DNA of 45,944 nucleotides. Source: a virus (taxonomy: Duplodnaviria; Caudoviricetes). Both the position numbers and the translations under genes were made by a program. Shown piece by piece: positions 1-45,944 of the stretch (positions within the stretch are counted from its first letter, which is position 1; every line of letters begins with the position of its first letter). The stretch lies in IMG/VR virus record IMGVR_UViG_3300042401_002914, positions 1-45,944 of that record. One strand, given 5' to 3'. The notes under the pieces are model-generated. The model ran no database searches and was not told where the DNA came from. It worked only from the letters and a program-made list of their open reading frames with translations.

Positions 1-623
1 TATTTTGCTCTTTTAATCCTCCTGAAAGATGGGTTGCAGGTCCACATTATATACCAATGATAGATGAGGCATGGATAGTTTTAAAAACTTATTCTGACCA
101 AGAAGATTTAACCAAATTTACTTTAAAAGGAAAAATTAAAAATCCAAAGGAGGATAATATAAAATTGCATTTTTATGATGTAAATAAAATTCAAACTGAT
201 CAAGATAAAGAGAGTGGTTTATACGAAGAGGAGATAGACTGGATTGACAATGCTATAAATTTAGGACCTATAGCTTCATTACAAAAAAAAGATAATGTTT
301 GGACTATCAAACAATTTTTAAAAGAAAACTATATATTCTGTGATTTTTTTGATTCTAAAATTTTTGAAAAATGCAATACCGATTTATTCAATCTTAATCA
401 TAAAACTGTAATGAACCAAAATGAAAAAGAATTGAATTATAAACTGTCTTCACAAAAAGAAATAGTTACAGATTATATTAACTATCCAACTATTGAAGAA
501 TTCAAGGGGTATATTAAATATAAAAGATATCAAAGCCTAAATGATTTCCAATTAAAATTTCCTTATCAATTTCCTCATTTAGAGATAATAGAATCGTATA
601 ATACTTCCAATTTTGATTTTTAA
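1..623 (+). CDS. Hypothetical protein, 5'-truncated (possibly virion-associated)
   Basis: ORF 57..623; the frame is open from position 3, so the gene probably starts upstream of the window. No recognisable motif. Confidence 0.6.
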   Translation, partial: FCSFNPPERWVAGPHYIPMIDEAWIVLKTYSDQEDLTKFTLKGKIKNPKEDNIKLHFYDVNKIQTDQDKESGLYEEEIDWIDNAINLGPIASLQKKDNVWTIKQFLKENYIFCDFFDSKIFEKCNTDLFNLNHKTVMNQNEKELNYKLSSQKEIVTDYINYPTIEEFKGYIKYKRYQSLNDFQLKFPYQFPHLEIIESYNTSNFDF

Positions 624-1542
624 AAAAATGGCAAGATTAAGAGAAAAAGGTTTAAAACCATTTGAATGTCAATATATAGAACCTGATTCTATTTATGTAA
701 ACTATGGTACAGTAATTTGTCCAGCTTCCAATTCAACAGATAATATATTTATACCAAAAAATATAAATGGTAAATATATAAATAAACTTTTAGATTATAC
801 AGGTCCCGGTCCACTTTCTGAACCTAATATTATAGATATAAATGGAGCACAAAAAGGCGTTGTATGTTTAAATATTACATTCAAAGATATAGAACAGTAT
901 ATTAAAGAAAATATAGATGAATGGGAACAAGCTTTATTTTCTAAAAATCAAGAATTGTGTAAAAAATATTTAAATGAAACATCTAGCTCATCATTTTTAA
1001 GGACTATAACATCTGATTTAACTTTAGATAATTTAGATTTGCAAAATCCAGAGTTAGGTTTAAGAGATGCAACACTTGTACCAATATTTGAAATAATAAA
1101 ACCTGATTCTCCTGAAGCGTCGGAAACAATAAATAAAATAAAAGAAGATATAGTAAGAGAAAAAGAAATATATGTAAATTGGAATCCTGAAAGTTCAGCT
1201 TATTATACTGAAGTTGACCCATTAGATATCTTTAATGAGTCTTCTTCTTTCGTAGCTCAACCAAGAAAATGGATAAATTCAACACAACTTATGCCATTAG
1301 TTAATTTTTCTGCTCCTATTTTAGATGTTAAAGTAGAATTTCATCAATCGGATTTGAGCAAAGAAGATGAAGAGAAATTGGATAAATATAACTTTGTAAT
1401 AGAATCATCTAAATTAGTGCCAATAGCTTATTTCAATATTAATGAAAAAATAATATTAGAACAAATTATAGATTTTGATTATATATTTAGCTTTCCTTTC
1501 TATTTTAATTATAATTTATCTACAGAATTTATAAAAAAATAA
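613..1542 (+). CDS. Hypothetical protein (possibly virion-associated)
   Basis: 309-aa ORF; ATG at 628 (MARLREK) is a likelier start. No recognisable motif. Confidence 0.65.
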   Translation: MIFKKMARLREKGLKPFECQYIEPDSIYVNYGTVICPASNSTDNIFIPKNINGKYINKLLDYTGPGPLSEPNIIDINGAQKGVVCLNITFKDIEQYIKENIDEWEQALFSKNQELCKKYLNETSSSSFLRTITSDLTLDNLDLQNPELGLRDATLVPIFEIIKPDSPEASETINKIKEDIVREKEIYVNWNPESSAYYTEVDPLDIFNESSSFVAQPRKWINSTQLMPLVNFSAPILDVKVEFHQSDLSKEDEEKLDKYNFVIESSKLVPIAYFNINEKIILEQIIDFDYIFSFPFYFNYNLSTEFIKK

Positions 1543-1546
1543 AAAA

Positions 1547-2917
1547 ATGACAAATGAAGTTTATTTTCCATTCAATATTTATTTAATTGAAAAAGATGGA
1601 AATAGTTATAAATTTGGAGTAAATGGAGGGGATATAAATTCTTTTGTATTCAATACATATGTATCAGAATTTTCATCTAATAATTTTATTCCACCAGTAG
1701 AAGACTCTAATTTAGCTAATAAGAATCCTTTTTATCCTAGAAATTCTTCTGGTAAACCTTTATTTGATTATAATGAAAATTTAGATCAAGATGAAAAAGA
1801 AGTTCAAGAAAGAGTAACTTTTACAATACAAGATAGTTGCGATGTATATTTGACTATTCCTAAAATACCAGCTTCTTTTTATGATTATCAAGCGGATAAA
1901 TCAAAATGGTATTATGGTTCAGCTCCTTCTGATTTTATAAATCAGTTTACTATTGTTACTTCAGCAGATGAAGGGTTCAATGAAAAATATTTAAAAAATA
2001 CTCTTACGAAAGGTGATAAAGGAGAGCCGAATTTATTACCAGCAGGTTTTGTTTATTTAAACGATGAAGATTTTCCCGGCAGGATATATATAAAAATAGC
2101 TAATATACAAATAAATAATAATGGAGTTTCTATAAATTATTTTTTTAGATCTAATGTTATTTCTCCTCTTAGATATTTTAGATTAGGTAGTTTAAAAATG
2201 AGAAATATTAAAATAATTTTTAAAACTATTTCAGAATATCCATCCGAAACTTTTTTACCATCTAAAGAAACAAAAACTATAAAAGGAATGGAGGATGATC
2301 CTTTAACTGATGCAGATGAGTCTACAGAAGATGAAGAAGTTGAAATTCCTTTTAATATGGCAAAAGTTTGGCTTCCTATAATTGGGGCTCAAGAAACTAT
2401 TTCAACATTTGATAGCCCATATCTTTTTAATAAATCTATAAGTGAAATAGAAAATTCATGTAAAAAATTAATAGAAAATAAAATAAATTTTATTAATAAT
2501 TCTTATTTTTATGGAACTTATTCAGGTAGAACAAGTGGAGCTCAGGGTTATTCAAGCGCATTCTATAAATCATTAGGCGCTAAATATAAAAAAAATAAAG
2601 TTAAAGTATATCAAATAATTCTCATTTATAAAGAGACTACAAATGGAAAATTAATTGTTAAAAATTTGTTTGAAGATGTAGTAGCTTATAACGCATTAAT
2701 AAATGGAGTTAAACAAAAAAATTCTAAAATTTTTCAATCATCAGGATTTTCAAATACGGCAAAAGAAGTTGTAGAAAAAAAACCAATGACGGAAACTGAG
2801 GCTTATATTTTATTAAATTTAGAAGAAACACTACTTCAAAGAAAAGAAGGTAAACCCGATAAATACATAAAACTCAATCCTGATAAAATTGTAGAACTAA
2901 TTGGTTTTGCTAAATAG
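1547..2917 (+). CDS. Hypothetical protein (possibly tail/virion)
   Basis: 456-aa ORF tightly packed after the previous gene. No recognisable motif; the virion role is inferred from position only. Confidence 0.65.
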   Translation: MTNEVYFPFNIYLIEKDGNSYKFGVNGGDINSFVFNTYVSEFSSNNFIPPVEDSNLANKNPFYPRNSSGKPLFDYNENLDQDEKEVQERVTFTIQDSCDVYLTIPKIPASFYDYQADKSKWYYGSAPSDFINQFTIVTSADEGFNEKYLKNTLTKGDKGEPNLLPAGFVYLNDEDFPGRIYIKIANIQINNNGVSINYFFRSNVISPLRYFRLGSLKMRNIKIIFKTISEYPSETFLPSKETKTIKGMEDDPLTDADESTEDEEVEIPFNMAKVWLPIIGAQETISTFDSPYLFNKSISEIENSCKKLIENKINFINNSYFYGTYSGRTSGAQGYSSAFYKSLGAKYKKNKVKVYQIILIYKETTNGKLIVKNLFEDVVAYNALINGVKQKNSKIFQSSGFSNTAKEVVEKKPMTETEAYILLNLEETLLQRKEGKPDKYIKLNPDKIVELIGFAK

Positions 2918-2937
2918 TAGAAAATTTAAAAAAGTTG

Positions 2938-2966
2938 TTGACAAACGAAATTTTATACTCTATGGG
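2938..2966 (+). promoter_or_regulatory. Possible sigma70-like promoter for the structured RNA
   Basis: Perfect TTGACA at 2938-2943; the -10 is poor (TATGGG at 17-nt spacing). Confidence 0.35.
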
Positions 2967-2985
2967 TGAAAAGTTAATTTAAATA

Positions 2986-3369
2986 GCGGCCTCATTTGCC
3001 GCAATGGGTCCGGGACTCCCAAAGCCGGATGTCATTCAAGAAAATCGCATGGTGCTCTGACTCGGGACTTGTCAACACCAACATCCGAAAGGGTGCACCG
3101 AAGTTGAGAGTTTGAGTGCTTGTTCAGTAGTTTCTACAGCTACGATCTAATAAATCTAGTGGGCAGATGAATAAGTCGGTTGGGTAAAGGGCTTCTATCC
3201 AATTTTGATACGTCAATAAGAACCTCATGGGTCGCCGAAAGGCGAGTCCAAACTGACTAAAGGAAACTTTTTTAAGCAAGCGATTTAAACTTGTTCAGGC
3301 ATACAAATACCTCTGTTTTTTTTCAAAAACAGGTGGGTAAGAAGTCCCCTGACTAGAAGGAAAGCTTCT
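2986..3369 (+). ncRNA. Putative large structured non-coding RNA, family unassigned
   Basis: No ORF of 60 aa or more; visibly GC-richer than its flanks. About ten hairpins, including three GAAA tetraloops (3087-90, 3237-40, 3263-66) and one UACG loop (3209-12). Long helix 3110-3124/3275-3290. Loop GGGACTT 3064-70 is complementary to AAGTCCC 3342-48. G-U pairs orient it on +. Confidence 0.75.
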
Positions 3370-3433
3370 TATTATTCTTCCTTTATGTATTTATATGTAT
3401 ATAGTATATTTATATAAGAGACATATTATATTA

Positions 3434-3461
3434 TTGACTTTATAAAAATAGAGATTAATTT
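3434..3461 (+). promoter_or_regulatory. sigma70-like promoter TTGACT-N16-TAATTT
   Basis: -35 at 3434-39, -10 at 3456-61; the expected start site falls near ATG 3468, suggesting a leaderless mRNA. Confidence 0.4.
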
Positions 3462-3812
3462 ATGAGTATGAATTTTAAAACAAAAGATAGTGGAGCTAGA
3501 CAAAGTTTTGAATCTGGAGCAAAAAGAGATACTCAAGAAGGGAAACCTAGATTTGATCTGATTTCTCCTTTTATGATGACCAGATTAGCTTCTTTGATGG
3601 AAAGAGGAGCTGTAAAATATGATGAATGGAATTGGGAAAAGGGAATGCCTTTTTCAAGATTCTTTGCAAGTGCATTCAGACACTTGATGCAGTATTGGAA
3701 AGGAGATAGAGATGAAGATCATCTTGCTGCTGTAATTTTCAATTTGATGGCAATCATTCACTTTGAAGAAATAGGAAGAGAAGACTTAAACGATTTAAAA
3801 AAATGGAAATAG
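3462..3812 (+). CDS. dATP/dGTP diphosphohydrolase domain protein (DUF5664)
   Basis: SGAKRD..GKPRFDLI...GAVKY..WNWEKGM...SAFRHL..W.G...EDHLAA..FN pattern typical of this phage family. Confidence 0.85.
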   Translation: MSMNFKTKDSGARQSFESGAKRDTQEGKPRFDLISPFMMTRLASLMERGAVKYDEWNWEKGMPFSRFFASAFRHLMQYWKGDRDEDHLAAVIFNLMAIIHFEEIGREDLNDLKKWK

Positions 3813-4117
3813 TAGAAATAATAAAAACATCAACTATTTGCGTTTTCATATTCTTCCTATTGAATTTCGCTACAATACTTGAGTATCCAATGTCTAAATT
3901 TTATAAGTATATAGATCTTGCAGGAGGAAAAAAAACAACTTATGGATATATGTGTAGAAAACTAAGATATATGCTGGGTTGTATTTTTTGTTTAACTTTT
4001 TGGTATTGTTTAGTTTTTGATATAAATAATTTATTTTATTCTCCTGTTTTTGCTACTATAATAAATTCTTTGTTTTTGAAATCTTTTAGCAACTTGAAAA
4101 AAACTGGTGAATATTAA
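3803..4117 (+). CDS. Small membrane protein (DUF1360-like CxxC..W motif)
   Basis: Hydrophobic segments and an LGCIFCLTFW motif. Confidence 0.5.
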   Translation: MEIVEIIKTSTICVFIFFLLNFATILEYPMSKFYKYIDLAGGKKTTYGYMCRKLRYMLGCIFCLTFWYCLVFDINNLFYSPVFATIINSLFLKSFSNLKKTGEY

Positions 4118-4469
4118 TTTTTATTTATCTCATATAATAAAAAGCTCTAGTGGTTTTGCAGAAACTTTAACTGGAGAGTTTTTGTATTTTTGCATTCAAA
4201 TAATTTCATGTACAGGATCTGATAAAAAATCAGTAACTTATATTGAAGCTAATGAAAAAAAATTCTTCAATTGTAAAGATGATAAAGAATTTTCTTTAGT
4301 TATTAAAAATATTTTAAAAAAATACAAACCATTTACTCCAGAAATATTGTATATAGATAAAGCTTACGATCTTGAACTTTGCTATTGTATTATTGAAAGC
4401 TTCCTAAGGGGAGAATCGAATTTACAAGAAAAGATTGATGAGTATAATTTAAAAAAAGGTTTAGAATGA
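4107..4469 (+). CDS. Hypothetical protein
   Basis: 120-aa ORF with GTG start, overlapping both neighbours in operon fashion. Confidence 0.6.
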   Translation: MNINFYLSHIIKSSSGFAETLTGEFLYFCIQIISCTGSDKKSVTYIEANEKKFFNCKDDKEFSLVIKNILKKYKPFTPEILYIDKAYDLELCYCIIESFLRGESNLQEKIDEYNLKKGLE

Positions 4470-5539
4470 ATATAAATTTAGAATTGCCAATTAATGGACT
4501 GTCTTTTGGTCAGGTATCATTTGGGATATTAAAAGAATTTTTTGATAGAAAATTTCTTCCTAATCTTTTCCCTATTGGTCAAGTTGATTTAAAAGCTTAT
4601 GATATTGATAAACCATTTTTTGATTGGTTGCAATTTTGCTGTCAAAAAGCTCATGCTAATTTCTCTCGTAAATTTCCTACGATTAGACTTTGGCATTTAA
4701 TTGAATCTGAAAGACGTTTATCAGACAAAACTATTTTATGGACATTCCATGAAACAGATACTCTAACTAAAGTTGAAAAAAATATTATTAAAAATAATGA
4801 CTTGGTATTGTTCTCTAGCAATTACTCTTATGAGATTGCCAAGTCTGAAGGTTTAGAAAATGTAGGAGTCTGCCATCCTTATTTTGATTCTATACATGTA
4901 AAAGCTGATCCTCTTGTTCCAAGAGTTGACGCTATTAACTTTTTACTTATTGGAAAATTTGAAAAAAGAAAACATACAGAAAAAATAATTCGAATATGGA
5001 AGAAACTTTTTGGGAATGACAAAAGGTATAGATTAAATTGTTTAATAGATAATCCTTTTATCGAAAGAGAAAGTTGGGGAGAAATTTTGAATAGAGTATT
5101 CGAAGGATCTATTCCTTGGAATATTAATCTAATTCCTCGTCAAGATAAAAATTCAGAAGTAAACAAACTAATGAATTCTTGTGATATTGATCTATCTGGT
5201 CTTTCTGGTGCTGAAGGATTTAATCTTCCTTTGTTTAATATGCTTTCTCTAAATAAAGTTTGTGTAGCAATGGATGCCCATGCTCATTCTGATTTTATTA
5301 ATAATGGTAATGCTGTTATCGTAAAATCTTCTCAGAAGATTCCTATTTATGATGACGCATTTTTTAAATTAGGTAATATAATTAATCAGGGTAATATGTT
5401 TGACTTTGACGAAAATGAAGTAGAAGGTAAAATTATGGAAGCCGTTGAATTTTTTAATTCTGGTGAGAAAACTATATCAACTCTTCCTAGTGTATTTAGT
5501 GTACAAAATACTGTAGATACACTATTATCAAAAATATGA
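4466..5539 (+). CDS. GT-B glycosyltransferase (GT4-like)
   Basis: FLLIGKFEKRKH and SGAEGFNLP motifs; WTFHETD in the N-terminal domain. Confidence 0.85.
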   Translation: MNINLELPINGLSFGQVSFGILKEFFDRKFLPNLFPIGQVDLKAYDIDKPFFDWLQFCCQKAHANFSRKFPTIRLWHLIESERRLSDKTILWTFHETDTLTKVEKNIIKNNDLVLFSSNYSYEIAKSEGLENVGVCHPYFDSIHVKADPLVPRVDAINFLLIGKFEKRKHTEKIIRIWKKLFGNDKRYRLNCLIDNPFIERESWGEILNRVFEGSIPWNINLIPRQDKNSEVNKLMNSCDIDLSGLSGAEGFNLPLFNMLSLNKVCVAMDAHAHSDFINNGNAVIVKSSQKIPIYDDAFFKLGNIINQGNMFDFDENEVEGKIMEAVEFFNSGEKTISTLPSVFSVQNTVDTLLSKI

Positions 5540-6153
5540 AATGGGATATAAATGCTCCAAACTTTGTTCAAGGGATTAATGGGCCTAGAAGTTTTTACTT
5601 AACTGAATTTTCTTCAACTACAGTAAAAGCTTTAAGCAATAGAATCAATGAGGCTATAGAACTGGAGCAAATACTTTTCCCTATTCATATTGAGTCTCCC
5701 GGAGGAGATATTTCATCTTTAAAAGCTATTCTTTCTATCCTCTATTCTGCTAGAAAAAAAGGTTTGAAAATTGCTACAATCACAGCTGGTGAGGCTTCTT
5801 CTGCTGGGGCTTTCATCTTCTGTTTTGGAGATGAAGGTTTCCGTTTCATGGGAGAGTATGCAGGCTTGATGCTGCATGGTATTCAGGTTTCTTCTATTCC
5901 AGATGGAAGAGCTAGTGAACAAAAAGAATTTTTTAATGCTTTAATGAAGGAGGAGGAAGAGATACTAAAAATAATTTCTTCTCATTTAAAAGGTCCTAAA
6001 AATAAAGAATGGCTTAAAAAAGAATTAAATAAAAGAAAAGATTTGGATTGGTATTTGAATGCTCAGGAAGCTTTGGATTTAGGTATTACTACTCATATAG
6101 GTTTACCAATTTTTTCTTTAAAATTAACCCCGGAAATTTCTGTAAATATTTAG
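5536..6153 (+). CDS. ClpP-like serine protease
   Basis: IESPGGD, ASSAG (catalytic Ser), LMLH (His), DWYLNAQEALDLG (Asp region). Confidence 0.85.
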   Translation: MKWDINAPNFVQGINGPRSFYLTEFSSTTVKALSNRINEAIELEQILFPIHIESPGGDISSLKAILSILYSARKKGLKIATITAGEASSAGAFIFCFGDEGFRFMGEYAGLMLHGIQVSSIPDGRASEQKEFFNALMKEEEEILKIISSHLKGPKNKEWLKKELNKRKDLDWYLNAQEALDLGITTHIGLPIFSLKLTPEISVNI

Positions 6154-6174
6154 AAAAGTGTAAGTACAATTCCT

Positions 6175-6513
6175 ATGATATATATTTATGAAAATCCCGA
6201 TTCTAAAGAGAGAATCGAAGTCGTTCAAAGTATGAATGATGAACACGTGTACGAAGAAAACGGTGTTCAATGGAATAGAGTTTGGACTATTCCTCACACA
6301 AGTATAGACACTAAAATTGATCCTTTTTCCTCTAGGGATTTTTTAAATAAAACAAATAAAAAAGGAACTATTGGAGATTTGCAGGATAGAGCTCAAGAAC
6401 TTTCCCATATGAGGAAAGAAAAACTAGGTAAAGATCCTATTCTTGAAAAAGAGGTTGCAAAGTACAAAAAGAAGTATAACGTCGCTCATCCCTCAGAAAT
6501 AAAAAGGAATTAA
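6175..6513 (+). CDS. FmdB-like small protein (zinc ribbon lacking Cys)
   Basis: MIYIY...E..EVVQSMND N-terminus resembles the FmdB pattern, but the protein has no cysteines. Confidence 0.5.
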   Translation: MIYIYENPDSKERIEVVQSMNDEHVYEENGVQWNRVWTIPHTSIDTKIDPFSSRDFLNKTNKKGTIGDLQDRAQELSHMRKEKLGKDPILEKEVAKYKKKYNVAHPSEIKRN

Positions 6514-6515
6514 TT

Positions 6516-7487
6516 ATGATTTTCGAAGAACAAATCTCTAGGAAGCCAGACCGCTATCCTTGGAGTCAAGAATTTATTTCGGCAATGCACGATGGATTTT
6601 GGACTAATAAAGAGTTTAATTTCCAAAGCGACTTACAGGATTTTAAAGTTAAACTTTCTGAAAAGGAAAGAGAAATAATTGTAAAAGCTTTAACTACTAT
6701 TGGCCAGCTAGAAATTTCTGTAAAAAAGTTTTGGTCTAAGTTGGGTGATAACCTACCTCATCCTTCAATGAATGATCTAGGCTTCGTTATGGCTAATACA
6801 GAGGTTATACATGGTGATGCTTATGAAAGGCTATTAGAAGTACTAGGATTAGAAACCGCTTTTGATGATATTCTAAAATTGGATATTATAAAAGGTAGAG
6901 TTAATTATCTTCGGAAACATCTTCATAAGTTTCATTCTGATAATAAAAAACAATTCATTTATTCTATAATACTTTTCACATTATTTGTTGAAAATATTGC
7001 ATTGTTTTCTCAATTCTACATTATCAATTGGTTTGGTCGTTATAAGAATCTTCTCAAGGATACAAATAAACAGGTAGAGTATACTTCTAGAGAAGAAAAT
7101 CTTCATGCTATCGTTGGCATTAAAATCATTAATACTATTCGTTCTGAGTATCCAGAGCTTTTTGATGAAGAGCTTGAAGCAAAGGTAATGTATGAATCTG
7201 AACAAGCCGTCAAATATGAATGTGAAATTATTGACTGGATTGTAAATGGATTCGAATCTGAAAAATTAAATTCTCCTCTTCTGAAGAATTTTATTAAAAA
7301 CCGTATGAATGAATCTTTAGTTAGCATCGGATATAAAAAGATATTCGAAGTAGATCAAGATTTAATTTCTAAAACAGATTGGTTTGACGAACAGCTCCAT
7401 GGAAATAATATGACAGATTTTTTCCACTCTCGTCCAACTGAGTACGCAAGATCAAATAAAAGTTTTGGAGAAGAAGATCTGTTTTAA
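6516..7487 (+). CDS. nrdB: Ribonucleotide reductase class I beta subunit
   Basis: FW...EF, EVIHGDAY (metal ligands and radical Tyr), VENIALFSQF, SREENLH, C-terminal DFFHSRPTEY. Confidence 0.95.
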   Translation: MIFEEQISRKPDRYPWSQEFISAMHDGFWTNKEFNFQSDLQDFKVKLSEKEREIIVKALTTIGQLEISVKKFWSKLGDNLPHPSMNDLGFVMANTEVIHGDAYERLLEVLGLETAFDDILKLDIIKGRVNYLRKHLHKFHSDNKKQFIYSIILFTLFVENIALFSQFYIINWFGRYKNLLKDTNKQVEYTSREENLHAIVGIKIINTIRSEYPELFDEELEAKVMYESEQAVKYECEIIDWIVNGFESEKLNSPLLKNFIKNRMNESLVSIGYKKIFEVDQDLISKTDWFDEQLHGNNMTDFFHSRPTEYARSNKSFGEEDLF

Positions 7488-7499
7488 TACAGATACGCC

Positions 7500-7527
7500 T
7501 TGACTTTTTAATTGTAGTATATATATT
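7500..7527 (+). promoter_or_regulatory. sigma70-like promoter TTGACT-N16-TATATT
   Basis: Intergenic; -10 ends 10 nt before the nrdA ATG. Confidence 0.45.
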
Positions 7528-7537
7528 GTTTTAGATT

Positions 7538-9187
7538 ATGGAAAAAGCTTACAAATGGCTAAATAGCCACAGCCGTCTTTTTTTAGAGAGAGGTTATTTA
7601 GAAGAGGGCGTCTCTCCAGAAGAGAGGGTAAAAGAAATAGCTAAGAATGCCGAGAGCATTCTTGGGATAGAAGGTTTTGCAGATAAGTTTGAGAAGTATA
7701 CTTCTCTTGGTTACTATAGTCTAAGTACTCCAGTATGGATTAACTATGGTAATAAAAGAGGTCTTCCTGTTTCTTGTTTTAATTCTCATATGGATGATAC
7801 AATGACCGATATTCTTTGGAAGGTCGGCGAAGTAGGGATCATGTCAAAAATGGGAGGAGGTACTTCTGGTTACTTTGGAGATCTTCGTAAAAGAGGTTCT
7901 AAAATAAGTTCTGGAGGAGAATCTAGTGGAGCTGTCCATTTTATGGAGCTTTTCGATAAAGTTTCAGATGTAGTTAGTCAAGGATCAGCTCGTAGAGGTA
8001 GCTTTGCAGCTTATCTTCCTGTAGAACATCCTGATATAGAAGAGTTTCTTATGATTCGTTCTGAAGGCCACGCTATTCAGAATATGAGCATTGGGGTAAC
8101 TATCTCTGATAACTGGATGAAGGAAATGATTGAAGGAGATAAAGATAAGAGAGGTATATGGGGTAAAATTGTAAAGAAACGCTTTGAAACTGGATATCCT
8201 TATATTTTCTTTACAGATACTGTAAATAATGCGGCTCCTCAAGTTTACAAAGATAAAGGTTATAAAATAAATTCAAGCAATTTATGCTCTGAAATAACTT
8301 TGCAATCAAATGGTTCTGAGAGCTTTGTTTGTGTTTTGTCTTCTTTGAATCTTCTCCATTGGGATGAAATTAAAGAAACGGATGCTGTTGAGACTTTGAT
8401 TTATTTCCTTGATACTGTTAATCAAGAATTTGTTGATAAAACAAAGGGTATGCGCTTCATGGAAGCTCCTCATGAGTTTGCTAAAAATCAAAGAGCTCTA
8501 GGAATGGGAGTCTTAGGATGGCATTCTCTACTTCAATCAAAAATGATGCCTTTTGAATCTTTAGATGCAAAGATGCTTAATTCTGATATTTGGAAGACTA
8601 TCAGGGAAAAAGCTGATAAAGCCTCTAAAGAACTTGCTGATTTATTTGGAGAACCAGAACTCCTTAAGGGTTACGGAAGAAGGAACGTAACGACAATTGC
8701 TGTTGCTCCTACTACTTCTTCATCATTTATTTTGGGACAGGTATCTCCGAGTATTGAGCCTTTAAATAGTAATTACTTTGTTAAGAAACTTGCTAAAGGA
8801 TCTTTTACTTTTAAAAATCCTTTCCTAAAAGAAGTTCTGAAGAAGTATAAGAATGACACAGATGAAGTTTGGAAATCTATTTTGATTAGAGGCGGCTCAG
8901 TTCAACATTTAGATTTCCTTTCTTCTGATGAAAAAGATGTATTCAAAACTTTTGGAGAAATCAGTCAGAAAGAAATTATTATTCAAGCTTCTCAAAGACA
9001 AAAATTCATTGATCAAAGCCAAAGCTTAAATATCATGATTCCTCCTGATATAAAGCCAAAAGAGGTAAGCGACTTGCTAATTGAAGCTTGGAGAATGGGA
9101 ATTAAAACATTGTATTATCAAAGATCAGCTAATCCTGCTCAGGAATTATCTAGAAATATAATGACGTGCACTAGTTGTGAATCTTAA
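7538..9187 (+). CDS. nrdA: Ribonucleotide reductase class I alpha subunit (compact, no ATP cone)
   Basis: PVSCF, QGSARRG, SNLCSEI, APTTSSS, KTLYYQRS, C-terminal CTSCES. Confidence 0.95.
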   Translation: MEKAYKWLNSHSRLFLERGYLEEGVSPEERVKEIAKNAESILGIEGFADKFEKYTSLGYYSLSTPVWINYGNKRGLPVSCFNSHMDDTMTDILWKVGEVGIMSKMGGGTSGYFGDLRKRGSKISSGGESSGAVHFMELFDKVSDVVSQGSARRGSFAAYLPVEHPDIEEFLMIRSEGHAIQNMSIGVTISDNWMKEMIEGDKDKRGIWGKIVKKRFETGYPYIFFTDTVNNAAPQVYKDKGYKINSSNLCSEITLQSNGSESFVCVLSSLNLLHWDEIKETDAVETLIYFLDTVNQEFVDKTKGMRFMEAPHEFAKNQRALGMGVLGWHSLLQSKMMPFESLDAKMLNSDIWKTIREKADKASKELADLFGEPELLKGYGRRNVTTIAVAPTTSSSFILGQVSPSIEPLNSNYFVKKLAKGSFTFKNPFLKEVLKKYKNDTDEVWKSILIRGGSVQHLDFLSSDEKDVFKTFGEISQKEIIIQASQRQKFIDQSQSLNIMIPPDIKPKEVSDLLIEAWRMGIKTLYYQRSANPAQELSRNIMTCTSCES

Positions 9188-9200
9188 AAATCATTAAATA

Positions 9201-10373
9201 ATGAGCGATAATTTACAAGAAACCTATTATGGTAAAAAAATTGACACATCTAATATATTAAATATAGATGAAGCTGCTAATTTGCGTAATGGAAAAGCCT
9301 GTGTGATTATAACAGGTGTCACAGGTCAAGATGGCAGCCATATGGTTGATTATTTACTCGAAAATACAGATTTTGTAATTTTCGGAGGTGTAAGAAGACT
9401 AAGTGTTTATAATCATGAAAATATTAAACATATAAAGTCGGATAGATTTCATCTCATTAATTTTGATTTAACTGATCCACATGCGATTTCTAGGATTGTA
9501 GAAAAGCTACTTCCTGATTATTTCATTAATTTTGCTGCTCAAAGTTTTGTTGCTAGTAGTTGGGATTTTGCTAGGCAAACATGGCAGGCGAATTCTACAG
9601 CTGTTCTTGATATATTAGAAGCTATCAGATTGTACAAGCCTACTTGTCGTTTATATCAAGCTGGATCTTCTGAAGAGTTTGGTAATGTCTCTTACTCTCC
9701 TCAAGATGAGGCTCACCCATTACGTCCTAGAAGCCCTTATGGAGCAAGTAAAGCAGCTTCTAGGCAGCTTGTAAAAGTTTATAGAGAGTCATATAATCTT
9801 TATGCTATTCAAGGTTGGTTGTTTAATCACGAAGGAACTAGAAGAGGAGAAGAATTCGTAACTAGAAAAATATCTAAAAAAGTTTCTTCTATAAAATATT
9901 GCATAGATAATTCTATAGATTTTTCTCCTCTAGAGCTAGGCAATGTAGATGCTAAAAGAGATTGGAGTGATGCTGAAGATTTCATGGATGGAGTATGGAG
10001 AATGTTAAATCAAGACATTTACAATAAAGATTATTCAGGAATTCCTAACGAATATGTTTTCTCTTCTAATGAGACACATTCTATTAGAGAATTTGTAGAA
10101 AAATCTTTCAATTATATTGGATTGGATTATATATGGGAAAATGAAACGAATAATCCTGAAGATGAAAAATTAGTATCTTATATAAATGGAAATAAAAAAA
10201 CTTTAATGAGTATTAATAAAAAGTTTTATAGACCAGCTGAAGTAGAAACTTTATTAGGAGACAGTTCATTAGCTAGGAAAGATTTAGGTTGGGCTCCTAA
10301 ATGTAACTTTGATCAGCTTGTAAATAAAATGTTAAAGTCTGATATCGAAAAGCTATTTATAGAAAAAGCTTGA
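9201..10373 (+). CDS. gmd: GDP-mannose 4,6-dehydratase
   Basis: ITGVTGQDGS, AAQSFV, YQAGSSEEFG, PRSPYGASK, FNHEG.RRG.EFVTRKI, LGNVDAKRDW, YRPAEV. Confidence 0.95.
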   Translation: MSDNLQETYYGKKIDTSNILNIDEAANLRNGKACVIITGVTGQDGSHMVDYLLENTDFVIFGGVRRLSVYNHENIKHIKSDRFHLINFDLTDPHAISRIVEKLLPDYFINFAAQSFVASSWDFARQTWQANSTAVLDILEAIRLYKPTCRLYQAGSSEEFGNVSYSPQDEAHPLRPRSPYGASKAASRQLVKVYRESYNLYAIQGWLFNHEGTRRGEEFVTRKISKKVSSIKYCIDNSIDFSPLELGNVDAKRDWSDAEDFMDGVWRMLNQDIYNKDYSGIPNEYVFSSNETHSIREFVEKSFNYIGLDYIWENETNNPEDEKLVSYINGNKKTLMSINKKFYRPAEVETLLGDSSLARKDLGWAPKCNFDQLVNKMLKSDIEKLFIEKA

Positions 10374-10397
10374 CTTTTTTAAAATACGCTATAGTAT
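10370..10397 (+). promoter_or_regulatory. sigma70-like promoter TTGACT-N16-TAGTAT
   Basis: Overlaps the gmd stop codon; -10 ends 10 nt before the next ATG. Confidence 0.4.
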
Positions 10398-10407
10398 TTT
10401 CGTTGTT

Positions 10408-10875
10408 ATGACGAATTTCCAAAAAAGCGTATTGAATTTTATGAAATCTGTTGGGCAGAATTGCCCAGAGTCTCCTTCTATACCTGATAATTTAACTAGA
10501 GTTCTAAGAATAAGTCTTCTTTTAGAAGAAGTTTTAGAACTAGCGGAAGCAAGCGGTGTTAAAGTTTCTTTGTCAGATAAAGAAGATCCAATAAATATTG
10601 ATGATTTTAATTACGATATAGAAGGAGAAGTTAATCTAATAGAAGTGGCAGATGCTCTAGCTGATATTAACTATGTCTCTATAGGAGCCGCATGTTCTTA
10701 TGGACTTGATATTGAGCCATTTGAGAACGAAGTATGCAGATCCAATGACTCTAAAATTGAAAATGGATTTCGTAGAGAGGATGGCAAATGGCAAAAAGGT
10801 CCAAATTACAGCCCCGCTAATCTTTCTCCTATCTTAGAAAATCAAATAAAAAATAAATTTACAAATGAAAGCTGA
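10408..10875 (+). CDS. MazG-like / PRA-PH family NTP pyrophosphohydrolase
   Basis: LLLEEVLEL, EVADALADINYV, EV.RSNDSK, RREDGKWQKGPNY.P motifs. Confidence 0.85.
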   Translation: MTNFQKSVLNFMKSVGQNCPESPSIPDNLTRVLRISLLLEEVLELAEASGVKVSLSDKEDPINIDDFNYDIEGEVNLIEVADALADINYVSIGAACSYGLDIEPFENEVCRSNDSKIENGFRREDGKWQKGPNYSPANLSPILENQIKNKFTNES

Positions 10876-11500
10876 ACTATTAAATTATTTTGGAGACGAC
10901 TTAATGATCACCAATGCTGCGAGAGTCAGCTATGGGAAATCTAAAAATGTTTTTGATGAAAAAGATGGGAAACTAATAAATTTTCTTGTTGAGCATAAAC
11001 ATGTTGCTCCTTTTAGGCATCCACAATTGCAATTTAGAATAGAGTGTCCTATTTTTGTTGAGAGACAGCTTTTTAAACATCAGGTAGGAATGTCTGCTAA
11101 TAGTATTAGCGGTAGATACGTTGATTTTAGTGACAAGTATTTTGTAATTGAAAAACTAAGAAAACAATCTAAATCATCTAAACAGGGAAGTGAAGGCGAA
11201 CTTGACAATCCGGAATTATTAGAAAAAATTTCTAACTTTGTTCAACAGTCATCTTCTCTTTATAAAGAGCTTTGCGACGCTGGTGTTGCAAAAGAGCAGG
11301 CTAGAGCAATTTTACCTTTATGTTTAGAAACTCAATTTATCTGGACAGGATCATTGCTTTCTTTTATCCATTTTTGGAATTTAAGATTAAAACCTGATAC
11401 TCAAGAAGAGACACGAATCATAGCTCTTGAAATGTTAAATTTAGTGAAAAATATCGAAGGTAATCCTTTCGAATTCTCTTTAAAATCTTTCAATCTTTAA
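10865..11500 (+). CDS. thyX: FAD-dependent thymidylate synthase
   Basis: NAARVSY, H.APFRH, RQLFKH...NSISGRY, AKEQARAILP, LR....TQ.E.R. Confidence 0.95.
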   Translation: MKAELLNYFGDDLMITNAARVSYGKSKNVFDEKDGKLINFLVEHKHVAPFRHPQLQFRIECPIFVERQLFKHQVGMSANSISGRYVDFSDKYFVIEKLRKQSKSSKQGSEGELDNPELLEKISNFVQQSSSLYKELCDAGVAKEQARAILPLCLETQFIWTGSLLSFIHFWNLRLKPDTQEETRIIALEMLNLVKNIEGNPFEFSLKSFNL

Positions 11501-11509
11501 AAATTTTAA

Positions 11510-11537
11510 TTGACAAATAATATGAATGTGCTAAACT
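11510..11537 (+). promoter_or_regulatory. sigma70-like promoter TTGACA-N16-TAAACT with TGn extension
   Basis: TTGACA 11510-15, TG 11529-30, TAAACT 11532-37. Confidence 0.45.
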
Positions 11538-11695
11538 CAGATATAGAAGTAATCGCAAATGAAATTGCATTGCAATCTATAATAGATTACACAAAAGAAG
11601 AGCTCTTAACAAAAGAGCAATCAGACAGACTAAAAGCTTTAATTATAAAGCATACAAAAATATGTTTGTTTGACACATTATCTCTATATGAATAA
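11522..11695 (+). CDS. Hypothetical protein
   Basis: Short ORF; ATG 11522 is preferred over TTG 11510, which is the -35 box. Its stop overlaps the start of the next gene. Confidence 0.45.
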   Translation: MNVLNSDIEVIANEIALQSIIDYTKEELLTKEQSDRLKALIIKHTKICLFDTLSLYE

Positions 11696-11924
11696 GCAAA
11701 ATAAAACAAAGACAAAAACTGAAACAGCAAAAATCGTAGCTCAGACACCTGCTCCACATCCCTACACAAATCATCGAGGCCGGTTTATTACTCTTCACAC
11801 TCGATCAAAGAGAGGGCAACAGAAGTTCTGCGCAAAGATCTTGAGTATCTCTAATAATTACGTTACTTTTGTAAATGTTAATAACGGAGAAGTTTTGAAA
11901 GTCGCAAAAACATCTATTATTTAG
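11688..11924 (+). CDS. Hypothetical basic protein
   Basis: ORF 11670..11924, likely ATG at 11688; followed by a terminator. Confidence 0.6.
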   Translation: MNKQNKTKTKTETAKIVAQTPAPHPYTNHRGRFITLHTRSKRGQQKFCAKILSISNNYVTFVNVNNGEVLKVAKTSII

Positions 11925-11939
11925 TAAGTTGATGTTTTC

Positions 11940-11974
11940 TCCCGCTCCTTTAATTAGGGGCGGGATTATTTTTT
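11940..11974 (+). terminator. Rho-independent terminator
   Basis: TCCCGCTCCT-ttaatt-AGGGGCGGGA stem followed by TTATTTTTT. Confidence 0.85.
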
Positions 11975-11993
11975 AAAGTGTATTCTTTTATCT

Positions 11994-12185
11994 ATGGAAA
12001 ATAAAATGGAAACATGTAAATTCAGATCAGATACAGTTGCAGAGTATGGACCTCCATGCTGTTCATCTAAAAGATCTGTTGGTTATTATTGTTTGGAACG
12101 TGGAATCCACGGTCTAACAGATGAAGTTTGCAACTCTTGTGAGTTGTATTCTTCGAAAACTCAGGGATTAGAACAAGTAGAATAA
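11994..12185 (+). CDS. Small Cys-rich protein
   Basis: 63 aa with six Cys (C, CC, C, CxxC). Confidence 0.6.
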   Translation: MENKMETCKFRSDTVAEYGPPCCSSKRSVGYYCLERGIHGLTDEVCNSCELYSSKTQGLEQVE

Positions 12186-12201
12186 AAAAAATTATAATAA
12201 T

Positions 12202-13341
12202 ATGGCATCTAAAAAGAAAGAAGACTCCTCAAATGAATCAGACTCGAAAGATATGCTTTCTTCATTTTTGAAGAATAATGAGGAAAATCATTTTAATTAC
12301 CTTCAACCTGAGGAGGTAACGATTTCTTCTGGATCTTTAGGCCTAGATACCTTAATTAAGGTCCGCTCTGGCTCCTTTGTCAGAGTTTGTGGTAAGGGTA
12401 GTGAGTTAGGCAAAACATCGCAATGCTTTGTTTTTGCTCAAAATTATATGGATAAGATTGAAAAATCTAAAACCATTTTTATTAAAGCTGAAGCTCGTTT
12501 AACTCCTGAAATGCAGAAAAGGACAGGAATGAAATTTGTTACTGATCCTAGCAATTGGGAATACGGTACTGTTTTCGTTTTTAGTTGCAATGTTTTTGAA
12601 ACTATAGCTTCTTTAATTGAAAGCATTCTACCTAAAATGCACGAGGCTGGAGAGAAGCTTTGCATTATTCTTGATTCTTTAGATGGCGTAATTCTTAAAT
12701 CAGACAAGGAGAAGAATCTTTGGAATGGAGATGAGAATGTTAAAGTAGCTGGTGTCCCTCTTCTTACAAAAATCTTATTTAAAAGATTAGCTTTGAAAGT
12801 AGTTCACTTCGATGCTTTGTTTTTGATTACAAGTCAATACACAGCAGATATAAAACTAGATCCTTATAGCAAAACTCCTCCAAGGCAAAGCGATGGAGCA
12901 GGTGGATCAGCAATTAATCACCAAAGTGATATTACTCTTTCGTATCAACCTCGTTATGGTGGAGATTACATTCTAGAAAAACCGAATGATAAACCAGATC
13001 CTGTAAAGAATAAAATTCTTGGAGTTTACGCTACCATTGAAATTAAAAAGTCATCTACAGATGTAACTGGTTCTAAAGTAAAAATTCCTATTAAAAAAGG
13101 AAGGAGTGGTTGTGCTATTTGGGTTGAGAAAGAAGTCGTAGATATGATTATATCATTTGAGTTGGTTACTAAAAAAGGAGCTTGGTATTCTTTCTCTGAA
13201 AGTATTGTTTCGATGGCTAAAGATGATGGAGTAGAAATACAAACTCAGCATCAAGGGATGTCCTCTCTTTATGATTATATAGAAAATAATAAAAATGTTT
13301 TCGAATGGCTTCTCAAAAAAGTTAATGAGATTATAGCTTAA
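12202..13341 (+). CDS. recA: RecA/UvsX-like recombinase
   Basis: ISSGSLGLD, variant P-loop GKGSELGKTS, IILDSLDG, GG.AI.H, KKGAWYSF. Confidence 0.85.
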   Translation: MASKKKEDSSNESDSKDMLSSFLKNNEENHFNYLQPEEVTISSGSLGLDTLIKVRSGSFVRVCGKGSELGKTSQCFVFAQNYMDKIEKSKTIFIKAEARLTPEMQKRTGMKFVTDPSNWEYGTVFVFSCNVFETIASLIESILPKMHEAGEKLCIILDSLDGVILKSDKEKNLWNGDENVKVAGVPLLTKILFKRLALKVVHFDALFLITSQYTADIKLDPYSKTPPRQSDGAGGSAINHQSDITLSYQPRYGGDYILEKPNDKPDPVKNKILGVYATIEIKKSSTDVTGSKVKIPIKKGRSGCAIWVEKEVVDMIISFELVTKKGAWYSFSESIVSMAKDDGVEIQTQHQGMSSLYDYIENNKNVFEWLLKKVNEIIA

Positions 13342-13754
13342 TGGAATTAACGAAATTAAAGGGCAATACGAAAGTAAATGTTATTGCCAAATCTTGTATA
13401 GACTGGGATAAGAAAATTTCTATACCCCAGCTTAAAGTAAAAAATTTCCTTTATCCATTTTGGAAAAATGATGTAGTCAAAGAAGAGTTTGTTATTCCCG
13501 GCAGCAGACTTAGAATTGATCTTTTTAATTTTTCTAAAAAAATAGCTGTAGAGGTTAGCCCTGATGAATACCATGTGAATTTTAATCCATGGCTACATAA
13601 GAATCGACAAAATTTCTTAAACAAAGTTAAAAGTGACGATAGTAAAAGAGAATGGTGTATTAGAAATAATATTAAATTAGTAGAACTTTTTAACGAAAAT
13701 ATAGGAAATTTATCAGTTGATTTTTTTCTAGATGAGTACAATATATCTTTATAA
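13341..13754 (+). CDS. DUF559/Vsr-like endonuclease, paralog 1
   Basis: EEF.I...RLRIDL....KIAVEV....H...D..K..W...N.I.L.E pattern. Confidence 0.7.
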   Translation: MELTKLKGNTKVNVIAKSCIDWDKKISIPQLKVKNFLYPFWKNDVVKEEFVIPGSRLRIDLFNFSKKIAVEVSPDEYHVNFNPWLHKNRQNFLNKVKSDDSKREWCIRNNIKLVELFNENIGNLSVDFFLDEYNISL

Positions 13755-13757
13755 AAT

Positions 13758-14045
13758 ATGAAAGACATCCAAGAAATATTAGATTCAATTAAGACTCAAA
13801 GAGAAAAGCAGATCGAAAAAGGTTATACTGTAGATCATGACCTACAATATAAAAATGGTCAGCTTCTATTGGCTGCTTTAACTCTTGTTGGTTTTGCTCA
13901 TGGTCAAACTTCTGGCGATGATAATTTTAAAGAAGCTAAAGAACTTTGGCCATTGAAAAATTTTTCTCCTAGTGAATCTGTTCAAGACAATCTGGTACAG
14001 GCTTGTAGTCTTATAATTGCGGAAATCCAAAAATTATCTCTATAA
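13758..14045 (+). CDS. Conserved phage hypothetical protein
   Basis: R.KQI.KGYT.DHD....QL..AA...WP...NLVQA.SLIIAEI pattern recurrent in phages; function unknown. Confidence 0.65.
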   Translation: MKDIQEILDSIKTQREKQIEKGYTVDHDLQYKNGQLLLAALTLVGFAHGQTSGDDNFKEAKELWPLKNFSPSESVQDNLVQACSLIIAEIQKLSL

Positions 14046-14052
14046 TTTTTAA

Positions 14053-14469
14053 ATGAAATGGATAACGGCAAAAGGAAACATCCGACCATTGTCCGAGAAA
14101 AAATATGCAATAAAATGGAATGGTGATAGTCTTAGCTTTTTCCAGTTTAATGTAAAACAATTCTTTAAAAAGTATTGGAAAGATGATGTTGTTGGGGAGG
14201 AGGTTCTTTTGCCTCAGACTCGCTTGAGAGTTGATCTAATGAATTTCTCAAGAAAAATAGCCGTAGAAGTAAACGGATTATTTCATGTAGAGTATACTCC
14301 TTATTTTCAAAATTCAGTTGAAGACTTCGAGAAACAGGTTTATAGAGATGTTCTGAAGGAGCATCTTCTTGAGAAAAATGGATTTGAAGTGATTGAAATC
14401 TATGAAAAGAATATGCCTTTAAAAGAAAAATGGATAGAAAGTGTTTTCGGTTCTCATATTATTAAATAA
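14053..14469 (+). CDS. DUF559/Vsr-like endonuclease, paralog 2
   Basis: RLRVDL....KIAVEVNG.FH...RD..K...L..NG..VIEI. Confidence 0.7.
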   Translation: MKWITAKGNIRPLSEKKYAIKWNGDSLSFFQFNVKQFFKKYWKDDVVGEEVLLPQTRLRVDLMNFSRKIAVEVNGLFHVEYTPYFQNSVEDFEKQVYRDVLKEHLLEKNGFEVIEIYEKNMPLKEKWIESVFGSHIIK

Positions 14470-14471
14470 TT

Positions 14472-15017
14472 ATGCTTGTCTCTGAATTCCCTATTTCTAA
14501 TAGGACAAAAAATGTATTATTACAGAATGGTTTCCTCTCTGAAGTTGATTTCAATGGTAAATTTTTAGAAGACATTAAGTCTCTAGAAGGCATGGGATCA
14601 AAAGGAGTGATGGAAATCAGAGAGTATTTGCATGGTAAATTTGGTTTGATTTTAAAACTTAAACCAAAACCAAAGAAAATTTCTAATCCTAAAGAGGCAA
14701 GAATTCTTATACTTCATTTCATTGGAAAAAGAGATAAGATTTTTTGGCCCAAGGAGATGCTGGCTGCAAACAAGCTTTTGGCTTTATTTGATTTAAATAC
14801 TCTTCTCTCTGTAGTCCCAAATGAAAAAGCTTCTACTCTTCTTTTCTATCTATGTGAAGAAGGTCGAAAGTATATTAGAACGTATTTACCTAGTGTAGAG
14901 ATAAAACAGGAACAAAAACAAGAAAAATCGGAAGATATCTTTGTTCAAGATGTACAGTTAGACTTAGAACTATCAGTGAAAAAACCTAAATCTCTAAAAG
15001 ATTTTCTATTTAAATGA
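14472..15017 (+). CDS. Protein with N-terminal RNA polymerase alpha-CTD-like (HhH) domain
   Basis: VSEFPISNRTKNVLLQNG...DIKSLEGMGSKGVMEIREYL resembles the alpha-CTD consensus (L.LS.R..N.L...G...L..I.NLG.KS..EI). Confidence 0.65.
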   Translation: MLVSEFPISNRTKNVLLQNGFLSEVDFNGKFLEDIKSLEGMGSKGVMEIREYLHGKFGLILKLKPKPKKISNPKEARILILHFIGKRDKIFWPKEMLAANKLLALFDLNTLLSVVPNEKASTLLFYLCEEGRKYIRTYLPSVEIKQEQKQEKSEDIFVQDVQLDLELSVKKPKSLKDFLFK

Positions 15018-16477
15018 ACCATAGCAGAATTTCAACTCCTCAGGAACAAGAACGTGCATGTCTAGCTGGCTTTATAAAGTGGCCAGACAATGTAGCTGAT
15101 TACGGTTCTGTTTTAAAAGCAACTCATTTTGATAATAAAGTTCACTCAGCAATCTTTTCTGCTATTCTAGCTGTTTACAGTCAAAATGCGACTGTAGATA
15201 AATTGCTTGTTGCTGAAAAGCTAACGTCTATTGGTTTAAAGTTATTTGAAGATTTAAATATTATAGATTATCTTGATTGTTTATCTCAGATGCAAATCAG
15301 AGAGCAATCTATTCCTAGTTTTATTGCTAACGTAATCAAATACGATTTTGCTAGAAAAGCTGATAAATCTTTGGAAGAAGGCAAGAATGAAATCAGGAGT
15401 AATATTGATAAATCTTTGCCAGAGCTTGCCAATGTTATTGAGAATACATTAAAGAGTGCGGGCACAGAAAACGTAGCTGACGAGGAAAAGCCTATTGATG
15501 TTTTTTCTACGATGCAGGAAACCGTTTTGGACTGGGCTGAGAATCCAAGGCCTGTATGTCTTAAAACTCCGTTCCCAATTTTTACAAAAATGTATGGAGG
15601 CCCTAGTTTCGGTGATTTGTTTGTTATTGCTGCTGGTCCGAAAGTTGGTAAAAGTACTTTCGTAAACTTCTTAGCTTATGAGGTAGCTGGATTAGCAGAA
15701 AATAATTGTTTAGCTTTAGTATTAGATACTGAGCTAGAAACTGATCGTATTATTGCTAGAAATCTTTCTGCTATTTCTGGTGTTAATGAGTATAAAATTA
15801 AAACAGGTAAATTTCTTAATAACCCTGTAGACAAGAATAAAGTATATGCAGCTTTAAATTCTTTGGAAAAGTATAAGGGTAGAGTTCACCACAAGTATGT
15901 AGCGAATAAATCTATTGATGAAGTAATATCTATTGCTAAAAGATGGTATGTCCAGAATGTTAAAAATGGGGAGAATGTACTGCTTATTTATGATTATTTG
16001 AAATCAACTCAAGAAAATATTACGAATGCATTTGAAGGATACGAGCTTCTTGGTCAAAAGACTGACAAGCTAAAAAAACTCGTGTCTTCATTACCAAGGA
16101 CAGCAGGTTTGACAGCCGTGCAAACTAATCGAAGCGGAGGCACAGCAATGTCTTCTCAGATTGAGTGGCATTGTTCCAACATGTATAGATTAGAGAAGAA
16201 AACTCCTGAGGAAATTGGAGAAGGAGGTAAAGAATTCGGAACTCATAAACTTATCGAAGTTCGAGCTCGTGTTCAAGGCGAAGAGGCTATGGGAGCAGAT
16301 AACTATGTGAAGAGGTCTACTCAAGACGGAGATGTCTTTGTAGAAAATTACATCAATTTTAAAGTCGAGAACTTTAAAGTTATGGAGTGTGGCAGTGCAG
16401 AAGATGTATTTAATAAAAGGTTAGGGCAAATAGAAGTTGCAAATAATAAAAAATATACTAAAGGAGACTTTATATGA
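15014..16477 (+). CDS. dnaB: Replicative DNA helicase (DnaB family)
   Basis: N-terminal E.A.L...F....H..IF.AI domain; GDLFVIAAGPKVGKST Walker A; LIYDYLK; AVQTNR. Confidence 0.9.
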   Translation: MNHSRISTPQEQERACLAGFIKWPDNVADYGSVLKATHFDNKVHSAIFSAILAVYSQNATVDKLLVAEKLTSIGLKLFEDLNIIDYLDCLSQMQIREQSIPSFIANVIKYDFARKADKSLEEGKNEIRSNIDKSLPELANVIENTLKSAGTENVADEEKPIDVFSTMQETVLDWAENPRPVCLKTPFPIFTKMYGGPSFGDLFVIAAGPKVGKSTFVNFLAYEVAGLAENNCLALVLDTELETDRIIARNLSAISGVNEYKIKTGKFLNNPVDKNKVYAALNSLEKYKGRVHHKYVANKSIDEVISIAKRWYVQNVKNGENVLLIYDYLKSTQENITNAFEGYELLGQKTDKLKKLVSSLPRTAGLTAVQTNRSGGTAMSSQIEWHCSNMYRLEKKTPEEIGEGGKEFGTHKLIEVRARVQGEEAMGADNYVKRSTQDGDVFVENYINFKVENFKVMECGSAEDVFNKRLGQIEVANNKKYTKGDFI

Positions 16478-17373
16478 TCGTAGAGCTACTCAAGAAAATG
16501 GGATATATGCCAGAGAAGTCTGGGTCTGATTATCTAAGAATGAAAGCTATTTATAGAAATAGTGCTAGTTCATCTTTAAGTGTAAATACTAAAAGTGGAT
16601 GGTTTACAGATTTCGTTACTGGCCAATCTGGTCCTCTTGTAAAGTTGGCCATGATAACCTTAAATATAAATGAAAAGGATGCTAAAAACTTTTTAAGGAA
16701 TGAGTATTTTGATAATTCAGCTAATACTCAGGAAGAAGAAGAGGAAACTAAAATAGTTCAAGACAAATTCTTTGATTCTGATTTTGTAAAGGATTTAATG
16801 CCTTGGTATACATTCTATAAAAATAGAGGTATTTCAGAGCAAACTATAAAAGATTTTGGTGGAGGAGTAAAGACTTATGGAAAGTTAAATAACAGATTTG
16901 TTTTCCCTATCTATCAAGGAGAAAAAATTATAGGTCTCGCTGGTAGGGATTTATATACTAACTCTCAAAGACCTAAGTGGAAAATACTAGGTAGAAAGGC
17001 TAATTTTGTTTACCCTTATAAACTCGCACTCTCTGAAATTGAATCTTCAAGGTGTGTAATTTTAGTAGAAAGCATTGGAGATGCTCTTTCTCTTTATGAG
17101 GCTGGTATAAAAAACTTTTTAGTACTTTTCGGATTAAGTGTTTCAAAGCCTGTAATACTTACTCTGATAAAAAGCAATTTAGACAAAATTATTATTGCGA
17201 CTAATAATGATATAGATTCTGAAACTAATAGAGGAATGGAAGCTGCATTGGGCATTAAATATAAATTATCTAAATTCTTTAGTTCCGATTCTATTTTTGT
17301 GAAACTTCCTTACAAGAAAGATTTCGGAGATATGAAAAAAGAAGAGATTGTAGAGTGGCATAAATCATTATAA
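16474..17373 (+). CDS. dnaG: DNA primase (Toprim)
   Basis: RGIS, NRFVFPI, GLAGR, PKW, ILVESIGDALSL, ATNND, KDFGD. Confidence 0.85.
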   Translation: MIVELLKKMGYMPEKSGSDYLRMKAIYRNSASSSLSVNTKSGWFTDFVTGQSGPLVKLAMITLNINEKDAKNFLRNEYFDNSANTQEEEEETKIVQDKFFDSDFVKDLMPWYTFYKNRGISEQTIKDFGGGVKTYGKLNNRFVFPIYQGEKIIGLAGRDLYTNSQRPKWKILGRKANFVYPYKLALSEIESSRCVILVESIGDALSLYEAGIKNFLVLFGLSVSKPVILTLIKSNLDKIIIATNNDIDSETNRGMEAALGIKYKLSKFFSSDSIFVKLPYKKDFGDMKKEEIVEWHKSL

Positions 17374-17432
17374 AAAAATCTATAAGATTTTAAGTTTCTT
17401 CTTTTGGTGTATACAATATATTAGGATTAAAT

Positions 17433-18035
17433 ATGAAAAACGAAAATAAAACCTTGAACAAACCATTCAGACTTCCGGGTGGAAGTGCTAAAAAATTTGG
17501 TGTTTACGTGAAGAATGACAAGGGCAATGTTGTCATTGTAAAATTTGGAGACCCCAATATGTCTATTAAAAGGGATGATCCAGAAAGACGTAAAAGCTAC
17601 AGAGCAAGACATAATTGTGATAGCCCCGGTCCTAAATGGAAAGCCAATTATTGGTCTTGTAAAATGTGGTCTAGTAAGCCTGTAAACGAAATAGTTGGAG
17701 AAGAAGATATTTTTGATTTTGATAATCTTCCATCTCAAGAAGAAATAATTGCTCTAGATAAAGATCTTGAAAATGTTAAAGAAGAACCTATTGAGTTCTC
17801 ATTCGCTGAAGTAGATTATTTGGATAAGGAAAAATATTCTCAAGTAAAACAAATTGCAGATAGAAAATTTGGAGAAAAAAATTCTTATGTGAAAAATTTA
17901 TTTATTTTAAGAGAATACAAAAAAAGAGGCGGAAAAGTGAAATATTCAGGAGACAAACCTGAAAACTCTGATATAAAGACTCTAGTAAAATCATCACTGT
18001 TTGATGACACTCTCTGGAATTTAATCGAAAATTAA
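17433..18035 (+). CDS. DUF6321-like conserved viral protein with an extra C-terminal domain
   Basis: LNKPFR...KKFGVYVK...V.FGDP.M.IKR..P.RRKSYRARH.CD...A.YWSC..W; C-terminal REYKKRGG segment. Confidence 0.65.
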   Translation: MKNENKTLNKPFRLPGGSAKKFGVYVKNDKGNVVIVKFGDPNMSIKRDDPERRKSYRARHNCDSPGPKWKANYWSCKMWSSKPVNEIVGEEDIFDFDNLPSQEEIIALDKDLENVKEEPIEFSFAEVDYLDKEKYSQVKQIADRKFGEKNSYVKNLFILREYKKRGGKVKYSGDKPENSDIKTLVKSSLFDDTLWNLIEN

Positions 18036-18037
18036 AA

Positions 18038-18979
18038 ATGTCACTTCCTAGGCTTTCCGCAAGCAAAATAAAATCTTATAGTAGTTGTTCCTATCTTGCA
18101 TATTTAAAATATAACTGTGGTTTGCCTTCAAAGGGAAATACTGGTTCAAAACTGGGTGGAATAACTCATATTATTTTAGAATGTTTGGCTCATCCAAAAA
18201 GAAAAGAAAAGGTGAGTCAAGCTCTTGCTTGCGAAAGGCCATTATCATTACCATGTCTTCATAGACTTACTTCCAAATGGCTCAAAAAAGAAGAAGTGGA
18301 TTCTTCTGAAAATTATGAAAAAATAAATGGGTTTTTGGTAACCGGGTTAGAAAATGATTTCTATGGAAAAGGATGTGAGAAATATGAGACAGAATACGAA
18401 TTCAATATAAATAATGGCAAATATTGGATTTATGGTTTTATAGATAGACTCTTTATCTATGAAGATCATATCAGAATTTTAGATTTTAAATCTTCTAAAT
18501 CTAAATTTGCAAAGGGTTCAGAGGATATGGATTTCAATATCCAAGCATTGATTTATGCATTGGTTGCTTCTAAGATGTATCCCGGAAAAAAAATAACTGT
18601 AGAATTTCTTTTCCTTAAATTTCGAAAAAATCCTTATATTAAGATGGAATTCTCATTGAGCCAGATAGAAGCTTTCGAGCATTATCTTGAGTATATATCT
18701 GGATATTTACAAGATTTTGGATTAGAAAAAGCTCTGGCCAATACAGCTGCTGGAGATTTCAAACGTAAATGGCTCTGTGGAAAAGAGCCTTTCACTTATA
18801 AAGAAGATGGTTCTCCTGTTTGGGTTTGTGAGTACAAAGCTCCTTTTTTATATTTTGAAGCTGTAAAGGAAGGTTCTCCTTCTAAATCAGCTTATTTTAA
18901 AAAAGAACTTGATAGTTATGTAAATTTAGGTTATACTATAGTTCAGAGAAAACACTCTGGCTGCCCTAAATTTAACTAA
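18038..18979 (+). CDS. PD-(D/E)XK nuclease (RecB/AddB/Cas4-like)
   Basis: LSASKIKSY..C, G...H..LE, GFIDRL, ILDFKSS, Q...Y; Cys residues at both termini. Confidence 0.85.
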   Translation: MSLPRLSASKIKSYSSCSYLAYLKYNCGLPSKGNTGSKLGGITHIILECLAHPKRKEKVSQALACERPLSLPCLHRLTSKWLKKEEVDSSENYEKINGFLVTGLENDFYGKGCEKYETEYEFNINNGKYWIYGFIDRLFIYEDHIRILDFKSSKSKFAKGSEDMDFNIQALIYALVASKMYPGKKITVEFLFLKFRKNPYIKMEFSLSQIEAFEHYLEYISGYLQDFGLEKALANTAAGDFKRKWLCGKEPFTYKEDGSPVWVCEYKAPFLYFEAVKEGSPSKSAYFKKELDSYVNLGYTIVQRKHSGCPKFN

Positions 18980-19147
18980 TCATTTTTTTATATTGCTAAC
19001 TATTTTAATGCTTTGTACGCCTTGTACGCCTTGGACGCCTTGGATGCCTTGGATGCCTTGGATGCCTTGGATGCCTTGTACTCCTTGTACTCCTTGGATT
19101 CCTTGAACACCTTGTAAACTTTTATTTTTTTTTGTTTTAGAATTCAT
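18980..19147 (-). CDS. 55-aa collagen-like mini-protein, (G-V/I-Q)x11
   Basis: Manual translation: [12 protein letters not shown](GVQ/GIQ)11[10 protein letters not shown]. Synonymous codon variation occurs within the repeat. Absent from the ORF track (shorter than its shortest ORFs). Confidence 0.75.
19013..19114. repeat. 9-bp tandem repeat, about 11 copies (e.g. CCTTGGATG, CCTTGTACG)
   Basis: Directly visible; encodes the Gly-X-Gln triplets on the minus strand. Confidence 0.95.
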
Positions 19148-19185
19148 ATATTCATTTACACTTATTTCATTAAATTATATATATA

Positions 19186-19947
19186 ATGATTCCTCTTTTT
19201 AAAAGCCATTACTCACTTTTACGTAGTATATTAACTCTTGATCCTTATGAAAAAGATAAAGATACTGATCTTTCTGATAGTATTATAAATATTGCTGTTG
19301 AGAATAATCTAAAAGAATTGTGCCTTGTAGAGGATACAATGGCAGGATTCATAGCTGCACTTCAAGCTTGCAAAGACTCTAAAATTAAACTTATTTTTGG
19401 CTTAAGAGTTTCTTTTATAAATAATTCTTCAGAAGAAAATTCTTTGTCTTCTCATAAAAATATTATTTTTCCCAAAAATTTAAATGGATATAAATCTTTG
19501 ATTAAGTTGTCTACTATGGCGGCTTATAATAATTTCAATAAGGAGGCAAGGCTTTCTTATTCTGATTTACATTCTCTTTGGAATGAAGATTTGGCATTGG
19601 CTATTCCTTTTTATGATTCTTTCCTTCATAAAAATCTACTACAAGGATATCTTTGTGTTCCAGAATTGAAAAAGATTAAACCTACAGTTTTTCTTGAGGA
19701 TAATAACCTACCTTTTGATTATTTAATTAGGGAAGCTGCTCTTCTTTTTGCTAAAGTGAATGGTCTTAAGACAGAAGAGGTTAAAAGCATTTATTATAAA
19801 AATAGGAGTGATTACGAGGCCTTCCTTACTTTAAAGTGCTTGAATAGAAAACAATTTGGATCAGGAAGAACACTTGACAATCCCGGATTTGATCATATGT
19901 CTTCTAGGGAATTTTGTTGGGAATCATTTCAAGAAAACAAAAAATAA
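19186..19947 (+). CDS. Stand-alone PHP domain of DNA polymerase III alpha
   Basis: FKSHYSLLRS, IKLIFGLR, KNLNGYKSLIKLST: the N-terminal PHP pattern of DnaE. Confidence 0.8.
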   Translation: MIPLFKSHYSLLRSILTLDPYEKDKDTDLSDSIINIAVENNLKELCLVEDTMAGFIAALQACKDSKIKLIFGLRVSFINNSSEENSLSSHKNIIFPKNLNGYKSLIKLSTMAAYNNFNKEARLSYSDLHSLWNEDLALAIPFYDSFLHKNLLQGYLCVPELKKIKPTVFLEDNNLPFDYLIREAALLFAKVNGLKTEEVKSIYYKNRSDYEAFLTLKCLNRKQFGSGRTLDNPGFDHMSSREFCWESFQENKK

Positions 19948-19949
19948 AT

Positions 19950-20180
19950 ATGCAAACAATAAAAGAAGGCGACTTTGTAAAAACAAGAATTTTCTTTGGA
20001 GATACTGGGAGGGTCGGAAAAGTTGTAGAAATCGTTTATCAAGATGGAACTCCTATTTACGATTGCATAACTGAGGATGGGTCACTTTCATTTAGTGATC
20101 CTCTTTTAATAGAGAGAAAAGAAGCTCAAGCTCTTATCAAGAAACTTCAAAAGAAAATAGATTTTTTAAACCAAATATGA
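19950..20180 (+). CDS. Hypothetical protein
   Basis: ORF 19914..20180; ATG 19950 (MQTIKEGD) lies 2 nt after the PHP stop codon. Confidence 0.6.
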   Translation: MQTIKEGDFVKTRIFFGDTGRVGKVVEIVYQDGTPIYDCITEDGSLSFSDPLLIERKEAQALIKKLQKKIDFLNQI

Positions 20181-20797
20181 ATAAACTCGATATCAATCAG
20201 CGCATTTACTTCGCTGATACTGAAACTGAAGGACTTAATCTTAACACCTCTCGTCCTTGGGAGTTTGCTTGGGTTATAATGGAGAATGGAAAGATTTTGG
20301 ATAGCCAGTCTAGGTATTTATGGTGGGAAGATTTAAATGTTAATGCTAAGGCGGCTGAAGTTACAGGTTTTAATTTTAAAGAGTATGAAAAGAAAGCTGT
20401 CTGTCCAAAGAAGGTTTATGAAGAAATAGCTCCTTGGTTTTTTGGAGAAGACTTATTAGGTTTTCATAATGGTTTAAATTTCGATGCTTATCAAATTCGG
20501 AATTGGTTTAGGGAGATAGGTAAGCCTATTGATTTTGAATGGATCAAAAGAGTTGTCGATACTAATGCTCTAGCAAAAGCTTACCTTTCTGGTGCAAAAC
20601 CAGATTTTGATAATTTTGATGCATGGCAAACTCGTTGGGCTAATTTTATTAAAAGAGGTTTAAAAAGTAATGTTACTTATTTGTGTAATGAATGGGGAAT
20701 AGAAATAGATGCCTCTAGGACTCACCAAGGTGACTATGATTGTTATTTGACTGCTCAGATATTTAAAAAACTTGCTTATAATTTTCAGGAATCTTAA
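20177..20797 (+). CDS. DEDDh 3'-5' exonuclease (DnaQ/epsilon-like)
   Basis: ADTETEGL (ExoI), HNGLNFD (ExoII), H.G.YD (ExoIII). Confidence 0.9.
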   Translation: MNKLDINQRIYFADTETEGLNLNTSRPWEFAWVIMENGKILDSQSRYLWWEDLNVNAKAAEVTGFNFKEYEKKAVCPKKVYEEIAPWFFGEDLLGFHNGLNFDAYQIRNWFREIGKPIDFEWIKRVVDTNALAKAYLSGAKPDFDNFDAWQTRWANFIKRGLKSNVTYLCNEWGIEIDASRTHQGDYDCYLTAQIFKKLAYNFQES

Positions 20798-20800
20798 TTT

Positions 20801-23371
20801 ATGTTATTCTTTTTAGATCAGTTCGAAAATATAGATCTTAATATCCATGGTATTAGATTGCCCAAATTCTCCTTAAGTAAGGAAGACTATTCTACTCTAG
20901 AGCTTCCTTTTACTTTAAATGGAACAGACTTGACAAGTCTAGAGCTTTTTAATTTACTAGTTGAAAGAGGATTTGAAAAGAGATTGAAAAATGATATTGA
21001 TCCTAAAAAAGAAAAATCTTATAGAGATAGATTGTCTTATGAAATGGGGGTTATTTCGCCCACAGATTTCGTAGATTATTTATTGATGGTATGGGATGTA
21101 GTCAACATAGCTAAGAAGAATAAGATCGCTGTAGGGCCGGGAAGAGGCAGTGCTGCATCAAGCTTAGTTCTATACTGTCTAGAGGTGACAGATGTAGATC
21201 CTGTAGAGAACGGGCTTTTCTTTGAAAGGTTTCTTTCCCCATCTAGAACAACTCCAAATATTGTTGATGGTGTTAAGTATTACTCTGATGCTGCCGACAT
21301 TGATCTAGACATTGAAGATTCGAAACGTGAAAAATTAATTGAAATTCTAAAAGAAAAATATAATGGATACTTTTGCAAAATATCTACTCATAGCACATTA
21401 CAAAGTAGAAAATGTATTAAGGAAGTTTGTAAAATTGTTTTGGGATATTCAGAACAGCAAAGCCTTGAGATTTCTGCACAGATTCCTTCTCTATTTGGGA
21501 AGGTTCATTCCTTGAAGAAAGCTGTAGAAGAAGTCCCTTCTTTCGCTAAGTTTGTTAAGGATAATCCAAAAGCTTATAAAATAGCTTTGAAGCTTGCAGA
21601 ACTAAATTGTTCTAAAGGCTCTCATGCGAGTGCATATATAGTATCTTATAATAAGTTAATCGACTCTATCCCATGTGAAATGGGCGAAGGAGAAATGGTT
21701 ACAACTTATGATATGGATTATGCTCAACTTGATAATATTAAGCTTGATTTGTTGGGATTGAAAGCTGTCGGTATTATCAATGAAGTTTGCTCTAATTTAA
21801 ATTTAGATCCAAAAGACTTTAAAATAGATTATGAGAATGTTTTTAAGAATCTTCAAGACGTGAAGTATCCTTATGGACTTTTTCAAATTAGTGGAGATTG
21901 TAACTTGGGCGTAGTGAATAAAGTAAAGCCTAAGAATATGGATCATCTTGCAGCTGTTACGGCGCTTGCTAGGCCCGGAGCATTGCAGTTCGTTGATAGA
22001 TATGCTCAGTTCGTTAATGAAGGTAAGAATGAGTCTATCCACCCATTCTTTGATGAGCTTTTGAAGTCAACTGCATCTCTGGCTCTTTACCAAGAGTCTA
22101 CCATGCAAATGTGTGAGAAGATTGGTTTAACAAAAGCTGATGGAGAAATCATTAGAAAATGCATTGGCAAGAAGAAGATAAAAGACATGGCAAAGTGGAA
22201 AGATGTCATCTTTGAAACCTGTGAGAAAAATGGCTTAAATAAAGAAATTCCAGAGTTGTTGTGGAAGATTTTGGAGGATTCTGCAAATTATTCGTTCAAT
22301 AAAAGTCACAGTTTTTCATATGCAACTATCGCAGCTTCAACGGTTTATCTAAAACATAAATACCCTCAACAGTTCTTTCTTGCCTGTCTAAAAATAGCTT
22401 CTACAAGAGGTGACTTCATAGAGCAGTTTCAGCTTATTCAACATGAGCTTCCTCATTTTGGCATTGAACTTCTTCCTCCCAATGTTGCTAAAAGTGGATT
22501 AGCCTTTTCTATTGAGGGCAAAAACATTAGATTTGGATTAGGAGAGATTAAAGGCATCTCAGATAAAAGTATAGAGAAGTTAAAGAGTTTCATATCTTCT
22601 GATATAGATTCTGATTTTAAACTTTACAACTCTGCAAAGGATGCAAGATTGGGGATTGGAATTCTTTCTTCTCTCATTCAAAGTGGTGCTCTAGGACATT
22701 CTATTAAAGATAGATCTAAGAAGGTTTTAGAAGCTCAATTATGGAATCTTTTAACTCCTAAAGAAAAAATATTTTGTATAAATAATGAGCATAAATATAA
22801 TTCAGATCTCGTTATTATGCTTAAAGATTATCTGAACTGGATAGACTCTAATGGTAAAAAGTTTACAAAAGAATCTCGTTTGAGTACTATTAGAAAGAAT
22901 TCTCTAGGTTATTTTAAAATATATAATCTTAATAGCCGAAATGAATTACTAGCCTCGTTCTTTTATGAAAGGATGCTTTTAGGATTTTCTTATTCAACTA
23001 CTATGAAAATGGTTTTTGGAGACTTGAATCCTAAAATCAGAAATCTAGATGAGATTGATAAATATGTTCGTCTTAAGGGTTCTTTCGAACTTACTTGTAT
23101 TGTAAAGGATATTATCCAAGGAAAAAGCAAAAGCGGTAATATTTATCTGAAAATGAAAGTTTTCGATGAGACAGGTTCAAATTATGCTATGCTATTAGGC
23201 GACAAATTAGCAAAATATTTAAAACAAGCTGAAGCACCAAAAGAGGAAGATATATTGTATATAACAGGAGAGAAAGGAGAAGACATACTTTGGATAAATC
23301 ATATGGAGGTCCAAAATCATAAAGCTTACACAAAGCTCTCGGAATTAAAAAATATAGAAGAAAATGAATAA
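20801..23371 (+). CDS. dnaE: DNA polymerase III alpha, catalytic part (no PHP domain)
   Basis: GPGRGSAASSLV.Y.L..T.VDP, FERFL, DIDLD, KLDLLGL, ARPG, YQE, FNKSH, IRFGL..IKG, C-terminal OB fold. Confidence 0.95.
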   Translation: MLFFLDQFENIDLNIHGIRLPKFSLSKEDYSTLELPFTLNGTDLTSLELFNLLVERGFEKRLKNDIDPKKEKSYRDRLSYEMGVISPTDFVDYLLMVWDVVNIAKKNKIAVGPGRGSAASSLVLYCLEVTDVDPVENGLFFERFLSPSRTTPNIVDGVKYYSDAADIDLDIEDSKREKLIEILKEKYNGYFCKISTHSTLQSRKCIKEVCKIVLGYSEQQSLEISAQIPSLFGKVHSLKKAVEEVPSFAKFVKDNPKAYKIALKLAELNCSKGSHASAYIVSYNKLIDSIPCEMGEGEMVTTYDMDYAQLDNIKLDLLGLKAVGIINEVCSNLNLDPKDFKIDYENVFKNLQDVKYPYGLFQISGDCNLGVVNKVKPKNMDHLAAVTALARPGALQFVDRYAQFVNEGKNESIHPFFDELLKSTASLALYQESTMQMCEKIGLTKADGEIIRKCIGKKKIKDMAKWKDVIFETCEKNGLNKEIPELLWKILEDSANYSFNKSHSFSYATIAASTVYLKHKYPQQFFLACLKIASTRGDFIEQFQLIQHELPHFGIELLPPNVAKSGLAFSIEGKNIRFGLGEIKGISDKSIEKLKSFISSDIDSDFKLYNSAKDARLGIGILSSLIQSGALGHSIKDRSKKVLEAQLWNLLTPKEKIFCINNEHKYNSDLVIMLKDYLNWIDSNGKKFTKESRLSTIRKNSLGYFKIYNLNSRNELLASFFYERMLLGFSYSTTMKMVFGDLNPKIRNLDEIDKYVRLKGSFELTCIVKDIIQGKSKSGNIYLKMKVFDETGSNYAMLLGDKLAKYLKQAEAPKEEDILYITGEKGEDILWINHMEVQNHKAYTKLSELKNIEENE

Positions 23372-23726
23372 TAATATGAATAAAGAAATCTTAGATGCTG
23401 AAATTATTAATGAAGAGTTAAATACTGAAACATCAGAACCTACTATTGCCACTGATACTAAAACTCTATTTAGAGTATTATTTAAGGCTTCTGGGGAAAA
23501 TGCTTCATCTGCTTTTTTTGACTATGTAGAGCCTCATTCATTTAATTCTGAAATTGTAGTTGCATTAATGCATTTAATTTTAAATTCTTATTGCTCAATG
23601 GTGCCAGAAGATGAGCGAGAAAGTTTTGCTATAGATGTTGTGCAAAAATTCATTGAGTCTTTGAAAGGAGAAGAAGCTGCCGCTGAAGAAGATATTCCTG
23701 ATAAGCCTGAGCATGATGGCAATTAA
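23364..23726 (+). CDS. Acidic hypothetical protein
   Basis: 120-aa ORF; shares a segment with the next ORF. Confidence 0.6.
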   Translation: MNNNMNKEILDAEIINEELNTETSEPTIATDTKTLFRVLFKASGENASSAFFDYVEPHSFNSEIVVALMHLILNSYCSMVPEDERESFAIDVVQKFIESLKGEEAAAEEDIPDKPEHDGN

Positions 23727-23734
23727 AAATACTC

Positions 23735-23998
23735 ATGAGCGTAGATAAAGAATCTTTAGAAATTTTACTTTCAATAGGTCAAATTTTTTCTAAAAAAAAT
23801 GAATCATGGCTTCCATTTATAAAAGATGAAAAAAGTCATGACTTTGATGCTTTATGGGTTGCGTCCTTAATGTATTTAATATATGATAAATATATATCTT
23901 CTATAGACGATGATAAACAAAATGAATTTTCAGAAGAAGTATTGGAGCTTTTTGATTTCATTCTTGAAAATGGAATGGAGCATATTTTTAAAGCTTGA
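23735..23998 (+). CDS. Acidic hypothetical protein
   Basis: 87-aa ORF; shares a segment with the previous ORF. Confidence 0.6.
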   Translation: MSVDKESLEILLSIGQIFSKKNESWLPFIKDEKSHDFDALWVASLMYLIYDKYISSIDDDKQNEFSEEVLELFDFILENGMEHIFKA

Positions 23999-24044
23999 GA
24001 AACATTTTTCATTTTAGAATGTAATATTAATATACAAAAATTTT

Positions 24045-24058
24045 GAGACGAAAGTCTC
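24045..24058 (+). promoter_or_regulatory. GAAA-tetraloop hairpin in the leader of the SSB-like gene
   Basis: GAGAC-GAAA-GTCTC followed by an A-rich stretch up to ATG 24098. Confidence 0.5.
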
Positions 24059-24097
24059 TTTCCAAAAAACAAACTAAACAAATAAAAAAATACTCGA

Positions 24098-24742
24098 ATG
24101 TTAGGCAATAAAAACGAAAAAACTGGAACGCTTTTAATCCTTAAACCTGTTTCTAAAGTAAATGGCGAAAGTGTTAAACCTTTTTTTGAAGTCTCATCTA
24201 AAGATGTAGCTACAAATAAATGGGTTCCATCTACAGATAACTCTATCAACTCTATCTCTGGCTCACTATTTAAAATTGAAGCTGTAGAAGAGGAATATAA
24301 GGGTGATAAATACTTTAGGGTTAAAGCTATTATTAAAGATAAAGATGAAAGCTATCTTATTCCTTTTCGAATGAATATTGCTACTCGAAGCCTTCTAAAT
24401 TCTTTCTTTAACTTAGAATCTTTTGAAAATATCTCTATTCGATATTACTTGTCTAAATCTGGTTATGATTCGTACTATGTTAGTCAAAATGATGAAAAGG
24501 TAACTTGGAAGTTTGAGTCCTCAGAGCTTCCTCCTCCAGAAGAAATCTCTTTCAAAGGAAAAATTATTCGAGATTTTACTAAGATTGATTTGTTTTTTGT
24601 AGATCAAATTAAAATCCTTAATGAAAGGATTAAACTAAATCCTGCTAAAGCCTCTGAAGAAACTGGAACTAAATCTGCTGTTTCGAGTATTGATTCTGAA
24701 GAAACTGAAAGTTGGGATAGCGAAGAAGAAGTTCCTTTTTAA
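24098..24742 (+). CDS. Putative single-stranded DNA-binding protein
   Basis: Aromatic, beta-rich core with an acidic tail ending WDSEEEVPF, typical of SSB C-termini; replication context. Confidence 0.6.
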   Translation: MLGNKNEKTGTLLILKPVSKVNGESVKPFFEVSSKDVATNKWVPSTDNSINSISGSLFKIEAVEEEYKGDKYFRVKAIIKDKDESYLIPFRMNIATRSLLNSFFNLESFENISIRYYLSKSGYDSYYVSQNDEKVTWKFESSELPPPEEISFKGKIIRDFTKIDLFFVDQIKILNERIKLNPAKASEETGTKSAVSSIDSEETESWDSEEEVPF

Positions 24743-24764
24743 TGCTTAGTTAAGTAAAATATTC

Positions 24765-24800
24765 GAGGCTTCTCACTTTTTAAGTGAGCGGCCTTTTTTT
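24765..24800 (+). terminator. Rho-independent terminator
   Basis: GAGGCT.CTCACTT-ttt-AAGTGAG.GGCCTT followed by a T run. Confidence 0.8.
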
Positions 24801-24825
24801 ATAAATATTTAAACAATATAATCAA

Positions 24826-26517
24826 ATGCAAAGAAAGAAAAAAGTAGTATTACACTCTAATTCATGTTTAGCCAATACTGGTTTTGGTAGACATATGAAA
24901 TTTTTATTGTCCTATCTTTTTAGAACAGGTAAGTATGAATTAGTAGAGTACGCAGGAGGATCTTTTACGTGGAGTGATAATATTTGTAAGTCAATGCCTT
25001 GGAAGTGTTATGGATGCCTACCTGATGATCCTAGGGAATTAGATAAATTTAGAGGAGATGCTTCTAAAATGCAAGCTATTCAGTACGGAGAATATAACAT
25101 AAATCGAGTTCTTGAGACTGAAAAACCTGATGCTTTAATAATGTTAGAGGATATATGGGGTATGCCTTATTTTGACAAACCTTGGATTAATAAATTCCCT
25201 CATGTTTTTTGGACACCTATTGATTCTCTTCCTTTGCTAAAAGTATTTAAAGAGCAAAAAGATAAATTTGGTAATCTTTGGGTTAAAGCTCAGTTTGCTA
25301 AAGATGCTTTGGCAGAACAAGGAGTAGACTCTGAATATATGCCAGCTCTTATTGAGGATAAGAATTTTAAAATTTTATCTAAAGAACAAAAGAGAGCTGT
25401 GAGAAGAAAATTTGGAGTAGCGGATAATACTTTCGTATTTGGTTTTGTTTTTAGAAATCAATTAAGAAAGCTTGTGGGTACACTTATCGAAGCTTTTTCT
25501 ATTTTTAAACAAGCTCACCCAGAAATTGATTGTAAATTGTTTTTACATACGAATTGGTCAGAGGGATGGCGTATACCTGATTTCTTAGAAAGATTCAATG
25601 TAAGAAGAGAAGATGTTTTAACTACTTATGTATGTTCTTCTTGTAAAGATGTATCTGTAAAACCTTTCTTTGGTCAAGAATTGAACTGCCAAAATTGTAA
25701 ATCAGAAAAGAAAGTTAATACTTCAAATGTTTCTGTAGGAGTAGAAGAAGAAGATTTATGTGAATTGTACAATATGTGTGATGCTTATATTCACCCTGCT
25801 ACAAGTGGAGGATTTGAGATGCCTGTTTTAGAGGCCTTGTTCTGTGGTTTACCTGTAGCTACAACTAATTATTCTTATGGTACTAATTTTACAGTAAATC
25901 CTGAAGTGTTTCCTCTTGACTTTACTCTATATAGAGAACACGGATCTCAGTTTGATAAAGCTCAAGTCTTACCATCATCAATAGTCGAATTCATGGAAAA
26001 AATAACTTCTCTTTCAAGAGAAGAGATAGATAAGAAAGGATATGATCTAAGGCAATGGGCTTTAGAAAATTTTGATGGAAATAAAATTTGTGCTAAAATT
26101 GAGAAGTTTATAGATGATCTTCCTTTTACTGAGTATGATTTCAATTTTAATCAAAAATCTGAAGAGAATTTAGATAACAAAACTCTTTCTATAGAAGACA
26201 TCATAGATTACAAGAGTGATAAAAAAAGAATTCTATATGTAGAAGATGGCAATTTAGGAGATTGCATAGATTCTATAGCTGTTTTAGAGAGATTACAGAA
26301 AAAATTCCCTAAATCAGAATGGGATTACTATATATCGACATTGTTCCCTCAAATGTTTGAGCATTTAGATTTTATCAAAAAGACAATGCCTTGTAGTCCA
26401 GCTCTAGATGATGTTTTAGCAATGGAAGGCATAGAAAATCATAAAGGTTTTTTCGATATGGCTTTCCATCCAAAAATAACAAGAAATTGCGTAGATTTTA
26501 TCAAAAATAATTTTTAA
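24826..26517 (+). CDS. GT4-like glycosyltransferase with Zn-ribbon insertion and C-terminal GT9 N-domain
   Basis: TGFGR, FVFRNQLRK, CSSC...CQNC, LYN.CD.YIHP..SGGFEMPVLEA; C-terminal RILYV...LGD.I.....L..L.KKFP. Confidence 0.8.
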   Translation: MQRKKKVVLHSNSCLANTGFGRHMKFLLSYLFRTGKYELVEYAGGSFTWSDNICKSMPWKCYGCLPDDPRELDKFRGDASKMQAIQYGEYNINRVLETEKPDALIMLEDIWGMPYFDKPWINKFPHVFWTPIDSLPLLKVFKEQKDKFGNLWVKAQFAKDALAEQGVDSEYMPALIEDKNFKILSKEQKRAVRRKFGVADNTFVFGFVFRNQLRKLVGTLIEAFSIFKQAHPEIDCKLFLHTNWSEGWRIPDFLERFNVRREDVLTTYVCSSCKDVSVKPFFGQELNCQNCKSEKKVNTSNVSVGVEEEDLCELYNMCDAYIHPATSGGFEMPVLEALFCGLPVATTNYSYGTNFTVNPEVFPLDFTLYREHGSQFDKAQVLPSSIVEFMEKITSLSREEIDKKGYDLRQWALENFDGNKICAKIEKFIDDLPFTEYDFNFNQKSEENLDNKTLSIEDIIDYKSDKKRILYVEDGNLGDCIDSIAVLERLQKKFPKSEWDYYISTLFPQMFEHLDFIKKTMPCSPALDDVLAMEGIENHKGFFDMAFHPKITRNCVDFIKNNF

Positions 26518-26518
26518 T

Positions 26519-27667
26519 ATGCTTAATAAAATATTCCAACATTGTGGAGTGGAAGAGTATTCTTCTAAAGAGGACTTCCCTGAAAATTTCTATCCTGTGC
26601 CTTTTGATTACATAGTATACCAAACAGGATCAGAGAAGAAATCTCAAATTTATGATTATAGTTCGGAGGTTATCCCTATGATTGATAATTTTTTGAGGAT
26701 CACAGGAATTCAAGTAGTCCAAGTGGGGGACAAGGAAGATCCTTTCGTCTTAAATTCTTTAGATTTAAGAGGACATCTAACAGTAAGACAATTAGCATAT
26801 GTGATCAAAAATAGTAGACTTTGTGTATCTTCTAATCAATTTACAGCTAAATTATGTAGAGTTTACAACAAAGAACTAATCCTTCTCGGAAGCAACTACC
26901 CTAGTAAGTATGTAGTCCCTTCTTTTGACAAGGTTCTTTATATTGAACCTGAATTAAAAACTGCAAGATGGAATTATAAAAAAGATGAATGGCCAAAAAC
27001 TATAAATAGTATAAAACCGGAAATAATAGCTAATGCAATTTTAGATAAAGTAGGGATAACGGATTCTGTAAATTATAAAACATTATATATCGGAGAGAAA
27101 TATGGTCCTAGATTTTTGAATTTTATTCCTGATGGAGGTTTTCCTAAAGATTTAGTTAATACTCCTTTTAATATACGTCTTGATATTTTTGATAATCAAG
27201 AGTGTCTTGCCCCTATCTTAAGCATAACTAAAGCAGATATAAGCACTAAAAAACCTTTAGATTTAAATTCTTTAAATATTCAAAATATAAAATCTATTGT
27301 TTATTTTTGCGATGAAAGTTTTGATATTGATTTCATCAAGAATTGTATTTCAAATCTCATAAGTTTAATAGTTATTTGTTCTAACGATAATTTATTGAAT
27401 CATTTAAGGCTTGAAACTCTAGGTATATGTACTGTATATAAAAAATCAAAAGAAAAACCTCTTGACATATTAGAAAATAAGGGTATGCTATTTAAATCAA
27501 ATAGAATTTATATAGCTCGTGGGAAAACATATGCATCTATTTATCATTATAAAAATGATTTAGACTTTAAGTCTTTCCCTATAGAACTAAATGAAAATTT
27601 CATCAATGATGAAGATTTCTTGGAGAACAAAGATTATACTTTAATATTTAAAAATGAATCTAAATAA
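26519..27667 (+). CDS. GT9 (heptosyltransferase-like) C-domain protein with extension
   Basis: YIVYQTGS, VVQVG, DLRGHLTVRQLAYVIKNSRLCVS. Confidence 0.65.
   Translation: MLNKIFQHCGVEEYSSKEDFPENFYPVPFDYIVYQTGSEKKSQIYDYSSEVIPMIDNFLRITGIQVVQVGDKEDPFVLNSLDLRGHLTVRQLAYVIKNSRLCVSSNQFTAKLCRVYNKELILLGSNYPSKYVVPSFDKVLYIEPELKTARWNYKKDEWPKTINSIKPEIIANAILDKVGITDSVNYKTLYIGEKYGPRFLNFIPDGGFPKDLVNTPFNIRLDIFDNQECLAPILSITKADISTKKPLDLNSLNIQNIKSIVYFCDESFDIDFIKNCISNLISLIVICSNDNLLNHLRLETLGICTVYKKSKEKPLDILENKGMLFKSNRIYIARGKTYASIYHYKNDLDFKSFPIELNENFINDEDFLENKDYTLIFKNESK
27462..27489 (+). promoter_or_regulatory. Internal sigma70-like promoter TTGACA-N16-TATGCT
   Basis: Inside the 3' end of the GT9-like ORF, upstream of 27654. 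Confidence 0.4.
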
Positions 27668-27974
27668 AATATTCACTAATAAAAATAAGTGGTTGCAAAA
27701 CGGAAGAGCTTTAAATAAAGATGGCTCTAATTTTTCATTTACTAGAAAATGGAAAGAAGATGTGAAAGAGCCTGTTGCTTTTTCTCTTCATGGAGCTGTT
27801 ACTTATTTTTCAGAGCCTGAATCTCAATCTCGCTCAAAAGTAATGTCTAAATTATCAAAAGCTATTGGATTGTATACTGGCAAAAGTTTTTTTGTTGCAG
27901 AATTCAATGATAGTCCAGATACTTCTTTTGAAGATATCTTGAATGTTATAAAAATTTACAATAAACTACAGTAG
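27654..27974 (+). CDS. DUF6197-like protein
   Basis: W.Q...A...DG...SL.GA...FND...T.FEDI..V pattern. Confidence 0.55.
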   Translation: MNLNKIFTNKNKWLQNGRALNKDGSNFSFTRKWKEDVKEPVAFSLHGAVTYFSEPESQSRSKVMSKLSKAIGLYTGKSFFVAEFNDSPDTSFEDILNVIKIYNKLQ

Positions 27975-27979
27975 ACATT

Positions 27980-28834
27980 ATGTTGAAATCTAGTAAAAAT
28001 TCTGACATTAAAGACTCTCAAGAGGAAACCCTTAAAAAACCTTCTAAAAAAAGAGATATAGCTCCTGCTAAAACAGGTTTGGATTCTCCTGTTGTATTTG
28101 TACAGCCTGAAGATGGAGGATTCAAACCAATAAGGAATGAAGCTGGCCTTCTTAATAATATTAATTACCCTCTAAAATCTAATGGGCTTATAGATTGGAG
28201 GAAACTTATCCCAAGAGAGCATATTGTTTTGAATAAATATAATTTTGCTGCAAGAGCAATCTCTTTGGATGACTTAAGTCAAGAAGATCTTGATAGACTA
28301 ATAGATGAATCTCCAGAAGAAGATCTTGTAATTAAATTGGCAGGGTTTAGAGAGTTAGCTTCGATTAGAGGATATTCTTTAATTGATCCTATTCCAGTGT
28401 CTTCTTCTGGTGACAGCGTTACAATGAAAGTCGTAATTAAGTGGATACCAAATATAGAAAATCCTTTGGAAATGACAGTGGGAGCTACAGCTAATGCATC
28501 CACTTCTAATACTGATGAAAAGTTTTCTAAATTTTTAGAAACAATTGCTGAAAATAGAGCTTTTATTAGAGCGGTCAGGCATTCTTTAGGTATTATATCT
28601 CTTGGCCAAGATGAGATGAAGCAAGAAGATGTGAGAGCAGAAGCTCAAACTGTAAAGATACAATCTTTATTGTCTCAGCATTTAGATAAGTATTCCATGG
28701 ATGTGGATTCTTTGAAAGAATTAGCTACTGTAGAAGGTTTTGAATGGAATTCTAAGTGGACTACAGTTGATAGAGTTGATCCAGCAGCTGCTATGAGTTT
28801 TATTGCTATATTAAAATCTAAATACAATAAATAA
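27980..28834 (+). CDS. Putative single-strand annealing protein (Rad52/Sak-like)
   Basis: IKLAG..ELA..RG, ANAS, TIAENRAFIRAVR..LGI motif; replication context. Confidence 0.55.
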   Translation: MLKSSKNSDIKDSQEETLKKPSKKRDIAPAKTGLDSPVVFVQPEDGGFKPIRNEAGLLNNINYPLKSNGLIDWRKLIPREHIVLNKYNFAARAISLDDLSQEDLDRLIDESPEEDLVIKLAGFRELASIRGYSLIDPIPVSSSGDSVTMKVVIKWIPNIENPLEMTVGATANASTSNTDEKFSKFLETIAENRAFIRAVRHSLGIISLGQDEMKQEDVRAEAQTVKIQSLLSQHLDKYSMDVDSLKELATVEGFEWNSKWTTVDRVDPAAAMSFIAILKSKYNK

Positions 28835-29400
28835 TGATTCTAACAACTTTTTACCCTCACCAAAAAGAAGAAAATTTAAGAGAGTTTATTCAAAAAAATA
28901 ATTCTGAAATAGTAGTTTTATCTTATAAGCCTTTGAGGGATATCTCTCATGGTTTAGTTAATTTCGGAAATATTCCTCCTCAAGATGATTCTCTAAATGT
29001 TTTTCTTTCTGTATTGTCTTCTGGTAAAGTTCAGAGCGAAATCTTTACATTGATAGATTGGGAAATTATTAATATGTACTCTTCTTTAGAAGTTGAAACC
29101 TCTAAATTGAAAATGACTAAAGAGGAATTCGAAATAGTACAAGAAAATATTCCTGTTCAAGATTTTAGACTTCATCCTTACATGGGTAATCTTTTGAAGA
29201 TTTGCCATGATCTTAAATTACCCGGAGAGGATAGACTTTTTTCGGAAAATCCTTTATTAATTCTTCCTAAAATTTTGAGGGGTAGTAAAAATAAACTGAT
29301 AGAAGCTTTAAATCAATTTTCTGCTATTAGAGAATCTTTTAAGAGTCAAACTTTTTGCGGATGTATTCCTATATTTAACTCTCAATTTTCTGTAAAATGA
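28834..29400 (+). CDS. Hypothetical protein
   Basis: 188-aa ORF translationally coupled to both neighbours. Confidence 0.6.
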   Translation: MILTTFYPHQKEENLREFIQKNNSEIVVLSYKPLRDISHGLVNFGNIPPQDDSLNVFLSVLSSGKVQSEIFTLIDWEIINMYSSLEVETSKLKMTKEEFEIVQENIPVQDFRLHPYMGNLLKICHDLKLPGEDRLFSENPLLILPKILRGSKNKLIEALNQFSAIRESFKSQTFCGCIPIFNSQFSVK

Positions 29401-29849
29401 TCCTAGAAGAAAAGGTAAAAAATTTTTGTTTAACAGGCGATTACTCTATGGGAAAGGATATCCTTGAGCAGTCTTATAAACTTGCTAATACTATAGTTTC
29501 CAATAAGTATAAAAATTTTGGATATACAGAGGATCTATTGTCTGAATCTCATGATGCTATAATTTCGGCTATTTATGCTTTTAATCCAGATAATAAAACT
29601 AAATTTTTAACATTTTGTTCTGTTTGTATTAATAATAGAATACAAAATTTTATAAAGAGAAAAAAAGTATCTTATAAATATGTTTCTAATTCCAAAGATC
29701 AATCTTTTTCTGATTTAGAAGGTTTAGATATTTTAAATTCTCTGAAAAGCTTAAGCAAGAATCATTTTAATTGTTTAACAAAAGGAGAAGGGTCTAGGTC
29801 TATGAAGTTCAGAGCAAAAAGAAAACTTATAAATGGTATAATAGATTAA
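29397..29849 (+). CDS. Small sigma70-family sigma factor (region 2)
   Basis: EDLLSE...AII.AI..FNPD..TKF.TF...CI.NRI.NFIKR, a region 2.2-2.4 pattern. Confidence 0.75.
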   Translation: MILEEKVKNFCLTGDYSMGKDILEQSYKLANTIVSNKYKNFGYTEDLLSESHDAIISAIYAFNPDNKTKFLTFCSVCINNRIQNFIKRKKVSYKYVSNSKDQSFSDLEGLDILNSLKSLSKNHFNCLTKGEGSRSMKFRAKRKLINGIID

Positions 29850-29852
29850 TAT

Positions 29853-30185
29853 ATGTCTGAAAATAAAAATGCAGTAGAAAATGTCTTAGAACTTATAGAG
29901 AAAGTTTTTCCTAATAGTTCAGAAAAAATCTCCACGATAGCCTTTGTTAATTGGCATAATATTCTTAATCATTCAGCTTTAGAAGGGATGGATGAAAAAG
30001 AAACTTTATTCAGCTGTAATTTAATTCTATCTTTAGCATCTCTTCATTTCTCCGAAAAATGTCAAGAGATAAGTGATATATCAGATTCTCTTAAAGAGGT
30101 TTCTTTTGAAGATACAATTACTTTTCTTCAAGAGGACTCAGATGAAAATGAAGAAGATGAAGATGACGAAAACCTTTTTGAATAA
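29853..30185 (+). CDS. Acidic hypothetical protein
   Basis: 110 aa with a highly acidic C-terminus. Confidence 0.6.
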   Translation: MSENKNAVENVLELIEKVFPNSSEKISTIAFVNWHNILNHSALEGMDEKETLFSCNLILSLASLHFSEKCQEISDISDSLKEVSFEDTITFLQEDSDENEEDEDDENLFE

Positions 30186-30187
30186 CA

Positions 30188-30586
30188 ATGAGTAGAATAC
30201 TTTGGGAAGAATATGCTTTAAAATTAGCAGAAACAGCATCTTTAAGATCTGAAGATCCATATGTAAAATGTGGAGCTTGTATTTTAAGACATGATAATAG
30301 TGTAGCTGGATTAGGTTATAATGGCTCTATACCGGGTCACGATATAGATTGGTCTTGTAGAGACGGTCGCAGGCCATTTGTTTCTCATGCTGAGAGATCA
30401 GCATTAAGATATTGTAAACCGGGAGAGGGAAAACTGATAGCGGTTACACTGTCTCCTTGCGAGAGCTGTATTATGGACATCGCAATGTATGGAATAAAAC
30501 AGGTATTTTTTAGAGATTTCTATGAAAAAGGAGAAAAGTCTTTTGAAATAGCTCATAAATTTGACATAAAAATGATTCAAATTTAG
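30188..30586 (+). CDS. dCMP deaminase (ComEB-like)
   Basis: RSEDP..K.GACI, GYNG, HAE.SA, TLSPCESC. Confidence 0.9.
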   Translation: MSRILWEEYALKLAETASLRSEDPYVKCGACILRHDNSVAGLGYNGSIPGHDIDWSCRDGRRPFVSHAERSALRYCKPGEGKLIAVTLSPCESCIMDIAMYGIKQVFFRDFYEKGEKSFEIAHKFDIKMIQI

Positions 30587-30614
30587 TTGACAGATTAAAC
30601 AATTTTTGTATATT
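30587..30614 (+). promoter_or_regulatory. sigma70-like promoter TTGACA-N16-TATATT
   Basis: The -10 ends 5 nt before ATG 30620, suggesting a leaderless transcript. Confidence 0.5.
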
Positions 30615-30619
30615 TAATT

Positions 30620-31909
30620 ATGACACTCTCTACTTCTAAAGATTATAATTCAAATTATTTAGCTCAAATTTTAAAATTGGATTCTGTTTATCCTCATCCT
30701 AATGCTGATAAATTGCAATTGGCAGAGATACAGAATTCAGTTGTCGTTACCGACTTGTCTTCTAAAGTTGGGGATATTTATGTATACTGTCCTGTCGAAA
30801 GTCAAATCTCTTCTAAGTTTTTGTCTTGGAGTAATTCTTTTAGAGATCCTCTTTTAAATCAGGACAAGACCATCAAAGGTTTTTTCGATGCTAAAGGTAG
30901 AGTCAAAATGATAAAATTGAGAGGAGAATATTCTAATGGATATATTATCTCTTTTGAAAAATTTTCTGAATTTGTCTCTAGTGAATATGGAGTGTTTTTA
31001 AAAGATGTCGAAGAGAATATTTCTTTTGATACCATTTGTGGTGAATTATTTATTTCTAAATATGAGCCTCCTATTCAAGAGAGTAGTTCTCCATCTACGA
31101 AAACAAAAGTTAAAAAATTTGACAGATTAGTAGAGAATCAATTTAGACTCCATTCTGATACGGAAAACTTGAGAAAAGAAATCTATAAGATTAATCCTGA
31201 AGATTATATTTCTATTACAAATAAATATCATGGAAGCAATGGCGTCGTAGCTAATGTTTTAATCAAGCGCCGTCTTTCTCTCTTAGAAAAGCTTGTTAAG
31301 TTTCTGGGATTCAAAGTGTCAGAAGAAGAATATGGGATGCTGTATGCTTCTAGAAATGTAATTAAAAATAAAGATATTGCAATCGGAGTTTCAAAAGGTT
31401 TTTATAAAGAGGATATTTGGAAGTCTGTTGCTGATGAAGTTTATCCAAAGCTGGATAAGGGTATCTCTGTTTATGGAGAGGTAATTGGCTGGGTAAATGG
31501 ACAGTCAATGATCCAAACTCCATATGATTATGGAATTCTTAAAGGACAAAGAGATTTTCTAGTATTCAGAATTGATTATACTAATCAAGATGGAGAAGTT
31601 ATTTCTTTTTCTCATGAACAGATTCAAGCTTATTGTAAGAAGAAACAGTTAAAAACTCCAGAAACTTACTATTATGGGAAAGCTAAGGATTTATTTGATA
31701 TTCCTTCTGACTCTCCTGAATGGGGTAAAACTTTCTTAAAGAGATTAGAAGGCGAGTATCTAGATAAAGTAGATCCTTTATGCTCCACTGAACTCCCAAT
31801 GGAAGGTATAGTTGTTTCTCGACAGGTTCCTTTTAAATGGGAGGCTTATAAACTCAAGGATCTTAAATTCTTGGGATTGGAAACTCAAATATTAGATAAT
31901 GCAGAATAA
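30620..31909 (+). CDS. RNA ligase with N-terminal OB/tRNA-binding-like domain (DRB0094-like)
   Basis: HPNADKLQL N-domain; motif I TNKYHGSN, YGEVIG, FLVFRI, EGIVV, YKLK. Confidence 0.8.
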   Translation: MTLSTSKDYNSNYLAQILKLDSVYPHPNADKLQLAEIQNSVVVTDLSSKVGDIYVYCPVESQISSKFLSWSNSFRDPLLNQDKTIKGFFDAKGRVKMIKLRGEYSNGYIISFEKFSEFVSSEYGVFLKDVEENISFDTICGELFISKYEPPIQESSSPSTKTKVKKFDRLVENQFRLHSDTENLRKEIYKINPEDYISITNKYHGSNGVVANVLIKRRLSLLEKLVKFLGFKVSEEEYGMLYASRNVIKNKDIAIGVSKGFYKEDIWKSVADEVYPKLDKGISVYGEVIGWVNGQSMIQTPYDYGILKGQRDFLVFRIDYTNQDGEVISFSHEQIQAYCKKKQLKTPETYYYGKAKDLFDIPSDSPEWGKTFLKRLEGEYLDKVDPLCSTELPMEGIVVSRQVPFKWEAYKLKDLKFLGLETQILDNAE

Positions 31910-31921
31910 TATATCATAAAT

Positions 31922-32752
31922 ATGAAGTATACATTTATATCAGATGAATTTTATGAAGATGGTTTTTTAGGAGGGGGAGAAACTTGTAATAAAGAACTGA
32001 TTAATTGTCTTTTAAAAAAAGGGCATTCAGTAGAGAAAATTTATTCATTTTTCTGTTCTCCTGATTTTATATCTAAATGTGACTCAGATATTATTATTAT
32101 AGGTAATTTTGCAGGATTGCCTCCTGATTCTGTTAATACTCTAAAAAATAGAAAATATATTATATACGAGCATGATCATAAATTTTTAAGAAGTCGTGAT
32201 CCAAGTATATATGAGAATTTTGTAGCTCCAAAAAATGAAATTATCAATTATAATTTTTATAAAAATTCCTACAAAATAGTAGCTCAAAGCTCTACTCACA
32301 AAAAGGTAATTGAGCTAAATTTAGAATTAGACAATGTGGAGTCATGTGTTAATCTTTGGTCTGAAGACGATTTGATTAACCTAGAATCTTTTCAAAGTGT
32401 AGGAAAAAAATATGATGCATGTTTCATGAATCATCTATATGAACAAAAAAATGCAAAAGGAGCAAAAGATTTTTGTTTAAAAAATAATTATAATTATATA
32501 TCAATAAATCATAATACAGAACATAAAAAATTCTGTGAAATTTTGGCTTCTTCTAGAAATTTTGTGTTCTTCCCTAAAGTTTTTGAAACTCTATCTAGAG
32601 TTTGTATTGAAGCTAATTGTTTAAATACTGATATAATAGGAAATCAAAATATAGCATATCTTTTAGAAAGCTGGAGTAGCTTAAGAGGATTAGAATTAAT
32701 AAATTTCCTTAGAGAATCAAAAGATAAAGCTGTAAAAATATTTGAGAATTAA
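31922..32752 (+). CDS. GT-B glycosyltransferase-like protein
   Basis: GGGE N-terminal motif; FVFFP...ETLSRVCIEA. Confidence 0.7.
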   Translation: MKYTFISDEFYEDGFLGGGETCNKELINCLLKKGHSVEKIYSFFCSPDFISKCDSDIIIIGNFAGLPPDSVNTLKNRKYIIYEHDHKFLRSRDPSIYENFVAPKNEIINYNFYKNSYKIVAQSSTHKKVIELNLELDNVESCVNLWSEDDLINLESFQSVGKKYDACFMNHLYEQKNAKGAKDFCLKNNYNYISINHNTEHKKFCEILASSRNFVFFPKVFETLSRVCIEANCLNTDIIGNQNIAYLLESWSSLRGLELINFLRESKDKAVKIFEN

Positions 32753-33448
32753 ATGAAAAGTATATGTAGTTTTTTTGATAAGGTTTATTGTATCAATCTT
32801 GAAGAAAGAAAAGATAGATGGATTTTATGCGAAGAGAAATTTAAAGAATACGGTATTACTAATTATGTAAGATTTAATGGAGTTAAAGTAAATGGCAATT
32901 TAAGTCCTAAAAAATTAGGTCAAATAGGTTGTACAGCTTCTTTTTATAATGTTTTTAAAGATGCTTTTGAAAATAATTATAATAAAATTTTAGTTTTAGA
33001 AGATGATTTTAACTTTATCGTATCTAAAAATGAAATTATAAATAATTTAGAGAAAGCTTTTGAAGAAATGCCCGAAGATTGGGATATGCTTTATTTAGGG
33101 GCAAACGTAATGAATGAAATAATGCCGAATCCTATTGAGAGATATTCTGAAAACTTACTTAAAGTAAACAGTGCTTACGCTTTGCATAGTGTATGTTTTT
33201 CTAAAAATTCCCTTCGTAAAATTGTAAACTTTTTTGATGGAAAAGGAGATTGGATGGAAAATTGTATGAAAAATTATGATTGCATGGATGTTCTTTTTGC
33301 TAAAGATTTCCAAATTTCTAATAAATGTTTTATATGGAAGGATATTTTATGTTTACAAGATCCCAGTTTTTCATCTATAGAAAATACATTTTTTGATTAT
33401 ACAGATTTGATGTGTACTCGCTTTGATTATTTTAAATCTCTCTTATGA
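32753..33448 (+). CDS. Glycosyltransferase family 25, paralog 1
   Basis: YCINLEERKDR, GQIGC..S, LVLEDD, WDMLYLG. Confidence 0.85.
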   Translation: MKSICSFFDKVYCINLEERKDRWILCEEKFKEYGITNYVRFNGVKVNGNLSPKKLGQIGCTASFYNVFKDAFENNYNKILVLEDDFNFIVSKNEIINNLEKAFEEMPEDWDMLYLGANVMNEIMPNPIERYSENLLKVNSAYALHSVCFSKNSLRKIVNFFDGKGDWMENCMKNYDCMDVLFAKDFQISNKCFIWKDILCLQDPSFSSIENTFFDYTDLMCTRFDYFKSLL

Positions 33449-34149
33449 ACGTCTTTGATTTCTTTGAAAAGATATATCTTATAAACCTTGAAGAAAGAAA
33501 AGATAGATTAGAAAAATCTTTAATAAATTTCAATAATTATGGAATAATTAATTTTGAAAAATTTAATGGGGTAAAATTAAATAATAATGATTATACTTCT
33601 TTATCGGAAAAAGATAAAAGTCAACTAGGCTGTTCTTTATCTTTTTACAGAGTAATAAATGATGCTTATTTAAAAAACTTTAATTCAATATTAATTTTTG
33701 AAGATGATTTTGAATTTATTCATAATAAGGAAGATACAGATTTATTTTTAAAAAGATCTATAGAAAATCTTCCTTTTGATTGGGATATTTTTTATTTAGG
33801 CGCTAATATAATGTATGACTATACAAACTTTCCTATAGAAAAATTCTCAGATAATCTTTTCAAATTGAATAGTGCTTATTGTTGTCATGCTATTTCTTTT
33901 TCAAGGAAAGGTATCTTGAAAATATTAGAAATTTTTCCTAATGAGTCTGTTTTCATTGAAGCTATGAATTCTTACAAAATATTTGATATTTTCTTGGCTC
34001 AGTATTTTTGTTTTAATAATTCTTGTTTTATTTGCAGCGAAATGTTATGCACCCAAACTCCCGGTTTCTCTTCTATAGAGAATTGCATGAGTGATTATTC
34101 TGATTTAAAAAATAGACATCAAAATGCAATTAATAGTTTAAATTCTTAA
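33445..34149 (+). CDS. Glycosyltransferase family 25, paralog 2
   Basis: YLINLEERKDR, QLGCSLS, LIFEDD, WDIFYLG. Confidence 0.85.
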   Translation: MNVFDFFEKIYLINLEERKDRLEKSLINFNNYGIINFEKFNGVKLNNNDYTSLSEKDKSQLGCSLSFYRVINDAYLKNFNSILIFEDDFEFIHNKEDTDLFLKRSIENLPFDWDIFYLGANIMYDYTNFPIEKFSDNLFKLNSAYCCHAISFSRKGILKILEIFPNESVFIEAMNSYKIFDIFLAQYFCFNNSCFICSEMLCTQTPGFSSIENCMSDYSDLKNRHQNAINSLNS

Positions 34150-34158
34150 TATAATAAA

Positions 34159-34914
34159 ATGATAACTTGTTTTCTTCAGGGGGGTTTAGGGAATCAAATG
34201 TTTCAGATTTCGAATGTAATATCAGAATCTAGAAAATATTTAATTGAATGTAAATTTAAATCAGAGGCTTATACTCCAATGCAGGCCTTTCAGCCATCTA
34301 AATATGCTAATAATATTTTTAGAAATATTGATTTATCTCTGACAGAGGAAGAATATAATAATGCTTTTATTCTGACTGGATATTTTCAAAGTGTTAATTA
34401 CTTTAAAGAAATCGAAAATGAAATTAAAGAAATATTTTCTCCATCTTCTGATTTTTTAAATAAAATATATCAATTATATCCAGAATTATCTTATGATAAT
34501 ACTCTATCTATTCATATAAGAAGAGGGGACTATTTGACTATACCGGATATACTTCCTATTGTGGATATTTCTTATATAAATAAAGCTATAGATATAATAG
34601 GCAAATATAGTAAAGTTTTTATTTTTTCAGATGATAAAGCTTGGGCTAAAGAAAATTTAAATAATGAAAATTTTATAGTAGTTGAAAACTTAGACGACTA
34701 TGAGGAATTATGGATGATGAGCTTATGTAAAAATAATATTATATCAAATTCTACATTTTCTTGGTGGGGTTCTTTTCTAAATAAAAATTTAGATAAAAAA
34801 ATTATAGCTCCTAGTTTATGGACTGGACCTAATGGTCCTAGTATGGATGAAATATATTTAGATAATTTTATTATAGTGCCAGTTTTTTATGATGGGGGTT
34901 TTTTAAAAGTATGA
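34159..34914 (+). CDS. Alpha-1,2-fucosyltransferase (GT11)
   Basis: GGLGNQMFQ, GYFQS..YF, SIHIRRGDY, FSDD, IISNSTFSWWG. Confidence 0.9.
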   Translation: MITCFLQGGLGNQMFQISNVISESRKYLIECKFKSEAYTPMQAFQPSKYANNIFRNIDLSLTEEEYNNAFILTGYFQSVNYFKEIENEIKEIFSPSSDFLNKIYQLYPELSYDNTLSIHIRRGDYLTIPDILPIVDISYINKAIDIIGKYSKVFIFSDDKAWAKENLNNENFIVVENLDDYEELWMMSLCKNNIISNSTFSWWGSFLNKNLDKKIIAPSLWTGPNGPSMDEIYLDNFIIVPVFYDGGFLKV

Positions 34915-35717
34915 ATAAAATTAATATGATATCAAGATGTTTTTCACATGCGAATTCATCTTGTCATAATTGCTATACTGAATTATTTAGTTGGGATTTT
35001 GAAACAAAAAATTCTAAAGTTTCTGTTTATATAGATTCTGATTTAACTATAGCTTTAAATGATACGGACGATAAAATTAAATTTTTATGGTTATTAGAAT
35101 CTCCTGAATTTAATGGAGGAGCTATAGAAATAGTTAAGAATAATATAAAACTCATAGAGGATACTTTTGAAGCTGTATTTACTTATAGCGATGAAATATC
35201 TTCTTTAAGTAATAAATTCCATAAAGTCTTTACTACTAATTCGTGGATAAAAAAACCTAAAGTGTACAATAAATCTAAACTTATTTCTATGATTACTTCT
35301 AATAAAGTATGGACAGAGCAACAGAAATACAGAGTAGATTTTGCTGAAAAGAATAAATCTATAATAGATATATATGGAAGAGGATTTAAAGAGATAGAAG
35401 AAAAAGAAGAAGGTCTTCAAGATTATATGTTTTCTATTTGTATAGAAAATATTACTTATGATTCTTATTTCACAGAGAAAATCTTAGATTGTTTTGCTAC
35501 AGGAACTATACCGGTATACAAAGGATCAAAGAAAATCTTAGATTATTACGATGCAAAAGGCATAATATTTTTAGAAGATTTGTCAGACTTATCAGATTTA
35601 ACTGCTGAACTTTATTTTTCAAAAATCGAATCTGTAAATAGAAACTTCAATACTCTTAGAAAGTATATACTTGTAGATGATTTTATTTATAAAAACTTTC
35701 TTTCTAAATATTTGTAA
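34911..35717 (+). CDS. Alpha-1,3/4-fucosyltransferase-like (GT10)
   Basis: YMFSICIEN....YFTEKILDCF..GTIPVY.G. Confidence 0.85.
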   Translation: MNKINMISRCFSHANSSCHNCYTELFSWDFETKNSKVSVYIDSDLTIALNDTDDKIKFLWLLESPEFNGGAIEIVKNNIKLIEDTFEAVFTYSDEISSLSNKFHKVFTTNSWIKKPKVYNKSKLISMITSNKVWTEQQKYRVDFAEKNKSIIDIYGRGFKEIEEKEEGLQDYMFSICIENITYDSYFTEKILDCFATGTIPVYKGSKKILDYYDAKGIIFLEDLSDLSDLTAELYFSKIESVNRNFNTLRKYILVDDFIYKNFLSKYL

Positions 35718-35743
35718 TCTTAATATATCTTAAATTCATAAAA

Positions 35744-36511
35744 ATGAAAAGTATAAGTTCTAATAATTCATATCCAAATATTTGTTTGCAAGCCTCTAAA
35801 GATGATGCTGTTTTTGATATATTTAAAACTTTACCTGAGTACAAAGAAATATTAGAACATACATCTCCTCAAATGGGAGCAGAGTATTTGTCTATTATAG
35901 AAAGAGATAACGCTAATCTTTTGAGTCATGAGAATATAGAAAAATTTAAAGGAAATGATATTTATGGAGGTTCTGATAAATGGTTATATTCAGATATATT
36001 GATCTCTCCTAGTACATTAAGATATATTAAAGTTTTATCTGATCTTATTAAAATTTTCGGTAGTTTAAATGGATTCAAAATAGCAGAAATAGGAGGCGGG
36101 TATGGAGGTCAATGTAAAATAATAAATGATTATTTTAATGTAAAAAATTATCATATTGTAGACTTACCAGAGGCTAATCTGTTAAGTCAAAAATATTTGA
36201 AAAAATTAAACATTGATAATGTAAGGTTTTCTACTTCGAAAGATTTAACTCCTGAAGATTACGATTTGGTTATAAGTAATTACGCTTATACAGAGTTGGA
36301 TAGAGAATTACAAGATATTTATAAATTAAACATAATAGATAATTCAAGAAATGGTTATTTAACATGCAATTTTATATCTAATTTGTTTATTGATAATTCA
36401 GATTTTTATTCAAGAGAAGAATTAATTAATTTAAAAGAAAAAGTGGAAATATTCAAAGAAGAACCTTTAAGTCACTCTGATAATTTCTTATTGACATGGA
36501 AAAATAATTAA
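35744..36511 (+). CDS. Putative sugar O-methyltransferase
   Basis: IAEIGGGYGG SAM motif, VDLPE, DLVISNYA.TEL. Confidence 0.8.
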   Translation: MKSISSNNSYPNICLQASKDDAVFDIFKTLPEYKEILEHTSPQMGAEYLSIIERDNANLLSHENIEKFKGNDIYGGSDKWLYSDILISPSTLRYIKVLSDLIKIFGSLNGFKIAEIGGGYGGQCKIINDYFNVKNYHIVDLPEANLLSQKYLKKLNIDNVRFSTSKDLTPEDYDLVISNYAYTELDRELQDIYKLNIIDNSRNGYLTCNFISNLFIDNSDFYSREELINLKEKVEIFKEEPLSHSDNFLLTWKNN

Positions 36512-36518
36512 AATATAT

Positions 36519-37160
36519 ATGATACATTGTATAGGAGATAGTCATTCTTGTTTTTTTTCTGGCAGAGAGGAAATGCAACCTGTTTGGCCAGAAGAATCAA
36601 ATGATAAACTTCCATATTTTAAATCTTATAGGATAGGACCAGCAACAGCTTATAATTTATTTTATAAAATTCCAGTAATAGATGAAATTTTAAAGCTAAA
36701 AGTGGATAAGGATAAAGATATTGTTATTTTTTGTTTTGGAGAAGTCGATATTAGAGCTCACTTATTGAAACAAAAAGAGATACAAAATAAAGAAATAGAT
36801 ATTATAGTTAAAGAATGTGTTGATAGATATTGGTCTGTAGTATTGCATTTTTATAATTTAGGCTATAGAATGGGGGTTTGGGCACCTATAGCTTCTTGGG
36901 GAGAAGAAAAACCTTATTCAGGTCCATCTTTTGGAAGTAATTTAGATAGAAATTTAGTTACTCATATTTTCACTGATTATTTAAGCTATTTATCTTCTAG
37001 TACTGATATAAAAATAATATCTATTTTTGAAAAAATGTTAAATGATAATTATTCAACAAATGTTTTTTACTTAGATGAATGGGATGGTTGTCATATACAT
37101 TTGAATCAAAACGCTATGCCTATAGCTATAGAAGAATTCAAAAAAAATAATATTATATAA
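36519..37160 (+). CDS. SGNH/GDSL hydrolase-like protein
   Basis: IGDSH, GEVDIR, DGCHIH. Confidence 0.7.
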   Translation: MIHCIGDSHSCFFSGREEMQPVWPEESNDKLPYFKSYRIGPATAYNLFYKIPVIDEILKLKVDKDKDIVIFCFGEVDIRAHLLKQKEIQNKEIDIIVKECVDRYWSVVLHFYNLGYRMGVWAPIASWGEEKPYSGPSFGSNLDRNLVTHIFTDYLSYLSSSTDIKIISIFEKMLNDNYSTNVFYLDEWDGCHIHLNQNAMPIAIEEFKKNNII

Positions 37161-37230
37161 AATAATTTTTTTGTTTATAGAAAATATTAAAACATAAATT
37201 GTATAAAAATGTATATATTTATGTCTATAT

Positions 37231-37926
37231 ATGAATTTTACATTTGGGATAATTACGGATGGCAATGCTGACGATAGAGTAAATTTAATAATTGATTCTA
37301 TCGAAAAGCAAAATATAAAAAACTATGAAGTGATAGTTGTTGGCCCTAATTATTACAATAGAAAGAATACTACTTCTATTCTTTTTAAAGAAGACCCTCG
37401 CGGTCACATTACTTATAAAAAAAATTTAATAACTTATAATGCTAAGTATGATAATGTAGTATATATGCATGATTATTATGCTTTGGAACCCGAATGGTAT
37501 TTAGGGCAAATATCTAAAGGTGATGATTTTTATATTAGGATGGATAAAATAGTTAATTATGACGGATCAAGATTTAGAGATTGGTGTATTTGGCCTCATA
37601 ATGGAAATGAAATGGATCAAGTTAAACATAATTGTCTATTGCCATATAGCATTACTGGCTTGTCTAAATATATGTATATATCGGGAGGTTATTGGATCGC
37701 GAAATTAAATGTAATGAAAGAATTCCCGTTGGACGAAAGATTATTTTGGGGGGAAGGGGAAGATGTTATTTGGTCTAAAATTGTAAGAAAAAAATATAAC
37801 TTTGATATGAATGAAAATTCGACTGTCAGAATTATTAAAAGCGGAAAAGATAGAGTTTTCAAAGAAATGGAAGGGGAGTTATTAGAAAAAATAAAATTAC
37901 TAAATGATAAAATTAATAATATTTGA
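37231..37926 (+). CDS. GT-A glycosyltransferase (GT2-like)
   Basis: FTFGIIT, YEVIVVG, KKN...A.YD.VV.MHDY, WGEGEDV.WS. Confidence 0.75.
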   Translation: MNFTFGIITDGNADDRVNLIIDSIEKQNIKNYEVIVVGPNYYNRKNTTSILFKEDPRGHITYKKNLITYNAKYDNVVYMHDYYALEPEWYLGQISKGDDFYIRMDKIVNYDGSRFRDWCIWPHNGNEMDQVKHNCLLPYSITGLSKYMYISGGYWIAKLNVMKEFPLDERLFWGEGEDVIWSKIVRKKYNFDMNENSTVRIIKSGKDRVFKEMEGELLEKIKLLNDKINNI

Positions 37927-39280
37927 TTTGGATGGTGTTTTAGTGGATATTAAAAATGTTCATTATGATTCCCTTAATTTAGCTTTAAATGACGCGGGGA
38001 AAGAATTTGTAATTTCTAGATCTGAGCATCTAAGTATGTTCGATGGGTTAAAAACTCACGAAAAACTTAAAAAATTAACTGCAATGAAAGGTTTCCCAGA
38101 ATCTTTATATGAAGATGTTTGGAAAGCGAAACAGAAATATACTGTTGAATATTTGCAAAAGATCGAGCTGAATCAAGAAATTATATCTTTAATTAAAAAT
38201 CTTTCAGAAAATGGTTATAAAATTGCTTGTTGTTCTAATTCTATCCGTAGAACTGTATTAACTGTTTTGTCTAAATTGGGTATTATCGAGTATTTTGATT
38301 TTATTATTTCCAATGAAGACGTTGAGAATGGGAAACCTCATCCAGAAATGTACTGGAAGGCTATTTCTGAAGCCAAATGTCTTGCAGAAGAAACTTTAAT
38401 AATAGAAGATTCTCCTTATGGATTATTAGCGGCACAAAGAAGTCAATCTCATGTACTTAGAGTAAGAGACTCTTCTGAAGTTACTTCTAAAAATATTTTT
38501 ACAAAAATAATGTCAATCAATACTAATTCTAAACCGATGATTCCTAAATGGTCAGATAGTAAACTTAATATTTTAATTCCAATGGCTGGAGCTGGCTCTC
38601 GTTTTGAAAAAGCTGGATATACCTTTCCTAAGCCTTTGATTGAAGTAAATGGAAAGCCTATGATTCAAGTTGTAGTGGAGTCTTTGAATATTGAAGCTAA
38701 TTATATATATATTGTTCAAAAATCTCATAGAGAAAAATATAACTTAGATACATTATTAAATTTAATTACTCCAAATTGCACAGTTTTAGAAGTGGATGGA
38801 TTAACAGAAGGAGCAGCATGTACAGCTTTAATAGCTAAAGAATTTATTGATAATGATTGTCCATTATTCTTTGCAAATTCTGATCAGTATGTAGACTGGA
38901 ATTCTAGTGAGTTTATGTATAAGATGCAAGAAACAAATTCTGACGGTGGTATTGTTACTTTTTCCAGTACTCATCCTAAATGGAGTTATGCAAAAGTCGA
39001 TAATAATGGACTCGTTTTAGAAGTCGCAGAAAAAAAACCAATTTCAGATAAAGCTACAATAGGATATTATTTTTGGAAAAATGGTTCAGATTTCGTAAAG
39101 TATGCGGAGCAAATGATAAATAAAGATTCAAGGGTTAATGGTGAATTTTATGTTTGCCCAGTTTTCAATGAAGCTATACAAGATGGAAAAGAAATAAGAA
39201 CATTTCAGGCTGAGAATATGTGGGGACTTGGAACTCCTGAAGATCTTAATTATTTCATAGAAAATTATAATAAATGTTAG
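37904..39280 (+). CDS. HAD phosphatase fused to sugar nucleotidyltransferase
   Basis: FDLDGVL, KPHPE, IEDS in the N-domain; IPMAGAGSRF...PKPLI and LGTPEDL in the C-domain. Confidence 0.9.
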   Translation: MIKLIIFDLDGVLVDIKNVHYDSLNLALNDAGKEFVISRSEHLSMFDGLKTHEKLKKLTAMKGFPESLYEDVWKAKQKYTVEYLQKIELNQEIISLIKNLSENGYKIACCSNSIRRTVLTVLSKLGIIEYFDFIISNEDVENGKPHPEMYWKAISEAKCLAEETLIIEDSPYGLLAAQRSQSHVLRVRDSSEVTSKNIFTKIMSINTNSKPMIPKWSDSKLNILIPMAGAGSRFEKAGYTFPKPLIEVNGKPMIQVVVESLNIEANYIYIVQKSHREKYNLDTLLNLITPNCTVLEVDGLTEGAACTALIAKEFIDNDCPLFFANSDQYVDWNSSEFMYKMQETNSDGGIVTFSSTHPKWSYAKVDNNGLVLEVAEKKPISDKATIGYYFWKNGSDFVKYAEQMINKDSRVNGEFYVCPVFNEAIQDGKEIRTFQAENMWGLGTPEDLNYFIENYNKC

Positions 39281-39306
39281 TCAATCTTTAATAAAATTAT
39301 ATCAAA

Positions 39307-40131
39307 ATGAAGATTGCTGTTGTTATATTGGCTGGAACCAGAGATGAATGTTTTTGGCCATCGTATCGCAACTGTGAATCTGGAATTTCTCATGATTTAA
39401 TCGTTGTTCACAGAGATGGCTTAGGTTTATTTAATAAGATAGAAAATAAAAATGGTTCTATTTTTTTCTTAAATAAGATTATAGATGGAAAAGATATTCC
39501 TCATAAAGCCTTTGGCGCTTATAGATATGCCTTTCAACAATTTCAATCTTATTTTGATACTTTTATTTTTATTTCTGACGATGTTATATTAAAAAGAGAT
39601 AATTGGCTTTTAGATATTGTTTCAACTTTAAATTCAAATGAAAAATTAGGTTTTGGAGGCAGTCAAATATTTAATGAGGGGAAAAGGTATCCACATGAAA
39701 GTCATATTAGAGCTCCATTTTGGTTTGCTAAGACGGAGGCTTTGGAAAAAACTAAGTGGGAATTCGAAAGTGATCATGAAGGAGAAATGAGGATAGGGGA
39801 CCAGATAACTGAAGCAGGTTATTTTGGAGTTCAAGTTGGCAATAAAATCAATTTAGGATATGACGCTCTTGAATTAGATCATATAACACAATTAATAGAA
39901 AAAAAGTTTTCTATAAATACTTTTCCATTTGACAAATTTAAAAATGGTGAAAATATATTAGAGTTAGTCGAAGAGCAGTCAATTTTTTCCCCTTACTCTC
40001 ACATTGGGGAGCAGAAACTTTTTGAAGATCTAGAGCCTTTTGATGGACTTGTATATTTTCCCAGTCTTCATATAGCGAAAGAACATGCAGCACTGATAAA
40101 TAAAGGAAATAATACATTTACCATAAGATGA
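39307..40131 (+). CDS. Putative glycosyltransferase / hypothetical protein
   Basis: FIFISDDV (DxD-like) and glycan-cluster context. Confidence 0.5.
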   Translation: MKIAVVILAGTRDECFWPSYRNCESGISHDLIVVHRDGLGLFNKIENKNGSIFFLNKIIDGKDIPHKAFGAYRYAFQQFQSYFDTFIFISDDVILKRDNWLLDIVSTLNSNEKLGFGGSQIFNEGKRYPHESHIRAPFWFAKTEALEKTKWEFESDHEGEMRIGDQITEAGYFGVQVGNKINLGYDALELDHITQLIEKKFSINTFPFDKFKNGENILELVEEQSIFSPYSHIGEQKLFEDLEPFDGLVYFPSLHIAKEHAALINKGNNTFTIR

Positions 40132-40811
40132 ATTTCGATCAAGTCATAGAGTATTTAAAATTTAAAAAAGGAGTTGAATTTGGAGGGCCTACGGAACTTT
40201 TTTCGAATAGCATTTATAAAATGCCTTTGTACTCTCATACATTATTAGATGGAGCTAACATTTTTGAGGAAAATTATTTTCAGAATGGATTTTCAGATGA
40301 GTTCCCTTATGGAGTTATTCCCGGAAAACAATTTGATGTAGATTGCACAGATTTATCTTCTATTAAAAGAATGGATAACCCTTATGATTTTGTGGTTACT
40401 TCTCATCTAATAGAACATGTGGCTAATCCAATTAGAACAATATTAAACTGGAAAGATTTCGTTTTAAAAACAGAAGGTTATATTTTATCAATTATACCTG
40501 ATTACAGGAATTGTTTTGATCGTAAAAGACCACTTACCACATTAGATCATCTTATTGATGATTTTATTTCAAATGTTGATGAAGGAGATGAAACTCACGT
40601 AAAAGAACAAATGGAATTACACGATTGGAGTATGGGAGGACATAAAGATTTTTATGAACTTTGCAAAAAAAATTATAAAACAAGAGTTGTTCATCATCAC
40701 ACATTCACAGAAGAGTCTTTTAAAAACATGATGGAGTTTTGCGGATTTAAAAATATTCTATCTTACAAGAATGACGATTTAAATATTGTTAATCTATCTT
40801 TAAAATCCTAA
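40128..40811 (+). CDS. Class I SAM-dependent methyltransferase-like protein
   Basis: GVEFGG, YDFVVTSHLIEHVANP, VLK.EG. Confidence 0.8.
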   Translation: MNFDQVIEYLKFKKGVEFGGPTELFSNSIYKMPLYSHTLLDGANIFEENYFQNGFSDEFPYGVIPGKQFDVDCTDLSSIKRMDNPYDFVVTSHLIEHVANPIRTILNWKDFVLKTEGYILSIIPDYRNCFDRKRPLTTLDHLIDDFISNVDEGDETHVKEQMELHDWSMGGHKDFYELCKKNYKTRVVHHHTFTEESFKNMMEFCGFKNILSYKNDDLNIVNLSLKS

Positions 40812-40849
40812 ATAAACATAAAACAATTTTTTAATTCAAATTCAATTAA

Positions 40850-41830
40850 ATGAAAATTTTAACTATCAATTATTTGTCTCATGGTAGACCAGAGTATTTT
40901 TCTTTGAGTAAAAATATATTAAAGAATATCTCTGATGAAAATAAATCAAAAATACATCTTAATATACTTTATTCTAGAGATTTTGATTGGGAATCAGAAA
41001 TAGAAGGGTTAGGAATATCTACTTCTTTATATAAGATAGATGAAAATAGGTACGATAACTATTTGTATAAAATAAAAATAGCCACAGAAGCTTCTACTAA
41101 GTATAGTTGTAAACTAGATGAGGACTGCTTTATTAGCGAGCATACATGGGATTATATAATAAATAATCTTGATATATTAGAAGATGAGAAAAATATTGTT
41201 TTGAGTCCAATTATTTCCAATAATATACCTTTTTGTGATTTATTTATGGAGCAATTCTTAGATAAAAATGTTTTTGAGAATGTTTGTAATCTTTTTCTAA
41301 AACAAAGAATGCCGAATGGTTTATGGGGAGTTGATTACTCTAGTTTAGATCGTTTTACTATTTTTTCAGATAAATGGGACTGTGAACTTTTTTATAAAGC
41401 TGTATTAGAACTTGACACAGATACAAAAGGAATTCATCCTCTAAGAATAAATTATGAGGCTCAAGTTTTAATAAATGATTTTATAATTTCTAATCCTGAA
41501 AAAATATTTAATAGGCAAAATTATTCTATCAGTTTTCTGTCAAGACCATATTTTACTAATAGTTTTTTCTTTATCAAAACTGAAACATGGAAAAATATAA
41601 TTAACTCTGTAATATACGATGCTTATGATGAGATTACTTTAAATAAACAGATGAGAGATAGTAATAAAAAAATTGCTTATATTAACAACGGTTTTTGTAG
41701 TCATATGATGTTCAATACGGTTTACGGAAATAAAAATAAATGGAATATTGGAGGTGAAGATGGGTGGACATATGAAAAAGAATTCTATATACAACTAAAA
41801 GATAAATATGACATGTTGCATTTAGTATAG
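40850..41830 (+). CDS. Putative GT-A glycosyltransferase
   Basis: KLDEDCF (DxD motif) and cluster context. Confidence 0.5.
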   Translation: MKILTINYLSHGRPEYFSLSKNILKNISDENKSKIHLNILYSRDFDWESEIEGLGISTSLYKIDENRYDNYLYKIKIATEASTKYSCKLDEDCFISEHTWDYIINNLDILEDEKNIVLSPIISNNIPFCDLFMEQFLDKNVFENVCNLFLKQRMPNGLWGVDYSSLDRFTIFSDKWDCELFYKAVLELDTDTKGIHPLRINYEAQVLINDFIISNPEKIFNRQNYSISFLSRPYFTNSFFFIKTETWKNIINSVIYDAYDEITLNKQMRDSNKKIAYINNGFCSHMMFNTVYGNKNKWNIGGEDGWTYEKEFYIQLKDKYDMLHLV

Positions 41831-41873
41831 TATCTCAGTTTTTTCTTTAAAAAAAATATAATTTAATATAAAA

Positions 41874-42779
41874 ATGATAACAATAATAACAGGTGGATCA
41901 GGATTAATTGGTTCAGAGTTTTCTGATAAATGTATTAAACTTTCATCTAAAGATGTTAATTTAGTGAATCAAAAAGATGTTGATTTATTTTTTGATAAAT
42001 TAAAACCTGACAATGTAATTCACTGCGCTGCCAAAGTAGGAGGAGTTTTAAGCAATATATCCAATAAAGGAGATTTCTTTTATGAGAATATAATGATGAA
42101 TACAAATGTTGTTAATTCTTCTTTTAAACATGGAGTTAAAAATTTAGTAGCATTTTTATCAACTTGTATTTTTCCAGACGATATATCTTATCCTTTGACT
42201 GAAAAAAAAATACATTTAGGCCCTCCTCATTTTTCAAATGATTCTTATGCCTATGCAAAAAGAATGTTAGATATTCAAATTAAATCTTATAAGGAGCAAT
42301 ATGGCACTAATTATAAATGTGTAATTCCTTGTAATGTTTACGGGCCAAATGATAATTTTAATTTAATAAATGGTCATGTTTTACCTTCTATTATTCATAA
42401 ATGTTATATAGCCAAAAATAATAATGCTCCATTAACTATTTGGGGGAATGGGGAGCCATTAAGAGAATTTATATTTAGTAGAGATGTAGCTTTTCTTGCT
42501 GAATGGGTTTTAGAAAATTATAATGAAGAAGAACCTATTATTTTATCTTCTAGTCAAGAGGTCTCTATTAAGGAAGTCGTGAACTTAGTAGTTGAATTGA
42601 TGGAATTTGATGGTAAAGTTATATGGGATGAATCTAAACCTAATGGGCAATATAGAAAACCTAGCGATAATTATAAAATCAAAAAGTATTTACCTAATTT
42701 TGAATTTACATCTTTAAAAGAAGGGCTTAAAGAAACTATTAACTTTGTGAAAAGTAATTATAATATAATAAGGAAATAA
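41874..42779 (+). CDS. fcl: GDP-L-fucose synthase
   Basis: TGGSGLIG, AAKVGG, LSTCIFP, YAYAKR, NVYGPNDNF, HVLPS, WG.G.PLREF. Confidence 0.95.
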   Translation: MITIITGGSGLIGSEFSDKCIKLSSKDVNLVNQKDVDLFFDKLKPDNVIHCAAKVGGVLSNISNKGDFFYENIMMNTNVVNSSFKHGVKNLVAFLSTCIFPDDISYPLTEKKIHLGPPHFSNDSYAYAKRMLDIQIKSYKEQYGTNYKCVIPCNVYGPNDNFNLINGHVLPSIIHKCYIAKNNNAPLTIWGNGEPLREFIFSRDVAFLAEWVLENYNEEEPIILSSSQEVSIKEVVNLVVELMEFDGKVIWDESKPNGQYRKPSDNYKIKKYLPNFEFTSLKEGLKETINFVKSNYNIIRK

Positions 42780-42798
42780 AATCTGGGTATATTAAATT

Positions 42799-43788
42799 AT
42801 GGAAAAAAATTTGGTAAAATGTATTTTGAACGATGGGGGAGATATATATCCTCTCATTTTACCTTCAGAATTTACGAATGGTACAGGATTGATGAATCCA
42901 TCTGTGATGGTAAAAGATGGAAAAATAATAGTTGTAATTAGGCATGTTAATTATACCTTTTATCACTCTGAGAAAAAATTATTCCAACATCCATATGGAC
43001 CATTAACTTATATTCATCCTGAAAATGATGTACATTTAAGAACTTGGAATTGGTATTGTGAGTTATCAAATAAATTTGAAATAAAAAAATTCTTTAAAAT
43101 AGATACTACTAAATTCGATACATATGATCCTTTATGGGATTTTGTTGGTTTAGAAGATGCTCGTTTAGTTGAATGGGATAATAAATTATTTATTTCAGGC
43201 GTTCGTAGAGATACTACTACAAATGGCCAAGGAAGAATGGAGTTATCTCAAATAGAAGTTTCTGAAAATGGAGTTAAAGAAGTAAGTAGAAAAAGAATAG
43301 AATTATTAACTAATCCAGATTCTTATTGCGAAAAAAACTGGATGCCAATTTTGGATATGCCATTCCATTATATAAAGTGGACAAATCCAACAGAACTAGT
43401 TAAATTTGATACTGAGGCAGGTTTTTCTGAAACTCTTCAATTCGGAAGATCTGTAAATTTGCCTAGGGACTTAAGAGGTGGATCTCAAATATTGCCTTTT
43501 AAAGATGGCTATTTCGCAATAACTCATGAAGTAGATTTATTTAAAAGCGAAGCTGGTAGAAAAGATGCTGTTTATTACCATCGTTTTGTAGTATGGGATA
43601 AAAATTTTAATATTATTAAAGTTACTCCCGAATTTCATTTCATGGATGCAGATGTTGAATTCTGTATAGGGTTAGCTGAATACGAAGATAATTATTTAAT
43701 CTCTTTTGGTTTCCAAGATAATGCTGCTTATATACTTAAGTGTCCTAAAGATTTTATAGAAAAATTTATAGAGGAAAATACAGCTTAA
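42799..43788 (+). CDS. GH130/GH43-like five-bladed beta-propeller protein
   Basis: NPS, GLEDARL, EKNWMP, LRGGS, VEFCIGL, ISFG..D. Confidence 0.7.
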   Translation: MEKNLVKCILNDGGDIYPLILPSEFTNGTGLMNPSVMVKDGKIIVVIRHVNYTFYHSEKKLFQHPYGPLTYIHPENDVHLRTWNWYCELSNKFEIKKFFKIDTTKFDTYDPLWDFVGLEDARLVEWDNKLFISGVRRDTTTNGQGRMELSQIEVSENGVKEVSRKRIELLTNPDSYCEKNWMPILDMPFHYIKWTNPTELVKFDTEAGFSETLQFGRSVNLPRDLRGGSQILPFKDGYFAITHEVDLFKSEAGRKDAVYYHRFVVWDKNFNIIKVTPEFHFMDADVEFCIGLAEYEDNYLISFGFQDNAAYILKCPKDFIEKFIEENTA

Positions 43789-43817
43789 GATTTTAATTTA
43801 AATAAAAAATATTTAAA

Positions 43818-44951
43818 ATGGATAGACAATATATAATAAATTATTTGGCTAAAAAAATAAATGCTAAAAGTTATCTTGAAATAGGGACGGATAATTGTCT
43901 TGTATTTGATAGTATAAAAATCAAAAAAAAGATAGGCATAGATCCCTATCCTCAAAAAGATTATATAATAAATTCTACATCCGATGTTTTTTTCAAAGAT
44001 AATAAAGAAAAATTCGATATTATTTTTATAGATGGGCTGCATCATTCTGATCAAGTTTATAAAGATATTATAAATTCTTTGAATTGTCTTAATGATGATG
44101 GTTATATTATTTGCCATGACATGCTTCCCACTAGTGAAGAAATGCAAAATATTCCATTTTCGCATGGAGAATGGACAGGAGATATATGGAAAACTTTTGT
44201 TTATTTAAGACAGAATAGAGATGATCTTGAAATGTTTACTATAGATACTGATTATGGGTTATCTGTAATTAGGAAAGGTTATCAATTTAAATTGGAAACA
44301 GAAGATGAATTGAATTATAACAATTTCCAAATTAATAAAAAGTCTTGGATGAATATGTGTTCTATAATAGATTTTTATAAAAAAATGGAAGAACCTGATG
44401 TGTTAAAAGCTCTATTATATCATTATATAAATTTCCCAGATAGTTCAGAAATTAATTTTAATTTAGGCTATTTTTATCATAGCATAGGTCAAACAGCATC
44501 TGCTATTTCTTTCTATTTGAGATCAGCTGAAAGGGCTAAGTGTAATCTGCTCCGCTATGAATGCTTATTGAGAGCTTCTATGTGCTTTGAGTCTCAGGGT
44601 TGCAGAAATAATTCTGTAGAGGGAATGTTGCAACATGCAGTTGCTTTATTGCCTAAAAGGCCAGAAGGGTATTTTTATTTAAGTCGTTTCTATGAACGTG
44701 CTAGAAAATGGTTTCATGCTTATACTATATCTAGTATAGGAGAAAAAGTTGCTGATAAAAAACCTAATGAATCAATCAATGATCTTGACTATCCGGGATT
44801 TTATGGTATTATTTTTGAAAAAGCTGTAAGCGCATGGTGGGCAGGACTATGTGAAGAGTCTAGAGATATATTTAAATATCTCTCTATTCATGAGCCTTTA
44901 GATGAAGCTCATAAACAATCTGTAATTTATAATCTAAAAAATTTAAGTTAA
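43818..44951 (+). CDS. SAM methyltransferase (Methyltransf_24-like) fused to TPR repeats
   Basis: YLEIG, FDIIFIDGLH, ICHD; C-terminal helical repeats (FNLGYFY, P.RPEGYFYLSRFY). Confidence 0.8.
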   Translation: MDRQYIINYLAKKINAKSYLEIGTDNCLVFDSIKIKKKIGIDPYPQKDYIINSTSDVFFKDNKEKFDIIFIDGLHHSDQVYKDIINSLNCLNDDGYIICHDMLPTSEEMQNIPFSHGEWTGDIWKTFVYLRQNRDDLEMFTIDTDYGLSVIRKGYQFKLETEDELNYNNFQINKKSWMNMCSIIDFYKKMEEPDVLKALLYHYINFPDSSEINFNLGYFYHSIGQTASAISFYLRSAERAKCNLLRYECLLRASMCFESQGCRNNSVEGMLQHAVALLPKRPEGYFYLSRFYERARKWFHAYTISSIGEKVADKKPNESINDLDYPGFYGIIFEKAVSAWWAGLCEESRDIFKYLSIHEPLDEAHKQSVIYNLKNLS

Positions 44952-44962
44952 TAAAAATATTT

Positions 44963-45601
44963 ATGAAAAATATAGATCATGCACCAGAATCAGATTTTGG
45001 AGTAATAGAAACAGACGAATTTAAAATAACAAATGGAAAAGATAAACGCTTGTTTGTTGTAGATAATTTTTATGAAGATCCTTTTGCTGTAAGAAATTTT
45101 GCATTAAATCAATATTACTTTAATGATGAAGGGTATGTAGGAATGAGAACTCGAAAACAATTTCTTTTTGACGGTGTTAAAGAGCGTTTCGAAAAAATCA
45201 TAAATCATAAAATAGAAAATTGGGAGGATCAAGGTATGAATGGCAGGTTTCAAAGTTGTAAAGCTGGAACACCATTAGTATATCATTGTGATGGTCAAAA
45301 GTGGGCCGCAATGGTATACCTTACTCCAGACGCTCCTATTGAATGTGGTACAACTTTTTATAGGCATAAAGAAACAAAGAAATATCATATGACTCAACTT
45401 AATTGGGATGAAGGCGAAGGGCTTAAGGTATTTAATCAAAAAACATTTCTTGACAGAACTCCTTATGAATCAATTGATGTAGTAGGGAATATATTTAATC
45501 GTTTGGTCATTTTTGACAGTCAGGTAATACATTCTGCTTCTGAATATTTTGGATGGGATATTCCTTCAAGCCGTTTATTCCATATGTATTTTTTTAATTG
45601 A
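44963..45601 (+). CDS. 2OG-Fe(II) oxygenase (DUF6445-like)
   Basis: VVDNFYEDP..VR.FAL, HCD (HxD), YLTP, GT.FY, FNRLVIF....HSA, RL. Confidence 0.8.
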   Translation: MKNIDHAPESDFGVIETDEFKITNGKDKRLFVVDNFYEDPFAVRNFALNQYYFNDEGYVGMRTRKQFLFDGVKERFEKIINHKIENWEDQGMNGRFQSCKAGTPLVYHCDGQKWAAMVYLTPDAPIECGTTFYRHKETKKYHMTQLNWDEGEGLKVFNQKTFLDRTPYESIDVVGNIFNRLVIFDSQVIHSASEYFGWDIPSSRLFHMYFFN

Positions 45602-45944
45602 TGAGTGAATTAATTAATAATCTAGTAAACTTTCCTACTATAAATTGTATAACTTTAGAAAAAGCTGTACAAAGACAAAATTTTTTATTAGAAAGTTTTC
45701 AAAAATATAATTTAAAGTACAAATTTTGTTATGGATATGATGGCATAAATAATAAATCTGGCAATATAAAAGATATTGCTGATATATCTAGTCCATTTTT
45801 ACATCAAATGAATACAGGTGAAATATGCACAAGTATATCTCATCTTAAATGTATACATGATTGGTATTATAACACTGAAGAAGAATATGGATTTTTTTGT
45901 GAAGATGATGTTTTACTTTCTTTAAGTGATAATTGGAATTTTAA
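45601..45944 (+). CDS. Glycosyltransferase family 25, paralog 3 (3'-truncated)
   Basis: Manual translation from ATG 45601: INCITLE...R...GEICTSISHLKCI...FFCEDDV; runs off the window end. Not in the ORF track. Confidence 0.8.
   Translation, partial: MSELINNLVNFPTINCITLEKAVQRQNFLLESFQKYNLKYKFCYGYDGINNKSGNIKDIADISSPFLHQMNTGEICTSISHLKCIHDWYYNTEEEYGFFCEDDVLLSLSDNWNF

Follow-up and report, generated by a model that had tools for sequence, protein, structure and literature searches.

We find that the longest gap between genes in a stretch of DNA from an uncultured lake phage very likely encodes a functional, folded RNA of about 385 nt, because the gap is conserved beyond the silent sites of nearby genes and predicted base pairs are kept in relatives. 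The stretch that was analyzed (hereafter, the window) is 45,944 nt long and is part of a large genome (IMG/VR record IMGVR_UViG_3300042401_002914). The gap is under strong purifying selection despite being non-coding, and the RNA, which is absent from Rfam 15, appears from its sequence to be a new family of narrow range among the large orphan phage RNAs. An earlier reading of the window, made from its letters alone (the sequence-only reading), had singled out the same stretch as a phage non-coding RNA or ribozyme, possibly of an undescribed class; a non-coding RNA absent from Rfam is supported by the conservation, the pair-keeping changes, and the negative Rfam searches described below, and activity as a ribozyme is hypothetical.

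Gene context of the gap

Every long ORF around the gap lies on the + strand. The gap covers 2918-3461 (544 nt; the next largest in the window are 277 and 206 nt), and the G+C content of 2986-3369 is 0.448; the window as a whole has 0.30, and no other sampled 384-nt stretch exceeds 0.414. The descriptions of it as the only long ORF-free gap and as GC-richer than the rest therefore stand, and the sequences listed in the sequence-only reading were all found in place. The genes up to 2917 had no Pfam or PHROG match, and a search with the upstream 456-aa protein gave no relative. The gene at 3462, with its dATP/dGTP diphosphohydrolase domain, is the first of the nucleotide-metabolism and replication genes, which include those for a glycosyltransferase, ClpP, ribonucleotide reductase, a recombinase, a helicase, a primase, and DNA polymerase III. 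ARAGORN detected no tRNA or tmRNA gene in the window, and a host search gave just 24-26% matches among the matches listed (10).

Elsewhere in the window, a gap between + ORFs at 18980-19185 contains a 9-nt tandem repeat (CCTTGGATG type) that reads as Gly-X-Gln repeats on the minus strand and is possibly a short collagen-like ORF. The gaps at 11501-11669 and 11925-12201 seemingly have small unlisted ORFs inside them; a TTGACA box (11510) and what looks like a terminator hairpin (near 11940) were also seen there.

Conservation among related loci

Using the downstream protein as query, we assembled 74 viral loci and 80 metagenome loci (kept from 153). The gap RNA was present in five of the viral and five of the metagenome loci, all among the closest relatives. 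Our alignment of the RNA comprises seven variants, the window included; within the RNA no two are less than 92% alike, and they form two clades, so that few independent events are recorded.

The window and the relative L279 differ at 30 of 380 sites in the RNA. For the four-fold degenerate sites of four neighbouring genes the count is 78 of 216, and for the flanks it is 25 of 56. Among the relatives the gene upstream of the RNA is highly variable and both flanks vary, while the RNA itself is kept. L279 additionally carries a 368-aa gene, which from its sequence motifs we take to be UDP-galactopyranose mutase-like, inserted between the RNA and the diphosphohydrolase gene. The low divergence of the RNA, the variable upstream gene, and this insertion together indicate that selection acts on the non-coding stretch itself. 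They also bear on the proposal in the sequence-only reading that homologs be sought upstream of DUF5664 genes: since another gene stands between the two in L279 and only the closest loci carry the RNA, it has no fixed tie to a DUF5664-type gene, and such loci yielded few homologs.

Predicted secondary structure

The folding energy of 2986-3369 on the + strand had a z score of -1.86, with 3 of 100 shuffles as good, so that the claim that the stretch "pairs almost throughout" does not go beyond chance by energy. The minus strand gave -1.46 and the L279 relative -1.47, and sliding 120-nt pieces fell below -2 on the + strand in only 2 of 13 cases.

The helices listed in the sequence-only reading provide a fair test of pairing because they were stated before any homolog was seen. 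Across the seven variants they accumulated 3 compensatory changes, 8 one-sided changes that keep the pair, and 11 that break it; four of the breaks fall in a 15-bp helix (3110-3124 with 3275-3290) and five in two hairpins where indels blur the alignment. Leaving out these three elements, most of the listed hairpins hold, with three compensatory and six one-sided kept changes against two broken ones, both at helix ends; the chance that a random change keeps a pair is about 0.39. The 15-bp helix itself, with its four broken pairs and a probability of 0 in all six relatives, was given up in favor of pairings at 3118-3126/3168-3176 and 3042-3048/3280-3286, the latter within the interrupted helix 3030-48/3280-3301 (probability 0.5-0.98 in the six relatives and 0.3-0.37 in the window). 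The TGGTG/CACCA helix loses its end pair in four of seven variants, and the alternative GGTGC/GCACC pairing that had been offered beside it is kept by both changes. A canonical UNCG loop is closed by C-G; the TACG loop that had been read as one is closed by A-U and does not qualify.

Our revised model, which was fitted to the same variants that score it, contains 100 pairs, with 4 compensatory, 14 one-sided kept, and no broken changes in the seven variants (Table 1). Its share of paired cells was reached by 0 of 500 shuffles and its number of pairs changed on both sides by 53 of 500; in slid controls, 33-43% of cells were paired. All 14 of the one-sided changes involve a G-U pair before or after, as expected of an RNA of the + strand but not of a DNA cruciform. 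From the original list the model retains the 5' hairpin, that of UCCGG/CCGGA, the two with GAAA loops (3082-95 and 3232-45), and the one at 3309-38. The central domain would be built from helices 3111-14/3217-20 and 3118-26/3168-76 and hairpins at 3127-43, 3178-3204, and 3205-16, and the loop of the 5' hairpin is also complementary to 3165-3171. A search for antisense matches in the window and in five related loci gave nothing long, the best being 12-16 nt and of low complexity. Separately, 3113-3122 of the window is a self-complementary UGAGURCUUG that is kept in all seven variants and lies mostly within a predicted helix.

Table 1. Predicted elements of the gap RNA, its surroundings, and a second structured RNA in relatives (window coordinates unless a locus is named)
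Feature	Coordinates	Strand	Basis
Promoter-like site: TTGACA, then TAT 17 nt later	2938-2966	+	TTGACA invariant; no call in consensus scan
Conserved AAAGTTAATTT, may belong to the RNA	2970-2980	+	Variant alignment
Predicted structured non-coding RNA, about 385 nt	2986-3369	+	Conservation, alignment, fitted model; ends approximate
5' hairpin	2986-3002	+	C-G to U-A compensatory change
Hairpin UCCGG/CCGGA	3009-3029	+	Invariant except one A-U to G-U change
Long interrupted helix closing the main domain, 5' strands (partner 3280-3301)	3030-3048	+	Invariant
Three-way junction: GGGACUU loop (3064-3070), CAUCC-GAAA-GGGUG hairpin	3050-3100	+	Two one-sided kept changes
Central multibranch domain	3105-3227	+	G-C to U-A compensatory change in 3105-08/3224-27
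UCGCC-GAAA-GGCGA hairpin on 2-bp GG/CC base	3230-3249	+	Probability 1.0 in 7/7 variants
Repeat module copy 1, AGUCC-N3-CUGACUA-AAG-GAAA-CUU	3245-3269	+	Direct repeat
Long U/A-rich hairpin	3309-3338	+	Two compensatory, three one-sided kept changes
Repeat module copy 2	3343-3367	+	Direct repeat
Variable spacer, 86% A+T, second TTGACT box at 3434	3370-3461		Variant comparison, sequence
Downstream gene, dATP/dGTP diphosphohydrolase N-terminal domain (PF18909)	3462-3812	+	Context only
Structured RNA, ~410-440 nt, directly before sigma-factor-like gene	L162:2760-3200; L184, L196	+	Compensatory changes in predicted pairs

A repeat module and two candidate pseudoknots

Both copies of the repeat module conform to AGUCC-N1-3-CUGACUA-N0-1-AAG-GAAA-(G)CUU, and an equally good direct repeat arose in 4 of 300 shuffles. 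GGGACUU at 3064-70 is invariant and complementary to AAGUCCC at 3342-48 in all seven variants; likewise, GGACUC at 3013-3018, mostly in the loop of the UCCGG/CCGGA hairpin, is complementary in all seven to GAGUCC at 3244-3249. Neither of these candidate pseudoknots shows a compensatory change in the seven variants. The strand of copy 1 (GAGUCC) fits the first loop and that of copy 2 (AAGUCCC) fits the second, the module copies differing at a position where the loops differ correspondingly (C opposite G, U opposite A). In the window, duplex energies are -10.8 and -11.9 kcal/mol for each loop with its own strand and -10.2 and -10.0 kcal/mol for the crossed pairings, which are thus only 0.6-1.9 kcal/mol weaker. 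The matched combinations are the stronger ones in all seven variants, with an exception in detail for loop 1 of L275 (-10.2 with copy 2, -9.9 with its own strand). These calculated energies offer indirect support for two loop-strand pairings, and not proof of them.

Other strands could pair in more than one way as well. The AGUCCC of copy 2 is also complementary to 3012-17, and nested folding often takes this closing stem, with a probability of 0-0.68 depending on the variant. The sequence ACUUGUUCAG occurs twice, at 3118-27 (with G at 3118 in the window) and at 3289-98, and both strands are complementary to 3168-76; their energies are equal in six of seven variants (-9.8) and are -8.2 and -7.9 in the window.

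Searches for known families and further members

The Rfam covariance scan that had been recommended gave no match in the window at gathering score, and at E<=10 the region 2850-3500 returned only three chance matches of 12.8-13.6 bits to unrelated families. We rejected tmRNA, RNase P, and the small self-cleaving ribozymes, for which Rfam and ARAGORN, covering non-permuted forms, were without match; for tmRNA, in addition, indels in L277 and L279 shift the one + frame that resembles a tag. Resemblances to twister, pistol, hatchet, hairpin, and HDV ribozymes, to the c-di-GMP riboswitch, and to RNase P, all judged from consensus motifs, were dropped because Rfam gave nothing for them.

Searches for more distant copies converged on the same few loci. 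Five DNA patterns matched viral contigs 22, 98, 32, 69, and 13 times, and each time only the same five close contigs were homologous; none of six pattern matches in bacterial genomes was. BLAST against GenBank phages matched 35 records, and among the matches listed (20) all fell on the upstream promoter stretch. One covariance model (R2), run on 35 related phage records, gave no match better than E 0.79, and another (R3) recovered only the known copies in 73 loci and 37 records, with the next best at E 0.045. Profile searches of 485 sequences yielded no further member of the family. A literature search found no description of the RNA, and the available text of PMC10085705 held nothing relevant to it. 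A search of four supplementary files of PMC10690425 for sequence words or sample numbers gave no match, and a short piece of the RNA may be among the 30-151-nt candidates of that study.

Promoter-like site and transcript data

The sequence-only reading had pointed to a TTGACA box just upstream. It is present at 2938 and invariant in all seven variants, with a varying spacer, but the hexamer 17 nt on is TATGGG, TATACA, TATATA, or TATAGG, none of them consensus, and a promoter scan made no call. The downstream gene has its own TTGACT box in six of the seven variants; L279 has none between the RNA and the next gene, which begins about 45 nt past the RNA. The A+T-rich spacer is variable and is shortened in L279, and no intrinsic terminator was found within it on the + strand.

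Part of the gap stretch was recovered in two of five sequencing runs, which had been chosen with this stretch. A freshwater metatranscriptome contained a 307-nt contig at 3004-3299, wholly inside the RNA, 95-99% like L279 and with a depth of 3.4, and nothing on the flanking 290 and 400 nt. Since pieces on the ClpP and reductase genes in the same run have a similar depth (2.5-3.8), the contig does not establish a high abundance of the RNA. The second library, run X1, is labelled as probably DNA and gave a 227-nt contig at 3065-3290. No sequence from runs X3, X4, and X5 fell on the RNA, although this does not prove that it is absent from them. Support for a transcript from these contigs is weak, and they give neither strand nor ends.

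Other RNAs and elements at the same operon head

In relatives whose glycosyltransferase is about 40% identical, the same operon is headed by other structured stretches. One such RNA, in L162, L184, and L196 (Table 1), has compensatory changes in 13 of 118 predicted pairs and contains a duplicated AAGGAAAAG..GAUGGUGG motif. It shares with the gap RNA the phage group, the location at the operon head ~1 kb upstream of the glycosyltransferase gene, and the presence of duplicated internal strands; a 15-base GGACUC-N2-3-AAAGCCGGA common to both was found by eye and may be due to chance. The downstream genes of the two RNAs differ, and neither profiles nor covariance models matched in either direction, a profile of the three L162-type variants giving no match on the gap RNA at E<=100, although so small a set could miss remote homology.

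A third structured RNA of ~370 nt, ending in a terminator-like hairpin, lies at L174:975-1350 (+) and L134:4950-5315 (-); the copies match each other at E 2.6e-18, with 26 of 72 pairs compensatory between these two sequences. Neither this RNA nor the L162 type matched Rfam. That three lineages carry three RNAs without detectable homology at the same operon head suggests a shared, unexplained need for a structured RNA.

Several further elements were seen in related contigs. Around 540-640 of five freshwater phage contigs (L181, L187, L208, L210, and L243) there is a conserved non-coding element with a GACUCC/GGAGUC hairpin beside tRNA clusters, and L170:16688-17089 is a tmRNA gene with a long insertion in its tag region. 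Six loci (L143, L156, L166, L168, L171, and L175) carry a small reverse-strand ORF ~2 kb before the glycosyltransferase gene; beside it lie repeats of ATTCAAAAAATTG-type motifs and A+T-rich DNA, and together these may be a replication origin with a DNA-binding protein. Eight contigs (L113, L126, L127, L131, L148, L152, L154, and L160) have within their first 100 nt a C-rich pyrimidine tract just before the operon promoter, and that contigs start there suggests an assembly break or a genome end at this boundary.

Possible roles of the RNA

Our leading reading, held tentatively and by analogy with the large orphan phage RNAs, is a stand-alone folded RNA with a promoter-like site of its own and loop-strand locks, serving as a protein-binding decoy or scaffold. 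It would be transcribed early, from the host-type promoter-like site at the head of the nucleotide-metabolism operon, and would fold into two 5' hairpins, a long closing helix, a three-way junction, a central multibranch domain, and two 3' modules. The pairings GGACUC(3013-18)/GAGUCC(3244-49) and GGGACUU(3064-70)/AAGUCCC(3342-48) would then lock this fold into a compact decoy or scaffold for a putative protein partner. The gene that follows the RNA is not the same in all relatives, and in six of seven variants it is preceded by a TTGACT box of its own, as would be expected if the RNA were an independent gene; the RNA may well be independent of the operon.

A 5' leader acting in cis, with two alternative folds through which it would control the operon behind it, seems unlikely to us, although several observations are in keeping with one. 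The two ACUUGUUCAG strands compete for 3168-76 at equal duplex energies in nearly all variants, and two GGGACU strands compete for AGUCCC; no terminator follows the RNA; the next gene in L279 is close by, with no second TTGAC box between; and distant relatives have other structured RNAs at the same operon head. However, no terminator/antiterminator or ribosome-site helix was found, the second promoter-like box bypasses the RNA in six of seven variants, and the downstream gene varies among relatives. By our estimate chance alone would produce about 0.1 exact repeats of 10 nt in a sequence of 384 nt, and the alternative helix has a probability of at most 0.02 in ensembles.

We regard it as improbable that the RNA is a free-standing descendant of a group I intron whose core has been remodelled and which processes either its own ends or a different RNA. 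The sequence-only reading had reported no RNase P, tmRNA, or group I core motifs; the first two absences agree with Rfam and ARAGORN, but for group I introns the RNA does show some likeness, incomplete and flawed. Set beside the T4 td intron (subgroup IA2), the gap RNA has P3-, P4-, P6-, P7.1-, P8-, and P9-like elements in group I order: a P3-like helix (3042-48/3280-86), a P4-like helix (3104-08/3224-29) topped by an A-rich loop, a P6-like helix of 2 bp followed at td spacing by 3 nt, N, a bulge, and GACUA (3250-59), then a P7.1-like GAAA hairpin, a P8-like hairpin, UAAGA followed by AGUC, and a final hairpin. With a descriptor written after the sequence had been seen and many families considered, the two sequence motifs occurred in 16 of 3000 shuffles and all parts in 2 of 3000.

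The resemblance falters at P7, the guanosine pocket of group I introns, where strand R pairs with strand S, as outlined in part of PMC3984707. The td intron has A-C-GACUA with GAGAUA-UAGUCU, whereas the gap RNA has C-U-GACUA with UAAGA-AGUCC, so that its first pair would be C-C, its bulge is U, and AAGUC replaces UAGUC; the linker before AAGUC (J8/7) is 3 nt shorter than in td, and the core carries two inserts, one of 52 nt separating P3 from P4 and one of 21 nt separating P3 from P8. The P7-like pair has a probability of 0 in nested folding, and its AGUC and GACU are parts of the repeat module and able to pair locally. Group I introns interrupt genes, whereas the gap RNA is intergenic, with flanking ORFs complete in the window and in relatives. 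No splice sites were evident, and no splicing joint was seen in the two RNA-library contigs, which is a weak test. RF00028 gave nothing at E<=10 in a record (G036) that carries the gap RNA, and model R3 did not match the td core; the Rfam result is a weak negative because Rfam at gathering score misses even the T4 td and nrdB introns. We do not class the RNA as a group I intron, although it may descend from one. There is a slim chance of something more elaborate, a free-standing RNA on a group I scaffold that lost its exons, rebuilt its active site, and has a duplicated module through which the catalytic strand can change its pairing partner; if true, this would be a new ribozyme or RNA machine made from a domesticated intron with a new job.

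A replication-origin primer or R-loop transcript, comprising promoter, structured RNA, and A+T-rich unwinding stretch, is highly improbable. The end of the RNA does adjoin the 86% A+T stretch, and repeats of short A+T-rich motifs, or pyrimidine tracts, occur at the equivalent boundary in several relatives, but the GC skew keeps its sign at the locus, the A+T stretch is not constant among variants, and a G-rich hybrid-forming tract is not evident. Scarcely credible is conservation due to DNA-level sites or to a minus-strand peptide (34 codons from an ATG at 3228, open in all seven variants) with no RNA function, since 3124-3228 has only six variable sites, mostly amino-acid changing, while silent sites elsewhere differ at 36%, the other frames, including the short + strand frames, are broken by indels, and the compensatory changes lie outside the frame or alter residues.

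Comparison with ROOL and GOLLD

Few large folded RNAs are known from bacteria and phages, and their biochemistry is often unusual, according to the portion of PMC5737381 at hand. The value of the gap RNA is limited for now by its narrow distribution and the lack of a functional clue; even so, it is small enough for direct probing and cryo-EM and presents two precise loop-strand pairings to test. Covariance models of ROOL, GOLLD, OLE, and raiA did not match it, those of ROOL and GOLLD not even at E<=10. At about 385 nt it falls below the roughly 550 nt expected of ROOL and GOLLD and is shorter than ROOL (581 nt on average) and GOLLD (often over 800 nt), it is confined to one narrow phage clade, and it lies in a window devoid of tRNA genes, whereas ROOL and GOLLD are frequently near them. 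ROOL (RF03087), GOLLD, and the gap RNA are all large multibranch RNAs from phage intergenic regions with GNRA loops and candidate pseudoknots, and the available parts of PMC5737381 and PMC12286853 leave ROOL and GOLLD, like the gap RNA, with no known function. ROOL and GOLLD are described in the latter source, as far as its available text goes, as phage RNAs with pseudoknots that form oligomers via loop pairings. By analogy, the stand-alone RNA that we favor might use its two loop-strand pairings between molecules as well as within one, making it a candidate oligomer of the ROOL and GOLLD kind.
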